A DNA stretch of 54,115 nt from Actinomycetota bacterium (GCA_012837825.1 DUQM01000021.1:1-54115), one strand, 5' to 3'. Shown: positions 1 to 54,115, numbered from the stretch's first letter. Numbers and translations: made by a program. The notes: generated from the sequence alone by a model not told the origin.

Positions 1-48
1 GATTGAAATATTCAGAATATATGATATATTACATCTTATTTGTTTTTT

Positions 49-127
49 CGGGGTGTAGCGCAGCTTGGTTTAGCGCACCTGCTTTGGGAGCAGGGGGTCG
101 GAGGTTCAAATCCTCTCACCCCGACCA
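49..127 (+). tRNA. tRNA-Pro (anticodon TGG), CCA encoded
   Basis: Cloverleaf read by hand. Acceptor CGGGGTG/CACCCCG, D stem GCGC/GCGC, anticodon stem CCTGC/GCAGG with loop TTTGGGA, T arm GGAGG-TTCAAAT-CCTCT, discriminator A, CCA at 125-127. Confidence 0.9.
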
Positions 128-130
128 CTA

Positions 131-256
131 GGAAATTAACTCGATCCGACTGCTTTCCTTGTACTTTTCCCTCATTTCGCAGACCTTTGACATCCTATTT
201 AATAAATAGATTCTGTAAGAACACTCGCCAGTGCTTTGCGAGCGAAAGGATTTTTC
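131..256 (+). repeat. Rr repeat copy 0 (126 bp, identical to 1571-1696)
   Basis: ggaaattaactcgatccgactgc...gcgagcgaaaggatttttc matches 1571-1696 base for base (offset 1440). Begins 3 nt after the tRNA-Pro CCA. Confidence 0.95.
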
Positions 257-293
257 ATCCTCGCCACTTTGAGATCTGGTACGCCAAAAGCTA

Positions 294-323
294 AATATTG
301 GCGAGACTATTCTCGCCAATATT
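294..323. promoter_or_regulatory. perfect 13-bp inverted repeat (aatattggcgaga-ctat-tctcgccaatatt) upstream of the Fic gene
   Basis: Left arm 294-306 is the exact reverse complement of right arm 311-323. Carries the TGGCGA motif that recurs in every island repeat. Function (operator or hairpin) is inferred. Confidence 0.4.
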
Positions 324-377
324 GATTTATCTATGCCAAATGAAGTATAATGGCTATGTAAAAATGGAGGCGATGTT

Positions 378-1421
378 TTGAGAAAGTTCGATTATTTAAA
401 ATTGATGAATCTATCTTTACCGGTCAGCATATACCATACGATAGCACAAATTCACGAGTATAAAGGCAAACAAGAGCTTTATGTGATCAATTATCCGGAT
501 GTCTTAGAAAAGATGATAAACATCGCAAAAATACAGAGCGCAAAGTATTCTAATGCTATTGAAGGAATTTACACCAACGATACAAGACTGCTGGAGTTGA
601 TGAATAAGAAATCTGAACCCCGGAACAGAAACGAGGAAGAGATTGCCGGCTACAGACATGTGCTCGACATGGTACACGAAAATTATCCTTATATAGAATT
701 CAGCAAAAATGATATTCTAACCTTACACAATCAACTATATTCTTACTCCCATGTTAACCATAAGGGAAAGTTCAAGACGATGGATAATACCATTGTTGAA
801 GTCAACAGTATGGGTAATAAAAAAGTAAGATTCAAACCGGTAAGCAGTTTTGAAACGGAAAAGTATTTCGACGAAATGGTAGCAGCTTATAGAAAAGCTG
901 TTAAAGCAAACATACCACCGCTCATTTTGATACCTGTCCTTATCCATGATTTTTTGTGCATACATCCATTTGACGATGGAAACGGAAGAATGAGCAGAAT
1001 ATTAACACTTCTTCTTTTATATAAATTTGATTATTTTGTCGGAAGATATATAAGTATCGAGATGCTGATTGAGGAGAGCAAAGATTCTTACTATAAGGAG
1101 CTTCAAAACTCAAGCGAAAAATGGCACATAGGTGAGAATGACGAACTACCGTTTATTAAATATATGTTGGCAATTATTCTAAAAGCATATAGAGAGTGTG
1201 ATGATAGATTTAAGCTGATAGGAGAAAAGACATTATCATCACCGGAGAGAGTGCTGGCGGTTATTCAAAAATCTCTGGAGCCGCTTTCGAAGCGAGATCT
1301 TGTTATGCTTTGTCCGGACATATCTCAAAGGACAATAGAAAGAGCCTTAAAAGAATTGCAAGAGAACGAAAAAATAAAGCAGGTAGGCGGTGGACGCTCA
1401 ACAAGATATGTCAAGATTTAA
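378..1421 (+). CDS. Fic family protein (AMPylase-type) with N-terminal inhibitory helix motif and C-terminal winged HTH
   Basis: Fic core motif HPFDDGNGRMSR. Inhibitory motif S-x-x-x-E-G present as SNAIEG upstream of the core. C-terminal SKRDL...SQRTIERALKEL resembles wHTH. TTG start 7 nt after GGAGG. Confidence 0.85.
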   Translation: MRKFDYLKLMNLSLPVSIYHTIAQIHEYKGKQELYVINYPDVLEKMINIAKIQSAKYSNAIEGIYTNDTRLLELMNKKSEPRNRNEEEIAGYRHVLDMVHENYPYIEFSKNDILTLHNQLYSYSHVNHKGKFKTMDNTIVEVNSMGNKKVRFKPVSSFETEKYFDEMVAAYRKAVKANIPPLILIPVLIHDFLCIHPFDDGNGRMSRILTLLLLYKFDYFVGRYISIEMLIEESKDSYYKELQNSSEKWHIGENDELPFIKYMLAIILKAYRECDDRFKLIGEKTLSSPERVLAVIQKSLEPLSKRDLVMLCPDISQRTIERALKELQENEKIKQVGGGRSTRYVKI

Positions 1422-1481
1422 ATCGGATTTTCTGAAGACAAATTTCAAAAATCTAAGACATGCAATCTTTTATAAGAAGCT

Positions 1482-1696
1482 ATTTGAGAAATATGCCACC
1501 CATTGACTGTTCTCAAACCATTGATTTTGTTGGATTTCTTAAAAAGCCCTGTATCGCCACTCGCACCATTGGAAATTAACTCGATCCGACTGCTTTCCTT
1601 GTACTTTTCCCTCATTTCGCAGACCTTTGACATCCTATTTAATAAATAGATTCTGTAAGAACACTCGCCAGTGCTTTGCGAGCGAAAGGATTTTTC
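1482..1696 (+). repeat. full Rl+Rr repeat unit (Rl 1482-1569, Rr 1571-1696)
   Basis: Rl (atttgagaaata...ttgattttgttggatttcttaaaaagccctgtatcgccactcgcaccat) recurs at 3246-3334, 4805-4892 and 6462-6522. Rr is identical to 131-256. Confidence 0.9.
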
Positions 1697-1861
1697 CATT
1701 CAATTATCGAATTAGATAAATTTGAAATTACTGATATATCAAATAATAGAAAATGCAGTACATATTCCGGAGAATAGATTAGCAATTGGATGTATAACTC
1801 AACTCGGAACAATTAAACCGTCAGATTTCTTTTTATTGATGTATCCTGTACAGTCAAATAC

Positions 1862-1952
1862 AATTCCCACATTAAAATCTCTGCATTTCCCACATTATAA
1901 CATGGGTATTTTTTAATAATTCCCACATTAAAATCTTTACTTTTCCCACATT
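1862..1952 (+). promoter_or_regulatory. iteron-like direct repeats: two 35-bp units, four TTCCCACATT boxes, upstream of the ATPase gene
   Basis: aattcccacattaaaatct(c/t)t(g/a)c(a/t)tttcccacatt at 1862-1896 and 1918-1952. Boxes at 1864, 1887, 1920 and 1943. TAGAAT at 1959-1964 and GAGGTG before the start codon. Confidence 0.5.
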
Positions 1953-1973
1953 GCAGGGTAGAATGACAGTGAG

Positions 1974-3245
1974 GTGAATGTAATGATTAACTATATGCCA
2001 CGGATTATGGATGAACTGCTCAGGCGAGAGCTCGAATCTTTTGGAGCTGTATTGCTGGCCGGACCGAAATGGTGCGGCAAAACAACGACGGCAAAACAAA
2101 TAGCTAGAAGTGTATTAAATTTGCATTCTCCCGATCAACAGGAGACTTACTTGCAACTGGCAGATATAAAGCCATCTCTGCTGTTGGATGGGGAGCATCC
2201 CAGACTTATAGACGAATGGCAAATGGCCCCGCAGCTTTGGGATGCCATACGACACGATGTGGATGTAAAAAGCACCGAAGGACTTTATATTCTTACCGGC
2301 TCTACATCTGTGGATGAAACCAAAATAAAGCACTCGGGCGCAGGGCGAATTTCAAGATTAAAAATGTACACAATGAGTCTCTATGAGTCGCAAGACTCCA
2401 ATGGCACGGTTAGTCTTTCAGATTTGCTTGAAAATTCGACTAATGTGGCGGCGAAATCTGACTTAATGATAGAGGACTATGCGCGCCTCATCGTCCGTGG
2501 AGGATGGCCGAGCACTATTGGCAAAAGCAATGCAGTCGTACAACGTCAGATTGCCGGATATTGTGATGCTATTGTAAAGTCAGATATGTCAACCATAGAC
2601 GGTGTTTCTCGGGACGAACGCAAGGTAAGTTCGTTACTTCGTTCGTATTCCAGACATACTGCCACCCAAGCGCCGAAAACTACAATACAAAAAGATATTT
2701 TGCAGAACAACGAAATGATGCATATCAACACCTTGGATTCATATATCAATGCGCTCAACCACTTGTTCGTAATCGATGATGTGCCTGCCTGGAGCCCGTG
2801 GCTTAGATCGAAAACATCAATTCGCACCGCAGACACTCGTCACTTTATAGATCCGGCAATCGCTGCATATTTCCTGCAGGCCTACCCACAAACCTTGCTC
2901 GGCGATATAAATACCTTCGGTCTGCTTTTCGAATCTCTTGTCGTTCGCGACCTGCGCGTCTATGCCCAGGCTAACTATGGCCATGTTTCCCATTATCGAG
3001 ACAGTAGTGGACTTGAAGCGGATATTATAATCCATTTATCGGATGGACGGTGGGCAGCGGTGGAAGTAAAACTAGGAAGCAAGCAGGTGGATGCAGGAGC
3101 CGCAAATCTCCTTGCCTTAAAAGAAAAAATCGATTCGAGCAGAACCCCTGAGCCCTCTCTACTCATGATAATTACCGGAACAGAATATGCCTATACGAGA
3201 AGTGACGGAGTTGTAGTTGTGCCACTGGGATGCTTGAAGCCGTAG
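1974..3245 (+). CDS. AAA+ ATPase, AAA_14/DUF4143 family (COG1373-like)
   Basis: N-terminal IPRI-type segment followed by Walker A GPKWCGKTT. Walker B-like LIDEWQ. C-terminal region typical of DUF4143 proteins. Start could also be ATG 1983 or 1995. Confidence 0.75.
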   Translation: MNVMINYMPRIMDELLRRELESFGAVLLAGPKWCGKTTTAKQIARSVLNLHSPDQQETYLQLADIKPSLLLDGEHPRLIDEWQMAPQLWDAIRHDVDVKSTEGLYILTGSTSVDETKIKHSGAGRISRLKMYTMSLYESQDSNGTVSLSDLLENSTNVAAKSDLMIEDYARLIVRGGWPSTIGKSNAVVQRQIAGYCDAIVKSDMSTIDGVSRDERKVSSLLRSYSRHTATQAPKTTIQKDILQNNEMMHINTLDSYINALNHLFVIDDVPAWSPWLRSKTSIRTADTRHFIDPAIAAYFLQAYPQTLLGDINTFGLLFESLVVRDLRVYAQANYGHVSHYRDSSGLEADIIIHLSDGRWAAVEVKLGSKQVDAGAANLLALKEKIDSSRTPEPSLLMIITGTEYAYTRSDGVVVVPLGCLKP

Positions 3246-3334
3246 ATTTGAGAAATACCCTGCTTATTGACTGCCATCAAAACATTGATTTTGTCGGATT
3301 TCTTAAAAAAGCCCTGTATCGCCACTCGCACCAT
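3246..3334 (+). repeat. solo Rl repeat copy
   Basis: atttgagaaataccctgcttattgactgccatcaaaacattgattttgtcggatttcttaaaaaagccctgtatcgccactcgcaccat. Followed by unrelated sequence rather than Rr. Confidence 0.9.
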
Positions 3335-3422
3335 AACAGATGAGGGGTTTGATAGAATTCGTCAATTACCGTTCTTTTTATGCTTTAAAGCCATATACCC
3401 ACTTCAATCAGCGTACGCTTTT

Positions 3423-4667
3423 TTATTCATGTTCTTTTATATTCAATAACCAATTTGAGATATCTGCAATCCTGATTCCTTCGTACAGATATTCCGGATG
3501 ACCTGTATTTGCTATAAGAAGTTTAGGATATGCATCCTTTATTTGCAGAAGAGGCATAACTTCGCGTTCCAAAGTTGAGCGCTCCGTTATATTATCAGAA
3601 ACCTGAATATATAGCTTTTCACTCTGTTTTAACGCAATAAAGTCAACTTCTTTTTGATATAATTTCCCGACATATACCTCATACCCTCTGCGCATAAGTT
3701 CTACAGCAACCAAATTCTCATATGCTCTACCATAATCCATGTTCCTTTGCCCTAATATCGCATAACGGATACCCAAGTCGCAAAGATAGTATTTATCAAG
3801 TGTTTCCAGATATCTCTTACCTTTGATATCATAACGCTTTACTTTGTAAAACATGAAGGCATCACAGAGATGGTCAATATATTTTCCAATTGTAACGTGA
3901 TTGGTAGATAGCGAACCGGCGTTCAGTTTTTCACTGATTTTATTGGGTGATGTTAAATTTGAAATATTGTCCATCATGAATTCTGTCAGATGCTCCAATA
4001 TCGAAGTATAGGGGAGGCGATACTTATCTACCAAGTCCCTGTTTACAATCGTTTTATAAACATCATTTACATAAGCTATTCTGTCTCGGTTTGAGGTGTA
4101 TTCATACGATCCGGCAAGCCCTCCCATCAAAACATAGCTATCAAAAAGTTTCTTTCTGTCGGTTTCTTCTGAAAAATATATGCAGAATTCATGAAAACTG
4201 AAAGGGAAAATAGGTATTTCAATAAATCTGCCCGTGAATAAAGTTGTCAAGTCTGAACTCAGCAAAAAGGCATTGGAGCCCGTCAGATAGATATCATATT
4301 TTTTGCTATTGTGCAGACTGTTTACCGCCAATTCGAAATTTGAACAAAGCTGAACCTCATCAATAAAAACATAATTACATACGTTAGGCTTATGCAGTCC
4401 TTCTATATGATCATGAAGTGCCTTGTAATTTTTCAATTCATCATATTTTAAATCAAAAAAGTCTACATAAATGACATTGGCTTTGCTATCTTTATCAAGT
4501 ATAAAGTCAATAAATGCTCGCATTAATTCTGATTTTCCGGAACGCCTGATTCCCGTAATTATCTTTATATCCGGAGTATTTAGAAGGCCTTTCAGCCTAT
4601 TTAAATAGGCTGTTCGTTCTATATATTTCATCCGGGCTCTCGCTTTCAAAACTTGAATTAAATTCAT
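3423..4667 (-). CDS. AAA+ ATPase, AAA_14/DUF4143 family (COG1373-like), second divergent paralogue
   Basis: Walker A GIRRSGKS, Walker B FIDEVQ, and overall architecture as for DUF4143 ATPases. Convergent with 1974-3245. The true start may be the internal Met at 4631 (MKYIERTAYLNRL). Confidence 0.75.
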   Translation of the reverse strand: MNLIQVLKARARMKYIERTAYLNRLKGLLNTPDIKIITGIRRSGKSELMRAFIDFILDKDSKANVIYVDFFDLKYDELKNYKALHDHIEGLHKPNVCNYVFIDEVQLCSNFELAVNSLHNSKKYDIYLTGSNAFLLSSDLTTLFTGRFIEIPIFPFSFHEFCIYFSEETDRKKLFDSYVLMGGLAGSYEYTSNRDRIAYVNDVYKTIVNRDLVDKYRLPYTSILEHLTEFMMDNISNLTSPNKISEKLNAGSLSTNHVTIGKYIDHLCDAFMFYKVKRYDIKGKRYLETLDKYYLCDLGIRYAILGQRNMDYGRAYENLVAVELMRRGYEVYVGKLYQKEVDFIALKQSEKLYIQVSDNITERSTLEREVMPLLQIKDAYPKLLIANTGHPEYLYEGIRIADISNWLLNIKEHE

Positions 4668-4804
4668 TTTTCGAAACCACTATAGCATACACTTTCGAAA
4701 TATCAATAATATTTTACTTTTGAAATCAAAAACTCCCACTCCGCCTTTTATATAGTTGCATATTTTCAAAATCTACCGCTATACTCTTTTGGGAGGAGGG
4801 GGTT

Positions 4805-5010
4805 ATTTAAGGAACATGCTGCCTATTGACTGCCATCAAACCATTGATTTTGTCGGATTTCTTAAAAAGTCCTATATCGCCAATCATGCCATTGGAAAGT
4901 AGTTGTATTTAATTACTTTCCTTTTATTTTTTCTTCATTTACGTTTATACCACCAATTTAATGACCAAGCCCTGTAAGAATACTCGCCACTACTTTGCGG
5001 GCGAAAGGAT
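4805..5010 (+). repeat. diverged Rl+Rr repeat unit (Rl 4805-4892, Rr-like 4893-5010)
   Basis: The Rl part is near-identical in its centre (attgactgccatcaaaccattgattttgtcggatttcttaaaaag). The Rr part is conserved mainly in its last ~45 nt (ctgtaagaatactcgccactactttgcgggcgaaaggat). Confidence 0.8.
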
Positions 5011-5039
5011 ATATAAATATCCCCCCTAAGCTTCGCTTT

Positions 5040-5092
5040 GTGGCGATATAAATGGCGATATATTTGCCTTATATGGCAATATATTCTATAAT
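5040..5092 (+). promoter_or_regulatory. putative promoter (TTGCCT-17-TATAAT) overlapped by three (T)GGC(G/A)ATATA direct-repeat boxes
   Basis: Boxes at 5041-5050, 5053-5062 and 5074-5083. -35 TTGCCT at 5064-5069 and -10 TATAAT at 5087-5092. GAGGTGA lies before ATG 5111. Confidence 0.45.
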
Positions 5093-5110
5093 ACAGCTGA
5101 GGTGATACTT

Positions 5111-6460
5111 ATGAACAAATATATTGAATCGGAGACTCTTGAACTGAAAAGCAAATATACAGACAGCTCTGTTCGTGATATTGTCGCATTTTTAAACTCA
5201 TCCGGAGGCACTATATATTTTGGTATAGCTGATGATGGCTCCATTAAGGGTGTAGAAAAAATTGATGAGACACTCCGAAAAATTGCTGATATCGTTTCCT
5301 CGCAGATAGAGCCTAATCCTGCCGATTTAATCAGTACCAGAATAATATACGAAGAATCAAAGCCGATTGTTGAAGTCGTTGTTTCAAAAGGCTTCTTTCC
5401 TTTATACTGCATCAAAAAGTACGGTTTCTCACAAGTGGGCTGCCCCATAAGAATCGGCACCAGTTGCAAGGAAATGGAGCCGGCTCAGATTCAAGCGCGT
5501 TATCAAAAAAGATTTGAGTCTTCCAGAGACTATATGACCGCAATACCGGTCAGATATGGAGTTATTTCTTTTAACACGCTACAGATAGCGCTCTCAAATC
5601 AAGGCTATCACATAAACAGAAATGCATTCGAAACAAACTATAGTCTAAGAAATAAGGATGGAGATTACAATTTGTTGGCTGGATTGCTTTCCGACCAAAA
5701 CATAATTTCCCTCATCATCGTGAAATTTCGAGGAAAAGATAAATCATCAATATCCGAAAGAACAGATTTTGGCCGAACATCACTGATAACGGCATATTAC
5801 AATATGAAGAACCGTCTGATTTCCGAAAATATTTGTATGAGCGATACGACGTTCCGCCCGAGAAAAGATACCTACTTGTATGACATAGATGCAGTTGATG
5901 AAGCTCTAATTAATGCGTTGGTACACAATGATTGGTCGATAAGTGAACCACTGGTTTCTATGTTCAACGACAGACTTGAAATAATTTCCTATGGAGGACT
6001 TCCCTACAAGCAAACAAAAGAGCAATTTCTTAAAGGTGTAAGTATTCCGCGCAACAGTGCTTTGATGCGCATTTTTCAAGATCTGGATATTACTGAACAT
6101 ACCGGGCATGGTATCCCCAAAATAGTCGAGTGCTACGGAAGAGAAGTATTTGATATTGCAGATAATTATATTAATGTGATAATACCGTTTGACCCGACTG
6201 TTCGAGATAATCATGGCAGCATAAGTGGCAATATAATTGGCGATATAAGTGTCAGTATAAATCAAAACTTAACAGATGGAGAGCGAGCGGTGCTTGAACT
6301 ATTGGTATTTAATCCAAAGACAACTCAAACTCAAGCCGCAACAACAATAGGTGTATCTAAACGTACAGCTTCAAGAGTCTTCGCTTCTTTGCGAGAGAGA
6401 GGTTATATTGTACGTGAAGGCTCAAATAAAAACGGAATCTGGAAAGTACTTAAATCCTGA
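5111..6460 (+). CDS. Schlafen-like AlbA_2 domain / HATPase_c_4 / C-terminal wHTH protein (COG2865-type putative regulator, often annotated as RecG-like)
   Basis: N-terminus ESETLELKSKY...VAFLNSSGGTIYFGIADDGSIKGV is the AlbA_2 signature. Central ALINALVHNDWS...GHGIPKIVE. C-terminal MarR-like wHTH (ERAVLELL...GVSKRTASRVFASLRERGYI). The ORF opens at GTG 5102, but ATG 5111 has the better RBS spacing. Confidence 0.75.
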   Translation: MNKYIESETLELKSKYTDSSVRDIVAFLNSSGGTIYFGIADDGSIKGVEKIDETLRKIADIVSSQIEPNPADLISTRIIYEESKPIVEVVVSKGFFPLYCIKKYGFSQVGCPIRIGTSCKEMEPAQIQARYQKRFESSRDYMTAIPVRYGVISFNTLQIALSNQGYHINRNAFETNYSLRNKDGDYNLLAGLLSDQNIISLIIVKFRGKDKSSISERTDFGRTSLITAYYNMKNRLISENICMSDTTFRPRKDTYLYDIDAVDEALINALVHNDWSISEPLVSMFNDRLEIISYGGLPYKQTKEQFLKGVSIPRNSALMRIFQDLDITEHTGHGIPKIVECYGREVFDIADNYINVIIPFDPTVRDNHGSISGNIIGDISVSINQNLTDGERAVLELLVFNPKTTQTQAATTIGVSKRTASRVFASLRERGYIVREGSNKNGIWKVLKS

Positions 6461-6461
6461 G

Positions 6462-6522
6462 ATTTTTGTTCTTTTGATTTTGTCGGTTTCTTGAAAAAGC
6501 CCTGTATCGCCACTCGCACCAT
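6462..6522 (+). repeat. truncated Rl repeat copy at the right end of the island
   Basis: ttgattttgtcggtttcttgaaaaagccctgtatcgccactcgcaccat. The 5' part of Rl is shortened. Followed by unique AT-rich sequence and the DapA-family gene. Confidence 0.85.
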
Positions 6523-6585
6523 CACTTTAAGTTTAAATCTTTTAAAACATATAAATATTTAAATATGTCAGTGAGATATTTAAAC

Positions 6586-7506
6586 TTATTTAAATTTTGT
6601 TATTCCGTGACTTTTAAAATAATCAGCAACATGCTTCCGTTCTTCAGGACTTATTGGAAGAAGAGGAAGTCTGGGGCTGCCCCCGAAAAAACCCCTGTAA
6701 TCCATTCCGAATTTGACTCCCGGAACTGCCAGTCTGCCCACAGTATTCTCAGACAAATCTATTAAGAAATTACTCAGATCTTCTGCCTCATCATATTTTT
6801 TCTCAACATATAACTGGTATAGTCTGCAACAGTATTCAGGCAGATAGCTGGCTGTTGATAAAACTGCTCCGATGGCGCCGCTCTGCAGTCCGCAATAAAA
6901 AGTCTTGACATTACCTGCAAGCAGATAAAAATCTGTTCCTTCCGGAATATGTTTTTTATAATCAGCAGTAGGATGAAATGATGAATTCTTCATAGCGATG
7001 ATATTCGGATGAACTGCAAGTCTGCTCATCAGCTCTGCAGAAATAAGCAGGTTAAAAGCAAATTTGGGTGCATTATATATTACTATGGGAATCGGTGAAG
7101 CTTCTGCAATAAATGAGAAATATTTAAACAATGCCTCATCACTCATATTTTTTACAAAATAGTGGGGAGTGAGTATAAAAGCAAAATCCAGCCCAACGGC
7201 TGCAGCTTTTTTAATGAAATCCACTGTTGATTTGGCTGATTCCCTTCCGCAGCCGGCAACAATTGTTTTATCCTCTGCTCTGCGTTTCTGAACAATATCA
7301 AGGATTTTTAGGGATTCCTCATCGGTCAGTCCCCGGTATTCACCATTGCTCCCAAGCGGCATATATCCTTTTAAAGCTGTTAAATTATACTTTAAAATGT
7401 TTTTTTCAAGTTCTGTATAGACTATTTCTTCAGCTTCAAAAGGAGTTATGATAGGTGCAAAAACACCTGACAATTTATCTTTACCGGTCCGGGACTTGCT
7501 TCTCAT
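6586..7506 (-). CDS. dihydrodipicolinate synthase / N-acetylneuraminate lyase family class I aldolase
   Basis: GVFAPIITPF N-terminus, GSNGEY motif, IVIYNAP, and candidate Schiff-base lysine in IIAMKNSS. Confidence 0.8.
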   Translation of the reverse strand: MRSKSRTGKDKLSGVFAPIITPFEAEEIVYTELEKNILKYNLTALKGYMPLGSNGEYRGLTDEESLKILDIVQKRRAEDKTIVAGCGRESAKSTVDFIKKAAAVGLDFAFILTPHYFVKNMSDEALFKYFSFIAEASPIPIVIYNAPKFAFNLLISAELMSRLAVHPNIIAMKNSSFHPTADYKKHIPEGTDFYLLAGNVKTFYCGLQSGAIGAVLSTASYLPEYCCRLYQLYVEKKYDEAEDLSNFLIDLSENTVGRLAVPGVKFGMDYRGFFGGSPRLPLLPISPEERKHVADYFKSHGITKFK

Positions 7507-7634
7507 GTTGTTTTATTTTTTTAAAATTTAATTAATATTGATTATTTCATTTTTTTATATAAAATAATAATGCAAAATTTTTACTGATTTTTAATTCTAA
7601 TTATTATATTATTATTAAACGCTGTTTATCTCAA

Positions 7635-7711
7635 GCGGGAATAGCTCAGTTGGCTAGAGCGAAAGCCTTCCAAGCTTTAGGTCGCGGGTTCGAGCCCCGT
7701 TTCCCGCTCCA
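7635..7711 (+). tRNA. tRNA-Gly (anticodon TCC), CCA encoded
   Basis: Acceptor GCGGGAA/TTCCCGC, anticodon stem AAAGC/GCTTT with loop CTTCCAA, T arm GCGGG-TTCGAGC-CCCGT, discriminator T. Confidence 0.9.
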
Positions 7712-7901
7712 TCTCTTAATATTACCTGCATATTTGCTTATTTTTTATTTATCTGAAAAAGTTTAAAATATCGTATATGCGGATTTTTATTGGTCTGAAA
7801 GCAATATATTTCAGAATTATAAGATTTTTGTCTTTAAATATTTATTTATAGCGGTAAAATAATAGAATTGTCAGACGGTAATTAATAAAAATAAGATTAA
7901 G

Positions 7902-9107
7902 ATGGAGAGCAAAATGAAAAAGATGCTAAAATATCTACTGGTTTTTATTATTATTTTTTCTTTTGTTTTTTCAATGCAGGTCGGTACGGTTTCTGCGGCA
8001 ACGAAATCTCAGGCTACAGAATTTGTTACAAGACTTTACAGGATCGTTCTTGAAAGAGAACCTGATGAAGCAGGACTGCAGGCAAATGCTGGAAAGATAC
8101 TGTCAAAAAAAGGAACAGGTGCTCTTCTTGTATCTGATTTCTTCTTCAGTCCTGAATTTATGGCAAAAAATAAAAACAACAGGGATTTTGTAACCTTTCT
8201 TTTCAGGGCATGTTTTAACAGAGAGCCTGATGATTCATCAAATAACTGGATAAGCATGCTTGATAAAGGATACTCAAGGAATTTTGTTCTTGCCAATTTT
8301 GTCAATGCTGCCGAGTTTAAGAATCTGTGCGCCGGCTACGGAGTAAAACAGGGCTATATAGATCCGGGTTCAGCTCCACAGATAACGGTATCACACATAC
8401 CCATAATAGGACTTCACGGAATCGAGAACCAGCCGAGCGGAAGATATGAAATCAGTGCAAGCGCTTTTGATTTTCTGTGTGGAACCCTAAAACATATGGG
8501 ATATGAAACAATAACTTTAAATGACTTATATAATCATTATGCAAAGGGAACCAAACTTCCGGCAAAACCTGTTATCATCACATCAGATGACGGATATCAG
8601 AACATGTACACAGTTGCCTTTCCGATTTTAAAGAAATACAAATACAAAATGACGGTTTTTCTTATCAGCAGTTACATAGGAGACTCAAACTCTTCAAGGA
8701 GAAATAATGATTTTGATTCAGGCATAAAAGGAATTGCAGTCAGACCCATGTTAATATGGCCTGAAGTAAGCCAGATGAACAGATATGGCTGCGAATTCCA
8801 GTCTCATTCGTGGTCCCACAGCATCATGAAAGACATTCCGCTTGAAGCAGCAAAAAATGAACTCATACAATCCAAAAAAGATATAGAAATGCACACAGGC
8901 AAGCCAGTAATATTTATTGCCTGGCCCCATAGCGCAACTTCCAATGAAGTAATAGGTCTTCTCGGGCAGTCTGGTTATGTCGGCGCCTTATATTGGGGTG
9001 GCGGTGTTCAGAGTCTTTCATCAATTGATTTTGCAAGATTAAACAGGGTTCAAATTGTCGCAGAAATATCCCCTGAAGCATATGGAAAAGTTCTTGGGCT
9101 GCAATAA
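7902..9107 (+). CDS. secreted protein with two DUF4214-like repeats and a NodB-type polysaccharide deacetylase domain
   Basis: Signal peptide (KKMLKYLLVFIIIFSFVFS...AAT). FVTRLYRIVLEREPDEAGL and FVTFLFRACFNREPDDSS repeats. Deacetylase motifs TSDDGY and HSWSH. Confidence 0.8.
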   Translation: MESKMKKMLKYLLVFIIIFSFVFSMQVGTVSAATKSQATEFVTRLYRIVLEREPDEAGLQANAGKILSKKGTGALLVSDFFFSPEFMAKNKNNRDFVTFLFRACFNREPDDSSNNWISMLDKGYSRNFVLANFVNAAEFKNLCAGYGVKQGYIDPGSAPQITVSHIPIIGLHGIENQPSGRYEISASAFDFLCGTLKHMGYETITLNDLYNHYAKGTKLPAKPVIITSDDGYQNMYTVAFPILKKYKYKMTVFLISSYIGDSNSSRRNNDFDSGIKGIAVRPMLIWPEVSQMNRYGCEFQSHSWSHSIMKDIPLEAAKNELIQSKKDIEMHTGKPVIFIAWPHSATSNEVIGLLGQSGYVGALYWGGGVQSLSSIDFARLNRVQIVAEISPEAYGKVLGLQ

Positions 9108-9216
9108 AAAATATTGACTTGATGGATGGTTTTTTTTAAAGTATTATACCGTTGCTGAAAATGTATTGTTTGAATTGATATTTTATCTGTTATAATACTC
9201 GTGTTTATTTTGTTGT

Positions 9217-9293
9217 GCGCTTGTAGCTCAGCTGGATAGAGCTACGGACTTCTAATCCGTAGGCCGGGGGTTCGAATCCCTCCAAGCGCGCCA
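9217..9293 (+). tRNA. tRNA-Arg (anticodon TCT), CCA encoded
   Basis: Acceptor GCGCTTG/CAAGCGC, anticodon stem ACGGA/TCCGT with loop CTTCTAA. TATAAT at 9191-9196 lies just upstream. Confidence 0.9.
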
Positions 9294-9330
9294 GTACTTG
9301 GATTTATTTTTAATTTAATTATTTTTTTGT

Positions 9331-9407
9331 GGTGAGAATAGCTCAGCTGGTAGAGCACAGGTCTGTGGAACCTGTGGCCGCGGGTTCGAATCCCGTTTCT
9401 CACCCCA
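9331..9407 (+). tRNA. tRNA-His (anticodon GTG) with G-1, CCA encoded
   Basis: Extra 5' G pairs with C73. Acceptor GTGAGAA/TTCTCAC. Anticodon loop CTGTGGA. Confidence 0.9.
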
Positions 9408-9420
9408 TTTTATTTTGAGA

Positions 9421-9476
<56 letters not shown>

Positions 9477-9497
<21 letters not shown>

Positions 9498-9573
9498 GTA
9501 CTTTAAAAATAAAAGTCATGTTGCTATGCAGCGTTAAAATATGCCGGTGACATATTTTAACAAAGGATTCGAA
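9477..9573 (+). repeat. 97-bp direct repeat copy A (last 21 nt of tRNA-Arg(TCG) plus 76-nt trailer)
   Basis: cgaatccctccaggcgcgccagtactttaaaaataaaagtcatg...aacaaaggattcgaa is identical to 9639-9735. Contains a perfect 11-bp hairpin gttaaaatatg-ccggtga-catattttaac at 9533-9561. Confidence 0.95.
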
Positions 9574-9638
9574 AAGACGGACTGAGCAGAGCGAAGGAGT
9601 CTGCGGCTCTGCAGCGAACCGGAGGTGAGACGAAAGAC
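9574..9638 (+). other. 65-nt GC-rich insert between the two 97-bp repeats; possible small structured RNA or element remnant
   Basis: 39 of 65 nt are G or C in an AT-rich context. Internal 7-bp stem GCAGAGC (9586-9592) / GCTCTGC (9606-9612). The whole insert is closed by GGATTCG / CGAATCC contributed by the flanking repeats. Confidence 0.4.
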
Positions 9639-9735
9639 CGAATCCCTCCAGGCGCGCCAGTACTTTAAAAATAAAAGTCATGTTGCTATGCAGCGTTAAA
9701 ATATGCCGGTGACATATTTTAACAAAGGATTCGAA
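9639..9735 (+). repeat. 97-bp direct repeat copy B (pseudo tRNA-Arg 3' end plus trailer)
   Basis: Base-for-base identical to 9477-9573. It lacks the 5' three-quarters of a tRNA, so it is not a functional tRNA gene. Confidence 0.95.
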
Positions 9736-9784
9736 TTTTAATTGTTTTTTTTAAATTTGTTATTTATTATATTACTTTAAATCA

Positions 9785-9860
9785 GGGTCGTTAGCTCAGT
9801 TGGTAGAGCACCTGACTCTTAATCAGGGGGTCACAGGTTCGAGGCCTGTACGACCCACCA
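9785..9860 (+). tRNA. tRNA-Lys (anticodon CTT), CCA encoded
   Basis: Acceptor GGGTCGT/ACGACCC, anticodon stem CCTGA/TCAGG with loop CTCTTAA. Confidence 0.9.
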
Positions 9861-9871
9861 GCCTGTTTTTA

Positions 9872-9957
9872 GCGAGTGTGGCGGAACTGGCAGACGCGCT
9901 AGCCTTAGGAGCTAGTAGGTAACACCTGTGGGGGTTCGATTCCCTCCACTCGCACCA
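9872..9957 (+). tRNA. tRNA-Leu (anticodon TAG), long variable arm, CCA encoded
   Basis: Acceptor GCGAGTG/CACTCGC, anticodon stem CTAGC/GCTAG with loop CTTAGGA, long variable arm, T arm GGGGG-TTCGATT-CCCTC. Confidence 0.9.
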
Positions 9958-10255
9958 GAGCCAAAGGAATACATAATTTGACATCCTTTCACTGAAAAAT
10001 TTGCCTTCAAAAGTTCTGTTTTCGTGCTCCACACAAATTAACCGTATCCGCGAAGAATAATCATAAATACATTAAAAATATAGACAAGGTCCGGTTTGTA
10101 TTTTTATTTAAATTTATTTATAATAAGTTGTTTAATTTTAGGCACGATGAATTTTATATATTTTATTTCATATTATATTCAAACGGCTTATAGACAAGAT
10201 GGCTTATAAATGTTTATGTTTTGGATTCCATATTATCTAAGGAGGGCGAGAAAAG

Positions 10256-11746
10256 TTGAGTTACAGCATCAAGAGCCAGGAAAAGCTGGAGAAAAATAAA
10301 GTAAAGCTGAAAGTAGAGGTTTCTGACGGTTATTTCAAAAAATCATTAGGGAAAGCCTATAGGGATATTTCTGGAAAGGCTAAGATTCCCGGTTTTAGAA
10401 AAGGAAGAATACCTTATGAGATCATAGATATTAATTACGGAAAAGAGTATGTTCTGGCAGAAGCTGCAAATATCTCCATCTCTGAACTCTATCCGGAAAT
10501 CATTGAAAGTTCTGATATCAAACCGATAGACTATCCCAAAGTTGACATAGACGGAGAGATACTTGAAAACAAACCTGTTAATTTTTTGATAACAGTAGAT
10601 GTTGAGCCAGAGGCAGAACTTGCTAATTACAAAGGAATAAAAGCAAAAGGCCTTCCTACAGAAGTTGAAGAAGAAGAAGTAGATGCACAGATTGAAAATC
10701 TCAGAAACCGGTTTGCCTCACTTGAACCGATTGATGAAAAAGAAGTTTCCCGGAACAGAGATATTGCAACGATAGATTTTAAAGGCACTATTGACGGAAA
10801 AGAATTTGAAGGAGGCAGCTATAATGATTTCATTCTTGATATAGGAGCCGGCAGGCTTTATAAAGAAATCGAAAAAGCTCTTGTAGGTCTTAAAAAAGGT
10901 GAAGAGAAAACTGTAAACGTAAAGATGCCCAAAGAAATAGAAAATAAGGAAATTGCAGGCAAAAAAGCTGAATTCAATCTTAAAATAAAGGAAATCAAGA
11001 GAAAAATCCTCCCGGAAGTAGATGCAGAATTCCTTAAAAATATGGGTGATTTTGAGAATGTCGAAGCTTTAAGAGAATTTATAAAAACAAACATTAAAGA
11101 GCAAAAAGAAAATGCAAGACAGAACAAGATTTTTTCGGATATAGTTGAATATCTTATCGCAAATTCAAAGATAGATATTCCAAAGATCATGATTGAGAAT
11201 GAAGTAAAAGAACTTAAACATGATTTTGACCACAAACTTGAGGATCAGAAAATAACGAAGGATCAGTATCTGTCCTATTTCAATATTACAGAAGAAAAAT
11301 TTGAAAGTGATTTTGAACAGAGAGCATTAAACAATGTAAAAGAATATATAATATTTAACACTCTTGAGAACAAGCTTAGAAAAGAAATTGAACCGAATGA
11401 CAAAGAAATAGAAGAAGAAAAAGAAAGAATCATAAAGAATTCAACCAAAGCGGAAGACAAAAAAAAGCTTGAGGATTATTTCAAAACACCGACAGGTGAA
11501 AAGAATATAAAAAGCTCAATCAGAAGAAAAAAACTGGTGGACATACTTATTAAAAATGCAAAAATAAAAGAAATAAGTGCTGAAGAATTAAAAAAACAGT
11601 CAAAGCTTCAAAAAAATCCGAAGAAGTCGGAACAGAAAAAGTCGGAGCAGGAGGAACCGAAACATAAAAAGTCAGAACAGAAAAAGTCGGAACAGGAGAA
11701 ATCAGAGAAAAAGGAACCGGCAACAAAAGAAACCGGTAACAAATAA
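10256..11746 (+). CDS. tig: trigger factor with lysine-rich repetitive C-terminal tail
   Basis: Ribosome-binding signature PGFRKGRIPY, central FKBP-like region, position upstream of clpP-clpX. TTG start after AAGGAGGG. Confidence 0.9.
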   Translation: MSYSIKSQEKLEKNKVKLKVEVSDGYFKKSLGKAYRDISGKAKIPGFRKGRIPYEIIDINYGKEYVLAEAANISISELYPEIIESSDIKPIDYPKVDIDGEILENKPVNFLITVDVEPEAELANYKGIKAKGLPTEVEEEEVDAQIENLRNRFASLEPIDEKEVSRNRDIATIDFKGTIDGKEFEGGSYNDFILDIGAGRLYKEIEKALVGLKKGEEKTVNVKMPKEIENKEIAGKKAEFNLKIKEIKRKILPEVDAEFLKNMGDFENVEALREFIKTNIKEQKENARQNKIFSDIVEYLIANSKIDIPKIMIENEVKELKHDFDHKLEDQKITKDQYLSYFNITEEKFESDFEQRALNNVKEYIIFNTLENKLRKEIEPNDKEIEEEKERIIKNSTKAEDKKKLEDYFKTPTGEKNIKSSIRRKKLVDILIKNAKIKEISAEELKKQSKLQKNPKKSEQKKSEQEEPKHKKSEQKKSEQEKSEKKEPATKETGNK

Positions 11747-11790
11747 ACTTTAAAAATAAATTTCAATTAAGTATTTTAACGGTGATTTAA

Positions 11791-12390
11791 ATGGAATCAA
11801 TTAAAAATGACTATCTTATCCCAATGGTTGTTGAACAGACCAACAGAGGAGAGAGATCTTTTGACATTTACTCAAGATTACTTAAAGAAAGAATCATTTT
11901 TCTTGGGACAGGAATAGATGATAATGTTGCCAATGTGGTTATGGCGCAGCTTATCCATCTTGAAGCCGATGATCCGGAAAAGGATATACAGCTTTATATT
12001 AACAGTCCCGGGGGAGTAGTAACAGCAGCTCTGGCAATATATGATACAATGCAGTTTATTAAATCCAAAGTATCGACAATATGTATAGGACAGGCAGCAA
12101 GCGCCGCTGCAGTTCTCCTTCTTGCCGGTGAAAAAGGAAAAAGATTCATACTTCCGAATGCAAGAGTCCTTCTTCATCAGCCTTCAGGCGGATTTGAGGG
12201 AACGGCTATTGACGTAGAGATACACACAAAGGAAATGATGAGGCTTAGAGACTCGCTTAACAAAATAATTGCAGGCCATACAGGACAGGATGTCAGCAAA
12301 GTATCAAAAGACACCGAAAGGGATTTTATTTTAACTTCCCAGGAAGCAAAAGCGTACGGAATAGTTGATGAGATAATATTTAAAAAGTAA
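11791..12390 (+). CDS. clpP: ATP-dependent Clp protease proteolytic subunit
   Basis: [18 protein letters not shown], catalytic Ser context [19 protein letters not shown]. Confidence 0.95.
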
Positions 12391-12412
12391 TTATTTTAAG
12401 GAGCAATCTGAT

Positions 12413-13687
12413 TTGACAAATGAAAAAGAAGTAAAAGATGATTTTTTAAAATGTTCTTTCTGCGGCAAGACCCAGAAGCAGGTTAAAAAACTAATAGCAG
12501 GTAATGATGTGTACATCTGTGATGAATGTGTCGAACTATGCAATGAGATAATAGATGAGGAAAACAAGATAGAAGATGAAACAGATTTTGGGAATCTTCC
12601 CAAACCTGATGAGATTTATGGCACATTAAACAATTATGTGATAGGCCAGGAAAGAGCAAAAAAGATCCTGTCTGTTGCTGTATATAATCACTATAAGAGG
12701 ATAAAATTTGAAAGCAAGCTGGCAAAAGACGATATAGAAATCCAGAAGAGCAATATACTGCTTATAGGTCCGACAGGATGCGGGAAAACCCTGCTTGCAC
12801 AGACTCTTGCCAGAATATTAAATGTTCCTTTCTGCATTGCCGATGCCACGACGCTTACGGAAGCCGGATATGTGGGAGAAGATGTTGAAAACATTTTGTT
12901 AAAACTTATACAGACTGCAGACTATGATATAAAAAGAGCAGAAACAGGAATAATATATATTGATGAGATAGATAAAATCTCAAGAAAAAGCGAAAACCCT
13001 TCAATTACCAGAGATGTGTCAGGTGAGGGTGTTCAGCAGGCGTTGCTGAAAATCCTTGAAGGCACCGAAGCAAATGTGCCTCCTCAGGGAGGAAGGAAGC
13101 ATCCACATCAGGAACTCATACAGATAAACACCACCAATATTCTTTTTATATGCGGCGGAGCTTTCGGAGGGCTGGAAGAAATTATTGAGAGAAGAATAAA
13201 TAAAAGAAGTGTCGGCTTCATTTCCGATAAGATGCCAAAGAAAAATGAGAGAGCGGACTTTCTTCTGCCGCAGGTCATGCCTGAGGATCTTCTGAAATAT
13301 GGCATGATTCCCGAATTTGTGGGAAGGCTTCCTGTAATATCTACTTTAAAGAATCTTACATCAGATGATCTGATAAGAATACTTACCGAACCCAAGAATT
13401 CCCTTTTAAGGCAATACAAGAAAATGTTTGCACTTGATGATGTCGAGTTGGTTTTTTCTGATGATGCCATAAAGACAATTGCCTTGCTGGCACTGAAAAG
13501 AGGGACGGGTGCAAGAGGTCTGAGATCAATACTTGAAGAAGTCATGCTTGATATCATGTATGACATTCCTTCCATGAAGGAAATTAAAAAGTATATAGTA
13601 ACAAGCGATGTGGTTCTGAATAAAATACAGGATTCAAAATTGTTTAATCAGGAAGAATTAATAGATAAAAAAGAGAAACTTGCATAG
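12413..13687 (+). CDS. clpX: ATP-dependent Clp protease ATP-binding subunit ClpX
   Basis: N-terminal zinc ribbon CSFCGK...CDEC, Walker [25 protein letters not shown]. Confidence 0.95.
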
Positions 13688-13725
13688 AAAATTATATTTG
13701 TTTTTCGATTTGATAGAAATATATT

Positions 13726-16431
13726 ATGTTTAAAGAATTAACCGGAAGCTATAATCCTTCTGAATTCGAGAGCAGCATCTATGATTTCTGGCTGGGAAAA
13801 AAGTATTTTCATGGAATAACAGGTTCGCAAAAACCGCCTTTCAGCATAGTCATTCCTCCACCCAATGTAACAGGGTATCTGCATATGGGTCATGCACTGA
13901 ATAATTCTCTTCAGGATGCGGTTATAAGATTTAAAAGGATGAAAGGATTTAACTGCTCCTGGTTTCCCGGAACAGATCATGCAGGAATAGCAACCCAGAA
14001 TGTAGTTGAGCGTGAACTGGAAAAGCAGGGAACAAGCAGACATGAAATAGGGCGTGATGAGTTTATCAGAAGAGTCTGGAAGTGGAAGGAAAAACACGGA
14101 AGCAGGATTATCGAACAATTGAAAATCCTTGGTTGCAGCTGTGACTGGGACAGGGAAAGATTCACTTTTGACGACAGCTATGTAAAAGCGGTCAATAGGG
14201 AATTTGTGACTCTGTATAATGACGGCTTGATTTATCGGGGAAATTATATGGTCAACTGGTGTCCGAGGTGCCAGACTGCGGTATCAGATATTGAAGTGGA
14301 GCATCATGAAAAGCATGGAAATCTGTGGGATATCAAATATCCTGTAATAGATGAAAAAACCGGAGAAGCAGATACGGAAAAATATATAGTAGTCTCAACT
14401 ACCCGTCCGGAGACAATGCTTGGCGATACTGCTGTAGCTGTGCATCCAAAAGACAAAAGGTATTCCGGGCTTATCGGAAAATCCGTTTTTTTACCTGTAG
14501 CCAAAAGGAAAATTCCTGTAATTGCTGACGAATATGTTGATATGAAATTCGGAACAGGAGCGGTCAAAGTAACGCCTTCCCATGACCCTAATGATTTTGC
14601 AATGGGACAGAGGCATAGCCTTGAAAAAATAAACATCATGAATGATGACGCAACTTTAAATGAAAATGCCGGAGCATATGAAGGCCTTGACAGGTTTGAA
14701 GCAAGAAAAAAGATCCTTGAGGAACTTGAAAAAACAGGTTTTCTTCTGGGAAAAAAAGAACATATTTCCTCGGTTGGCTCCTGTTCAAGATGCTCGACGG
14801 TAGTTGAACCCCGCATTTCGCTTCAATGGTATGTTTCAATGAAAAAACTCGCTGTTCCTGCAATAGAGGCGGTTAAAAGCGGAAGAATAAAATTTGTTCC
14901 AAAAAAATGGGAAAAGCTTTATTTTAACTGGATGGAAAATATCAGAGACTGGTGTATTTCCAGACAGCTCTGGTGGGGTCACAGGATACCGGTCTGGTAT
15001 TGTGATGATTGCGGCGAAGTAATAGTTACGGAAACTGAACCATCAAAGTGTGTAAAATGCAATTCTTCCGGAATACATCAGGATGAGGATGTTCTTGACA
15101 CATGGTTCAGCTCCGATATGTGGCCTTTTGCGGTAATGGGATGGCCTGAGGACACGGAAGAACTTCACTATTTCTTTCCCACAAGTGTTCTGATAACCGC
15201 TCATGACATTATATTTTTCTGGGTGGCAAGAATGATAATGATGAGCCTTTATTTCATGAAAGATATTCCTTTTAAAGAGGTTTTTATTAACCCTCTTGTC
15301 AATGATGAAAAAGGCCAGAAAATGAGCAAATCCAAGGGAAATGTAATAGATCCTGTATCTATAGTGGAAAAATATGGCTGCGATGTTCTGAGATATACTC
15401 TTACAGCTCTGACCACTCCCGGAAGAAATCTGCTTCTCGGGGAAGAAAAAATCGAAGGCACAAAAAATTTTGCAAACAAAATATGGAATGCTTCAAAATT
15501 TGTCTTGTCTGCAATCAAAGATAGCGATATTGATTTTGAAAGCGAACCGGCAGGCAAAAAACTGAATATATGGGATAAATGGATACTTGAAAGACTTTCA
15601 TGGACAATAAAGAATTATGAGAAATACATTGAAAAATATAACTTTTCATTTGCATTAAAACTATTGCATAACTTTTTCTGGAATGAATTCTGCGACTGGT
15701 ATATAGAGGCTGCAAAAGTAAGCATCTATAGTGATGATGCAGCCGGGAAAAACAATACTGGCTTTGTGCTTCATTATGTTCTTGAGAGATTCCTAAGGCT
15801 GCTGCATCCTGTTATGCCATTTCTGACTGAACGCATTTGGCAGAGTCTTCCGATCCGGGGCGAGAGCATAATGATGGAGGATTTTCCCGGGGCTTTGAAA
15901 AAAATGATATCCTCAGAAGAGTCTCGTGAACTGGAACATCTTTTTGATATTATAAGCGCAGTAAGGAAGTCAAGGTCAGAATTAAACATCAGTCCCGGCA
16001 GTAAAATAAGATTATTTTTTAATGCCGCAGACGCAGATAATAATAAAAATTCTGACAGCCTGAGTTTTATACGCAGTAATGAAAGTTACCTCAAGGCTTT
16101 CTGCAGGGCCTCAGACGTAGCTTACCTGAAACCATCTGCCGGTGATTCTATCATCAAGATAATAATAGGCAGCACCGAGGTATTTTTAGACCTTTCCGGG
16201 GCAATAAATTATGAGCTTGAGATAAAACGGATAGAATCTGACATTAAAAAGCTGGATATTGAACTTAAAAAATCCAATAGTAAAGTAAATAATCCTGATT
16301 TTCTCAGCAAAGCTCCTGAAACGATAGTTAACAAAGAAAAAATCAAGGTAAGCGAATTAAAGAAAAGCCTTGAAATCCTGGAAGCAGAACTGGAAAAAAT
16401 AAAACAGGCCATGCTTTCATCTTCCTCCTGA
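13726..16431 (+). CDS. valS: valine--tRNA ligase
   Basis: PPPNVTGYLHMGH (HIGH), KMSKSKGN, C-terminal coiled coil. Confidence 0.95.
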   Translation: MFKELTGSYNPSEFESSIYDFWLGKKYFHGITGSQKPPFSIVIPPPNVTGYLHMGHALNNSLQDAVIRFKRMKGFNCSWFPGTDHAGIATQNVVERELEKQGTSRHEIGRDEFIRRVWKWKEKHGSRIIEQLKILGCSCDWDRERFTFDDSYVKAVNREFVTLYNDGLIYRGNYMVNWCPRCQTAVSDIEVEHHEKHGNLWDIKYPVIDEKTGEADTEKYIVVSTTRPETMLGDTAVAVHPKDKRYSGLIGKSVFLPVAKRKIPVIADEYVDMKFGTGAVKVTPSHDPNDFAMGQRHSLEKINIMNDDATLNENAGAYEGLDRFEARKKILEELEKTGFLLGKKEHISSVGSCSRCSTVVEPRISLQWYVSMKKLAVPAIEAVKSGRIKFVPKKWEKLYFNWMENIRDWCISRQLWWGHRIPVWYCDDCGEVIVTETEPSKCVKCNSSGIHQDEDVLDTWFSSDMWPFAVMGWPEDTEELHYFFPTSVLITAHDIIFFWVARMIMMSLYFMKDIPFKEVFINPLVNDEKGQKMSKSKGNVIDPVSIVEKYGCDVLRYTLTALTTPGRNLLLGEEKIEGTKNFANKIWNASKFVLSAIKDSDIDFESEPAGKKLNIWDKWILERLSWTIKNYEKYIEKYNFSFALKLLHNFFWNEFCDWYIEAAKVSIYSDDAAGKNNTGFVLHYVLERFLRLLHPVMPFLTERIWQSLPIRGESIMMEDFPGALKKMISSEESRELEHLFDIISAVRKSRSELNISPGSKIRLFFNAADADNNKNSDSLSFIRSNESYLKAFCRASDVAYLKPSAGDSIIKIIIGSTEVFLDLSGAINYELEIKRIESDIKKLDIELKKSNSKVNNPDFLSKAPETIVNKEKIKVSELKKSLEILEAELEKIKQAMLSSSS

Positions 16432-16456
16432 ACTGTCTTATTACATTTTAAAAAAA

Positions 16457-17785
16457 ATGAAAAGTAATGATTTTAAAGAAGTATGCAATTATCTTGACAG
16501 CACTCTTGTTTTCGGCATCAAACCGGGTCTTGAAAGGATGAAAAAATTTCTTGAGCTGGCGAATCATCCCGAAAAAAATACCGATTTCATACATATCGTA
16601 GGCACAAACGGCAAGACCTCCACCACCAAAATGACAGCTTCAATTTTGAAATATCATGGTTTGAAGTCAGGGTATTATATTTCTCCTCATATTCATTCAT
16701 ATACGGAAAGAATTGCGCTTGGCGGAGACGAAATAAGCGAAAAGGAATTCAGCGCAATCTTTTATGAGATATTTCCATTTATTGAAAAAGTTAATTCGGC
16801 AGGCATTAACGGCAGTATGACTCAGTTCGAAATACTTACATGTATGATGTTTTATGCCTGCGGAAAAAATAATCTTGATGTAATGGTGATGGAGGCTGGA
16901 ATGGGCGGCAGATGGGATGCCACAAATGTTGCGGACGCAAAAGTTGCAGGACTTACGGGAGTCAGCCTTGAGCATACCCGGATACTCGGGAAGACAATAG
17001 CGCTTATAGCTTCTGAAAAATCCGAAGTCATCAAAGAAAATTGTCTTGTAGCTTTAAATAGCACCGGTTCGACAGTTAATAGAATATTATTAAAAAAAGC
17101 ACTGCAGACAGGTTCCAGGCTTTATGTTTATAAAAAAGATTTTGACATAAGGGTCATCAGTGAAAGCATCGAGGGGGCGAAAGTATCATTAAAAGGCATT
17201 TACAAATGCTATGACAATATTTATATCCCTCTTGCCGGAGACTATCAGATAAAAAACCTTCTTTTGTCAGTTGTTCTGAGTGAATTATATCTGGGAAGGC
17301 TTTCTTTGGGAGCTGAACAGGAAAAAATAAATGAAGCAGTTAAAAAAACAAATATAAAGGGCAGATTCCAGGTAATAAGCAAAGAGCCTTTTTTTATTGC
17401 AGATGCTTCGCATAATCCGGAAGGAATAAAGAATTTTGTCAAAAATATTAAAAAATTTTTTCCGGATAAAAAAAAGATAATCATATTTTCCGTATTGAAA
17501 GACAAAGATTATCAGAAAATGCTTGAAGATATAATAAAGATTGCTGATATTCTTATTGTGTCAAGCTCCTTAACGGAAAGAAGTCTTTCTGCAGAAGAAA
17601 TAAAGAAAGATGCCTTATATATTGCCGATGCATTAAAAACAAAGAAAGAAAAGCATCCGGAAAAAATAATTGCTGTTGATAATATAGAAAATTCAGTGAA
17701 ATATGCTTTAAATTTAGCCAAAAAAGATGTTATCATATCTTTAACCGGTTCAATAACCAACCTCGAATTTGTAAAAACAGTATAG
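16457..17785 (+). CDS. folC: bifunctional folylpolyglutamate synthase / dihydrofolate synthase
   Basis: Mur-ligase P-loop VGTNGKTST, and position after valS as in many Firmicutes-type genomes. Confidence 0.85.
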   Translation: MKSNDFKEVCNYLDSTLVFGIKPGLERMKKFLELANHPEKNTDFIHIVGTNGKTSTTKMTASILKYHGLKSGYYISPHIHSYTERIALGGDEISEKEFSAIFYEIFPFIEKVNSAGINGSMTQFEILTCMMFYACGKNNLDVMVMEAGMGGRWDATNVADAKVAGLTGVSLEHTRILGKTIALIASEKSEVIKENCLVALNSTGSTVNRILLKKALQTGSRLYVYKKDFDIRVISESIEGAKVSLKGIYKCYDNIYIPLAGDYQIKNLLLSVVLSELYLGRLSLGAEQEKINEAVKKTNIKGRFQVISKEPFFIADASHNPEGIKNFVKNIKKFFPDKKKIIIFSVLKDKDYQKMLEDIIKIADILIVSSSLTERSLSAEEIKKDALYIADALKTKKEKHPEKIIAVDNIENSVKYALNLAKKDVIISLTGSITNLEFVKTV

Positions 17786-17872
17786 TTTTGATAAAATTGC
17801 TCGACTGCTATTTATTGCAATTCGGGGATTTTTTGTTTAAAAGTTGTTTTTTTGTTAAAAATTGGAGGATTG

Positions 17873-18322
17873 ATGGATATACTGAAATACGCGAATAATA
17901 TAATAGCATTTTTTACTAATCCCATCTGGAAATATCTTCTGTACGGGATTATTTTTATGCTTATAATAGTCTGGCTTGCATTCATATACTGGACTTACAG
18001 GGATGCAAAATTAAGGAATGCCCCGGCGCCTTTCTGGGCTATTGTTGTATTTGTTTTTAATTATGTAGGGTTGATTTTATATTTAATTTTAAGACCACCT
18101 GAATTCATAGATGATGTTGTGGAAAGAGATCTGGAAATAAAAAGGATGGAATTTCTTTTGGACAGTGCTTATGTAAAATGTCCTGCATGTGGCAAAGAAG
18201 TGAAGGAAGATTTTCTCATCTGCCCGCACTGCAGAAGAAAATTAAAGAATTCATGCATTAACTGCCAAAAGCCTTTAAACCTGGATTGGAAAATCTGTCC
18301 TTATTGCAGAACAACACAATAA
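17873..18322 (+). CDS. membrane protein with PLD-nuclease-N-like TM segment and C-terminal double zinc ribbon
   Basis: YWTYRDAKLRNAPAPFWAIVVF...LILRP hydrophobic hairpin. CPACGK...CPHCRR...CINCQK...CPYCRT. ATG 17873 follows GGAGG (the ORF opens at 17852). Confidence 0.7.
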   Translation: MDILKYANNIIAFFTNPIWKYLLYGIIFMLIIVWLAFIYWTYRDAKLRNAPAPFWAIVVFVFNYVGLILYLILRPPEFIDDVVERDLEIKRMEFLLDSAYVKCPACGKEVKEDFLICPHCRRKLKNSCINCQKPLNLDWKICPYCRTTQ

Positions 18323-18367
18323 ATTTTGAAAATTGTTTATTAAGGAAATTGGATAGGGGAGGCTGCT

Positions 18368-18865
18368 ATGAACCTAAAAGCGGAAGAAAAAACTGAGACA
18401 TGCAATAAGCGGGGAGAAAAAATAAAAGAAGACAAGCCTGTCAAGCAGAAAACAAAATGTGAGAGAACTTTAATAATAATAAAGCCTGACGGAGTCCAGA
18501 AAAAACTGATAGGAAGAATAATCTCAAGGTTTGAGGACGATGGTCTGGAAATTGAAAGAATAAGAGTTCTCCATATCGATAAGAATATTGCTCTTATCCA
18601 TTACAAAGAACATGTGGAAAAACCTTTTTTCCCCAAACTTTTACAATATATAACAAGCGGACCTTCAATTGTGATGGTAATAAAAGGTGAAAATGCCGTA
18701 GCAAGGGCAAGAGAGCTTATAGGCTGCACAAATCCTGAGAAAGCAGATAAAGGTACTATCAGAGGAGATTTCGGTACCGATATTACAATAAATGTAGTCC
18801 ACGGTTCCGACAGTGAAAGTTCTGCTGAAAGGGAAATAAATATTTTCTTTGGAAATTATCTGTAA
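18368..18865 (+). CDS. ndk: nucleoside-diphosphate kinase with ~30-aa lysine-rich N-terminal extension
   Basis: ERTLIIIKPDG, active-site region NVVHGSDS. Confidence 0.9.
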   Translation: MNLKAEEKTETCNKRGEKIKEDKPVKQKTKCERTLIIIKPDGVQKKLIGRIISRFEDDGLEIERIRVLHIDKNIALIHYKEHVEKPFFPKLLQYITSGPSIVMVIKGENAVARARELIGCTNPEKADKGTIRGDFGTDITINVVHGSDSESSAEREINIFFGNYL

Positions 18866-18957
18866 TAACCTATAATACTTAAAGTAACAAAATAAAGATA
18901 ATCATTATTATATGCTAATATTGCTATGGGCAATATTGATAAAACAGAAAGGTAATA

Positions 18958-19206
18958 TTGAAAAGAAGAGGGATAGTAGTATTTTTTATTATTATTATAG
19001 GAGGTATCCTGGGTGCCATTCTCGGCCATGTCTTAAGAGACATAGTCCCTATTCTTGACCAGGGACTTAAAGTTGGTACCGATCAGCTAAGTCTTAATCT
19101 TTACCTTATTGATGTAAGTTTTAGTATTCATGTCAATATAACGCTTGGGGCAATAATAGGCCTATTACTTGCTTTTTTACTTGCCGATGTTTTTAGAAGA
19201 AAATAA
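18958..19206 (+). CDS. DUF4321-like small membrane protein
   Basis: 82 aa with two hydrophobic segments, in the conserved position just upstream of maf/mreB. Confidence 0.6.
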   Translation: MKRRGIVVFFIIIIGGILGAILGHVLRDIVPILDQGLKVGTDQLSLNLYLIDVSFSIHVNITLGAIIGLLLAFLLADVFRRK

Positions 19207-19831
19207 TAAAAAAAAAGTAATTTTAGCCTCAAAGTCTCCCAGAAGAGCAGATATCTTTTATAAATTAAATCTTGATTTTAAGATAATAGCTCCAATCCGT
19301 ATAAAAGAAAAAATATTTGAAGATCCTGCCGAAACTGTGACCTTTAACAGCCTCAGGAAAGCCGAAAATATTGCCCGCTGTATTAAAACTGACAAATCAG
19401 CTGCTTTTAAAAAAAGTGATTTCGAAAGATTAATAATTGCCGGTTTTGATACAATTGTTTTTCTTGAGGGAAGATTTTTTATAAAACCAGAGAGCACAGA
19501 AGAAGCCGGAGAATTTTTAAAAATATTTTCCGGTAAAACCCACAGAGTTTATTCAGGTGTGAGCCTAATCAGTCTTGCTGATGAAAAGGTGTTTTCTGGT
19601 TATGATATGACAGAAGTTACATTTCGAGAGCTGGATGATAAAGATATTGAAGACTATCTGGAAAAAGAAAATGTTCTTGATAAGGCTGGAGCCTATAATC
19701 TTGATGGCTATGGATGTATACTTGTAAAGAAGATCAACGGGTGTTTTTACAATGTTGCAGGTCTTCCTGTGTGCAAATTTCTGGAAATGATTAAAAAATT
19801 AGGCTATAGTCTTAAGGATTTTCAAAAATAA
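19187..19831 (+). CDS. maf: Maf-like nucleoside triphosphate pyrophosphatase
   Basis: VILASKSPRRADIF, GAYNLDGYG. ATG 19187 is preferred over the ORF opening at 19169. Confidence 0.85.
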   Translation: MFLEENNKKKVILASKSPRRADIFYKLNLDFKIIAPIRIKEKIFEDPAETVTFNSLRKAENIARCIKTDKSAAFKKSDFERLIIAGFDTIVFLEGRFFIKPESTEEAGEFLKIFSGKTHRVYSGVSLISLADEKVFSGYDMTEVTFRELDDKDIEDYLEKENVLDKAGAYNLDGYGCILVKKINGCFYNVAGLPVCKFLEMIKKLGYSLKDFQK

Positions 19832-19932
19832 TTTTATACTTTACGGTATATTTTTTATTTGATTGTTTTTGTAATATATATTTAAATGAAATAATTGTTT
19901 TTAAGCATAAAATTTAATTATGAGGAGAGCTG

Positions 19933-20964
19933 ATGTTTGACTTTTTTCTAAATGTAGTCGGTAGGGATATGGGTATAGATCTTGGAACTGCAAACACCCT
20001 TGTTTATGTAAAAGGAAAAGGTGTTGTTCTTGATGAACCCTCAATAGTGGCAATTGACAAAGATACAAATAAAATACTTGCAGTCGGAAAAGAAGCTAAA
20101 AGGATGGTGGGCAGAACTCCCGGAAATATTGTAGCAATCAGACCTTTAAAAGACGGAGTTATTGCAGATTTTGAAACGACTGAAAAAATGCTGAGATATT
20201 TTATTCAGCGTGTTCATAGAAATGTGGCATTTGCAAGGCCAAGGATAGTAATATGTGTTCCGTCAGGAATAACTGCAGTTGAAAGGAAGGCGGTGGTGGA
20301 AGCCGCTGAACAGGCAGGCGCAAGAGCAGCTTATATAATAGAGGAGCCGCTTGCTGCAGCGATAGGAGCCGACCTTCCCATCAATGAGCCTACCGGTTCA
20401 ATGATAGTCGATATCGGCGGGGGGACTTCAGAAGTAGCTGTTATATCTCTTGGAGGTATTGTGGTAAGCCAGTCACTTAGAATAGGTGGAGATGAACTGG
20501 ATGAAGCAATTACATATTATCTGAAAAAAGAGCATAATCTTCTATCGGGGGAAAGGACTGCTGAAAAGGTAAAAATAGAAATCGGTTCTGCTTTCCCTCT
20601 TGAAAATGAAGAAAAAATGGAAATAAACGGAAGAGACCTGGTAGCCGGTCTGCCGAAAACGATCATTATTACAAGCCAGCAGATAAGAAAAGCGCTTGAA
20701 AAAAGCATTGCAGATATTGTTAACTCAATAATAGAAGTACTGGATGTGACACCGCCTGAGCTTGCATCAGACATAATGAAAAGAGGTATAGTGCTAAGTG
20801 GCGGCGGAGCCCTTCTTAAAGGATTAACTGAAAGAATAAGCAGGGAAACACACTGCCCGGTTTATCTGGCAAATGATCCCCTTGCTTCGGTTGCGCTTGG
20901 TACAGGCAAGGTTTCTGAAGACTTTGCAATTCTGAAAAGATACCTTAAATATGCAAAGCATTAA
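19933..20964 (+). CDS. mreB: rod shape-determining protein MreB
   Basis: [31 protein letters not shown]. Confidence 0.95.
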
Positions 20965-20991
20965 AAATTTAAATATTTTACTTTATGGATA

Positions 20992-21807
20992 TTGATGGCT
21001 TCCTCAAGAAAAAGCATTAGGAATATTATTATCTTATTAATAATTGTTGTGCTGTGTCTTGTGGTAATTGCTGCAAGTTTTCGAGATGCCAGTGTAATCA
21101 AATCTTTAAAGGAAGGGACTCTTGATTTTTTCAAGCCAGTACAGGAGAGACTTTATACTTTTTTCCAGCCGGTAATCAGGACATTTGATAATATCAGGAA
21201 TTTCTTTGCTCTTTCTGCGAAAATAAAGGAGCTTGAGCAGGAAAACGCGAAGCTTTTAAGGGATTATTCTGAAAATATAAATCTGAAAATTGAAAATGAT
21301 TCCCTGCGAAGTCTGCTTGAAATAAAGCAAAGAGCAAACCACAAGACAGTAGCTGCCAAAGTGATCGGCTATAATACTGATAAGTGGCAGTCGGAAATTA
21401 TTCTTAATGCAGGTAAAAATGACGGTGTTCTTGAAGGCATGTGCGTCATAAATGAAAAAGGTCTTATAGGTATTGTTATACTGAGCGCAAGCAACTCATG
21501 CAATGTAAGATTATTAAATGATCCCCAGACCAGTCTTGGAGCAAGAATACTTTCTTCCAGAAGCCTGGGAATGGTTGAAGGGACTCAGAATAATATCATA
21601 TTTTTTAATTATATTTCCAAAAATGATATTGTTTATCCCGGAGACATACTGGTAACTGCTGAATTCGGGAAGTATATTCCTGAGGAGATACTTATAGGTA
21701 CTGTGAAAAAAGCAACATCTTCTGAAAGTAATCCTTATCAGGAAATAGAGATAGAGACTTTTGTGGATATGCGGAAGATAGAAAACGTTCTGATAATAAC
21801 CGGCTGA
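20992..21807 (+). CDS. mreC: rod shape-determining protein MreC
   Basis: N-terminal TM, coiled coil (IKELEQENAKL), beta-rich C-terminal domain, position between mreB and mreD. Confidence 0.85.
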   Translation: MMASSRKSIRNIIILLIIVVLCLVVIAASFRDASVIKSLKEGTLDFFKPVQERLYTFFQPVIRTFDNIRNFFALSAKIKELEQENAKLLRDYSENINLKIENDSLRSLLEIKQRANHKTVAAKVIGYNTDKWQSEIILNAGKNDGVLEGMCVINEKGLIGIVILSASNSCNVRLLNDPQTSLGARILSSRSLGMVEGTQNNIIFFNYISKNDIVYPGDILVTAEFGKYIPEEILIGTVKKATSSESNPYQEIEIETFVDMRKIENVLIITG

Positions 21808-21820
21808 TAACAGACAGCAA

Positions 21821-22330
21821 ATGAAATATTTTTTAAAAATAATACATTTTTTTATTCTTGTTTTTTTTATTATCGTTCAGATAATATTTGGAGAACAGCT
21901 TGAAATCTATTATATAAGCTTCGACTTTATCCTTGTTGTATTGGTGGCTGCCACTCTTAAGGATGGTTTTTTAACAGGAATGGTTTTTGCCTTTGTTGCC
22001 GGGATGATATTTGACCTGCTTTCAGGAGCAATAGTAGGCGTTTCTCCGCTGATTTTTTCATTATGTGTTTTTGTAATCTGCCGGCTTGTAAGCTCAGGAC
22101 TAAAATTAAGGCTTTTAAGCTATATTTTTATTGTAATTATTTCAACAGAGATAAATATAATATTATTGAATATTCTTTATTATCTGTTTAATTTTAAAAT
22201 GGATTTCACATCTGTTGTTGCTGAGCTGATAACAAAACCTTTACTTAATATATTGCTGGTCTTTATTATATTTCCATTATTCAGGTTAAAATTTTCCGGA
22301 GAAGATATCGTTGAATATCAATTCAAATAA
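21821..22330 (+). CDS. mreD: rod shape-determining protein MreD
   Basis: 169-aa polytopic membrane protein directly after mreC. Confidence 0.75.
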   Translation: MKYFLKIIHFFILVFFIIVQIIFGEQLEIYYISFDFILVVLVAATLKDGFLTGMVFAFVAGMIFDLLSGAIVGVSPLIFSLCVFVICRLVSSGLKLRLLSYIFIVIISTEINIILLNILYYLFNFKMDFTSVVAELITKPLLNILLVFIIFPLFRLKFSGEDIVEYQFK

Positions 22331-24203
22331 GAAACTTATCTTTATAAGCTATTTTGTAATCGTAGTTGTTGTAATGCTGACTCTGAGATTATATTTTCTA
22401 CAGGTAATGAGTGGTGAAATTTATGCGCAGGCAGCTTCAGAAAATATTACGAGAACCAGGTCTACTGCAGCCCCGAGAGGAAATATATATGACAGAAATG
22501 GCAAACTTCTTGTTGAAAGCATCCCGACAATTGCAGTTGCAATAGATCCCTATACTGTACTTGGCAGGGAAGATGTCATGACAATTTTAAGTTCAAAGTT
22601 AAAAATTTCTTACCGTGACCTTAAGAAAAAGCTTGAAGAAAAGAAGACCACCTATATAGACAGGGTAATCATTAAATATGATATTGATCAGGAAACACTT
22701 GTATACCTGAAGGAAAACAGCAACAACCTTCCGGGCGTGGAAGTGATAAATATTTTTTTAAGAAAGTATAATTACGGATATCTGGCATCCCATGTGCTTG
22801 GTTATACCGGAGAAATCACGGAAGAAAAATTGAAAATGGAAAAATACAAAACAGGCTACGAGGGCGGAGATCAGGTAGGACTAAGTGGAATCGAAGCACA
22901 GTATGAAGATATACTCCAGGGAATAAAAGGTAAAATCGTTTATGAAGTGGATCCTCTTGGCAGACCTACCGATATAATAGAGCAGACTGATTATATACCC
23001 GGAAATGATATATATATTACCATAGATATAGAACTTCAGAGATTTGTGGAAGAAACTCTGGCAACTCAGCTTGAACAGATAAGGGAAACAAAAATAAAAA
23101 ATACCAATGAATATTACAGGGCCGGCGGAGGAGCTGCGGTAGTAATGGATGTCAAGACAGGAGAGGTTCTCGCAATGGCAAGCAATCCTACTTATGACCC
23201 CGGTGTTTTCGTAGGAGGCATTTCCATAGCTGACTGGAACGAACTTAACAAGCCTGTAAACAGATATCCTTTGAATAACAGAGCTCTGATGGGATTTCCT
23301 CCCGGATCGGTGTTTAAGATAGCCACTGCATACGCAGGACTGAGCGAAGGAATAATAAACAACGGGACTTCATTCAGCTGTGCAGGAACCTGGTACGGCC
23401 TTGGTAGCGACTACCCCAAAACCTGCTGGAATAAAGGCGGACACGGCGGGCTGAATATACTGGGGGCATTACAGAATTCATGCGATACTTTTTTTTATGA
23501 ACTGGGACTTAGGCTTTATCTCAAAAACAAGAATGCTGATGAGCTGTTGCAGAAATACTGCAGGATTCTTGGTTTTGGCGAGCCGACAGGTATTGATCTG
23601 CCTAATGAAGAAAGCGGAATAATACCTGATAAAACATGGAAAAAAGAATGGTTTAAGAATGATAAAGCCAATTCTGTCTGGTTTCCGGGTGATACTGTAA
23701 ATATGTCAATAGGCCAGGGTGATGTACTGGTTACTCCTCTTCAGATGGCTTATTCATATATGGCAGTTGCGGACAGAGGCATACAACATGTTCCTCATAT
23801 ATTAAAAGACATAAGCGAAGACGGCGGTGAAAATCTTTTTGATTACTCTGTTGGAGAAGTCAGGGATCTCAATCTTAATCAGGATTATTTAAATACTATA
23901 GAAACCGGGCTTTACTTTGTCAGTAAACAGGGTACAGCAGCAAGCGCGTTTTCCGGCTTTCCCATGAATGAATTTCCGGTTGCAGGCAAAACAGGTACTG
24001 CAGAGTTTGCAGGCAGACAGGATTATGCCTGGTTTACATGTTATGCTCCCATAGACAATCCGGAATATGTAATAGCTATAATGCTTGAAGAAGCGGGAGG
24101 GGGAGGAAGAAACGTTGCTCCCATAGCAAGAAGGATACTCGAGTATCTGTTTAATATTGAAAGTAGCGGAATAGTCCGTTCAGTTGATAGTTTTGGAGAT
24201 TAA
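22311..24203 (+). CDS. mrdA: penicillin-binding protein 2 (elongasome transpeptidase)
   Basis: SxxK as GSVFK, SxN-like NSCD, KTGTA, and N-terminal TM plus dimerisation domain. Confidence 0.9.
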   Translation: MNINSNKKLIFISYFVIVVVVMLTLRLYFLQVMSGEIYAQAASENITRTRSTAAPRGNIYDRNGKLLVESIPTIAVAIDPYTVLGREDVMTILSSKLKISYRDLKKKLEEKKTTYIDRVIIKYDIDQETLVYLKENSNNLPGVEVINIFLRKYNYGYLASHVLGYTGEITEEKLKMEKYKTGYEGGDQVGLSGIEAQYEDILQGIKGKIVYEVDPLGRPTDIIEQTDYIPGNDIYITIDIELQRFVEETLATQLEQIRETKIKNTNEYYRAGGGAAVVMDVKTGEVLAMASNPTYDPGVFVGGISIADWNELNKPVNRYPLNNRALMGFPPGSVFKIATAYAGLSEGIINNGTSFSCAGTWYGLGSDYPKTCWNKGGHGGLNILGALQNSCDTFFYELGLRLYLKNKNADELLQKYCRILGFGEPTGIDLPNEESGIIPDKTWKKEWFKNDKANSVWFPGDTVNMSIGQGDVLVTPLQMAYSYMAVADRGIQHVPHILKDISEDGGENLFDYSVGEVRDLNLNQDYLNTIETGLYFVSKQGTAASAFSGFPMNEFPVAGKTGTAEFAGRQDYAWFTCYAPIDNPEYVIAIMLEEAGGGGRNVAPIARRILEYLFNIESSGIVRSVDSFGD

Positions 24204-24204
24204 A

Positions 24205-25431
24205 ATGGCTCTAAGAGGCAGGCATATAGTCGGCAGAAGCATTGACAATTCTTCCTTTTTGGAAGAAATCAATGTAGACAAAGAGAAGAAAAAAACTTTT
24301 AAATTTGATTTTGTCCTTCTGATTTGCGTGCTTTTATTATCAGGATTCGGTTTGCTGGTCATTTACAGTGCGACAATGTTCAGCCTGTCTGACGGTGTAT
24401 CAGATCCGGCATACTATTTCAAGAAACAGCTTACTCTCCTGCTGGTTTCGATTTTTATTTTTGGAGCTCTCTTGTTTGTAAATTACAGAAGATTCAAAAG
24501 ATTTTGGATAATTGTGTTTGCTGCAAATGTTCTTTTGTTAATAAGTGTTTTGATATTTGGTTATGAAGTTAATGCAACCAAAGGCTGGATTGATTTGAAA
24601 TTTACTTCAATACAGCCTTCCGAATTCGCAAAGATATTTATGATTATCTGTGTTGCGGCTGTTCTTTCTAAATGGCGATCAGAAAAAAAACCAGTGGTAA
24701 GTTTTAAGAAAGTCATCCTATCCATATTTATTGCTTTTCTGACTATCGGTCTTATTCTTCTTGAACCTGATTTTGGACAGTCCATCATTATATTTATTGT
24801 TTTTGTTCTTATGCTTTTTGTATCAGGGGCGAACTTTCTATATGTCCTTGGCGTGATAGGAGTAACCATAAGCGGTGTCTTTGCAGGCCTTAGAATGGGG
24901 CTTATAAAGCAGTATCAGCTTGACAGGCTTCTGATATTTCTCAGGCCTGATGTCAAGCCTGAAGGAGCAGGATATAATCTTTTCCAGTCAAAAATAGCAA
25001 TAGGCTCCGGGAAATTATTTGGCAAAGGACTTTTTCTTGGGACCCAGACAAATCTTAACTATGTTCCGGAGCACCGTACAGATTTCATTTTTTCCGTCAT
25101 AGGCGAAGAGTTCGGATTTATTGGTGCATTCATTACAATAATCATATTTGCAGTAATCATCTGGCGTTGTTTCAAAATAGCCAGACAGGCAAGCGACCAG
25201 TTTGGTTTTCTGTTATCAGCCGGTGTGGGATTTCTTATACTTACCCAGATGACAATAAATATCGGAATGACAATTGGTCTGATGCCTATCATAGGAATAC
25301 CTCTGCCGTTTTTGAGCTATGGGGGTTCAAACCTTTTAAGTGTTTTTATTGGTATTTCTCTTGTTGAAAACGTTTATATGCGCAGGGAAATACGAAAAGA
25401 CTATGAAATTGCAAATGAGGAATTCAAATAA
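24205..25431 (+). CDS. rodA: SEDS family peptidoglycan polymerase RodA
   Basis: QPSEFAK, DFIFSVIGEEFGFIG, GIPLPFLSYGGS. ATG 24205 lies just after the mrdA stop. Confidence 0.9.
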   Translation: MALRGRHIVGRSIDNSSFLEEINVDKEKKKTFKFDFVLLICVLLLSGFGLLVIYSATMFSLSDGVSDPAYYFKKQLTLLLVSIFIFGALLFVNYRRFKRFWIIVFAANVLLLISVLIFGYEVNATKGWIDLKFTSIQPSEFAKIFMIICVAAVLSKWRSEKKPVVSFKKVILSIFIAFLTIGLILLEPDFGQSIIIFIVFVLMLFVSGANFLYVLGVIGVTISGVFAGLRMGLIKQYQLDRLLIFLRPDVKPEGAGYNLFQSKIAIGSGKLFGKGLFLGTQTNLNYVPEHRTDFIFSVIGEEFGFIGAFITIIIFAVIIWRCFKIARQASDQFGFLLSAGVGFLILTQMTINIGMTIGLMPIIGIPLPFLSYGGSNLLSVFIGISLVENVYMRREIRKDYEIANEEFK

Positions 25432-25433
25432 AA

Positions 25434-27245
25434 TTGAAAAGACTAAGTTATCGGCAGCTGGAAAAGCTGCTTGAAGGAGTATTAAAACCCGGCAGGTATA
25501 TTGGAAATGAAGCTGGCATAAAAAGTAAAGCTATCAGCACTGCCACAGACACGGAATCAATGGTTTTTACTGCTCTTGTATTTCCGGATACCTATGAAGT
25601 GGGCATGTCCAATCTTGGAATGCAGATTCTTTATGATCTGATAAACAAAAACAAGGATTTCAGCGCGGAAAGAGTCTTTTCACCATGGTTTGATCTGGAA
25701 GATAATCTTCTCAAATCAGGATTAAAGCTTTTTTCACTCGAAAACAGAATTTTTCTGGATGAATTCGATATAATCGGCATAAGCCTTCAACATGAACTTA
25801 TGTATACAAACACCCTGAACATACTCAGGCTTGGGCAGATTGCAATAAAAACAAAAGACAGAAAAGAAGAAGCTCCCCTGGTATGTGCGGGAGGTCCCTC
25901 ATGCTTTAATCCGCTGCCCATGGCTCCTTTTGTTGATTTCTTTGTTATTGGAGACGGGGAAGAAGTATTTATAAGAGTTCTTGAAATCCTGAAGGAAAAG
26001 AAAAAGAACAGGAAATCAAAAAAATGGTTTTTTGACAATATAAGAGAATTTGAAGGAATTTTTATACCTGAGGATTACAATTTCTTTTACGGCAGCCGGG
26101 GTCTGCTTGAAAAAATAGAGCCTGACAGAAAAATCAGAAAAGCCGTATTAAGGAAAATAGACGATTTTGATATAGTAAAAGATCCTGTCATTGCAAATAT
26201 AAAGCCGGTGCATGACAGATTTGTCTGCGAAATAATGAGAGGTTGCTTTCGGGGTTGCAGATTTTGCCAGGCAGGATATATTTACAGACCGGTAAGATAC
26301 AGAAATCATGAGAAGCTTAAGCTCCAGTGCACGGAAGGTATTGCAAAAAGCGGATATGATGAAATTTCATTCCTGTCTCTCTCAAGTGCTGACTATCCCG
26401 GGCTTGAGAAGCTGATAAACGGTTTTACCGGAGACATAAAAGATAAAAGAATATCTGTTTCACTTCCTTCAATGAGGCTGGACAGCTTCGGTTTTAATAT
26501 TGCCAGGCTGATACAGGGCGGAAGAAAAACCGGGCTTACATTTGCCCCTGAAGCCGGAAGCCAGTCCATGCGTGATGCAATCAATAAAAATATTGATAAA
26601 GATGAGATGCTTGCATGCATGGCAACTGCTTTCAGTGAAGGATGGGAAAAGGTAAAGCTTTATTTTATGATAGGCTTTCCGGATGAGACTGAGGAGGATA
26701 TCCTGGCAATACCGGAACTGGTAAAAGAGATATTGAGGACGGGAAGAGAATTTCTCCCCGACAGAAAGGCAGGAAGAATAGGAATAAACCTGAGTATAAA
26801 TGCTTTCTGCCCCAAGCCATTTACCCCGTTCCAGTGGGCTGGACAGGATTCGACAGAAATCCTTAAAGAAAAGTTTGCAATCATCGTAAGTCTTCTTCCA
26901 AAAAAAGCCGTTAATGTGAGCTGGTCAGATCCGAGAAAAAGCAAACTTGAGTGTGCGATATCCAGGGGAGATATAAGAACGGCAAAAGCTGTCGAGAACG
27001 CCTTCATAAAAGGGGCGCGTTTTGATAATTGGAGCGAATATTTCAATTTTGAAATATGGGAAAATGCTTTTAAAGAGGCAGGCATCGATATGGACTTTTA
27101 TTCTTTAAGAGAGATGTCTTATGATGAACTTTTATGCTGGGATTTTATTGATATAGGTGTAAAAAAGGACTTCTTCATTAAAGAAAACAACAAGGCAAAA
27201 GAGATTCTTAGATCCGGAAAAGCAAATAATGCAAGTGATTTTTAA
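25434..27245 (+). CDS. B12-binding-domain radical SAM protein (TIGR03960-like)
   Basis: CxxxCxxC as CFRGCRFC, and N-terminal B12-binding-like domain (LVCAGGPSCFNP). Confidence 0.8.
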   Translation: MKRLSYRQLEKLLEGVLKPGRYIGNEAGIKSKAISTATDTESMVFTALVFPDTYEVGMSNLGMQILYDLINKNKDFSAERVFSPWFDLEDNLLKSGLKLFSLENRIFLDEFDIIGISLQHELMYTNTLNILRLGQIAIKTKDRKEEAPLVCAGGPSCFNPLPMAPFVDFFVIGDGEEVFIRVLEILKEKKKNRKSKKWFFDNIREFEGIFIPEDYNFFYGSRGLLEKIEPDRKIRKAVLRKIDDFDIVKDPVIANIKPVHDRFVCEIMRGCFRGCRFCQAGYIYRPVRYRNHEKLKLQCTEGIAKSGYDEISFLSLSSADYPGLEKLINGFTGDIKDKRISVSLPSMRLDSFGFNIARLIQGGRKTGLTFAPEAGSQSMRDAINKNIDKDEMLACMATAFSEGWEKVKLYFMIGFPDETEEDILAIPELVKEILRTGREFLPDRKAGRIGINLSINAFCPKPFTPFQWAGQDSTEILKEKFAIIVSLLPKKAVNVSWSDPRKSKLECAISRGDIRTAKAVENAFIKGARFDNWSEYFNFEIWENAFKEAGIDMDFYSLREMSYDELLCWDFIDIGVKKDFFIKENNKAKEILRSGKANNASDF

Positions 27246-27248
27246 AAA

Positions 27249-27914
27249 ATGGAAAGCTATAAAATAAGATTTAAATTTCAGAAAATCAATGAGTTCAAAT
27301 ATCTTTCCCATCTCGAAACTGTAAGACTTCTTGTAATGGCAGCAAGGAGAGCGAAAATACCTATAAAATACAGTGAGGGCTTCAATCCCAATCCAAAGCT
27401 TAATTTCAGTTTTCCTGTTCCTGTCGGTCTTGGAAGTTTTGCGGAATATGCGGATATGGATGTATATGAGAAAATTGATCTTAGCAAATTCATAGCTGAC
27501 TTAAATAAGAATCTGGGAAAAGGGATGGAAATTCTGGATGCCTTATTTCATAAAGAAAAACTTCCCAGCCTTATGGCTGATATTTCGATAATAAAGTATG
27601 TTTTCAGGCTGAGTTTTGATGATAAGTCTTTTCTGGAAGAATATAAAAGCGAAATCGAAAGCATGGTCAAAGAAACCTGCTCAGTCTGGATGTATGAATT
27701 TGCAGAGCCTGAAACTGATGCTGATATTGTTTATTTAAATTTATTTGGATATACTAAATTGTTAAATAATAATAAGATATTCAAATTTAATGATTTTTTA
27801 ATAAATTTAAAAATATTGTCAAGCAATAAAAATGTGGGTATTATGGATTTTTTTAAGAAGGAAGCTTATGTGATAAGAAGTAATATTCTTAAAACTCCCA
27901 TGTGTATTGTTTGA
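27249..27914 (+). CDS. radical SAM-associated protein (TIGR03936 / DUF2344-like)
   Basis: FKFQKINEFKYLSHLETVRLL...SEGFNPNPK N-terminus typical of DUF2344. Abuts the radical SAM gene. Confidence 0.7.
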   Translation: MESYKIRFKFQKINEFKYLSHLETVRLLVMAARRAKIPIKYSEGFNPNPKLNFSFPVPVGLGSFAEYADMDVYEKIDLSKFIADLNKNLGKGMEILDALFHKEKLPSLMADISIIKYVFRLSFDDKSFLEEYKSEIESMVKETCSVWMYEFAEPETDADIVYLNLFGYTKLLNNNKIFKFNDFLINLKILSSNKNVGIMDFFKKEAYVIRSNILKTPMCIV

Positions 27915-27933
27915 TTAAAGGAGTTTAAAAAAT

Positions 27934-29604
27934 TTGGGTAAAGAGATGCTTGTAAGCTCTGGAGATGGCGAAACCAGGGTAGCTATTCTTGACGACGGTC
28001 GCGTAACGGAACTTTATTTTGACAGAAAGTTCAAAAAATCAATAGTAGGCAATATTTATGTCGGAAAAGTTGAAAATGTCCTCCCAAGTCTTGATGCGGC
28101 TTTTGTAGATATTGGTGAAGAAAAAAATGCTTTCCTCTATATTAATGAGATTGCGCTTGATATGGATTTTGAGGAAAGTGAAGAAATGCATAAAAAAATT
28201 CAGCATATACTGAAACCTAATCAAAATATCGTTGTTCAGGTAACAAAAGATCCCATGAAAAGCAAAGGTGCCCGTCTTACTACTTTTATTTCAATTCCAG
28301 GGAGATACCTGGTTCTGGCACCGTTTAATGACGGAATAGGCGTATCAAGAAAGCTTAATGATGCTGAAAGAGAATCTCTGAGGCAGATTGCAAAAGAAAT
28401 AAAGCCCAGAGATTACGGCATTATAGTAAGGACTGCCGCAAGAAGTGCAGATAAAAATATATTAAAAAGAGATTTAAAAATACTAATGAGAACATGGAAC
28501 GAGATTCAGCGAAGGATTTCAAGGACAAACCATCCTTCTCTTATTATTAATGAGCAGCCTGTTGTGCTCAGAATACTCAGGGATATGTTTTCCAGTGAAT
28601 TTGATGCAATACATGTGGACAGTAAAGAAACAAAAAAAGATATCTCAAGATATCTCAGAAATATAGGAGTTGATTTTTCCAGACTTTATTTATTTAACGA
28701 ACCGGGTGATCTGTTTGAATATTTCAACGTAAATGAAGTGATTGAAAATGCAATAGAAAAAAGAGTCTGGCTGAAGTCAGGCGGCTTTATTGTAATAGAC
28801 TATGGGGAAGCTCTTACATCCATAGATGTAAATACCGGAAAATATACCTCAAACAAGAATGCATCGGATACCATACTAAGAACAAATCTTGAAGCAGCTG
28901 AAGTAATATGCGCTCAGTTAAAGCTCAGGGATATCGGCGGACTTATTGTGGTGGATTTTATAGACATGACAAGCGAGAAAGATAAGCAAAGGGTGCTGGA
29001 AAAATTCAAGCAGTGCCTGGATAAAGACAAAACCAAAACAGAGGTCCTTAATTTTTCAAAATTCGGACTACTGGAAATGACAAGAAAAAATGTTTCAGAC
29101 GGAATACTGGGTGCATTATGCAAACCATGTCCGTGCTGTTCCGGATCAGGATTTGTCAAATCAGAGGAAACGATTAAATATGAAATCGAAAGAAAAATAA
29201 GGACTGTTGCCATTAAAAACCCTGAAAAAGCATTTTTATTCAAATTAAATACTTCAATTGCATGCCAGATAATAGGCCAGGGCGGACGAAATCTTAAATT
29301 TCTGGAATCTTTAACAAAAAAACACATAATAATAAAAGGTGATAATGATCTGCCGATGGACGGAATGATATTGGCAGCAAAAGGGACATATAAAGAAGTT
29401 GATGATGCGGCAAAACCTTTTAAAATCGGTGACCAGATTGAACTTCTTGTTGAAGAGACCTATCTTCATAATTCCAATGACGCTCTTGCCAGGACAGATG
29501 GTTATATAATACAGATAATAAATGGCAAAAAATATATGGGCAAACGTATCACTGTAGAAATAATAGGTGTTTCAAAAACGAGTGCGGTTGCGAAAATAAT
29601 ATAA
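27934..29604 (+). CDS. rng: Rne/Rng family ribonuclease (RNase G-like)
   Basis: S1 domain GNIYVGKVENVLPSLDAAFVDIG and catalytic region SGGFIVIDYGEALTSIDVNTG...GLIVVDFIDM. Confidence 0.9.
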   Translation: MGKEMLVSSGDGETRVAILDDGRVTELYFDRKFKKSIVGNIYVGKVENVLPSLDAAFVDIGEEKNAFLYINEIALDMDFEESEEMHKKIQHILKPNQNIVVQVTKDPMKSKGARLTTFISIPGRYLVLAPFNDGIGVSRKLNDAERESLRQIAKEIKPRDYGIIVRTAARSADKNILKRDLKILMRTWNEIQRRISRTNHPSLIINEQPVVLRILRDMFSSEFDAIHVDSKETKKDISRYLRNIGVDFSRLYLFNEPGDLFEYFNVNEVIENAIEKRVWLKSGGFIVIDYGEALTSIDVNTGKYTSNKNASDTILRTNLEAAEVICAQLKLRDIGGLIVVDFIDMTSEKDKQRVLEKFKQCLDKDKTKTEVLNFSKFGLLEMTRKNVSDGILGALCKPCPCCSGSGFVKSEETIKYEIERKIRTVAIKNPEKAFLFKLNTSIACQIIGQGGRNLKFLESLTKKHIIIKGDNDLPMDGMILAAKGTYKEVDDAAKPFKIGDQIELLVEETYLHNSNDALARTDGYIIQIINGKKYMGKRITVEIIGVSKTSAVAKII

Positions 29605-29622
29605 ATTACTGCTAAACAATGT

Positions 29623-29652
29623 TTGACATTAAAATTATTGCTGTGTTAATAT
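29623..29652 (+). promoter_or_regulatory. putative promoter for rplU-rpmA (TTGACA-18-TAATAT)
   Basis: TTGACA at 29623-29628 and TAATAT at 29647-29652. Confidence 0.4.
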
Positions 29653-29703
29653 CATCTTTTGTGATTTTATATTGATATTTTAATAATATTATGTAAAATA
29701 TCG

Positions 29704-30075
29704 TTGCCGGTTTTTAATTATAAGTATTTATTTCTTTTTAATAAGAGGAGGCCCAAAATTTACGCGATAATAACAAGTGGGGGTAAACAATATAAAGTTA
29801 CTGAAAATTCTAATATAGTTTTGGAAAGAATTGAAGGTAATGAAGGCGATAAAGTTAAAATAACTGATGTAAATCTGTTTAGCGACGGAGATAAAATAGA
29901 AATAGGAAGCCCATCTTTATCAGATGTGGTTATTGAAGGTACGATAAAAAAACAGTTCAGGGGCGATAAAGTAATTGCCTATAAATATAAATCAAAAAAA
30001 AGATATCATAGAAAAGTAGGACACAGACAGAATCTTACTTTATTAAGCCTTGATAAGATAAGTGTTAAGAAATAG
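29704..30075 (+). CDS. rplU: 50S ribosomal protein L21 (probable true start ATT at 29758)
   Basis: YAIITSGGKQYKV. AGGAGG at 29745-29750 sits 7 nt before ATT 29758, which aligns with Met1 of canonical L21 (MYAI...). The 18 codons from TTG 29704 have no L21 counterpart. Confidence 0.9.
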   Translation: MPVFNYKYLFLFNKRRPKIYAIITSGGKQYKVTENSNIVLERIEGNEGDKVKITDVNLFSDGDKIEIGSPSLSDVVIEGTIKKQFRGDKVIAYKYKSKKRYHRKVGHRQNLTLLSLDKISVKK

Positions 30076-30084
30076 GGAGTAGGT

Positions 30085-30336
30085 ATGGCAAGCAAAAAAG
30101 GTGTTGGAAGTTCAAGAAACGGAAGAGACAGCAATCCAAAATATCTCGGAATAAAATTATTTGCAGGCCAGACTGCAAAGGCAGGAAGCATTATACTCAG
30201 ACAGAGGGGTTCTAAATACCGACCGGGAAATAATGTAGGTATGGGAAGAGATTTTACTCTTTTTGCCAAAGCTGACGGTATTATTGAGTTTGTAAAAAAT
30301 TCCAAAAAGGGAAAAGTAGTTAATATAATAAGTTAA
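30085..30336 (+). CDS. rpmA: 50S ribosomal protein L27 (no N-terminal propeptide)
   Basis: [19 protein letters not shown]. Confidence 0.95.
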
Positions 30337-30417
30337 TCAATTTTTTTGAAAAGCCTGTAATTAAAATTATAAAAGTGTATTACAGCTTTAAAAAATCAAT
30401 ATAATTATTAATATAAA

Positions 30418-30447
30418 ATCGGGCATATTTTACTGCTCGATTTTTTT
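30418..30447 (+). terminator. putative rho-independent terminator after rpmA
   Basis: Stem AUCGGGCA / UGCUCGAU (8 bp including one G-U), 8-nt loop, then a T run. Confidence 0.45.
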
Positions 30448-30470
30448 ATAATCTGTTTTAATATCCGAAT

Positions 30471-31781
30471 ATGTTTTTGGATGAAGCAAAAATAAATATA
30501 AAACCAGGGGACGGCGGTTCCGGAAGCGCATCTTTTTTTGTTCTCAAAGACCGGAAAAAAAAGATTGCATGTGGAGGAAACGGCGGACGCGGAGGAGATG
30601 TGATATTTAAGGCCTCTTCTAATGTAAGCACATTATATAATTTTAAGAATAAGGTGCATTACAAAGCCGGAAATGGTGGGAACGGCGCTTCAAACAAAAA
30701 GGCCGGCAGAAACGGAGAGAACCTCATAATCCAGGTTCCCATCGGGACAATCATTAAAAGCGCAGACAAAGAAATGCTTGCCGACCTTGAGGAAGAAAAC
30801 GCGGAATTTGTTGCAGCCAGGGGCGGTATAGGAGGAAGAGGAAATGCCAGTTTTGTCTCCCAGAGGCTGAAGTTTCCCTCATTTGCTGAAAAAGGCGAAA
30901 AAACAGAAGAACAGTGGATAGAGCTGGAGCTGAGACTGCTTGCAGATGTAGCTCTTGTCGGATATCCCAATGCAGGAAAATCAACGCTCATAAGCAGGAT
31001 TTCAAATGCAAGGCCCAAGATAGCGGATTATCCTTTTACAACCCTGGTGCCGAATCTTGGGGTAGTTTATTCAAATGATACAAATTATGTAGTTGCAGAT
31101 ATTCCGGGCATCATCAAGGGGTCTCATGCAGGAGTTGGACTTGGAGATAAATTTTTAAGACACATAATGAGAGCCATATTCAATGTATTTGTGCTTGATA
31201 TCGAATACGCCACATTAAATGATATAGATATTTCTAAAAATTTTTTTGAACTGAGGCAGGAGCTTAAATTATTTGATAAAAAATTATATGAAAGAAATTA
31301 TATAGTTGCAGTAAACAAAATAGATATTCTTCCGGACAGAGCGGTTCTTGAGGAGCTTGAAAAAAAGCTTAAAAAACATACAGACGGGGATATAATTTTT
31401 ATTTCTGCTTTTACAGGAGAAAATATTGATATCTTTATTAAAACTCTTACCAGAAGAGTTAAAGAGGAAAAAGAAAAGATTTACAAAAATGTTCTTAATA
31501 AAGAAAAAGAAGATGATGCTATAAAAGCAGTATATACTTTGGAAGAAGATGAATATTCAACAGACACCCTTGAAGTAAAAAATGTTAATGGTGAATATGT
31601 CGTCAGGAATAAGGGACTTAAAAGAATGATATCCATGACCAATCTTGAAAATGAAGAAGCTCTTATATATTTGAGGAATAAATTAAAAAAAATGGGTATT
31701 GGTGATAAACTTAAAAAAATGGGCATTCCTGAAGGTTCAACGATAATAATCGGTGAACTGGTCTTTGAACTTGTCGAATAA
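30471..31781 (+). CDS. obg: GTPase Obg
   Basis: Glycine-rich Obg fold (GDGGSGSASF, GGNGGRGGD), G1 GYPNAGKSTL, DIPGII, C-terminal OCT domain. Confidence 0.95.
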   Translation: MFLDEAKINIKPGDGGSGSASFFVLKDRKKKIACGGNGGRGGDVIFKASSNVSTLYNFKNKVHYKAGNGGNGASNKKAGRNGENLIIQVPIGTIIKSADKEMLADLEEENAEFVAARGGIGGRGNASFVSQRLKFPSFAEKGEKTEEQWIELELRLLADVALVGYPNAGKSTLISRISNARPKIADYPFTTLVPNLGVVYSNDTNYVVADIPGIIKGSHAGVGLGDKFLRHIMRAIFNVFVLDIEYATLNDIDISKNFFELRQELKLFDKKLYERNYIVAVNKIDILPDRAVLEELEKKLKKHTDGDIIFISAFTGENIDIFIKTLTRRVKEEKEKIYKNVLNKEKEDDAIKAVYTLEEDEYSTDTLEVKNVNGEYVVRNKGLKRMISMTNLENEEALIYLRNKLKKMGIGDKLKKMGIPEGSTIIIGELVFELVE

Positions 31782-31787
31782 ATCTAA

Positions 31788-32930
31788 GTGCATAAATTGG
31801 AAGAAATAAGAAAAAAACACTTAAAAAGAATTAAGAAAGTTGTTGTAAAAATCGGTTCAAGCAGCCTGACTTCTCCTGTTGGCGGGCTTGATATGGATAA
31901 CCTCATGAAATTTACTTCTGAGATTTCCGATCTGTGGGATGAAGGTCTGAAAACCATCATAGTTACAAGCGGAGCTATTGCAGCAGGCATAAAATATCTC
32001 GGACTTAATGAAAAACCAAAAAAATTTCCAGAGCTGCAGGCAGTAGCAGCTGTAGGCCAGCATGATCTTATGAGAGTATACAGCAGCTTTTTTTATAAAA
32101 TGGATAAAAAAGTCGGCCAGATTCTTTTATCAAGAGAAGATACTACAAAAAGAGAACAGTATCTTAATATAAAAAATACCATAATTACACTTCTGGATAT
32201 GAATGTTATACCGATAATCAATGAAAATGACAGTGTGGCACTGGATGAAATCAAGTTTGGTGATAATGATACACTGGCTGCTCTTGTTGCCGGGCTGATA
32301 GAAGCGGATCTTTTGATAATTCTGTCAGATATTGATGGTCTTTATTCCGGAAATCCACAAGTTTTTAAGAACGCTGAACTGATTTCAGTTGTCAGTTCTA
32401 TTACAGAAGATATTGAAAAAATAGCCGGCGGGATCGGCTCAAGCTATGGTTCAGGAGGGATGATAACAAAAATAAGAGCCGCCAGGATATGTTCTTTTTC
32501 AGGAATACCGATGGCAATAGCGAACAGTCGTAAAGAAAATATATTGAAAAGAATACTTTCAGGAATTGATATCGGAACTTTTTTTGTTCCGGAAGAATCA
32601 AAAAAAGTTGCAAGTGTTAAAAGATGGATAGCCTTTGGTATGATAACAAAAGGCTCTATAAAGGTTGACAGGGGGGCTGAAGAAGCAATAGTGAGAAAAG
32701 GGAAGAGCCTTCTTCCGGTAGGGGTACTGGAGGTAAGCGGGAAATTTATCAAGGGAGATAATATAGCGATAATTGCAAGTGACGACAGAACCATTGCAAA
32801 AGGAATAACAAATTTTACAAGCGACGAAATATTAAAAATAAAGGGCAAAAGAGAGAAAAATATACTGGAGGAATTCGGCTGCAGCCTCTGCTGTGAAATA
32901 GTGCACAGGGACAGTATGTTTGTTTTATGA
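31788..32930 (+). CDS. proB: glutamate 5-kinase with PUA domain
   Basis: VVKIGSSSLT, NENDSV, FGDNDTLAA, and C-terminal PUA-like segment. Confidence 0.9.
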   Translation: MHKLEEIRKKHLKRIKKVVVKIGSSSLTSPVGGLDMDNLMKFTSEISDLWDEGLKTIIVTSGAIAAGIKYLGLNEKPKKFPELQAVAAVGQHDLMRVYSSFFYKMDKKVGQILLSREDTTKREQYLNIKNTIITLLDMNVIPIINENDSVALDEIKFGDNDTLAALVAGLIEADLLIILSDIDGLYSGNPQVFKNAELISVVSSITEDIEKIAGGIGSSYGSGGMITKIRAARICSFSGIPMAIANSRKENILKRILSGIDIGTFFVPEESKKVASVKRWIAFGMITKGSIKVDRGAEEAIVRKGKSLLPVGVLEVSGKFIKGDNIAIIASDDRTIAKGITNFTSDEILKIKGKREKNILEEFGCSLCCEIVHRDSMFVL

Positions 32931-32959
32931 TTTTATCACATTCCGGGTGAGGAGATCAG

Positions 32960-34210
32960 ATGAGTATAGTTTATGATATTGCAAAGAAAGCCAGGGAAGC
33001 ATCATATTTTCTGGCAAGCGCAAGCACTGCTGCTAAAAATCAGGTTCTTAAAGATATATCGGATGCACTGATTGAAAAATCACCTGATATTATAGAGGCA
33101 AACAAAAAAGACTGTGAAACAGCAAAAGGCAGCATAAGTGAAAGCATGCTTGACAGACTGACCTTAAATAATGAAAGAATAAAATCAATTTCTGGGAGCA
33201 TACTGGATGTAATATCGTTAAATGATCCTGTGGGGGAAGTAATTTTCGGATATGATCTCCCAAATGGCCTGATTCTTAAAAATATCAGAGTTCCTTTTGG
33301 TGTGATAGGCATGATTTTTGAAGCAAGACCTAATGTTACTGTGGACTCTGCAGTTCTCTGCCTTAAAGCCGGAAGTGCGGTAGTTCTAAGGGGAAGCTCA
33401 AATGCCCTGAACACAAATCTTAAAGTAGTTGAAATCATGAGACAATGCCTGAAAGAAAATAACTTTCCTGCAGATCTGATTCAGCTCATTCCCACAGCTT
33501 CAAGAGAAGATGTCCGGGAAATGATGTCTCTGCGGCAATATATCGATGTGCTTATACCCAGAGGAGGCAGAAGCCTTATTGAAAGCGTGGTAAAAAATTC
33601 AAATATCCCTGTAATTGAAACAGGGATAGGCAATTGCCACATATATATTGATTCCATATTCAGTTTAAGTGAAAAACAGGTAATTGATATTGTAATAAAT
33701 GCCAAGACCCAGAGACCGAGCGTATGTAATGCGGCAGAAAAGCTGCTGATACATAGATCAGTGCTTGAGAGTACGGGAAAGGCTGTCATAGATGCGCTAA
33801 GAGAAAAGAATGTAATAATAAAGGGCTGCCCTTCAATAGCTGGGATTTATGAAGATATTGAACCTGCACAGGAAGAAGACTGGTATGAAGAATATCTTGA
33901 CCTTAAAATGGCTGTAAAGGTTGTTGAAAGTACAAAAGAAGCAGTTGAGCATATAAATAAATACGGTTCAATGCATTCTGATTCAATAATCACATCCGAC
34001 TATGAAAATGCCATGTATTTCACTTCAAATGTAGACTCGTCTACAGTATATGTAAATGCTTCGACAAGATTTACGGACGGCGGCCAGTTCGGAATGGGCG
34101 CGGAAATTGGAATAAGCACCCAAAAGCTTCATTTCAGGGGCCCCATGGGCCTGAGGCAGATAACTGCAAATAAATTTATTGTCTATGGAAACGGGCAGAT
34201 AAGGAAATGA
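32960..34210 (+). CDS. proA: glutamate-5-semialdehyde dehydrogenase
   Basis: IFEARPNVT, catalytic Cys context PSVCNAAEKLLIH, VNASTRFTDGGQFG. Confidence 0.95.
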   Translation: MSIVYDIAKKAREASYFLASASTAAKNQVLKDISDALIEKSPDIIEANKKDCETAKGSISESMLDRLTLNNERIKSISGSILDVISLNDPVGEVIFGYDLPNGLILKNIRVPFGVIGMIFEARPNVTVDSAVLCLKAGSAVVLRGSSNALNTNLKVVEIMRQCLKENNFPADLIQLIPTASREDVREMMSLRQYIDVLIPRGGRSLIESVVKNSNIPVIETGIGNCHIYIDSIFSLSEKQVIDIVINAKTQRPSVCNAAEKLLIHRSVLESTGKAVIDALREKNVIIKGCPSIAGIYEDIEPAQEEDWYEEYLDLKMAVKVVESTKEAVEHINKYGSMHSDSIITSDYENAMYFTSNVDSSTVYVNASTRFTDGGQFGMGAEIGISTQKLHFRGPMGLRQITANKFIVYGNGQIRK

Positions 34211-34215
34211 AATAA

Positions 34216-34830
34216 ATGAAGATAGGAATAATGGGCGGAACTTTTAATCCCATACATCACGGCCATCTGGTGACTGCAGCAGAAGCATTAAACCAGTTCA
34301 GTCTGGAAAAAGTAATCTTCATACCTTCGGGAGATCCTCCGCACAAAGACTATCATGAGGAAGAAATCGCCGAACACAGATATCTTATGACCGTCATCGC
34401 AACATCTTCAAACAGTAATTTTTTGGTCTCAAGGACAGAAATAGACAGAAAGGGAAAATCCTATACAATAGACACATTAAAAGAATTAAAGAAAACATAT
34501 GGTGAGAGTGCGGAATTCTTTTTTATAACGGGCGCTGATGCTATTCTTGAGATTCTCACATGGAAAAAAACTAAGGAGATAATTAATCTCTGCTATATGA
34601 TTGCTGCTACAAGACCCGGTTACAATCTGCTTAAGCTGGAGGAATTAAAGAAAGATCTCCACGGAATAACCGGAAATAATGTTGACAGCAGAATACTTGT
34701 TATGGAAGTTCCTGCTCTTGCCATTTCTTCTACAGATATAAGAGAAAGGGTAAGAGGGGGCAGGCCGATAGACTACCTTGTACCTGAAGGAGTCAGCAAA
34801 TACATATTCAAACATGGATTATATTTATAA
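34216..34830 (+). CDS. nadD: nicotinate-nucleotide adenylyltransferase
   Basis: GGTFNPIHHGH, ISSTDIR. Confidence 0.9.
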   Translation: MKIGIMGGTFNPIHHGHLVTAAEALNQFSLEKVIFIPSGDPPHKDYHEEEIAEHRYLMTVIATSSNSNFLVSRTEIDRKGKSYTIDTLKELKKTYGESAEFFFITGADAILEILTWKKTKEIINLCYMIAATRPGYNLLKLEELKKDLHGITGNNVDSRILVMEVPALAISSTDIRERVRGGRPIDYLVPEGVSKYIFKHGLYL

Positions 34831-35458
34831 ATTAAAAACGGGCGAAGAAGAAAAGAACATTATAAGAAATTATGACATTCTGATTAAAAAGAATCTTGAC
34901 CCGGATCTTTATCGGCATTCAGTAAATACATTAAAATATGCCTCTATGCTTTCAGAAAGGAATAATGTCAGTGCGGGAGACTATTTCAGGATATGCTCAG
35001 CTTCAATTCTGCATGATTATGGCAAAAAGCTTGCTATTAATGCACAAAGGGCAATTGCTTTAAAGAATAAAGACAAGATAAAGATAAAATCTGAGGATTT
35101 GGAAATAGATGCACTTCTGCACGGATTCAGCGGTTCATTTCTTATAGAGGAGGAGCTTGGTATTGAAGACAGAAAAATAATTGAAGCAGTAAAATACCAC
35201 ACTACCGGGAAACTTGGAATGGATTTGGTTGACAAAATAGTTTATATATCGGATAAAATAGAATACGGCAGACAATATGAAGATATAGATTACTTAAGGG
35301 AAATATCTTTAAAAAATATTGATTTATGTTTACTAGAAGTTTATAAAAATAATATAATTTATATAATAAGAAGAAATAAAAGTTTTTACAGCCAGACTTT
35401 TAATATTTGGAATAATATCTGTAGACTTTATGGAGGTTTTTCAGATGGCCCCAGATGA
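34814..35458 (+). CDS. yqeK: HD-domain bis(5'-nucleosyl)-tetraphosphatase YqeK
   Basis: HS...ILHDYGK HD motif, and position after nadD. ATG 34814 is preferred (the ORF opens at 34778). Confidence 0.8.
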   Translation: MDYIYKLKTGEEEKNIIRNYDILIKKNLDPDLYRHSVNTLKYASMLSERNNVSAGDYFRICSASILHDYGKKLAINAQRAIALKNKDKIKIKSEDLEIDALLHGFSGSFLIEEELGIEDRKIIEAVKYHTTGKLGMDLVDKIVYISDKIEYGRQYEDIDYLREISLKNIDLCLLEVYKNNIIYIIRRNKSFYSQTFNIWNNICRLYGGFSDGPR

Positions 35459-37442
35459 TAGAAGATTCAATGATGATGATTACTTCTCAGACAGAAAAAA
35501 GGATGACTACTTTTTCGAAAAAGAGAAAGATCAGGACAGAGACAATTATTACAGGGGAAAGCACGGAAGTAGTTTTAAAAAAAATAATTTCTATGACGAT
35601 GATTATGAAAAAGAAAATTTCGAAAGAGAAGACTTCGGGAGGAATGATTACGACAAAGATGTTTATGATAAAAGTAATTATGACAAGAATTATTATGATG
35701 AAGATGATTATAAATATGGTTCCAGGAAGGATAATAGGGATCTGAACAGATATAAAGACAGGTTTGCAGATGATTTCTTCAAGGATGATGATTTTAATTA
35801 TTCAGACAATGAAGATGTTCCTTCAGGGATAGATCCTGATGAGTACTCAACGAGAACAAGAAAAATAAAGCAGAAAAAAAGAAAAAGAAAAATCATATCT
35901 TCTGCAATTATTATATTTATAATAATTGCAATAATCGCAGTCGGAGCTTTTTTCCTTTTCAAATTCTTTAAAAACAAATTTTCAGCCGGGGAGGGCGAAA
36001 CAACTACTTCTGTGAATGAACCTATCGATGTTCCGGCAAATCTTGCACTTACGGAAGATATAAGCATGGTAGTTGCAGGAGCAAGAGAAAATCTTCTTGA
36101 ACCGGATATCAATTTTATTTTTTATTCCCGATTTGACAGCAAAGTCAACAAGCTGACAAGTCTGACCATTCCGGTCAATACTTTGATGGATATACCCGGA
36201 TTCGGGCTTGAAAGCACTGACAAAGCAGTTGAATTCGGAGGAATGGATCTTCTGATGCTTACACTGAAGAAAGCTCTTGCCATGGATGTGAACAGATATA
36301 TTATTTTTGATATAAAAAGCATAGTTGACAAAATCGGTGGAGTTAATATAAATCTTGATTCCGATCTGATTATAAACAATTTTGAAAATGATGAAGAAAT
36401 AGCACTACAGGCAGGAGACAACAAATTAAACGGGACAGCAGCAGTGAGCTATCTGAAATATTACAGCGGAACGGTAAAAGATGTACCTATAAACCAGACA
36501 GTCAATCAGAAAAAAGTATTCGATGCAATACTTATAGCTGTGAATGGTGAAAATGATGAAGATCTTCAGAAGAATCTGAATTCTGTTTCAAATTTTTATG
36601 AGACCAATCTCTCTGATGAAGAAATATTCCAGCTGTTTTCAACGTTTGCAAAACTGCCGGCTGAAAGCAATTCAGCCTATCCTCTGGATGTGACCTCTGT
36701 TGAGCTTGAGGGAGGAAATATCTTCTATGTGCCGGATATATCAAGACTAAGTTCTATTTTTGATGTACAGCAACCGGGAACAGAAATTGCAATATTTAAT
36801 CAAGTTACTGCTGACCTGCAGATACTTAACGGAGTCGGAACTCCGGGTATAGCCGGCAAGGTAAGCGGCCTGTTTAAAGATTTAAAATATAATGACGGGA
36901 CTGCAAAGTTTAATGTTCTTCAGGCAAAGGATGCTGATAATTATAACTATGCTGCTACGCAGATAGTCGTTAATTCTTCAGATGCAAGCTATATGGCTCT
37001 TGCAGAAGAAATTAAAACAATATTAAAAGCAGGTAATATAACTCAGAACAGCGATGCTCCGACACAGAACATCGTAATAATAATCGGAGCCGATTATGGA
37101 AAAGAACAGACAAGCGAAACGACAGCCCAGCAGGGAGAAGCTGTTAAAATAAACATACTGAACGGTGTCGGTACAGCGGGTCTTGCAGGCAAAGCAAAAG
37201 CCCAGCTTGAGAAAAATCTTAATTCAGTACAAAAGCTGATAGAGGTATCAGAAGTCAAAGATGCGGCTAATTTCAATTACGCGGAAACAGAAATAATATT
37301 TTTTGAAAATACCGATCTTATAAATAATATTGCTCAACAGATACAGAAAGAACTGGGCGCAGGGGTTATCAAATATTCCGACAGTAATCCGGATAATGTC
37401 AAGATAAGTGTTATACTTGGCAAAGATTATACTGCAAAGTGA
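35445..37442 (+). CDS. LytR-CpsA-Psr (LCP)-like membrane protein with D/Y/K-rich cytoplasmic tail and two LytR_C domains
   Basis: Single TM (IISSAIIIFIIIAIIAVGAFFLF), an LCP-like core (IPVNTLMDIPGFG...GGVNINL), and two ILNGVGT(P/A)G(I/L)AGK LytR_C repeats. ATG 35445 follows GGAGG (an alternative start is ATG 35430). Confidence 0.75.
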   Translation: MAPDDRRFNDDDYFSDRKKDDYFFEKEKDQDRDNYYRGKHGSSFKKNNFYDDDYEKENFEREDFGRNDYDKDVYDKSNYDKNYYDEDDYKYGSRKDNRDLNRYKDRFADDFFKDDDFNYSDNEDVPSGIDPDEYSTRTRKIKQKKRKRKIISSAIIIFIIIAIIAVGAFFLFKFFKNKFSAGEGETTTSVNEPIDVPANLALTEDISMVVAGARENLLEPDINFIFYSRFDSKVNKLTSLTIPVNTLMDIPGFGLESTDKAVEFGGMDLLMLTLKKALAMDVNRYIIFDIKSIVDKIGGVNINLDSDLIINNFENDEEIALQAGDNKLNGTAAVSYLKYYSGTVKDVPINQTVNQKKVFDAILIAVNGENDEDLQKNLNSVSNFYETNLSDEEIFQLFSTFAKLPAESNSAYPLDVTSVELEGGNIFYVPDISRLSSIFDVQQPGTEIAIFNQVTADLQILNGVGTPGIAGKVSGLFKDLKYNDGTAKFNVLQAKDADNYNYAATQIVVNSSDASYMALAEEIKTILKAGNITQNSDAPTQNIVIIIGADYGKEQTSETTAQQGEAVKINILNGVGTAGLAGKAKAQLEKNLNSVQKLIEVSEVKDAANFNYAETEIIFFENTDLINNIAQQIQKELGAGVIKYSDSNPDNVKISVILGKDYTAK

Positions 37443-37863
37443 GGTAAAAATAAGACATAAAGAAGAAATAAAAGAACGGGAAAATAGTTTAACCAAAGGC
37501 TTAAAATTAGACAGGGAAAATACTACAGATATTGTCAGATATGTTGCCAGGCTTGCAGACTCCAAAGGTGCAGACTACATTAGCATACTTGAAATGAAGA
37601 ATCGTCTTATTATTACTGATTTTTTCATCATTATAGGCGCAAAAAATACGAGGCTGACATCCAGCCTTGAAGATGAAATAAAAGTAAGCCTGAAACCATT
37701 CGGGCTTTTACCTATCCGTACTTCCGGTACAATAGACGCCAACTGGATTCTTATGGATTATGATGATTTTGTCGTTCATATTTTTACCGAAGAGTTCAGG
37801 CAGTTCTATGACCTCGAAAGACTTTGGAAAGATTCGAAAACTGTTGAGTGGGAAAACCAGTAA
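37408..37863 (+). CDS. rsfS: ribosome silencing factor RsfS
   Basis: DFFIIIGAKNTR, WILMDYDDFVVHIF, YDLERLW. The start is uncertain (GTG 37408 or TTG 37417). Confidence 0.85.
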   Translation: MLYLAKIILQSEVKIRHKEEIKERENSLTKGLKLDRENTTDIVRYVARLADSKGADYISILEMKNRLIITDFFIIIGAKNTRLTSSLEDEIKVSLKPFGLLPIRTSGTIDANWILMDYDDFVVHIFTEEFRQFYDLERLWKDSKTVEWENQ

Positions 37864-37919
37864 TATCTGTGGCTGTAATCAGATAAAATTCATTTTTTAT
37901 TTAGAGAGGACTTTTTAAA

Positions 37920-40454
37920 TTGTATAATAATTTTGTTAATGAAGGGTATGACAGCAAATCAGTAGAGAAAAAATGGTTGGAAAAATGGAAGGCAGACGGT
38001 ACCAATAATCTTAAAGATCCTTCAAAGCAGGACAAATTTTACTGCCTTGAAATGTTTCCCTATCCTTCAGGAGAACCTCATATGGGTCATGCAAGAAATT
38101 ATGCCATAGGAGATGTTCTTGCAAGAATAAAAAGCAGACAAGGTTTTAATGTTCTTCATCCCATGGGTTATGATGCTTTCGGTCTCCCGGCTGAAAATGC
38201 AGCGATAAAGAGCGGTATTCATCCAAAGAAAAGCACTTTCACTAATATAAGAAAAATGGAAGAAGCTTTAATGAAAATGGGAATGACATATAACTTTGAA
38301 GAGCAGGTAATTACATGCGAGCCTGAATATTATAAATGGACCCAATGGTTTTTTCTTCTGCTTTACAAAATGGGTCTTGCAGAAAAAAAAGAAGGACTTG
38401 TAAACTGGTGCGGTTCATGTCAGACAGTTCTTGCAAACGAGCAGGTGGTGGATGGAAAGTGTGAACGATGTGACAGCGAGGTTGCAAGAAAGAATCTTTC
38501 ACAGTGGTATTTCAAAATCACCGATTACGCACAGGCCCTTCTGGATGACATGGAGCTTCTTAAAGGATGGCCTGACAAAGTTCTGACCATACAGAAAAAC
38601 TGGATTGGCAGAAGCGAGGGCGCAAAAATAAATTTCAGGCTTGATGATGAAAATGAAGAAGTTCTTATTCCTGTATTTACAACCAGGCCTGACACCATTT
38701 TCGGGGTGACTTTCTTTATATTGTCTCCGGAACACCCTCTTGTAGAAAAAATAGTGACAGATAAAGAAATCAGGAAAGAAATCGACAGATTAAAGAAACT
38801 TATATCCAAGCAGACGGATATCGAAAGAGGTTCAGTAATTGCAGAAAAGATAGGCGGGTTTACGGGAAGATATGTAATCAATCCTGTAAGCGGCGAAAAG
38901 GTTCCGGTATGGATTGCAAACTATGTTCTGTCTGATTACGGCACCGGAGCAATTATGGCAGTTCCTGCGCATGATGAAAGAGATTATGAATTTGCAAAGA
39001 AATACGGGATTCCAATAAGGGAAGTCATTTCACCGACAGGCAAAATCTCTGCTGAGATAAAGGAAGTTTTTACAGGCAAAGGCAAAATGGTTAATTCCGG
39101 CCGATTTGATGGTATGGATTCTGCGGAAGGCATAAAGGAAATAATAAAATTTGTAAATGAAAACAATATAGGAAATGCGGAAATAAATTATAAATTAAAA
39201 AACTGGCTGATAAGCAGACAGAGATACTGGGGCGCTCCGATTCCGATCATTTATTGCGAGAAATGCGGCATGGTACCCGTGCCTGAAAAAGATCTGCCTG
39301 TGATATTGCCGGAAGATGTTGATTTCAGGCCCACAGGACTTTCTCCTCTTTCTTACAGTGAAAAGTTTGTCAATACCGCATGTCCTGTCTGCGGCTCTCC
39401 GTCAAAAAGAGAGACTGATACCATGGATACTTTTGTATGCTCTTCCTGGTATTTTCTCAGGTACTGCAGTCCTTCTTATGATAAAGAAGCTTTCAGAAAA
39501 GAAGATGCGGATTACTGGATGCCTGTTGATCAGTATATAGGCGGCATAGAACATGCAACCATGCATCTTATCTATTCAAGATTTTTTACAAAAGTGCTTT
39601 TTGATGCGGGGCTTGTTAATTTCAAAGAACCTTTTATCAGATACTATCCGCATGGAGTTGTTACTCTTGGCGGACAAAAGATGTCCAAGTCCAAGGGAAA
39701 TATTATAAATCCTTCGGAAATTTATAATAAATATGGCTCAGATACTCTCAGGCTTTATATATTGTTTATCGGACCGGCTGATTCCATTGTTGACTGGAAT
39801 GACAAAGGTGTAGAAGGTTCGTACAGATTTTTAGGAAGGTTTTACAGGATAATTACTGAAAATATCAGGAAACTGGAAAAAAGCGGATTTTTAAAGAGAA
39901 ATAATGCTGCAATACAAAAAAGAACCGGGATAATTCCGGATTATCCGGACAAACCTTCAAAGGAACTTGCCAGAAAACTGCATCAGACAATTAAAAAAGT
40001 TACTGATGATATATTCAGGTTTAATTTTAATACTGCCATAAGCGCTATCATGGAGCTTATGAATTCGATAAGCCGGTATAATTCCATAAAGAATGATGAT
40101 AATTCTGACTACATGCTTCTATTTGAAACAACTGAAAAAATCATCAGGCTTATTTCGCCGATTACTCCGTTTATAGCGGAGGAACTATGGGAGAAGCTTG
40201 GCATGGAAAACAGTGTGCATAAAACTGAATGGCCGGAATATGATTCTGAACTGGCGAAAGAGGAAAAAATAACAATAGTATTCCAGGTGAATGGAAAAAT
40301 CCGGGAAAAGAAGGATTTTGCGATGGACTGCAGCGAAGAAGAAGTCAGCAGGTATGCATTTTCTTCTTCCAGAATAATGGAAAACATCGGGGATAAAAAA
40401 GTAATAAAAAAGATATTTGTCAAAAACAAGCTATATAATATTGTTGCCGGATAA
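37920..40454 (+). CDS. leuS: leucine--tRNA ligase
   Basis: FPYPSGEPHMGH (HIGH), KMSKSKGN, CP1 editing domain. Confidence 0.95.
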   Translation: MYNNFVNEGYDSKSVEKKWLEKWKADGTNNLKDPSKQDKFYCLEMFPYPSGEPHMGHARNYAIGDVLARIKSRQGFNVLHPMGYDAFGLPAENAAIKSGIHPKKSTFTNIRKMEEALMKMGMTYNFEEQVITCEPEYYKWTQWFFLLLYKMGLAEKKEGLVNWCGSCQTVLANEQVVDGKCERCDSEVARKNLSQWYFKITDYAQALLDDMELLKGWPDKVLTIQKNWIGRSEGAKINFRLDDENEEVLIPVFTTRPDTIFGVTFFILSPEHPLVEKIVTDKEIRKEIDRLKKLISKQTDIERGSVIAEKIGGFTGRYVINPVSGEKVPVWIANYVLSDYGTGAIMAVPAHDERDYEFAKKYGIPIREVISPTGKISAEIKEVFTGKGKMVNSGRFDGMDSAEGIKEIIKFVNENNIGNAEINYKLKNWLISRQRYWGAPIPIIYCEKCGMVPVPEKDLPVILPEDVDFRPTGLSPLSYSEKFVNTACPVCGSPSKRETDTMDTFVCSSWYFLRYCSPSYDKEAFRKEDADYWMPVDQYIGGIEHATMHLIYSRFFTKVLFDAGLVNFKEPFIRYYPHGVVTLGGQKMSKSKGNIINPSEIYNKYGSDTLRLYILFIGPADSIVDWNDKGVEGSYRFLGRFYRIITENIRKLEKSGFLKRNNAAIQKRTGIIPDYPDKPSKELARKLHQTIKKVTDDIFRFNFNTAISAIMELMNSISRYNSIKNDDNSDYMLLFETTEKIIRLISPITPFIAEELWEKLGMENSVHKTEWPEYDSELAKEEKITIVFQVNGKIREKKDFAMDCSEEEVSRYAFSSSRIMENIGDKKVIKKIFVKNKLYNIVAG

Positions 40455-40530
40455 GATCGAAATTTTTAATCTGATAATGGCTGGAAACTATAATTTATGG
40501 TTTTAAATATAAAAGACAGGGGATTAAAAG

Positions 40531-41352
40531 ATGAGAAAAAATAAATTGTTTATAAGTTTTTTTATTTTTATATTTATTATTATTTCAGTGCTTCCTGTGA
40601 TTTTAACCGGATGCATAGGCTCCAAACCGCCAAGATATACGATTTCAGAAACAGAAGAGAAGATTAAGGGAGAAACTGTTTACGGAGAGGAAACAGCTGA
40701 GATAAAACAGGCTGCAAGCCTGAAGACAATAACAGTTTCCAGCGAATCGGTATTAAAAATAGCCCCTAATCTTGTCGACATAGTTATTGCAGTCATAACT
40801 GAAAAACCTTCAAGCACTGAATCTGTAAATGAGAATACAATTTGGGTTCAGGGTGTAATAAATGCCGTTTCCAGCCTGGGGATAGCTGATATTGAAATAG
40901 AAACCCAGGGCTTTAATCTTAACCCTCTTTATAATTATGTGGAGAATATGCCCCCTTCAATTTATGCTTACAGGACGGTATCAAGCCTCAGAATAACTAC
41001 TGAAAGCCTTGAAAAGACAGGAGATATTATTGCTGCTGCCATTGAAGCCGGAGCAAATGAAATATCTTCAATAAATTATGATTTAAGTGAAAAACTTAAG
41101 AAAGAAACCAAAAACAGCGCTTTATCAATAGCTATGAAAGATGCCAATCTTAAAGCCGAAGCTATTGCGGAAGCAATGGCTGCAGATATAGTCGAAATAT
41201 TCTCGGTAAACGAAACAGGCACCAGCTTTATAAATCCTGTTTATTATATGAGGAAAGAGGAAGCTAATGCAGCAGACGTGGCTGCTCCCGAAATACTTCC
41301 GCAGGAGATAGAAGTAAGATCAGGGGTTGAAGTAGTTTATATATTCAGATAA
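40531..41352 (+). CDS. SIMPL/DUF541-like lipoprotein
   Basis: Lipobox LTGC after the signal peptide. The overall alpha/beta pattern and the IEVRSGVEVVY ending are typical of SIMPL proteins. Confidence 0.6.
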   Translation: MRKNKLFISFFIFIFIIISVLPVILTGCIGSKPPRYTISETEEKIKGETVYGEETAEIKQAASLKTITVSSESVLKIAPNLVDIVIAVITEKPSSTESVNENTIWVQGVINAVSSLGIADIEIETQGFNLNPLYNYVENMPPSIYAYRTVSSLRITTESLEKTGDIIAAAIEAGANEISSINYDLSEKLKKETKNSALSIAMKDANLKAEAIAEAMAADIVEIFSVNETGTSFINPVYYMRKEEANAADVAAPEILPQEIEVRSGVEVVYIFR

Positions 41353-41398
41353 TTATTTCAACTTATATATTTACATAAATACACAAATATGCTATTAT

Positions 41399-42211
41399 AT
41401 GTTTCAATTCTGTTTTACCAGATTCCGGAAATACTTTAGTTCTGTCCGGGCAGTTTTAACCAATACCGGGAAATTCAGAATGAAACCAAGGGAATTCTTA
41501 CAGAGAATACTTTTTAAATTTTTATATATAAAAAATGAAAAGCTGAAACAGTTTTTCATATCAGTTTTCTTTCTGCTGCTGATCTCTTTCATTGTTCTTG
41601 CAATAATACTTGTAAAACAGAACAGCGAAAACAGGATAAAGAAAAATATTCTCGAGGCTGTCTCAAAATCAAGGGAAAGTGATGGACAGGATATTTTTCA
41701 GGAAGAAGGCAGCCGGCCGGCTGCACAGGGAAAAGATGGGAATACATCTTCTGCCGGTCAGGAAAAAAGAACGCTTGTAGTTTTTATCTGTGGAGAGATC
41801 AGCAACCCCGGAGTTTATGAGGTTGCTGATGGTTCAAGGATAAATGATCTTATAAAAGCTGCCGGAGGAACAGGTATAAATGCCTGTCTGGAACTGATAA
41901 ATCCTGCCCAGAAACTGGTGGATGGACAAAAAGTGTATATCCCATCTGTTGAAGAAAGCAAAGATTTTGTTTTTTCCGGTGGTGAAGATAATGCAGCAAT
42001 CTGCGAAAACCATGGAACTGAAACAATAAATATCAACTATGCTTCAAAAAAAGAGCTCGAAACGCTACCTGGAATCGGAAGTGAACTTGCGTCAAGGATT
42101 ATACAATACAGGGAGATGCACGGCGGCTTTCAAAACGTAGATGAGCTCAGGAAAGTAAGCGGAATAGGCGATAAAAAATTCAGTGATATAAAAGATATGA
42201 TAACAGTCTGA
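41399..42211 (+). CDS. comEA: ComEA family DNA-binding protein
   Basis: TM, SLBB-like VFICGEISNPGVYEV, and tandem HhH INYASKKELETLPGIGSELASRII...VSGIGDKKF. The likely start is ATG 41480. Confidence 0.85.
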   Translation: MFQFCFTRFRKYFSSVRAVLTNTGKFRMKPREFLQRILFKFLYIKNEKLKQFFISVFFLLLISFIVLAIILVKQNSENRIKKNILEAVSKSRESDGQDIFQEEGSRPAAQGKDGNTSSAGQEKRTLVVFICGEISNPGVYEVADGSRINDLIKAAGGTGINACLELINPAQKLVDGQKVYIPSVEESKDFVFSGGEDNAAICENHGTETININYASKKELETLPGIGSELASRIIQYREMHGGFQNVDELRKVSGIGDKKFSDIKDMITV

Positions 42212-42264
42212 GTACCGGGGAATTTTATAAAATATTTTAAAAATCAGTTTGATCAATAAAGCAC

Positions 42265-43887
42265 TTGAGTTATCTGAGACATTCTTATTTGTTATTTTCT
42301 CTTGCGGTCATTTCAGGGATATTTATTTTCAGACAACTGTCCGGAAACATAAAAGAGAAAATTTCCGTTCTTTCATTACCGATACTAATCTCCGGTATCG
42401 TTTTTTTATTAATTTTTGCCTTTGTCATTTTCTCCGGAAAAGAAAATTTTTCAAAAAACAGATTCTCCTTTTATATATTAACGGTTTTTCTTGTGCTGCT
42501 TATGCTGCTTTCATTTTTGTCTGCAGGCCGGTCTTTTTCTTCTAAATTATTTAATCACAAGGATATCTATGAATTAATAAATAAAGACAGCCTGAGAGAA
42601 GCTTGCAGCATTGAGATATCCGGAAGGGTTGCATCTCATCCCCGTGCAGGAACCGGTAATTATTATTTTAACCTCGACAATTCTACAATTATCTTCAATG
42701 ACAGACTCTCAGACAACAGGCATTATCTTGAAAATATAAATGATATTTTTATAAGCATGGCTTCCGGGGGAAATAAAAAACCTGCCGTCATGAGGGACGA
42801 CATCATTAAAATAAGTGTAGAAGATATTAAAACATATGTCGGTAAAAAAGGAGAAAAATTATTAGTTTTCTGCACAGAAAAAGCTGAGAAGGAAAAAGCC
42901 TCTTCTTTTTTACACAAGTTTTATACTGTAAGGCAAAAAGTGTTTTTCTTTCTCTCTGAAAAATTCAGAGAGTGCTTTTCTTATAGAAATTATACATTTG
43001 CATCAGCCGTATTGCTGGGAAATCAGGAGGAATTAAGCCAGGCTCTCAGGGAATCTTTTACAAAAAGCGGCCTGTATCACATGCTTGCAATTTCGGGCCT
43101 GCATCTTTCAATTCTTTTTTCAATAATTTCTTTTTTTCTGTCGAGAGCTGATTATTTAAAATCGACAAAATTCAGAAATACCGCAAATCTTTTATGTTTT
43201 CTGCTACTTCTGGCATTTAATATTCTTGTTGGTCTGAAAGCTGCGATGATGAGGGCTTCTTTCTTTTTTATTATTTACTCTGTTTCAAGAAATTTTGGAA
43301 AATACAATCATTCTCAAAATGTACTCTGCATGACTCTTATAGCAATGCTTCTTATTAATCCGGAATTTTTGTCTGATGCAGGATTTATTCTTTCATTTGC
43401 AGCAACTGCGGGAATAATTATTGTAAGTCCGGTTATCAAAAAAATATTTTTTTTGTTTTCCGAAGGAAGACATCTGACAGGCAATTATTTTGTAAAGATA
43501 CTGATATTGAATACATCGGTTAATATCTTTATACTCCCTCTGTCATTTTATTATTTCAGAGGATATTATGTTTTATCTTTTTTATCAAATATGGTCTGTT
43601 CGCCTGTCTTTTACCTTATTCTTCTGCTTCTTTTTGCAGGTTCTGTTTTGGCATTATTCCTGCCAGCAACCGGCTATATTTTTTTAAAACCGGCTTCATT
43701 GCTCATTAGTCTGATTATTAATTTATCGAATTTTTTTTCAGAGTCTTCATTCGGTTATATCAAAACAAAATTTTTTAACAGACCCTTAAATATTTTCATT
43801 TATTACATGCTGCTTTTCATGCTTCTGCTGTCTGCAAACTATTTTTTATCTTTTAAATACAAAATGAAAGAAAAAAATGTAGTATAA
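42265..43887 (+). CDS. comEC: ComEC/Rec2 family competence channel (no metallo-beta-lactamase domain)
   Basis: SGLYHMLAISGLHLSIL competence-domain signature, and a polytopic membrane protein after comEA. Confidence 0.8.
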   Translation: MSYLRHSYLLFSLAVISGIFIFRQLSGNIKEKISVLSLPILISGIVFLLIFAFVIFSGKENFSKNRFSFYILTVFLVLLMLLSFLSAGRSFSSKLFNHKDIYELINKDSLREACSIEISGRVASHPRAGTGNYYFNLDNSTIIFNDRLSDNRHYLENINDIFISMASGGNKKPAVMRDDIIKISVEDIKTYVGKKGEKLLVFCTEKAEKEKASSFLHKFYTVRQKVFFFLSEKFRECFSYRNYTFASAVLLGNQEELSQALRESFTKSGLYHMLAISGLHLSILFSIISFFLSRADYLKSTKFRNTANLLCFLLLLAFNILVGLKAAMMRASFFFIIYSVSRNFGKYNHSQNVLCMTLIAMLLINPEFLSDAGFILSFAATAGIIIVSPVIKKIFFLFSEGRHLTGNYFVKILILNTSVNIFILPLSFYYFRGYYVLSFLSNMVCSPVFYLILLLLFAGSVLALFLPATGYIFLKPASLLISLIINLSNFFSESSFGYIKTKFFNRPLNIFIYYMLLFMLLLSANYFLSFKYKMKEKNVV

Positions 43888-43920
43888 TCTATTTGATATC
43901 TATCAAAGCAGAAAAAATAA

Positions 43921-44970
43921 ATGGAAAAATTTTTAAAAAATAAAAATCTTGAGGAATTAAAACCGATCTATCTGATTGAAAGTAGAAGCGAAAAAATAAT
44001 CGACAAGAAAATAAAGGAGATAAAAAATTATTTCAGAACCAAAATTGATGCGGTAAGCGATTTTAAATCTATTGACGAAAATGATGATGTAATAGTAAAC
44101 GATCTTTTTAATTTTTTAAGCACCCCTTCTTTTTTTTCGCTCCGGAAAGTCCTGACGGTAAAGAACGCAGATAAAGTTTCCAGAGATATTCTGTCTTTTT
44201 TATCAGACTATATAAAAACCAATCCCGGTTTTGGAAAAAATTCCATAATTTTTCTTTGCTGCAGCAATTCAAGAAAAATAATATCAATGATTCCTGAAGC
44301 AGGCGCCCGGGGTGAGCTGATCAAGATAGACAAAGCGATAAGTGAAGATTTAAAAAAAAGACTTGCTGAAAAAAACGATTTGAACAAAGTCAGGTTTACA
44401 CCGAATGCAGTAAATCTTTTTCTTGAAAATATTGGAGAAGATCCTATTTTATTTGAAAATGAATATGAAAAAATTTTATCAAATGTTTATTTTGACGATA
44501 AAAGAATAGTAAATGAAGAAAAAATAAAGTCACTTGTTTCAAGGAGTACTGAAAGCACTATCTTTGAGCTTATCGACAACATAGGCGGAAAACATTTTCC
44601 CGGAGCGGTAAACATGATACCTGATCTGATTCAGGGAAGTTCATCAGCCGATAACACATTGTTGATAACAGTAATAAGCAATTTGTACAGGATGTTTAAG
44701 GTAATGCTTTATCTTAAGTCTGAAAAAGACGGGACAGACAGCGCTGCAAAATATCTGCAGAAAAATATAAATGCAAAGCCTTATTTTATAAACATTATAA
44801 TCAGGAAGTATCAGGGATTTGAAAAAAAATACTCTTATGATGAGCTCATAAGAGTATTGGATTGCTTAAATGAGTTTGATATCAAAATAAAGTCAAAAAG
44901 CAGTTTTTCTGCAAAAGTCTATTTAAACAGTCTCATCCTGAATCTTCAGCTTATAACAGATAAAAAGTAA
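43921..44970 (+). CDS. holA: DNA polymerase III delta subunit
   Basis: Size, PIYLIES N-terminus, and the conserved comEC-holA-rpsT arrangement. The sequence itself is weakly diagnostic. Confidence 0.65.
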   Translation: MEKFLKNKNLEELKPIYLIESRSEKIIDKKIKEIKNYFRTKIDAVSDFKSIDENDDVIVNDLFNFLSTPSFFSLRKVLTVKNADKVSRDILSFLSDYIKTNPGFGKNSIIFLCCSNSRKIISMIPEAGARGELIKIDKAISEDLKKRLAEKNDLNKVRFTPNAVNLFLENIGEDPILFENEYEKILSNVYFDDKRIVNEEKIKSLVSRSTESTIFELIDNIGGKHFPGAVNMIPDLIQGSSSADNTLLITVISNLYRMFKVMLYLKSEKDGTDSAAKYLQKNINAKPYFINIIIRKYQGFEKKYSYDELIRVLDCLNEFDIKIKSKSSFSAKVYLNSLILNLQLITDKK

Positions 44971-44978
44971 TTAGATTT

Positions 44979-45254
44979 TTATTTCTCTTCTCCGGAAGCA
45001 GAATTAACAAGCTTTGCTGCTTTTGATTTTTTGTTTGCTGCAAAATTTTTGTGTACAGCACCTTTTTTAACAGCTTTGTCGAGCTTTTTGAAATAAGCGC
45101 TTAAGTTGTCCTGCAGGATCTGTGCATCTTTCTGCTCAATGTCGGCAGCTATTTTCTTTCTTGTACTCTTAATTTCTGTTCTCAAAGATTTATTTTTTAA
45201 TTCTCTTTTTATGTTCTGCCTGTCTCTTTTTTCCTGTGACTTGATATTTGGCAT
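44979..45254 (-). CDS. rpsT: 30S ribosomal protein S20
   Basis: MPNIKSQEKRDRQ. The ATG follows GGAGAA (the ORF opens at 45260). Confidence 0.95.
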   Translation of the reverse strand: MPNIKSQEKRDRQNIKRELKNKSLRTEIKSTRKKIAADIEQKDAQILQDNLSAYFKKLDKAVKKGAVHKNFAANKKSKAAKLVNSASGEEK

Positions 45255-45458
45255 TATCAATTCTCCATATTATGGTTTTTAAACAAGTGGTCATTTTAAC
45301 ATTTTTTTAAAAAAATAAAAATATTTATTTGATTAAAATACGCATATTAAAATGGTATAATACGTTATTTGCAATATAATAGCTTTAAAATGCAGGTTAA
45401 AATAAGGAAATACGGCGGAAAAACCTGATTAATATCTTATTATCCGGATTATAAATTA

Positions 45459-47033
45459 ATGGAAACCAGAGAAAAATCAGATTTAAGAAAAGGAATTTTT
45501 AATGCGACTTTTCTGGTTATGATCGCCACTCTGCTTTCTAAAGCAAGCGGACTTGTGCGCGATCAGATAACTGCCAGCTATTTTGGCATCACTTATGATA
45601 CTGATGCTTTTACATGGGCGTATTTTATACCCAATCTTTTCAGGGTGCTTTTTGCCGAATCGATTATAATTGCTGCTTTTATTCCTATATACGCGCTTTA
45701 TCTTAAAAAAAATGACAGGGATCAGCTGAATGATTTTGTTGCATCAGTCACAAATATTTTTATTGTTGTATTTACAGCCATATCACTGATTATTTTTATT
45801 TTTTCAAATCCCATCGGTTCTTTTCTTTCCGGAATATCAGGGAATAATATGGATATCGCCGGTTTTTCAATGATGAACAGGATTATGATATTTTCTCTGG
45901 TTATAATGAGCATTGCCGGACTTCTGACAAGCATTTTAAACAGTCATAACAAGTTCGTAGTCCCTGCGATAGCTCCCATGATAATGAATATAGTATCAAT
46001 AATTTTTGTTGTAGCTCTGGCAGGCAGGATAGGAATTATAAGCATGGCCATAGGAATAATAATCGGTTCTGTCCTGGAAGTCCTGATACAGCTGCCGGGG
46101 CTTAAGGGCATTGACCTGAAGTACAGGTTTAAGATAAATTTTAAAAATGATGCAGTAAAAGAAATGTTTTCAATGATGGTTCCTATAATGCTCAGTCTGG
46201 GAGCTGTGCAGATAAATAACAGTATTGATAATTTTTTTGCCTTAAATCTGGGGGCAGGAAACACAACAGCCCTGACTTTTTCATGGCGGGTGGCAAATCT
46301 GCCTCTTGGTGTTTTTTCAGTAGCAGTTATTACGGTTCTTTATCCGCTTATTTCAAAGCAGGCCGCCGATAAAAACATTACGGGATTAAAAAACAGTTTT
46401 TCCATTGCTGTAAGAGAGATAGGATACATAATGATCCCGGCCACCGCCGGTATGATAATACTTGCCGGTCCGATAATAAAAGTACTGTTTGAGAGAAATC
46501 AGTTTACTTCAATGGATACGGAGAAGGTAGCGACAATACTTGTTTTTCATTGCGCAGGACTTGTTTTTTTTGGTCTTCTAATGACTTTAAACAGGATTTT
46601 TTATTCCCTGAAAGATGTAAAAACTCCTTTGATCATTGCTCTTGCTTCTATAGCTTCCAATCTTCTGCTTGACTGGCTTTTAATGAAGGTTATGGGAATA
46701 TCAGGAATCGCATTAGCGACATCTCTGGTTGCAGGCATCAATATTGCTTTGCTTATAATTATCCTGAGAAAAAAGATAGGCTACCTGGGCGGTAAAAAAA
46801 TAATTGTTTCCTATCTGAAAATAAGCGCAGCCTCAGTTATTATGTCTGCATTTGCTTACTTTGCATGGAGACTCCTTTATGTATTTTTTGATAAAAATAA
46901 CTTTATGACAGTCCTGCTTTTATTTATAATTATTATTTTTGCAGGAGCTCTTTATATTGCCCTGACTTATGTTTTTAAAATGGAAGAAACCAATTTTATT
47001 GCAAGAACCATTAAGCAACGATTTGTAAAATGA
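45459..47033 (+). CDS. murJ: lipid II flippase MurJ
   Basis: 14-TM MOP-family profile, LLSKASGLVRDQITASYFG N-terminus. Confidence 0.85.
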   Translation: METREKSDLRKGIFNATFLVMIATLLSKASGLVRDQITASYFGITYDTDAFTWAYFIPNLFRVLFAESIIIAAFIPIYALYLKKNDRDQLNDFVASVTNIFIVVFTAISLIIFIFSNPIGSFLSGISGNNMDIAGFSMMNRIMIFSLVIMSIAGLLTSILNSHNKFVVPAIAPMIMNIVSIIFVVALAGRIGIISMAIGIIIGSVLEVLIQLPGLKGIDLKYRFKINFKNDAVKEMFSMMVPIMLSLGAVQINNSIDNFFALNLGAGNTTALTFSWRVANLPLGVFSVAVITVLYPLISKQAADKNITGLKNSFSIAVREIGYIMIPATAGMIILAGPIIKVLFERNQFTSMDTEKVATILVFHCAGLVFFGLLMTLNRIFYSLKDVKTPLIIALASIASNLLLDWLLMKVMGISGIALATSLVAGINIALLIIILRKKIGYLGGKKIIVSYLKISAASVIMSAFAYFAWRLLYVFFDKNNFMTVLLLFIIIIFAGALYIALTYVFKMEETNFIARTIKQRFVK

Positions 47034-47054
47034 GACATCTGGATAATTAAAATT

Positions 47055-48869
47055 ATGACGGAAAAGAATTATATAAGAAATTTTTCAATTATTGCCCATA
47101 TAGATCATGGAAAATCTACTCTTGCTGACAGAATACTTGAGTATACAAAAACTGTCAGTCCGAGAGATATGCTGGAGCAGTATCTTGACAATATGGATCT
47201 TGAAAGGGAAAGAGGAATAACAATAAAAGCTCATTACGTTACTGTTGTATATAAATCCAGAAAAGACGGTAAGGAATACAGATTCAATTTTATTGATACT
47301 CCGGGGCATGTGGATTTTACCTATGAAGTATCAAGAAGCCTTGCAGCCTGTGAAGGAGTTGTTCTTGTTGTCGATGCAACCCAGGGGATTCAGGCGCAAA
47401 CTCTGGCAAATGTTTATCTTGCAATGGAGAACGATCTTGAGCTGATACCTGTTATAAATAAAATAGATCTTCAAAGTTCAAGACCTGAGGAAGTGGCTGA
47501 AGAAATAGATAAAATTCTTGGAATCAGCGGGGAGAAAATTCTAAAAGTTTCGGCAAAAACAGGAGAAGGCGTGGAAGAAATACTGGAGAGTATTATAACT
47601 GATATTCCCGGACCTGGCGGAAATGAAGATGAGCCTCTCCAGGCTCTTATATTTGATTCAAATTATGATCCTTATAGAGGTGTAGTTTCTCTTATCAGGC
47701 TGATGAACGGCCGAATTGCAAAAAATATGAAGATAAGATTTATGGCAGAAGGATACTGCACCGAAGTTGAGGAAGTAGGCGTAATGGGACCGAAAATGAT
47801 TCCTGTTGACAGTCTTTCTGCCGGTGAAGTCGGATATATTGTAACCGGAATAAAGGAAGTCGACAAAATAATAGTAGGCGATACGATTACTTCTTTTGAC
47901 AATCCGACAAAGTCAAGTCTTCCCGGTTATAATAAACCAAAGCCAATGGTTTATTGCGGTCTGTATCCGATTGACGGCGATGATTATGAAAGTTTAAGGG
48001 ATGCATTAAAAAAACTTGAGCTGAACGACTCTTCCCTGATTTTCATACCTGAAGTTTCAGTTGCTCTCGGTTCAGGATACAGGGTGGGATTTCTTGGGCT
48101 TCTGCATCTTGAAATCGTTAGGGAAAGACTGGAAAGAGAATATAACCTTCATCTGCTTACAACTACCCCTAATGTAGTGTATCGGATAACCAAGACAAAT
48201 GGTGAAGTGGTTGTGGTCAAAAGTCCGGCAGATTATCCTGAAGAGGAAAAAATACAGAAAATAGAAGAGCCTTTTGTTACAGCATCTATACTTACCCCCA
48301 AAGAGTACATAGGTGAGATAATGAAGCTTTCCAATCAGAAAAGAGGGGTATATAAAGATATGAAATTTATTTCTGTTGGTAGAGTAGAGCTTCATTATGA
48401 TTTCCCTCTTTCTGAAATAATAGTTGATTTTTTTAATCTTCTGAAATCGGCAACATCAGGATTTGCATCTCTTGATTACGAATTTAAAGATTACAGAGCG
48501 TCTGAACTGGTCAGGCTGGATGTTTTGGTGGGAGGCAGCAAGGTTGAAGAATTATCTGTAATTGTGCACAAAGACAAAGCTTACTCTATTGGCAGGGAAT
48601 TTGTCAGAAAATTAAAACAGGAAATACCAAGACAGATGTTTGAAATAGCAATACAGGCAGCTATAAACAAAAGAATAATAGCCAGGGAAACGGTCTCTGC
48701 CTTAAGGAAAGATGTTACAGCGAAACTGTATGGCGGAGATGTTACCAGAAAAAACAAACTTCTGGACAAGCAGAAAAAAGGCAAGAAAAAAATGAAGAAA
48801 ATCGGCAAAGTAGAAATACCGAGTGAAGCCTTCATGAGTTTTTATAAAATTGACATAAATAACAAATAA
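47055..48869 (+). CDS. lepA: translation elongation factor 4 (LepA)
   Basis: [33 protein letters not shown], and LepA C-terminal domain. Confidence 0.95.
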
Positions 48870-48966
48870 GCTTTTTATGAAGATATTTGTATGTTTTAAT
48901 TTAATTTCCATTATAATATTATTAACTGCCAGGACTTTAAAATTAAAAATACAGAAAGGCATTGGA

Positions 48967-49503
48967 ATGAAGAAACTGTTAATTGCAATAAGTCTTATTA
49001 TGGCATTATCGCTGGTAATTCCTGTTGTAAGCTGTGCAAGAGTGGGTTCAAAGATCGCTGAAAATGCTATTGAGAAAGCTCTTGAGAAATCTTCAGACGG
49101 AAATGTGGATCTTGATCTTGAAAAAGGCGGAGCAGTTGTAAAAGACGAAAAAGGCGGAGAAACACAGATAGGCGAAAATATCAGTTTGCCGGAAGGCTGG
49201 CCGAATGATGTTCCTGTTTATCCCGATACGAATTTTTCCATGTCGACAAAGACAAAAAACGGTGAAACAGGCAAAAACGAATATGCAGTTTGGGGAATAG
49301 TTACCAAAGGCTCAGTAGAAGAAGTTTATAACTGGTATAAAGAAAAATTATCCGGCTGGGAGTTTATAACCGATCAGTACACAAAATCCGATGACGGTGA
49401 TCTGGCATTTCTTTATTTGAAAAGCAAAGCCTATGAAGTATCTGTTACAATCGGCGAGTCAAGTGATGAAGCCTCCCTGGGGATGCAGATAATCGAACGA
49501 TAA
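48967..49503 (+). CDS. small lipoprotein of unknown function
   Basis: MKKLLIAISLIMALSLVIPVVSC lipobox. The ORF opens at 48877, but the signal peptide begins at 48967. Confidence 0.6.
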   Translation: MKKLLIAISLIMALSLVIPVVSCARVGSKIAENAIEKALEKSSDGNVDLDLEKGGAVVKDEKGGETQIGENISLPEGWPNDVPVYPDTNFSMSTKTKNGETGKNEYAVWGIVTKGSVEEVYNWYKEKLSGWEFITDQYTKSDDGDLAFLYLKSKAYEVSVTIGESSDEASLGMQIIER

Positions 49504-49562
49504 TTTTATCGATAATATCGATAAAATAAAGATAAGAAAAAATTAAATATTCTATTTTAAAG

Positions 49563-49600
49563 CACAGAAGACAGCGGGCTGTTTTTCTGTGTTTTAATTT
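49563..49600 (+). terminator. rho-independent terminator after the lipoprotein gene
   Basis: Hairpin CACAGAAGACAGC-GGG-GCTGTTTTTCTGTG, followed by TTTT. Confidence 0.6.
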
Positions 49601-49623
49601 ATTTCGCGGTATTTGTGAAAAAA

Positions 49624-49652
49624 TTGGTAAATAAGGATTTTTTTTATATAAT
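49624..49652 (+). promoter_or_regulatory. putative sigma-70-type promoter for fhs (TTGGTA-17-TATAAT)
   Basis: -35 at 49624-49629 and -10 at 49647-49652, about 48 nt before the TTG start at 49700, which is preceded by AAGGGGGAG. Confidence 0.4.
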
Positions 49653-49699
49653 TTGTTTGTAATTTATCATCAAACCCATGATTAAAGAAGGGGGAGCAG

Positions 49700-51397
49700 T
49701 TGAAAAGCGATATTGAAATTGCTCAGGCGGCCAAAATCAAACCAATCGTCGAAATTGCAGAATCAATAGGTCTTAACGAGGATGATCTTGAGTTGTATGG
49801 AAAACACAAAGCAAAAGTAAAGCTTGAAGTACTTGAAAAATTCAAAGACAAACCAGATGCAAAATATGTTGACGTTACAGCAATAACGCCAACGCCCATG
49901 GGAGAAGGAAAAACTGTTACCACAATAGGCCTGGGAATGGCATTAAACAGAATAGGCAAAAAAGCAGTGACCTGCATAAGACAGCCTTCCCTGGGGCCTG
50001 TTTTCGGAATAAAAGGCGGTGCTGCCGGAGGAGGTTATTCACAGGTTCTGCCGATGGAGGACTTCAATCTTCATCTTACAGGAGATGTGCATGCCGTAGG
50101 GGTTGCCCATAACCTTCTTGCTGCATTTCTTGATGCCCATATAATGCATGGCAATGATCTTAATATAGATCCTTACAGCATAACTCTCAACAGAGTCGTG
50201 GATGTCAATGACAGGGTGCTGAGAAATATAGTAGTAGGGCTTGGCGGAAAGGTAAATGGAATTCCAAGGGAAACAGGATATGATATTACTGTGGCATCGG
50301 AAGTAATGGCAATCCTGGCACTTACAACAAGCCTTAAGGATCTGAGAAAAAGACTTGCAAGAATGGTTATAGGAACTGATTATGAAGGAAGGCCTGTAAC
50401 TGCCGAAGATTTAAAGTGCGCCGGAGCAATGACAGTTCTTTTAAAGGATGCAATCAAACCCAATCTCCTTCAGACAATAGAGCATAATCCCTGTTTTGTG
50501 CATGCCGGTCCTTTTGCAAATATAGCTCACGGCAACAATTCCGTTCTTGCAGACATGATGGCAAGCAAGCTGGGAGAATATGTTGTGACTGAAAGCGGTT
50601 TTGGCGCTGATCTCGGAGCCGAAAAGTTTATGAACATCAAATGCAGATACAGCGGACTCAAACCTTCGGCAGCGGTTATAGTAGCAACAGTCAGGGCACT
50701 GAAAATGCATGGCGGAGGCTTTGAATTCATTCCCGGAAAAGGCGTTGACAGGGAAAAGATGGAAGCAAAAAATGTGGAAGCAGTGAAAAAAGGCTGTGAA
50801 AATCTTATAAAAATGATTGAAAATATAAAAATATTCGGCATACCTGCTGTTGTAACGGTAAATACATTTACAGCTGATTTTCCTGAAGAAATAGAGGCAG
50901 TAAAGGAAGCAGCCCTGAATGCCGGAGCTGATTCATGTGTTGTAAGCGAAGTGTGGGCAAAAGGCGGCGCAGGGGGCGAAGAGCTTGCAGAAGCTGTTAT
51001 AAAAGCTTGTAGCAAACCCGGCAATTTTAAATTCCTTTATCCCCTTGAAGCATCGATCAAAGAGAAAATAGAGATTATTGCCACAAAGATATATGGAGCA
51101 GACGGAGTGGATTATCTGCAGAAAGCTGAGGAAAAAATTGCACTTTATACGAAGCAGGGGTTTGACAGGTTACCTATATGTATGGCAAAAACACATCTTT
51201 CATTAAGCCATGATCCTAACCTTAAAGGAAGGCCCAAAGGTTTCAGAATACCCATAAGGGATGTAAGGACTTCGATAGGAGCAGGTTTTCTTTATCCCCT
51301 TCTTGGAGAAATGAGAACAATGCCCGGACTGCCAAAGACACCCGCAGGCACCAAAGTCGATATCGATGAAAAAGGCAATATTGTAGGTCTGTTTTAA
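49700..51397 (+). CDS. fhs: formate--tetrahydrofolate ligase
   Basis: SDIEIAQ, TPTPMGEGKTVTTIGL, and the full-length (565 aa) FTHFS pattern. Confidence 0.95.
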   Translation: MKSDIEIAQAAKIKPIVEIAESIGLNEDDLELYGKHKAKVKLEVLEKFKDKPDAKYVDVTAITPTPMGEGKTVTTIGLGMALNRIGKKAVTCIRQPSLGPVFGIKGGAAGGGYSQVLPMEDFNLHLTGDVHAVGVAHNLLAAFLDAHIMHGNDLNIDPYSITLNRVVDVNDRVLRNIVVGLGGKVNGIPRETGYDITVASEVMAILALTTSLKDLRKRLARMVIGTDYEGRPVTAEDLKCAGAMTVLLKDAIKPNLLQTIEHNPCFVHAGPFANIAHGNNSVLADMMASKLGEYVVTESGFGADLGAEKFMNIKCRYSGLKPSAAVIVATVRALKMHGGGFEFIPGKGVDREKMEAKNVEAVKKGCENLIKMIENIKIFGIPAVVTVNTFTADFPEEIEAVKEAALNAGADSCVVSEVWAKGGAGGEELAEAVIKACSKPGNFKFLYPLEASIKEKIEIIATKIYGADGVDYLQKAEEKIALYTKQGFDRLPICMAKTHLSLSHDPNLKGRPKGFRIPIRDVRTSIGAGFLYPLLGEMRTMPGLPKTPAGTKVDIDEKGNIVGLF

Positions 51398-51462
51398 TCA
51401 TTTTTTTTCAAAGATCATTTATTGCTTTCTTATCAAAAAAGATTAAAAGGTCAGAATTTGCA

Positions 51463-52377
51463 ATGGCTGAATTGATTAGCGGAATCAGAATCTCTGCAGA
51501 AATAAAAAATGAAATAAAAGAAGAAGTAAAAGAACTTGTCAGGGTTAAAGGAGTAAAACCCGGTCTTGGGGTTATACTTGTCGGAGAAGATCCTGCTTCA
51601 AAAGTTTATGTGGCAAACAAGCAGAAAGGTTGCGAAGAAGTCGGCTTTCTTTCAGAAACTGCCAGAATGCCGACAGACGCAACAGAAGAACAGATACTAA
51701 GACAGATAAAGCTTTATCAGGGCAGAGACGACATACACGGCCTGCTGGTTCAACTGCCACTGCCGCCGCATATAAACAAAAACAAAATACTATATGCAAT
51801 TTCTCCGGATAAGGATGTAGACGGTTTCCATCCTGTAAACCTTGGGAGGCTTGTTTCCCGGCAAGAGGGGTTTGTTCCCGCAACTCCTGCCGGAGTAATA
51901 GAAATGCTGAAAAGAGAGAAAATAGAGATTAAAGGCAAAAATGCCACAATGGTAGGCCATAGTGAAATTATTGGGAAACCATGTGCCCTGCTTCTTCTAA
52001 ATGAATGGGCCACTGTGACAGTGTGTCATATTGAGACAGCAGATTTAAAATCACACACAAGAGGCGCAGATATTCTCGTAGTGGCAGTCGGCGAGCCGGG
52101 TCTGATAAGAGGAGACATGATAAAAGAAGGAGCAGTTGTAGTAGATATCGGCATAAACAGAATAACAAAGGATAAAGCTGATAAAAAGCTGCTTGAATGG
52201 AGAAAAGAGGATTTTGAAAATAAAGGTGCGACACTTGTGGGGGATGTTGATTTTCAGGAAGCAGAACTCAAGGCCAGCGCAATAACTCCTGTTCCGGGAG
52301 GAGTAGGCCCCATGACTATAGCAATGCTTTTAAATAATACTCTTCTGTCAGCCAAAAGATATGCAGGTATAAGATAA
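51463..52377 (+). CDS. folD: bifunctional methylenetetrahydrofolate dehydrogenase / methenyltetrahydrofolate cyclohydrolase
   Basis: LVGEDPASKVYV, DVDGFHP, PVPGGVGPMT. Confidence 0.95.
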   Translation: MAELISGIRISAEIKNEIKEEVKELVRVKGVKPGLGVILVGEDPASKVYVANKQKGCEEVGFLSETARMPTDATEEQILRQIKLYQGRDDIHGLLVQLPLPPHINKNKILYAISPDKDVDGFHPVNLGRLVSRQEGFVPATPAGVIEMLKREKIEIKGKNATMVGHSEIIGKPCALLLLNEWATVTVCHIETADLKSHTRGADILVVAVGEPGLIRGDMIKEGAVVVDIGINRITKDKADKKLLEWRKEDFENKGATLVGDVDFQEAELKASAITPVPGGVGPMTIAMLLNNTLLSAKRYAGIR

Positions 52378-52515
52378 GAGCCGGTCTGCAGATATGTTGT
52401 AAAAAAAGGTTATATCAGCGCACGCAAAAGATTAAAAAATTATGTTTAAAACAGCACCCGGCTATTTAAAAACTATTGAGTACTATTATATTGCAGGAAC
52501 TGGTATTATTAGTAT

Positions 52516-52791
52516 ATGTATTACGGAAAAGTAATAGGAAACATTGTTTCCACTGTCAAATGTAAAGGGCTTGAAGGGAAAAAACTGCTTGTAGTCAGGC
52601 CGATTGATATGGAAACAAAAACCTTGTCGGATAAATTTATAATTGCTGTTGACACAACATCTTCAGGTATAGGCGATTTTGTTGGTTATGAAGACGGAAA
52701 AGAAGCATCATGGGCTTTTGACCCTGAAGAAGTCCCGACAGATGCTACGGTAATTGCAATAATAGATAAAATCAATATTCTGGGGAATTAA
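52516..52791 (+). CDS. EutN/CcmL family bacterial microcompartment vertex protein (BMC-P)
   Basis: 91 aa. GKVIGNIVSTVK...GKKLLVV...AVDT...G..V is the EutN/CcmL fold signature. Confidence 0.8.
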   Translation: MYYGKVIGNIVSTVKCKGLEGKKLLVVRPIDMETKTLSDKFIIAVDTTSSGIGDFVGYEDGKEASWAFDPEEVPTDATVIAIIDKINILGN

Positions 52792-53061
52792 ATGATACTT
52801 GGGAAAGTAATAGGTTCTGTGGTATGCGCCTTAAAGGATAAAAGCCTTGATGGCAGTAAGCTCTTGCTGGTAAAAGCCATAGATCTCAATGATAATCTTC
52901 TTGAACCATTTGTAGTGGCAGTCGACACCATAGGAGTCGGTATAGGCGAAAAAGTGCTTGTGGTGAACGGAAGTTCGGCAAGAATGACTGATGACACAAA
53001 AGATAAAAGCGTGGATTCTGTTATCGTCGCAAAAGTAGATTCCATGAACATTCAGGAATAA
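52792..53061 (+). CDS. EutN/CcmL family bacterial microcompartment vertex protein (BMC-P), second copy
   Basis: 89 aa. MILGKVIGSVVCALK...GSKLLLV...AVDTIGVGIGEKVLVVNGSSAR. The start abuts the stop of the first copy. Confidence 0.8.
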   Translation: MILGKVIGSVVCALKDKSLDGSKLLLVKAIDLNDNLLEPFVVAVDTIGVGIGEKVLVVNGSSARMTDDTKDKSVDSVIVAKVDSMNIQE

Positions 53062-53089
53062 CTGCGCAATATCAGGAACCGGACAATAT

Positions 53090-54103
53090 TCAATAAAAAA
53101 GCAGGGCAATAAAAATAATATAAAGAGGTATTTTTACAGAAAGACTTAGCCCGGTTTCGTTTTTCTGCATGCTTATTAATGACTTAATCCTTAATTTTAT
53201 TCTCATTTCCGATATGGTCCCGGATATCGAAAAAAACGATGCTGCTTTCGGACATCTGAACTTAAATCCGTATGAAAGATTTCTGATTTTTATTAATGAA
53301 GTAAGAATATTCTCTGCTAATTCTTTGTTTGTTTTGTCTGAGTATTTTAATACCATTCTGTCGCAATCTTTCTCCTGTTCCGCTTTTACAAATGAATGTA
53401 TCAGATAAGATATCGGGTTGTAAAAGTTGATAAGATTAAAATAATAAAGAAGTATATTCAGGATATTATCCTTTCTCTTTATATGGGAAAGTTCATGCAA
53501 AATTATGGTTTCTCTTTCGTCGGCATTAAGAAAGTCAAATATTTCGGTATTAAGTATAATTATATTTTTAATCAGTCCGATGGTAAAAAATCCAAAATTG
53601 CTCCCATGTGCAAAATATATTTCCGGGGTATTTATTTTCATTATCCCGGAATATTTTTTTACAAGTAAATTGATTTCTTTATCCACACATCTGCTGAGAT
53701 TCGGAGAATACATTAATTTTCTCAGATTATAAGAATTCTGATATATGATAAATATAGTTCCGATAACTATAATTGCCAGAAAAATGCAAACAAATACCAT
53801 GCCGATTGTATATAGTTCTCTGTCTCCTGCTACGTCCGGATGAAAAATATTTTTTATTTTTTCAACAAAAAAATAATGGACTTCATTGTCAGAAAAAAAA
53901 TCAGAACTATATCCGAGCTTCAGGGAAGAAGAAAAAGGTTTAATCATTGCAAGAATCATAAGAAATATAAATGATTGCGAATCCTTTATTTTAAATATTT
54001 TGAAAATAAACAAAATCAGAAAAGTGTAAAAGAACGTTTTTAGAAAAACGTAGGAAATATTCTGGATGATTATCAGAGTATTTTCCATAAGCAAATAATT
54101 CAT
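53090..54103 (-). CDS. M56 family (BlaR1/MecR1-like) membrane metallopeptidase without penicillin-sensor domain
   Basis: HExxH as HELSHIKRKD after N-terminal TM helices, and one further TM at the C-terminus. Confidence 0.75.
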   Translation of the reverse strand: MNYLLMENTLIIIQNISYVFLKTFFYTFLILFIFKIFKIKDSQSFIFLMILAMIKPFSSSLKLGYSSDFFSDNEVHYFFVEKIKNIFHPDVAGDRELYTIGMVFVCIFLAIIVIGTIFIIYQNSYNLRKLMYSPNLSRCVDKEINLLVKKYSGIMKINTPEIYFAHGSNFGFFTIGLIKNIIILNTEIFDFLNADERETIILHELSHIKRKDNILNILLYYFNLINFYNPISYLIHSFVKAEQEKDCDRMVLKYSDKTNKELAENILTSLIKIRNLSYGFKFRCPKAASFFSISGTISEMRIKLRIKSLISMQKNETGLSLSVKIPLYIIFIALLFY

Positions 54104-54115
54104 TGCCGGATAATA

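Follow-up and report, generated by a model that had tools for sequence, protein, structure and literature searches.

Four repeat-bounded single-gene cassettes inserted at the 3' end of a tRNA-Pro gene in an Actinomycetota bacterium

The window, i.e. the whole stretch of DNA that was analysed, spans 54,115 nucleotides from an Actinomycetota bacterium (GCA_012837825.1, DUQM01000021.1:1-54115). A tRNA-Pro(UGG) gene, identified by ARAGORN and Rfam, resides at its left end (49-127, + strand), and core genes are found upstream. The tRNA anchors, on the attB side, an array in which two repeat arms, called Rl and Rr, alternate with genes in the order Rr, Fic, Rl-Rr, ATPase, solo Rl, reverse ATPase, Rl-Rr, Schlafen/wHTH gene and final Rl. 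Every Rl/Rr break falls directly after ...CCA, as read at the junction sequences gaccaCTAGGAAATT, caccaTTGGAAATT, caccaTAACAG, tgccaTTGGAAAGT and caccaTCACTT. Both the layout and the position of the break had been proposed in a sequence-only reading of the same DNA, and are matched by the repeat coordinates.

Cassette 1 (378-1421, + strand) encodes a Fic protein with a C-terminal wHTH, assigned by PADLOC to SoFic (6e-37). The protein has about 8000 homologues at E<=1e-40, and identity is at least 80% across phyla among the 120 matches listed. Its control region (294-351, + strand) comprises a predicted TTGATT/TATAAT promoter (322-351) and, overlapping it, a perfect palindrome of 13 bp that resembles an operator (294-323); the region also accompanies Fic in Fusobacterium and others. 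Cassettes 2 (1974-3245, + strand) and 3 (3423-4667, - strand) both encode AAA_14 + DUF4143 ATPases assigned by PADLOC to PDC-S01, the two scores being 2e-66 and 6e-141. Cassette 2 is preceded by operator-like TTCCCACATT repeats and a TTTACT/TAGAAT promoter (1862-1964, + strand), conserved together with the cassette 2 homologue in locus L033, and cassette 3 has its own promoter, TTGATA/TATAGT (4679-4706, - strand). Cassette 4 (5102-6460, + strand), headed by GGCGATATA repeats and a TTGCCT/TATAAT promoter (5040-5092, + strand), encodes SLFN_AlbA_2, HATPase_c_4 and a MarR-type wHTH; only weak PADLOC matches were obtained, yet the Schlafen/AlbA_2 domain is present. The GC content of the cassettes ranges from 35% to 46%, the latter value being that of cassette 2 (window, 37%). 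The gene names given in the earlier reading agree with Pfam and PADLOC, and its remark that no cassette encodes a recombinase is correct, each unit hosting one gene (Fic, AAA_14/DUF4143 twice, Schlafen-wHTH). All four genes are single-gene candidate anti-phage modules with their own predicted promoters.

The repeat arms are variously preserved along the array. Junction J1 (128-256, + strand), the P'-arm-like left end of cassette 1, consists of a CTA linker and Rr (131-256), which opens with a decayed GGAAA...TTTCC hairpin. J2 includes the P-arm-like right end of cassette 1, i.e. an Rl (1436-1568, + strand, formed by a 1436-1481 extension and by 1482-1568) terminating in a mimic of a tRNA 3' end (...CCCTGTATCGCCACTCGCACCA), and the left end of cassette 2, i.e. 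an Rr (1571-1696, + strand) identical to 131-256 at 126/126 positions (E 2e-62; junction 1482-1696). J3 is a solo Rl (3246-3334, + strand; 86.5% identical, E 5e-25) abutting the cassette 2 stop codon; no Rr follows, and cassette 3 is devoid of this arm. J4 is diverged (4805-5010; 75% identical, with indels, E 6e-37): its Rl (4762-4892, + strand) ends in ...ATCGCCAATCATGCCA, and its Rr (4894-5010, + strand) begins with a terminator-like 12-pair hairpin plus T-run (4894-4921) and finishes in the conserved tail CTGTAAGAATACTCGCC...GCGAAAGGA. J5, attR-like, is a 5'-truncated Rl ending in ...CACTCGCACCA (+ strand; 94% identical, E 1e-14), which had been thought to start at 6462; this start is not supported, and the repeat match spans 6474-6522. 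In J2 and J4, Rl has about 45 nt more on its left side (starting at ~1436 and at 4762, respectively), and the full junction is therefore ~260 bp long. Two to three variable nucleotides (TT, TC, CTA) are found between units, CTA in J1 versus TT in J2 and J4. Neither the remaining 47 kb of the window nor the adjoining 10 kb upstream contains a further Rl or Rr copy (64 kb covered in all). Identity within the array (Rl 82-87%, Rr 74%) is comparable to that with copies from other classes or phyla (80-90% and 71-78%, respectively). The repeats are therefore not in-situ duplicates, with the exception of Rr in J1 and J2.

The hairpin and T-run at the start of Rr are kept between J4 and locus L025 with two compensatory pairs. 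A direct repeat, CCTGTAnnnnCACTCGC, is present in both the Rl end and the Rr tail, and its observed score is reached by 3/1000 shuffles in L025, 47/1000 in J4 and 289/1000 in J2. No terminal inverted repeats occur in Rl/Rr elements, and no attC-like fold was found in either J2 strand or the J4 + strand. The sites had been described as lacking attC-type hairpin symmetry, and indeed single-stranded DNA folds no better than shuffles (z -0.7 to +0.1).

Comparison with two related MAGs shows that the 6.4-kb segment between tRNA-Pro and the DapA-family gene (128-6522) was inserted precisely at the 3' end of the tRNA, as had been supposed, because in these genomes tRNA-Pro...GACCA is joined directly to the sequence found after the last Rl. 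Empty sites occur in loci L009 (DapA 82% identical) and L012 (DapA 73% identical), both hosting an identical tRNA-Pro. In L009 the tRNA runs directly into TCACTTTAAGTTTAAATC..., with which the window continues from 6523, where the original tRNA-Pro trailer and its hairpin terminator reside (6523-6585, + strand). The insertion thus delimited by the two empty sites starts right after the tRNA-Pro ACCA, and stops at the ...ACCA of Rl. A 91-bp direct duplication starting at the tRNA-Pro T-loop in L012 shows that the tRNA end serves as an integration site in this clade. The layout fits the proposed scheme of tRNA+Rr as attL, Rl+chromosome as attR and internal attP-like junctions.

The right arm resembles a tRNA. 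CCACTCGCACCA in the Rl end is identical to the 3' end of the tRNA-Leu of the same genome, and AAGTCCTGT[ATCGC]CACTCGCACCA aligns to the T-loop-to-CCA segment of clostridial tRNA-Pro with a score reached by 0/500 shuffles. Judging from these alignments, the last part of Rl mimics a tRNA 3' end in decayed form. The block is altered by a 5-nt insertion and by substitutions, and identity with the host tRNA is therefore limited to 4-6 nt: the tRNA-Pro end and the Rl ends of the window share ACCA(T), 4-5 nt, and 6 nt (ACCATC) are shared only with the L025-type junction. The attP/attB overlap of tRNA-targeting tyrosine integrases is usually 6-8 bp or more.

The Rr-gene-Rl unit is portable between phyla. 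The Anaerolineaceae MAG AnMBR.bin511 carries an Rr-Fic-Rl unit with 85% identity across 1.4 kb and identical boundaries: homology begins at the Rr GGAAA (profile position 94) and does not extend beyond the end of Rl. The unit has a GC content of 39%, versus 50-52% in the flanks; no tRNA is nearby, and the left flank carries no core-like sequence. A full Rl-Rr junction adjoins a reversed AbiEi gene in a Tissierellia MAG, an Rl/Rr-tail junction separates defence-type genes in Clostridiaceae contigs (in locus L024 this array begins at a tRNA-Pro copy), and AbiEi and HEPN are also carried by related loci. To the left, the arrays are flanked by CCA and locus L016 by GGGG, and a clear hairpin is found at the left end only. 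A degenerate Rl pattern matched 3/185,579 species genomes (GTDB), once each, always beside defence-type cargo; the repeat is rare and low-copy, and therefore unlike REPs or MITEs.

Upstream, no recombinase was called over 10 kb, and downstream to the window end the ORFs scanned (all except four large ones) yielded none. Neither an integrase nor another recombinase was found near the junctions of any of the four lineages, over distances of ~8-10 kb. No autonomous relative combining Rl/Rr with an integrase emerged from pattern scans of genomes, metagenomes and viruses or from plasmid and phage BLAST, searches which used exact patterns only and could miss diverged relatives. Genes for Y1/Y2, TnsB or rve are not linked to any junction, the rve genes in L016 being >4 kb off and IS-like. 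No mobility was detected in the population, and every contig of the species has the same four cassettes. In L009 and L012 the whole block is missing, with the break right after the CCA. In the one informative polymorphism found, between L018 and L024, content breaks ~25 nt inside Rl, a signature of homologous recombination.

We favor the hypothesis, to which an even chance of being correct is assigned, that four mini integrative elements with no integrase of their own, resembling CIMEs (cis-mobilizable elements) and endowed with lambda-type attP arms, accreted in tandem, and are either moved in trans or fossil. Each unit is made of Rr, a ~125-bp left arm opening with a terminator hairpin, of one self-promoted, probably autoregulated defence gene, and of Rl, a ~90-130 bp right arm whose last 25-40 nt reproduce, in decayed form, a tRNA 3' end (...ACCA). 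Once joined, Rl and Rr match a lambda-type attP in size and layout. Insertion at the 3' end of the tRNA, with a crossover plausibly at or next to ACCA(T), would yield tRNA+Rr and Rl+chromosome, and the Rr hairpin would substitute for the trailer terminator that the tRNA loses upon integration. Complete Rl-Rr junctions between units may result from later integrations, or from the entry of a circle bearing several cassettes. A tyrosine integrase targeting tRNAs is the most likely recombinase; it would act in trans from elsewhere, or may have been lost. In existing arrays, homologous recombination also operates within Rl, and between Rl or Rr copies it would shuffle, duplicate and swap cassettes. 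In favor of this hypothesis are the empty sites in L009 and L012, the Rr-Fic-Rl unit and the junctions found in other lineages, the tRNA-like Rl end, the compensatory pairs of the Rr hairpin, the divergence among copies, the GC differences between cassettes, the L012 duplication and the documented cases of CIMEs and tandem accretion. Against it are the failure to find a recombinase near a junction or an autonomous relative in the searches above, the short identity between tRNA-Pro and Rl ends, the uniform four-cassette content of the species, the L018/L024 breakpoint, the missing Rr of cassette 3, and the Anaerolineaceae copy, which is not at a tRNA and has no core-like left flank.

Alternatively, homologous recombination could account for the array with no dedicated recombinase, a possible, if rather unlikely, scenario. 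According to this view, Rl and Rr are linker modules (a decayed tRNA fragment and a terminator) providing portable homology; cassettes would be added, swapped or duplicated after DNA uptake, the first entry having occurred via tRNA homology or by an illegitimate event. The L018/L024 breakpoint, with mismatches only in the first ~25 nt of Rl, is what such recombination would give. The 100% identity of Rr in J1 and J2, against 74-87% for the other copies, is what gene conversion or unequal crossover would produce, and a tandem c1-c1' duplication in L031 is bounded by repeats. The lack of recombinases near any copy fits as well, as does L024, where an additional, imperfect copy of tRNA-Pro heads the Clostridiaceae-type array, as though an entire block had been imported together with its tRNA anchor. 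In contrast, the right boundary of the window's array (Rl|TCACTTTAAG) joins non-homologous DNA exactly at the former tRNA 3' end, and the Anaerolineaceae unit has the same two ends in unrelated GC-rich DNA. Nor does homologous recombination alone explain the attP-like size of the arms and their tRNA-mimicking end.

That Rl-Rr is the site of a live, integron-like and mechanistically distinct system looks doubtful to us. In such a system a chromosomally remote recombinase acting in trans would capture at tRNA-Pro minimal circles, each with one self-regulated defence gene and a ~260-bp tRNA-mimicking attP, and these would be exchanged between Bacillota and Chloroflexota in anaerobic digesters. 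If true, this would help to explain the spread of orphan single-gene defence modules, such as COG1373-type ATPases, Schlafen/AlbA_2 regulators and Fic proteins.

Transposition at tRNA 3' ends by HUH elements (IS200/IS605-PATE, IS91/ISCR-like) or by Tn7-like elements, with Rr and Rl as ends and the transposase in trans, is improbable. The two ends differ from each other and lack an inverted arrangement, a hairpin is found at one of them, target duplication is unclear beyond ACCA, the nucleotides between units (TT, TC, CTA) vary, and the Anaerolineaceae copy occupies a non-tRNA site, as this mechanism would allow; yet neither an IS200/605-type hairpin pair at both ends nor terminal inverted repeats were found, no transposase gene of the types searched is linked to a junction, and the tRNA-like block of Rl is better explained as an att identity block. 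Very improbable is a dispersed REP/MITE-type or purely regulatory repeat that takes no part in moving genes, with all four cassette genes having arrived as one ordinary island: the array is fixed in the population and the Rr hairpin resembles a plain terminator, but this view is largely refuted by the rarity of the repeat (absent from the rest of the window and from the upstream 10 kb, and confined to three GTDB genomes beside defence-type cargo), by the lack of terminal inverted repeats, and by repeat ends coinciding with insertion ends in two unrelated genomes.

The array shares features with several known systems. As in defence islands and tRNA hot spots, the cargo is all candidate anti-phage (SoFic, PDC-S01 twice, Schlafen-like) and tRNA-linked, but the genes are individually bracketed by conserved att-like arms, which to our knowledge has not been described as a general property of defence islands. 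In staphylococci, SCC and pseudo-SCC elements reside at rlmH (orfX), and rely on serine recombinases (CcrAB/C) and direct repeats of ~15-20 bp. They too are tandem repeat-delimited elements at one attB, and several SCC without ccr depend on recombinases in trans; yet SCC elements are much larger, and target the end of a protein-coding gene rather than a tRNA. Integron cassettes are likewise small, mostly single-gene, recombinase-less units set in tandem at one site and, putatively in our case, moved in trans. In contrast to them, the array has neither the foldable imperfect palindrome of attC nor an IntI/attI/Pc platform, its genes each have a promoter and operator of their own, and cassette 3 is reversed.

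The lambda-type attP of tRNA-integrating elements is a ~250-bp bipartite site with a tRNA 3'-end copy closing its distal arm; sublocation classes of such elements, which use tyrosine integrases, were reportedly set out by Williams in 2002. Similarly to lambda/P4 sites, the array exhibits a bipartite site of ~215-260 bp, one arm of which ends in a tRNA T-loop-to-CCA copy, and its junctions are marked proximally by the intact tRNA and distally by a tRNA-like fragment; the array differs in that the tRNA-like block is decayed, an adjacent integrase gene is absent, and arm-type repeats are not demonstrable.

The earlier claim that no described system has such an architecture is too strong, given the lambda-type attP look-alike and the tandem CIMEs already described (PMC5704250). 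Integrative elements are documented to give rise to CIMEs and to accrete in tandem, and ICE/IME-type accretion takes place at the 3' ends of tRNA or other genes (Pavlovic 2004; Bellanger 2011; reviewed in PMC5704250). Like CIMEs, the units are att-flanked, lack integrase and transfer genes, and are set head to tail at a 3'-gene-end attB with attP-like hybrids in between. Known CIMEs, however, are decayed remnants of several kb lying beside a related ICE or IME which supplies the integrase, whereas the array is made of four one-gene units of 1.4-1.8 kb, no autonomous partner was found, and a unit also occurs in another phylum. On balance, the array is closer to a series of stacked, stripped-down integrative elements than to an entirely new kind of cassette system.

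The array stands at the 3' end of a tRNA-Pro(UGG) gene (49-127; ARAGORN, Rfam), and its four cassettes are delimited by the arms of a repeat, Rr being the left arm of a unit and Rl the right one. Repeat tools and BLAST identify a first Rr at 131-256 (J1), identical at 126/126 positions to 1571-1696, a full Rl|Rr junction at 1482-1696 (J2), a solo Rl at 3246-3334 (J3; 86.5% identical), a diverged junction at 4805-5010 (J4; 75% identical, with indels), and a last, 5'-truncated Rl at 6474-6522 (J5; 94% identical), with E-values from 2e-62 to 1e-14. The third cassette has no Rr. Comparison with copies in other genomes places the true start of Rl, in J2 and J4, ~45 nt to the left of the above coordinates, and a complete junction measures ~260 bp when the extended Rl is counted. 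The layout of tRNA-Pro, repeats and genes drawn in the sequence-only reading is borne out by these tools, and the break between Rl and Rr, described there as always following ...CCA, is read directly after this triplet at all five sites.

The host is an uncultured, low-GC bacterium of biogas reactors, and several contigs from metagenomes match the region with 99.9% identity. Core genes including Ham1, RNase PH and a racemase reside upstream of tRNA-Pro, and the array is followed in the window by uninterrupted housekeeping genes. A further AAA_14/DUF4143 gene is found ~10 kb upstream of tRNA-Pro, outside the array (L001, 1-70). Two relatives located via the DapA-family neighbour (L009 and L012, 82% and 73% protein identity, respectively) share the synteny of the region, with a tRNA-Pro of identical sequence, and carry no cassettes. 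In L009 the ...GACCA of tRNA-Pro continues directly into TCACTTTAAGTTTAAATCTTTTAA, which is the sequence found at 6523, after the last Rl. This joint, placed exactly at the CCA as the sequence-only reading expected, shows that 128-6522 is inserted DNA, whose ends are the Rr start and the Rl ...ACCA end. A 91-bp direct duplication in L012, which starts at the tRNA-Pro T-loop and flanks a 75-nt remnant, is independent evidence that the tRNA-Pro end serves as an attachment site in the clade. The duplication begins with the last 20 nt of tRNA-Pro, and encloses a GC-rich element of ~75 nt (GATTTGAAAGGACGGA.TGAG...GAGTCCGCGGCTCTGCAGCGA.CC.AAGG) conserved after the tRNA-Pro terminator in both relatives (L012 7955-8045 and L009 5100-5200, minus strand of the loci); the duplicated sequences look like the attL and attR of an integrated element almost fully deleted. 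The ~75-nt element is absent from the window, and sequence comparison reveals no similarity to Rl/Rr.

The simplest account, and the classical one, is that the array may be the residue of repeated site-specific integration at the tRNA-Pro 3' end. Rl|Rr would be an attP-like site, formed by a P arm, a tRNA-like core and a P' arm; the attL (tRNA plus Rr), attP-like and attR (Rl plus chromosome) assignments proposed earlier are the best supported ones, given the empty sites in relatives and the complete internal junctions. The final 12 nt of Rl (CCACTCGCACCA) match perfectly the 3'-terminal nucleotides of tRNA-Leu(UAG) in the same genome (9946-9957), and the last 25 nt of the Rl found in a Tissierellia genome (AAGTCCTGT-ATCGC-CACTCGCACCA) align to the segment of clostridial tRNA-Pro running from the T-loop to the CCA (AAGTCCTGTCACTCCGACCA), with one 5-nt insertion required and a score reached by 0/500 shuffles. 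By these matches Rl ends in a decayed copy of a tRNA 3' end, like the distal att site of elements that integrate at tRNAs. The 11-mer TTTGACATCCT occurs 20 nt downstream of tRNA-Leu (9977-9987) and in Rr (1626-1636), a likeness probably due to chance, since the spacing differs between the two places. Rr starts, 2-3 nt past the CCA, with a hairpin and a T-run. In J4 the hairpin comprises 12 pairs; in the Tissierellia copy (L025) it has 10 and is perfect, and it is decayed in J1, J2 and the Anaerolineaceae copy (L016). Two compensatory pairs distinguish J4 from L025, and 84% of cells are paired vs 40-63% with a slid partner, a statistically weak difference as it comes from four sequences. A terminator at this position is what an element landing on a tRNA 3' end would need to bring.

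Units and junctions occur in other genomes as well. A relaxed Rl pattern matched three of 185,579 species genomes, once each, namely the window's own, a Tissierellia MAG and a Clostridiaceae MAG; a strict pattern had no match in genomes, and in JGI metagenomes retrieved the same strain only. In the Tissierellia contig an AbiEi gene in reverse orientation lies to the left of an entire Rl|Rr junction, whose identity to J2 is 75%. In an Anaerolineaceae MAG (Chloroflexota; L016/L026) homology extends over the whole Rr-Fic-Rl unit, with 85% nucleotide identity; a profile built from three junctions aligns to this unit first from model position 94, where the GG of GGAAA opens Rr, and a second time as far as the end of Rl. 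The unit has a GC content of 39% vs 50-52% in the neighbourhood, and no tRNA is found in the 17-kb locus. In the Clostridiaceae contigs Rl is fused to the Rr tail, with a Fic gene behind. Both the end of Rl and the tail of Rr contain the motif CCTGTAnnnnCACTCGC, a repeat only marginally significant, and the shortened junction is a deletion between its two copies. The Clostridiaceae locus exists in two 97%-identical versions, which differ in the stretch left of Rl, occupied in one by a DUF4143 ATPase and in the other (L024) by a tRNA-Pro copy with HEPN-like and truncated HATPase_c_4-wHTH genes; the difference breaks ~25 nt inside Rl. L024 has two inverted tRNA-Pro(UGG) copies, at 2720-2795 (+) and 6089-6164 (-), bracketing a small defence island; one of them, whose acceptor stem contains an A:C mismatch, has no counterpart in the other version (L018). 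Directly after the extra tRNA-Pro, a small ORF (~5800-6088, minus strand) contains IRNAFAHG, a HEPN-like R-x4-H motif read by eye.

At least four lineages of digester bacteria thus carry the repeat, and defence-type genes adjoin it in every locus seen; on these searches it is rare and low-copy. Most other Fic contexts, for example those in Fusobacterium (L022), L027-L030 and viral contigs (L040-48), share only the gene and its operator, and no Rl/Rr is found at the Fic homologue in these three. In L027-L030 an ABC-transporter gene is split by an element that encodes three large serine recombinases in tandem and has the Fic gene at its end. The closest homologue of cassette 2 (L033) likewise has the gene and operator alone in common, with no Rl/Rr. 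Pattern searches of viral contigs gave nothing real, a match in L035 being a chance one inside a GC-rich ORF, and BLAST found nothing in plasmids and phages.

Within the window, identity is 82-87% among the Rl copies and 74% between the two Rr types; against the Tissierellia and Anaerolineaceae copies the figures are 80-90% for Rl and 71-78% for Rr. Except for the Rr of J1 and J2, the junctions are old and distinct alleles belonging to a single family, not duplicates made on the spot, and this points to cassettes of separate origin brought together in the array. Integration at the tRNA-Pro 3' end of one multi-cassette circle could alternatively have produced the same array. All contigs of the species have the same four cassettes, with no strain polymorphism found, apart from an apparent tandem duplicate of cassette 1 in a second MAG of the species (L031, GCA_040766485.1). 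No direct sign of current mobility is seen. The second copy is full of 1-nt indels, and the duplicate may be an assembly artefact. Many single-base indels split both cassette 3 (12877-14085 of the locus) and the second copy of cassette 1 (16555-17105); these are typical of an unpolished long-read assembly, whose gene calls need care. Judged by the break inside Rl in the two Clostridiaceae versions, the identity of Rr in J1 and J2 and the apparent L031 duplicate, homologous recombination clearly acts on the repeats as well.

Site-specific integration does not fit everything. No recombinase is found near any Rl/Rr copy, including the 10 kb upstream of tRNA-Pro, and no autonomous relative with Rl/Rr was found by genome, metagenome and viral patterns or by plasmid and phage BLAST; the identity of the core with the host tRNA is of 4-6 nt only, cassette 3 lacks Rr, and the Anaerolineaceae unit does not sit at a tRNA. 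The units are integrase-less, like CIMEs (att-flanked cis-mobilizable elements) in tandem accretions (PMC5704250). An active system of defence cassettes mobilised in trans is an unlikely reading, if one that retains some weight. Concatenation through RNA, by template switching of a reverse transcriptase at the CCA, was prompted by the joints made of CCA plus 2-3 nt; it is set aside because there is no promoter before the would-be 5' end, the unit would start with a terminator, and no reverse transcriptase is found. A structured RNA or single-stranded DNA site is rejected: Rl|Rr folds no better than shuffles, in agreement with the lack of attC-type hairpins noticed earlier, an Rfam match is absent, and the local hairpin at the Rr start is the sole structure surviving. 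A coding role is rejected too, since neither an ORF of 84 aa on the minus strand nor a micro-ORF of 28 aa on the plus strand is kept from copy to copy, and indels shift the frames in J3, J4 and L016. A REP/MITE nature, which scattered copies would have indicated, is ruled out by copy number, as repeat tools and BLAST find no further copy in the other 47 kb of the window, and the three genomes have one match each.

Each cassette carries one defence-type gene. The first (378-1421) encodes a Fic protein with a wHTH domain (PADLOC SoFic, 6e-37), the second and third AAA_14+DUF4143 ATPases (PADLOC PDC-S01, 2e-66 and 6e-141, respectively), the latter on the opposite strand, the fourth a SLFN_AlbA_2 protein with HATPase_c_4 and MarR-type wHTH domains. 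A sigma-70-like promoter precedes each of the four genes, and the GC content of the units ranges from 35% to 46% vs 37% in the window; the units are self-contained single-gene modules, not promoterless cassettes. Cassettes 1, 2 and 4 additionally have operator-like repeats: a perfect 13-bp palindrome overlying the -35 (294-323), four copies of TTCCCACATT (1862-1952), and GGCGATATA repeats upstream of the fourth gene (5040-5062), recurring inside its own ORF (6213-6259). Taken with the wHTH domains terminating all cassette proteins, these repeats suggest autoregulation. Fic homologues number ~8000 database proteins at E<=1e-40, and the best 120 listed are at least 80% identical, Streptococcus, Fusobacterium and Anaerococcus being among the sources named. 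Such conservation across phyla is unusually high for a defence-type gene. Streptococcus pneumoniae is among the source names of these best 120.

Single-gene modules such as DUF4143 ATPases, Schlafen/AlbA_2-wHTH and Fic-wHTH are very widespread, and usually occur singly among core genes, where no vehicle can be seen. Here a subset of them is packaged singly between conserved att-like arms, stacked at a tRNA, and common to phyla. If active, the arms would make a minimal recombinase-free carrier for defence genes, and a sequence handle by which such cassettes, and the recombinase that serves them, could be found. If fossil, they would offer a clean example of integrative elements eroding to bare cargo and att sites, the latter then becoming substrates for recombination. 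The sequence-only reading had regarded the site architecture as undescribed, but lambda-type att arms and CIME-like accretion are precedents for it. Three features are unusual, namely units reduced to one defence gene each, the lack of a partner element, and the same unit in another phylum.
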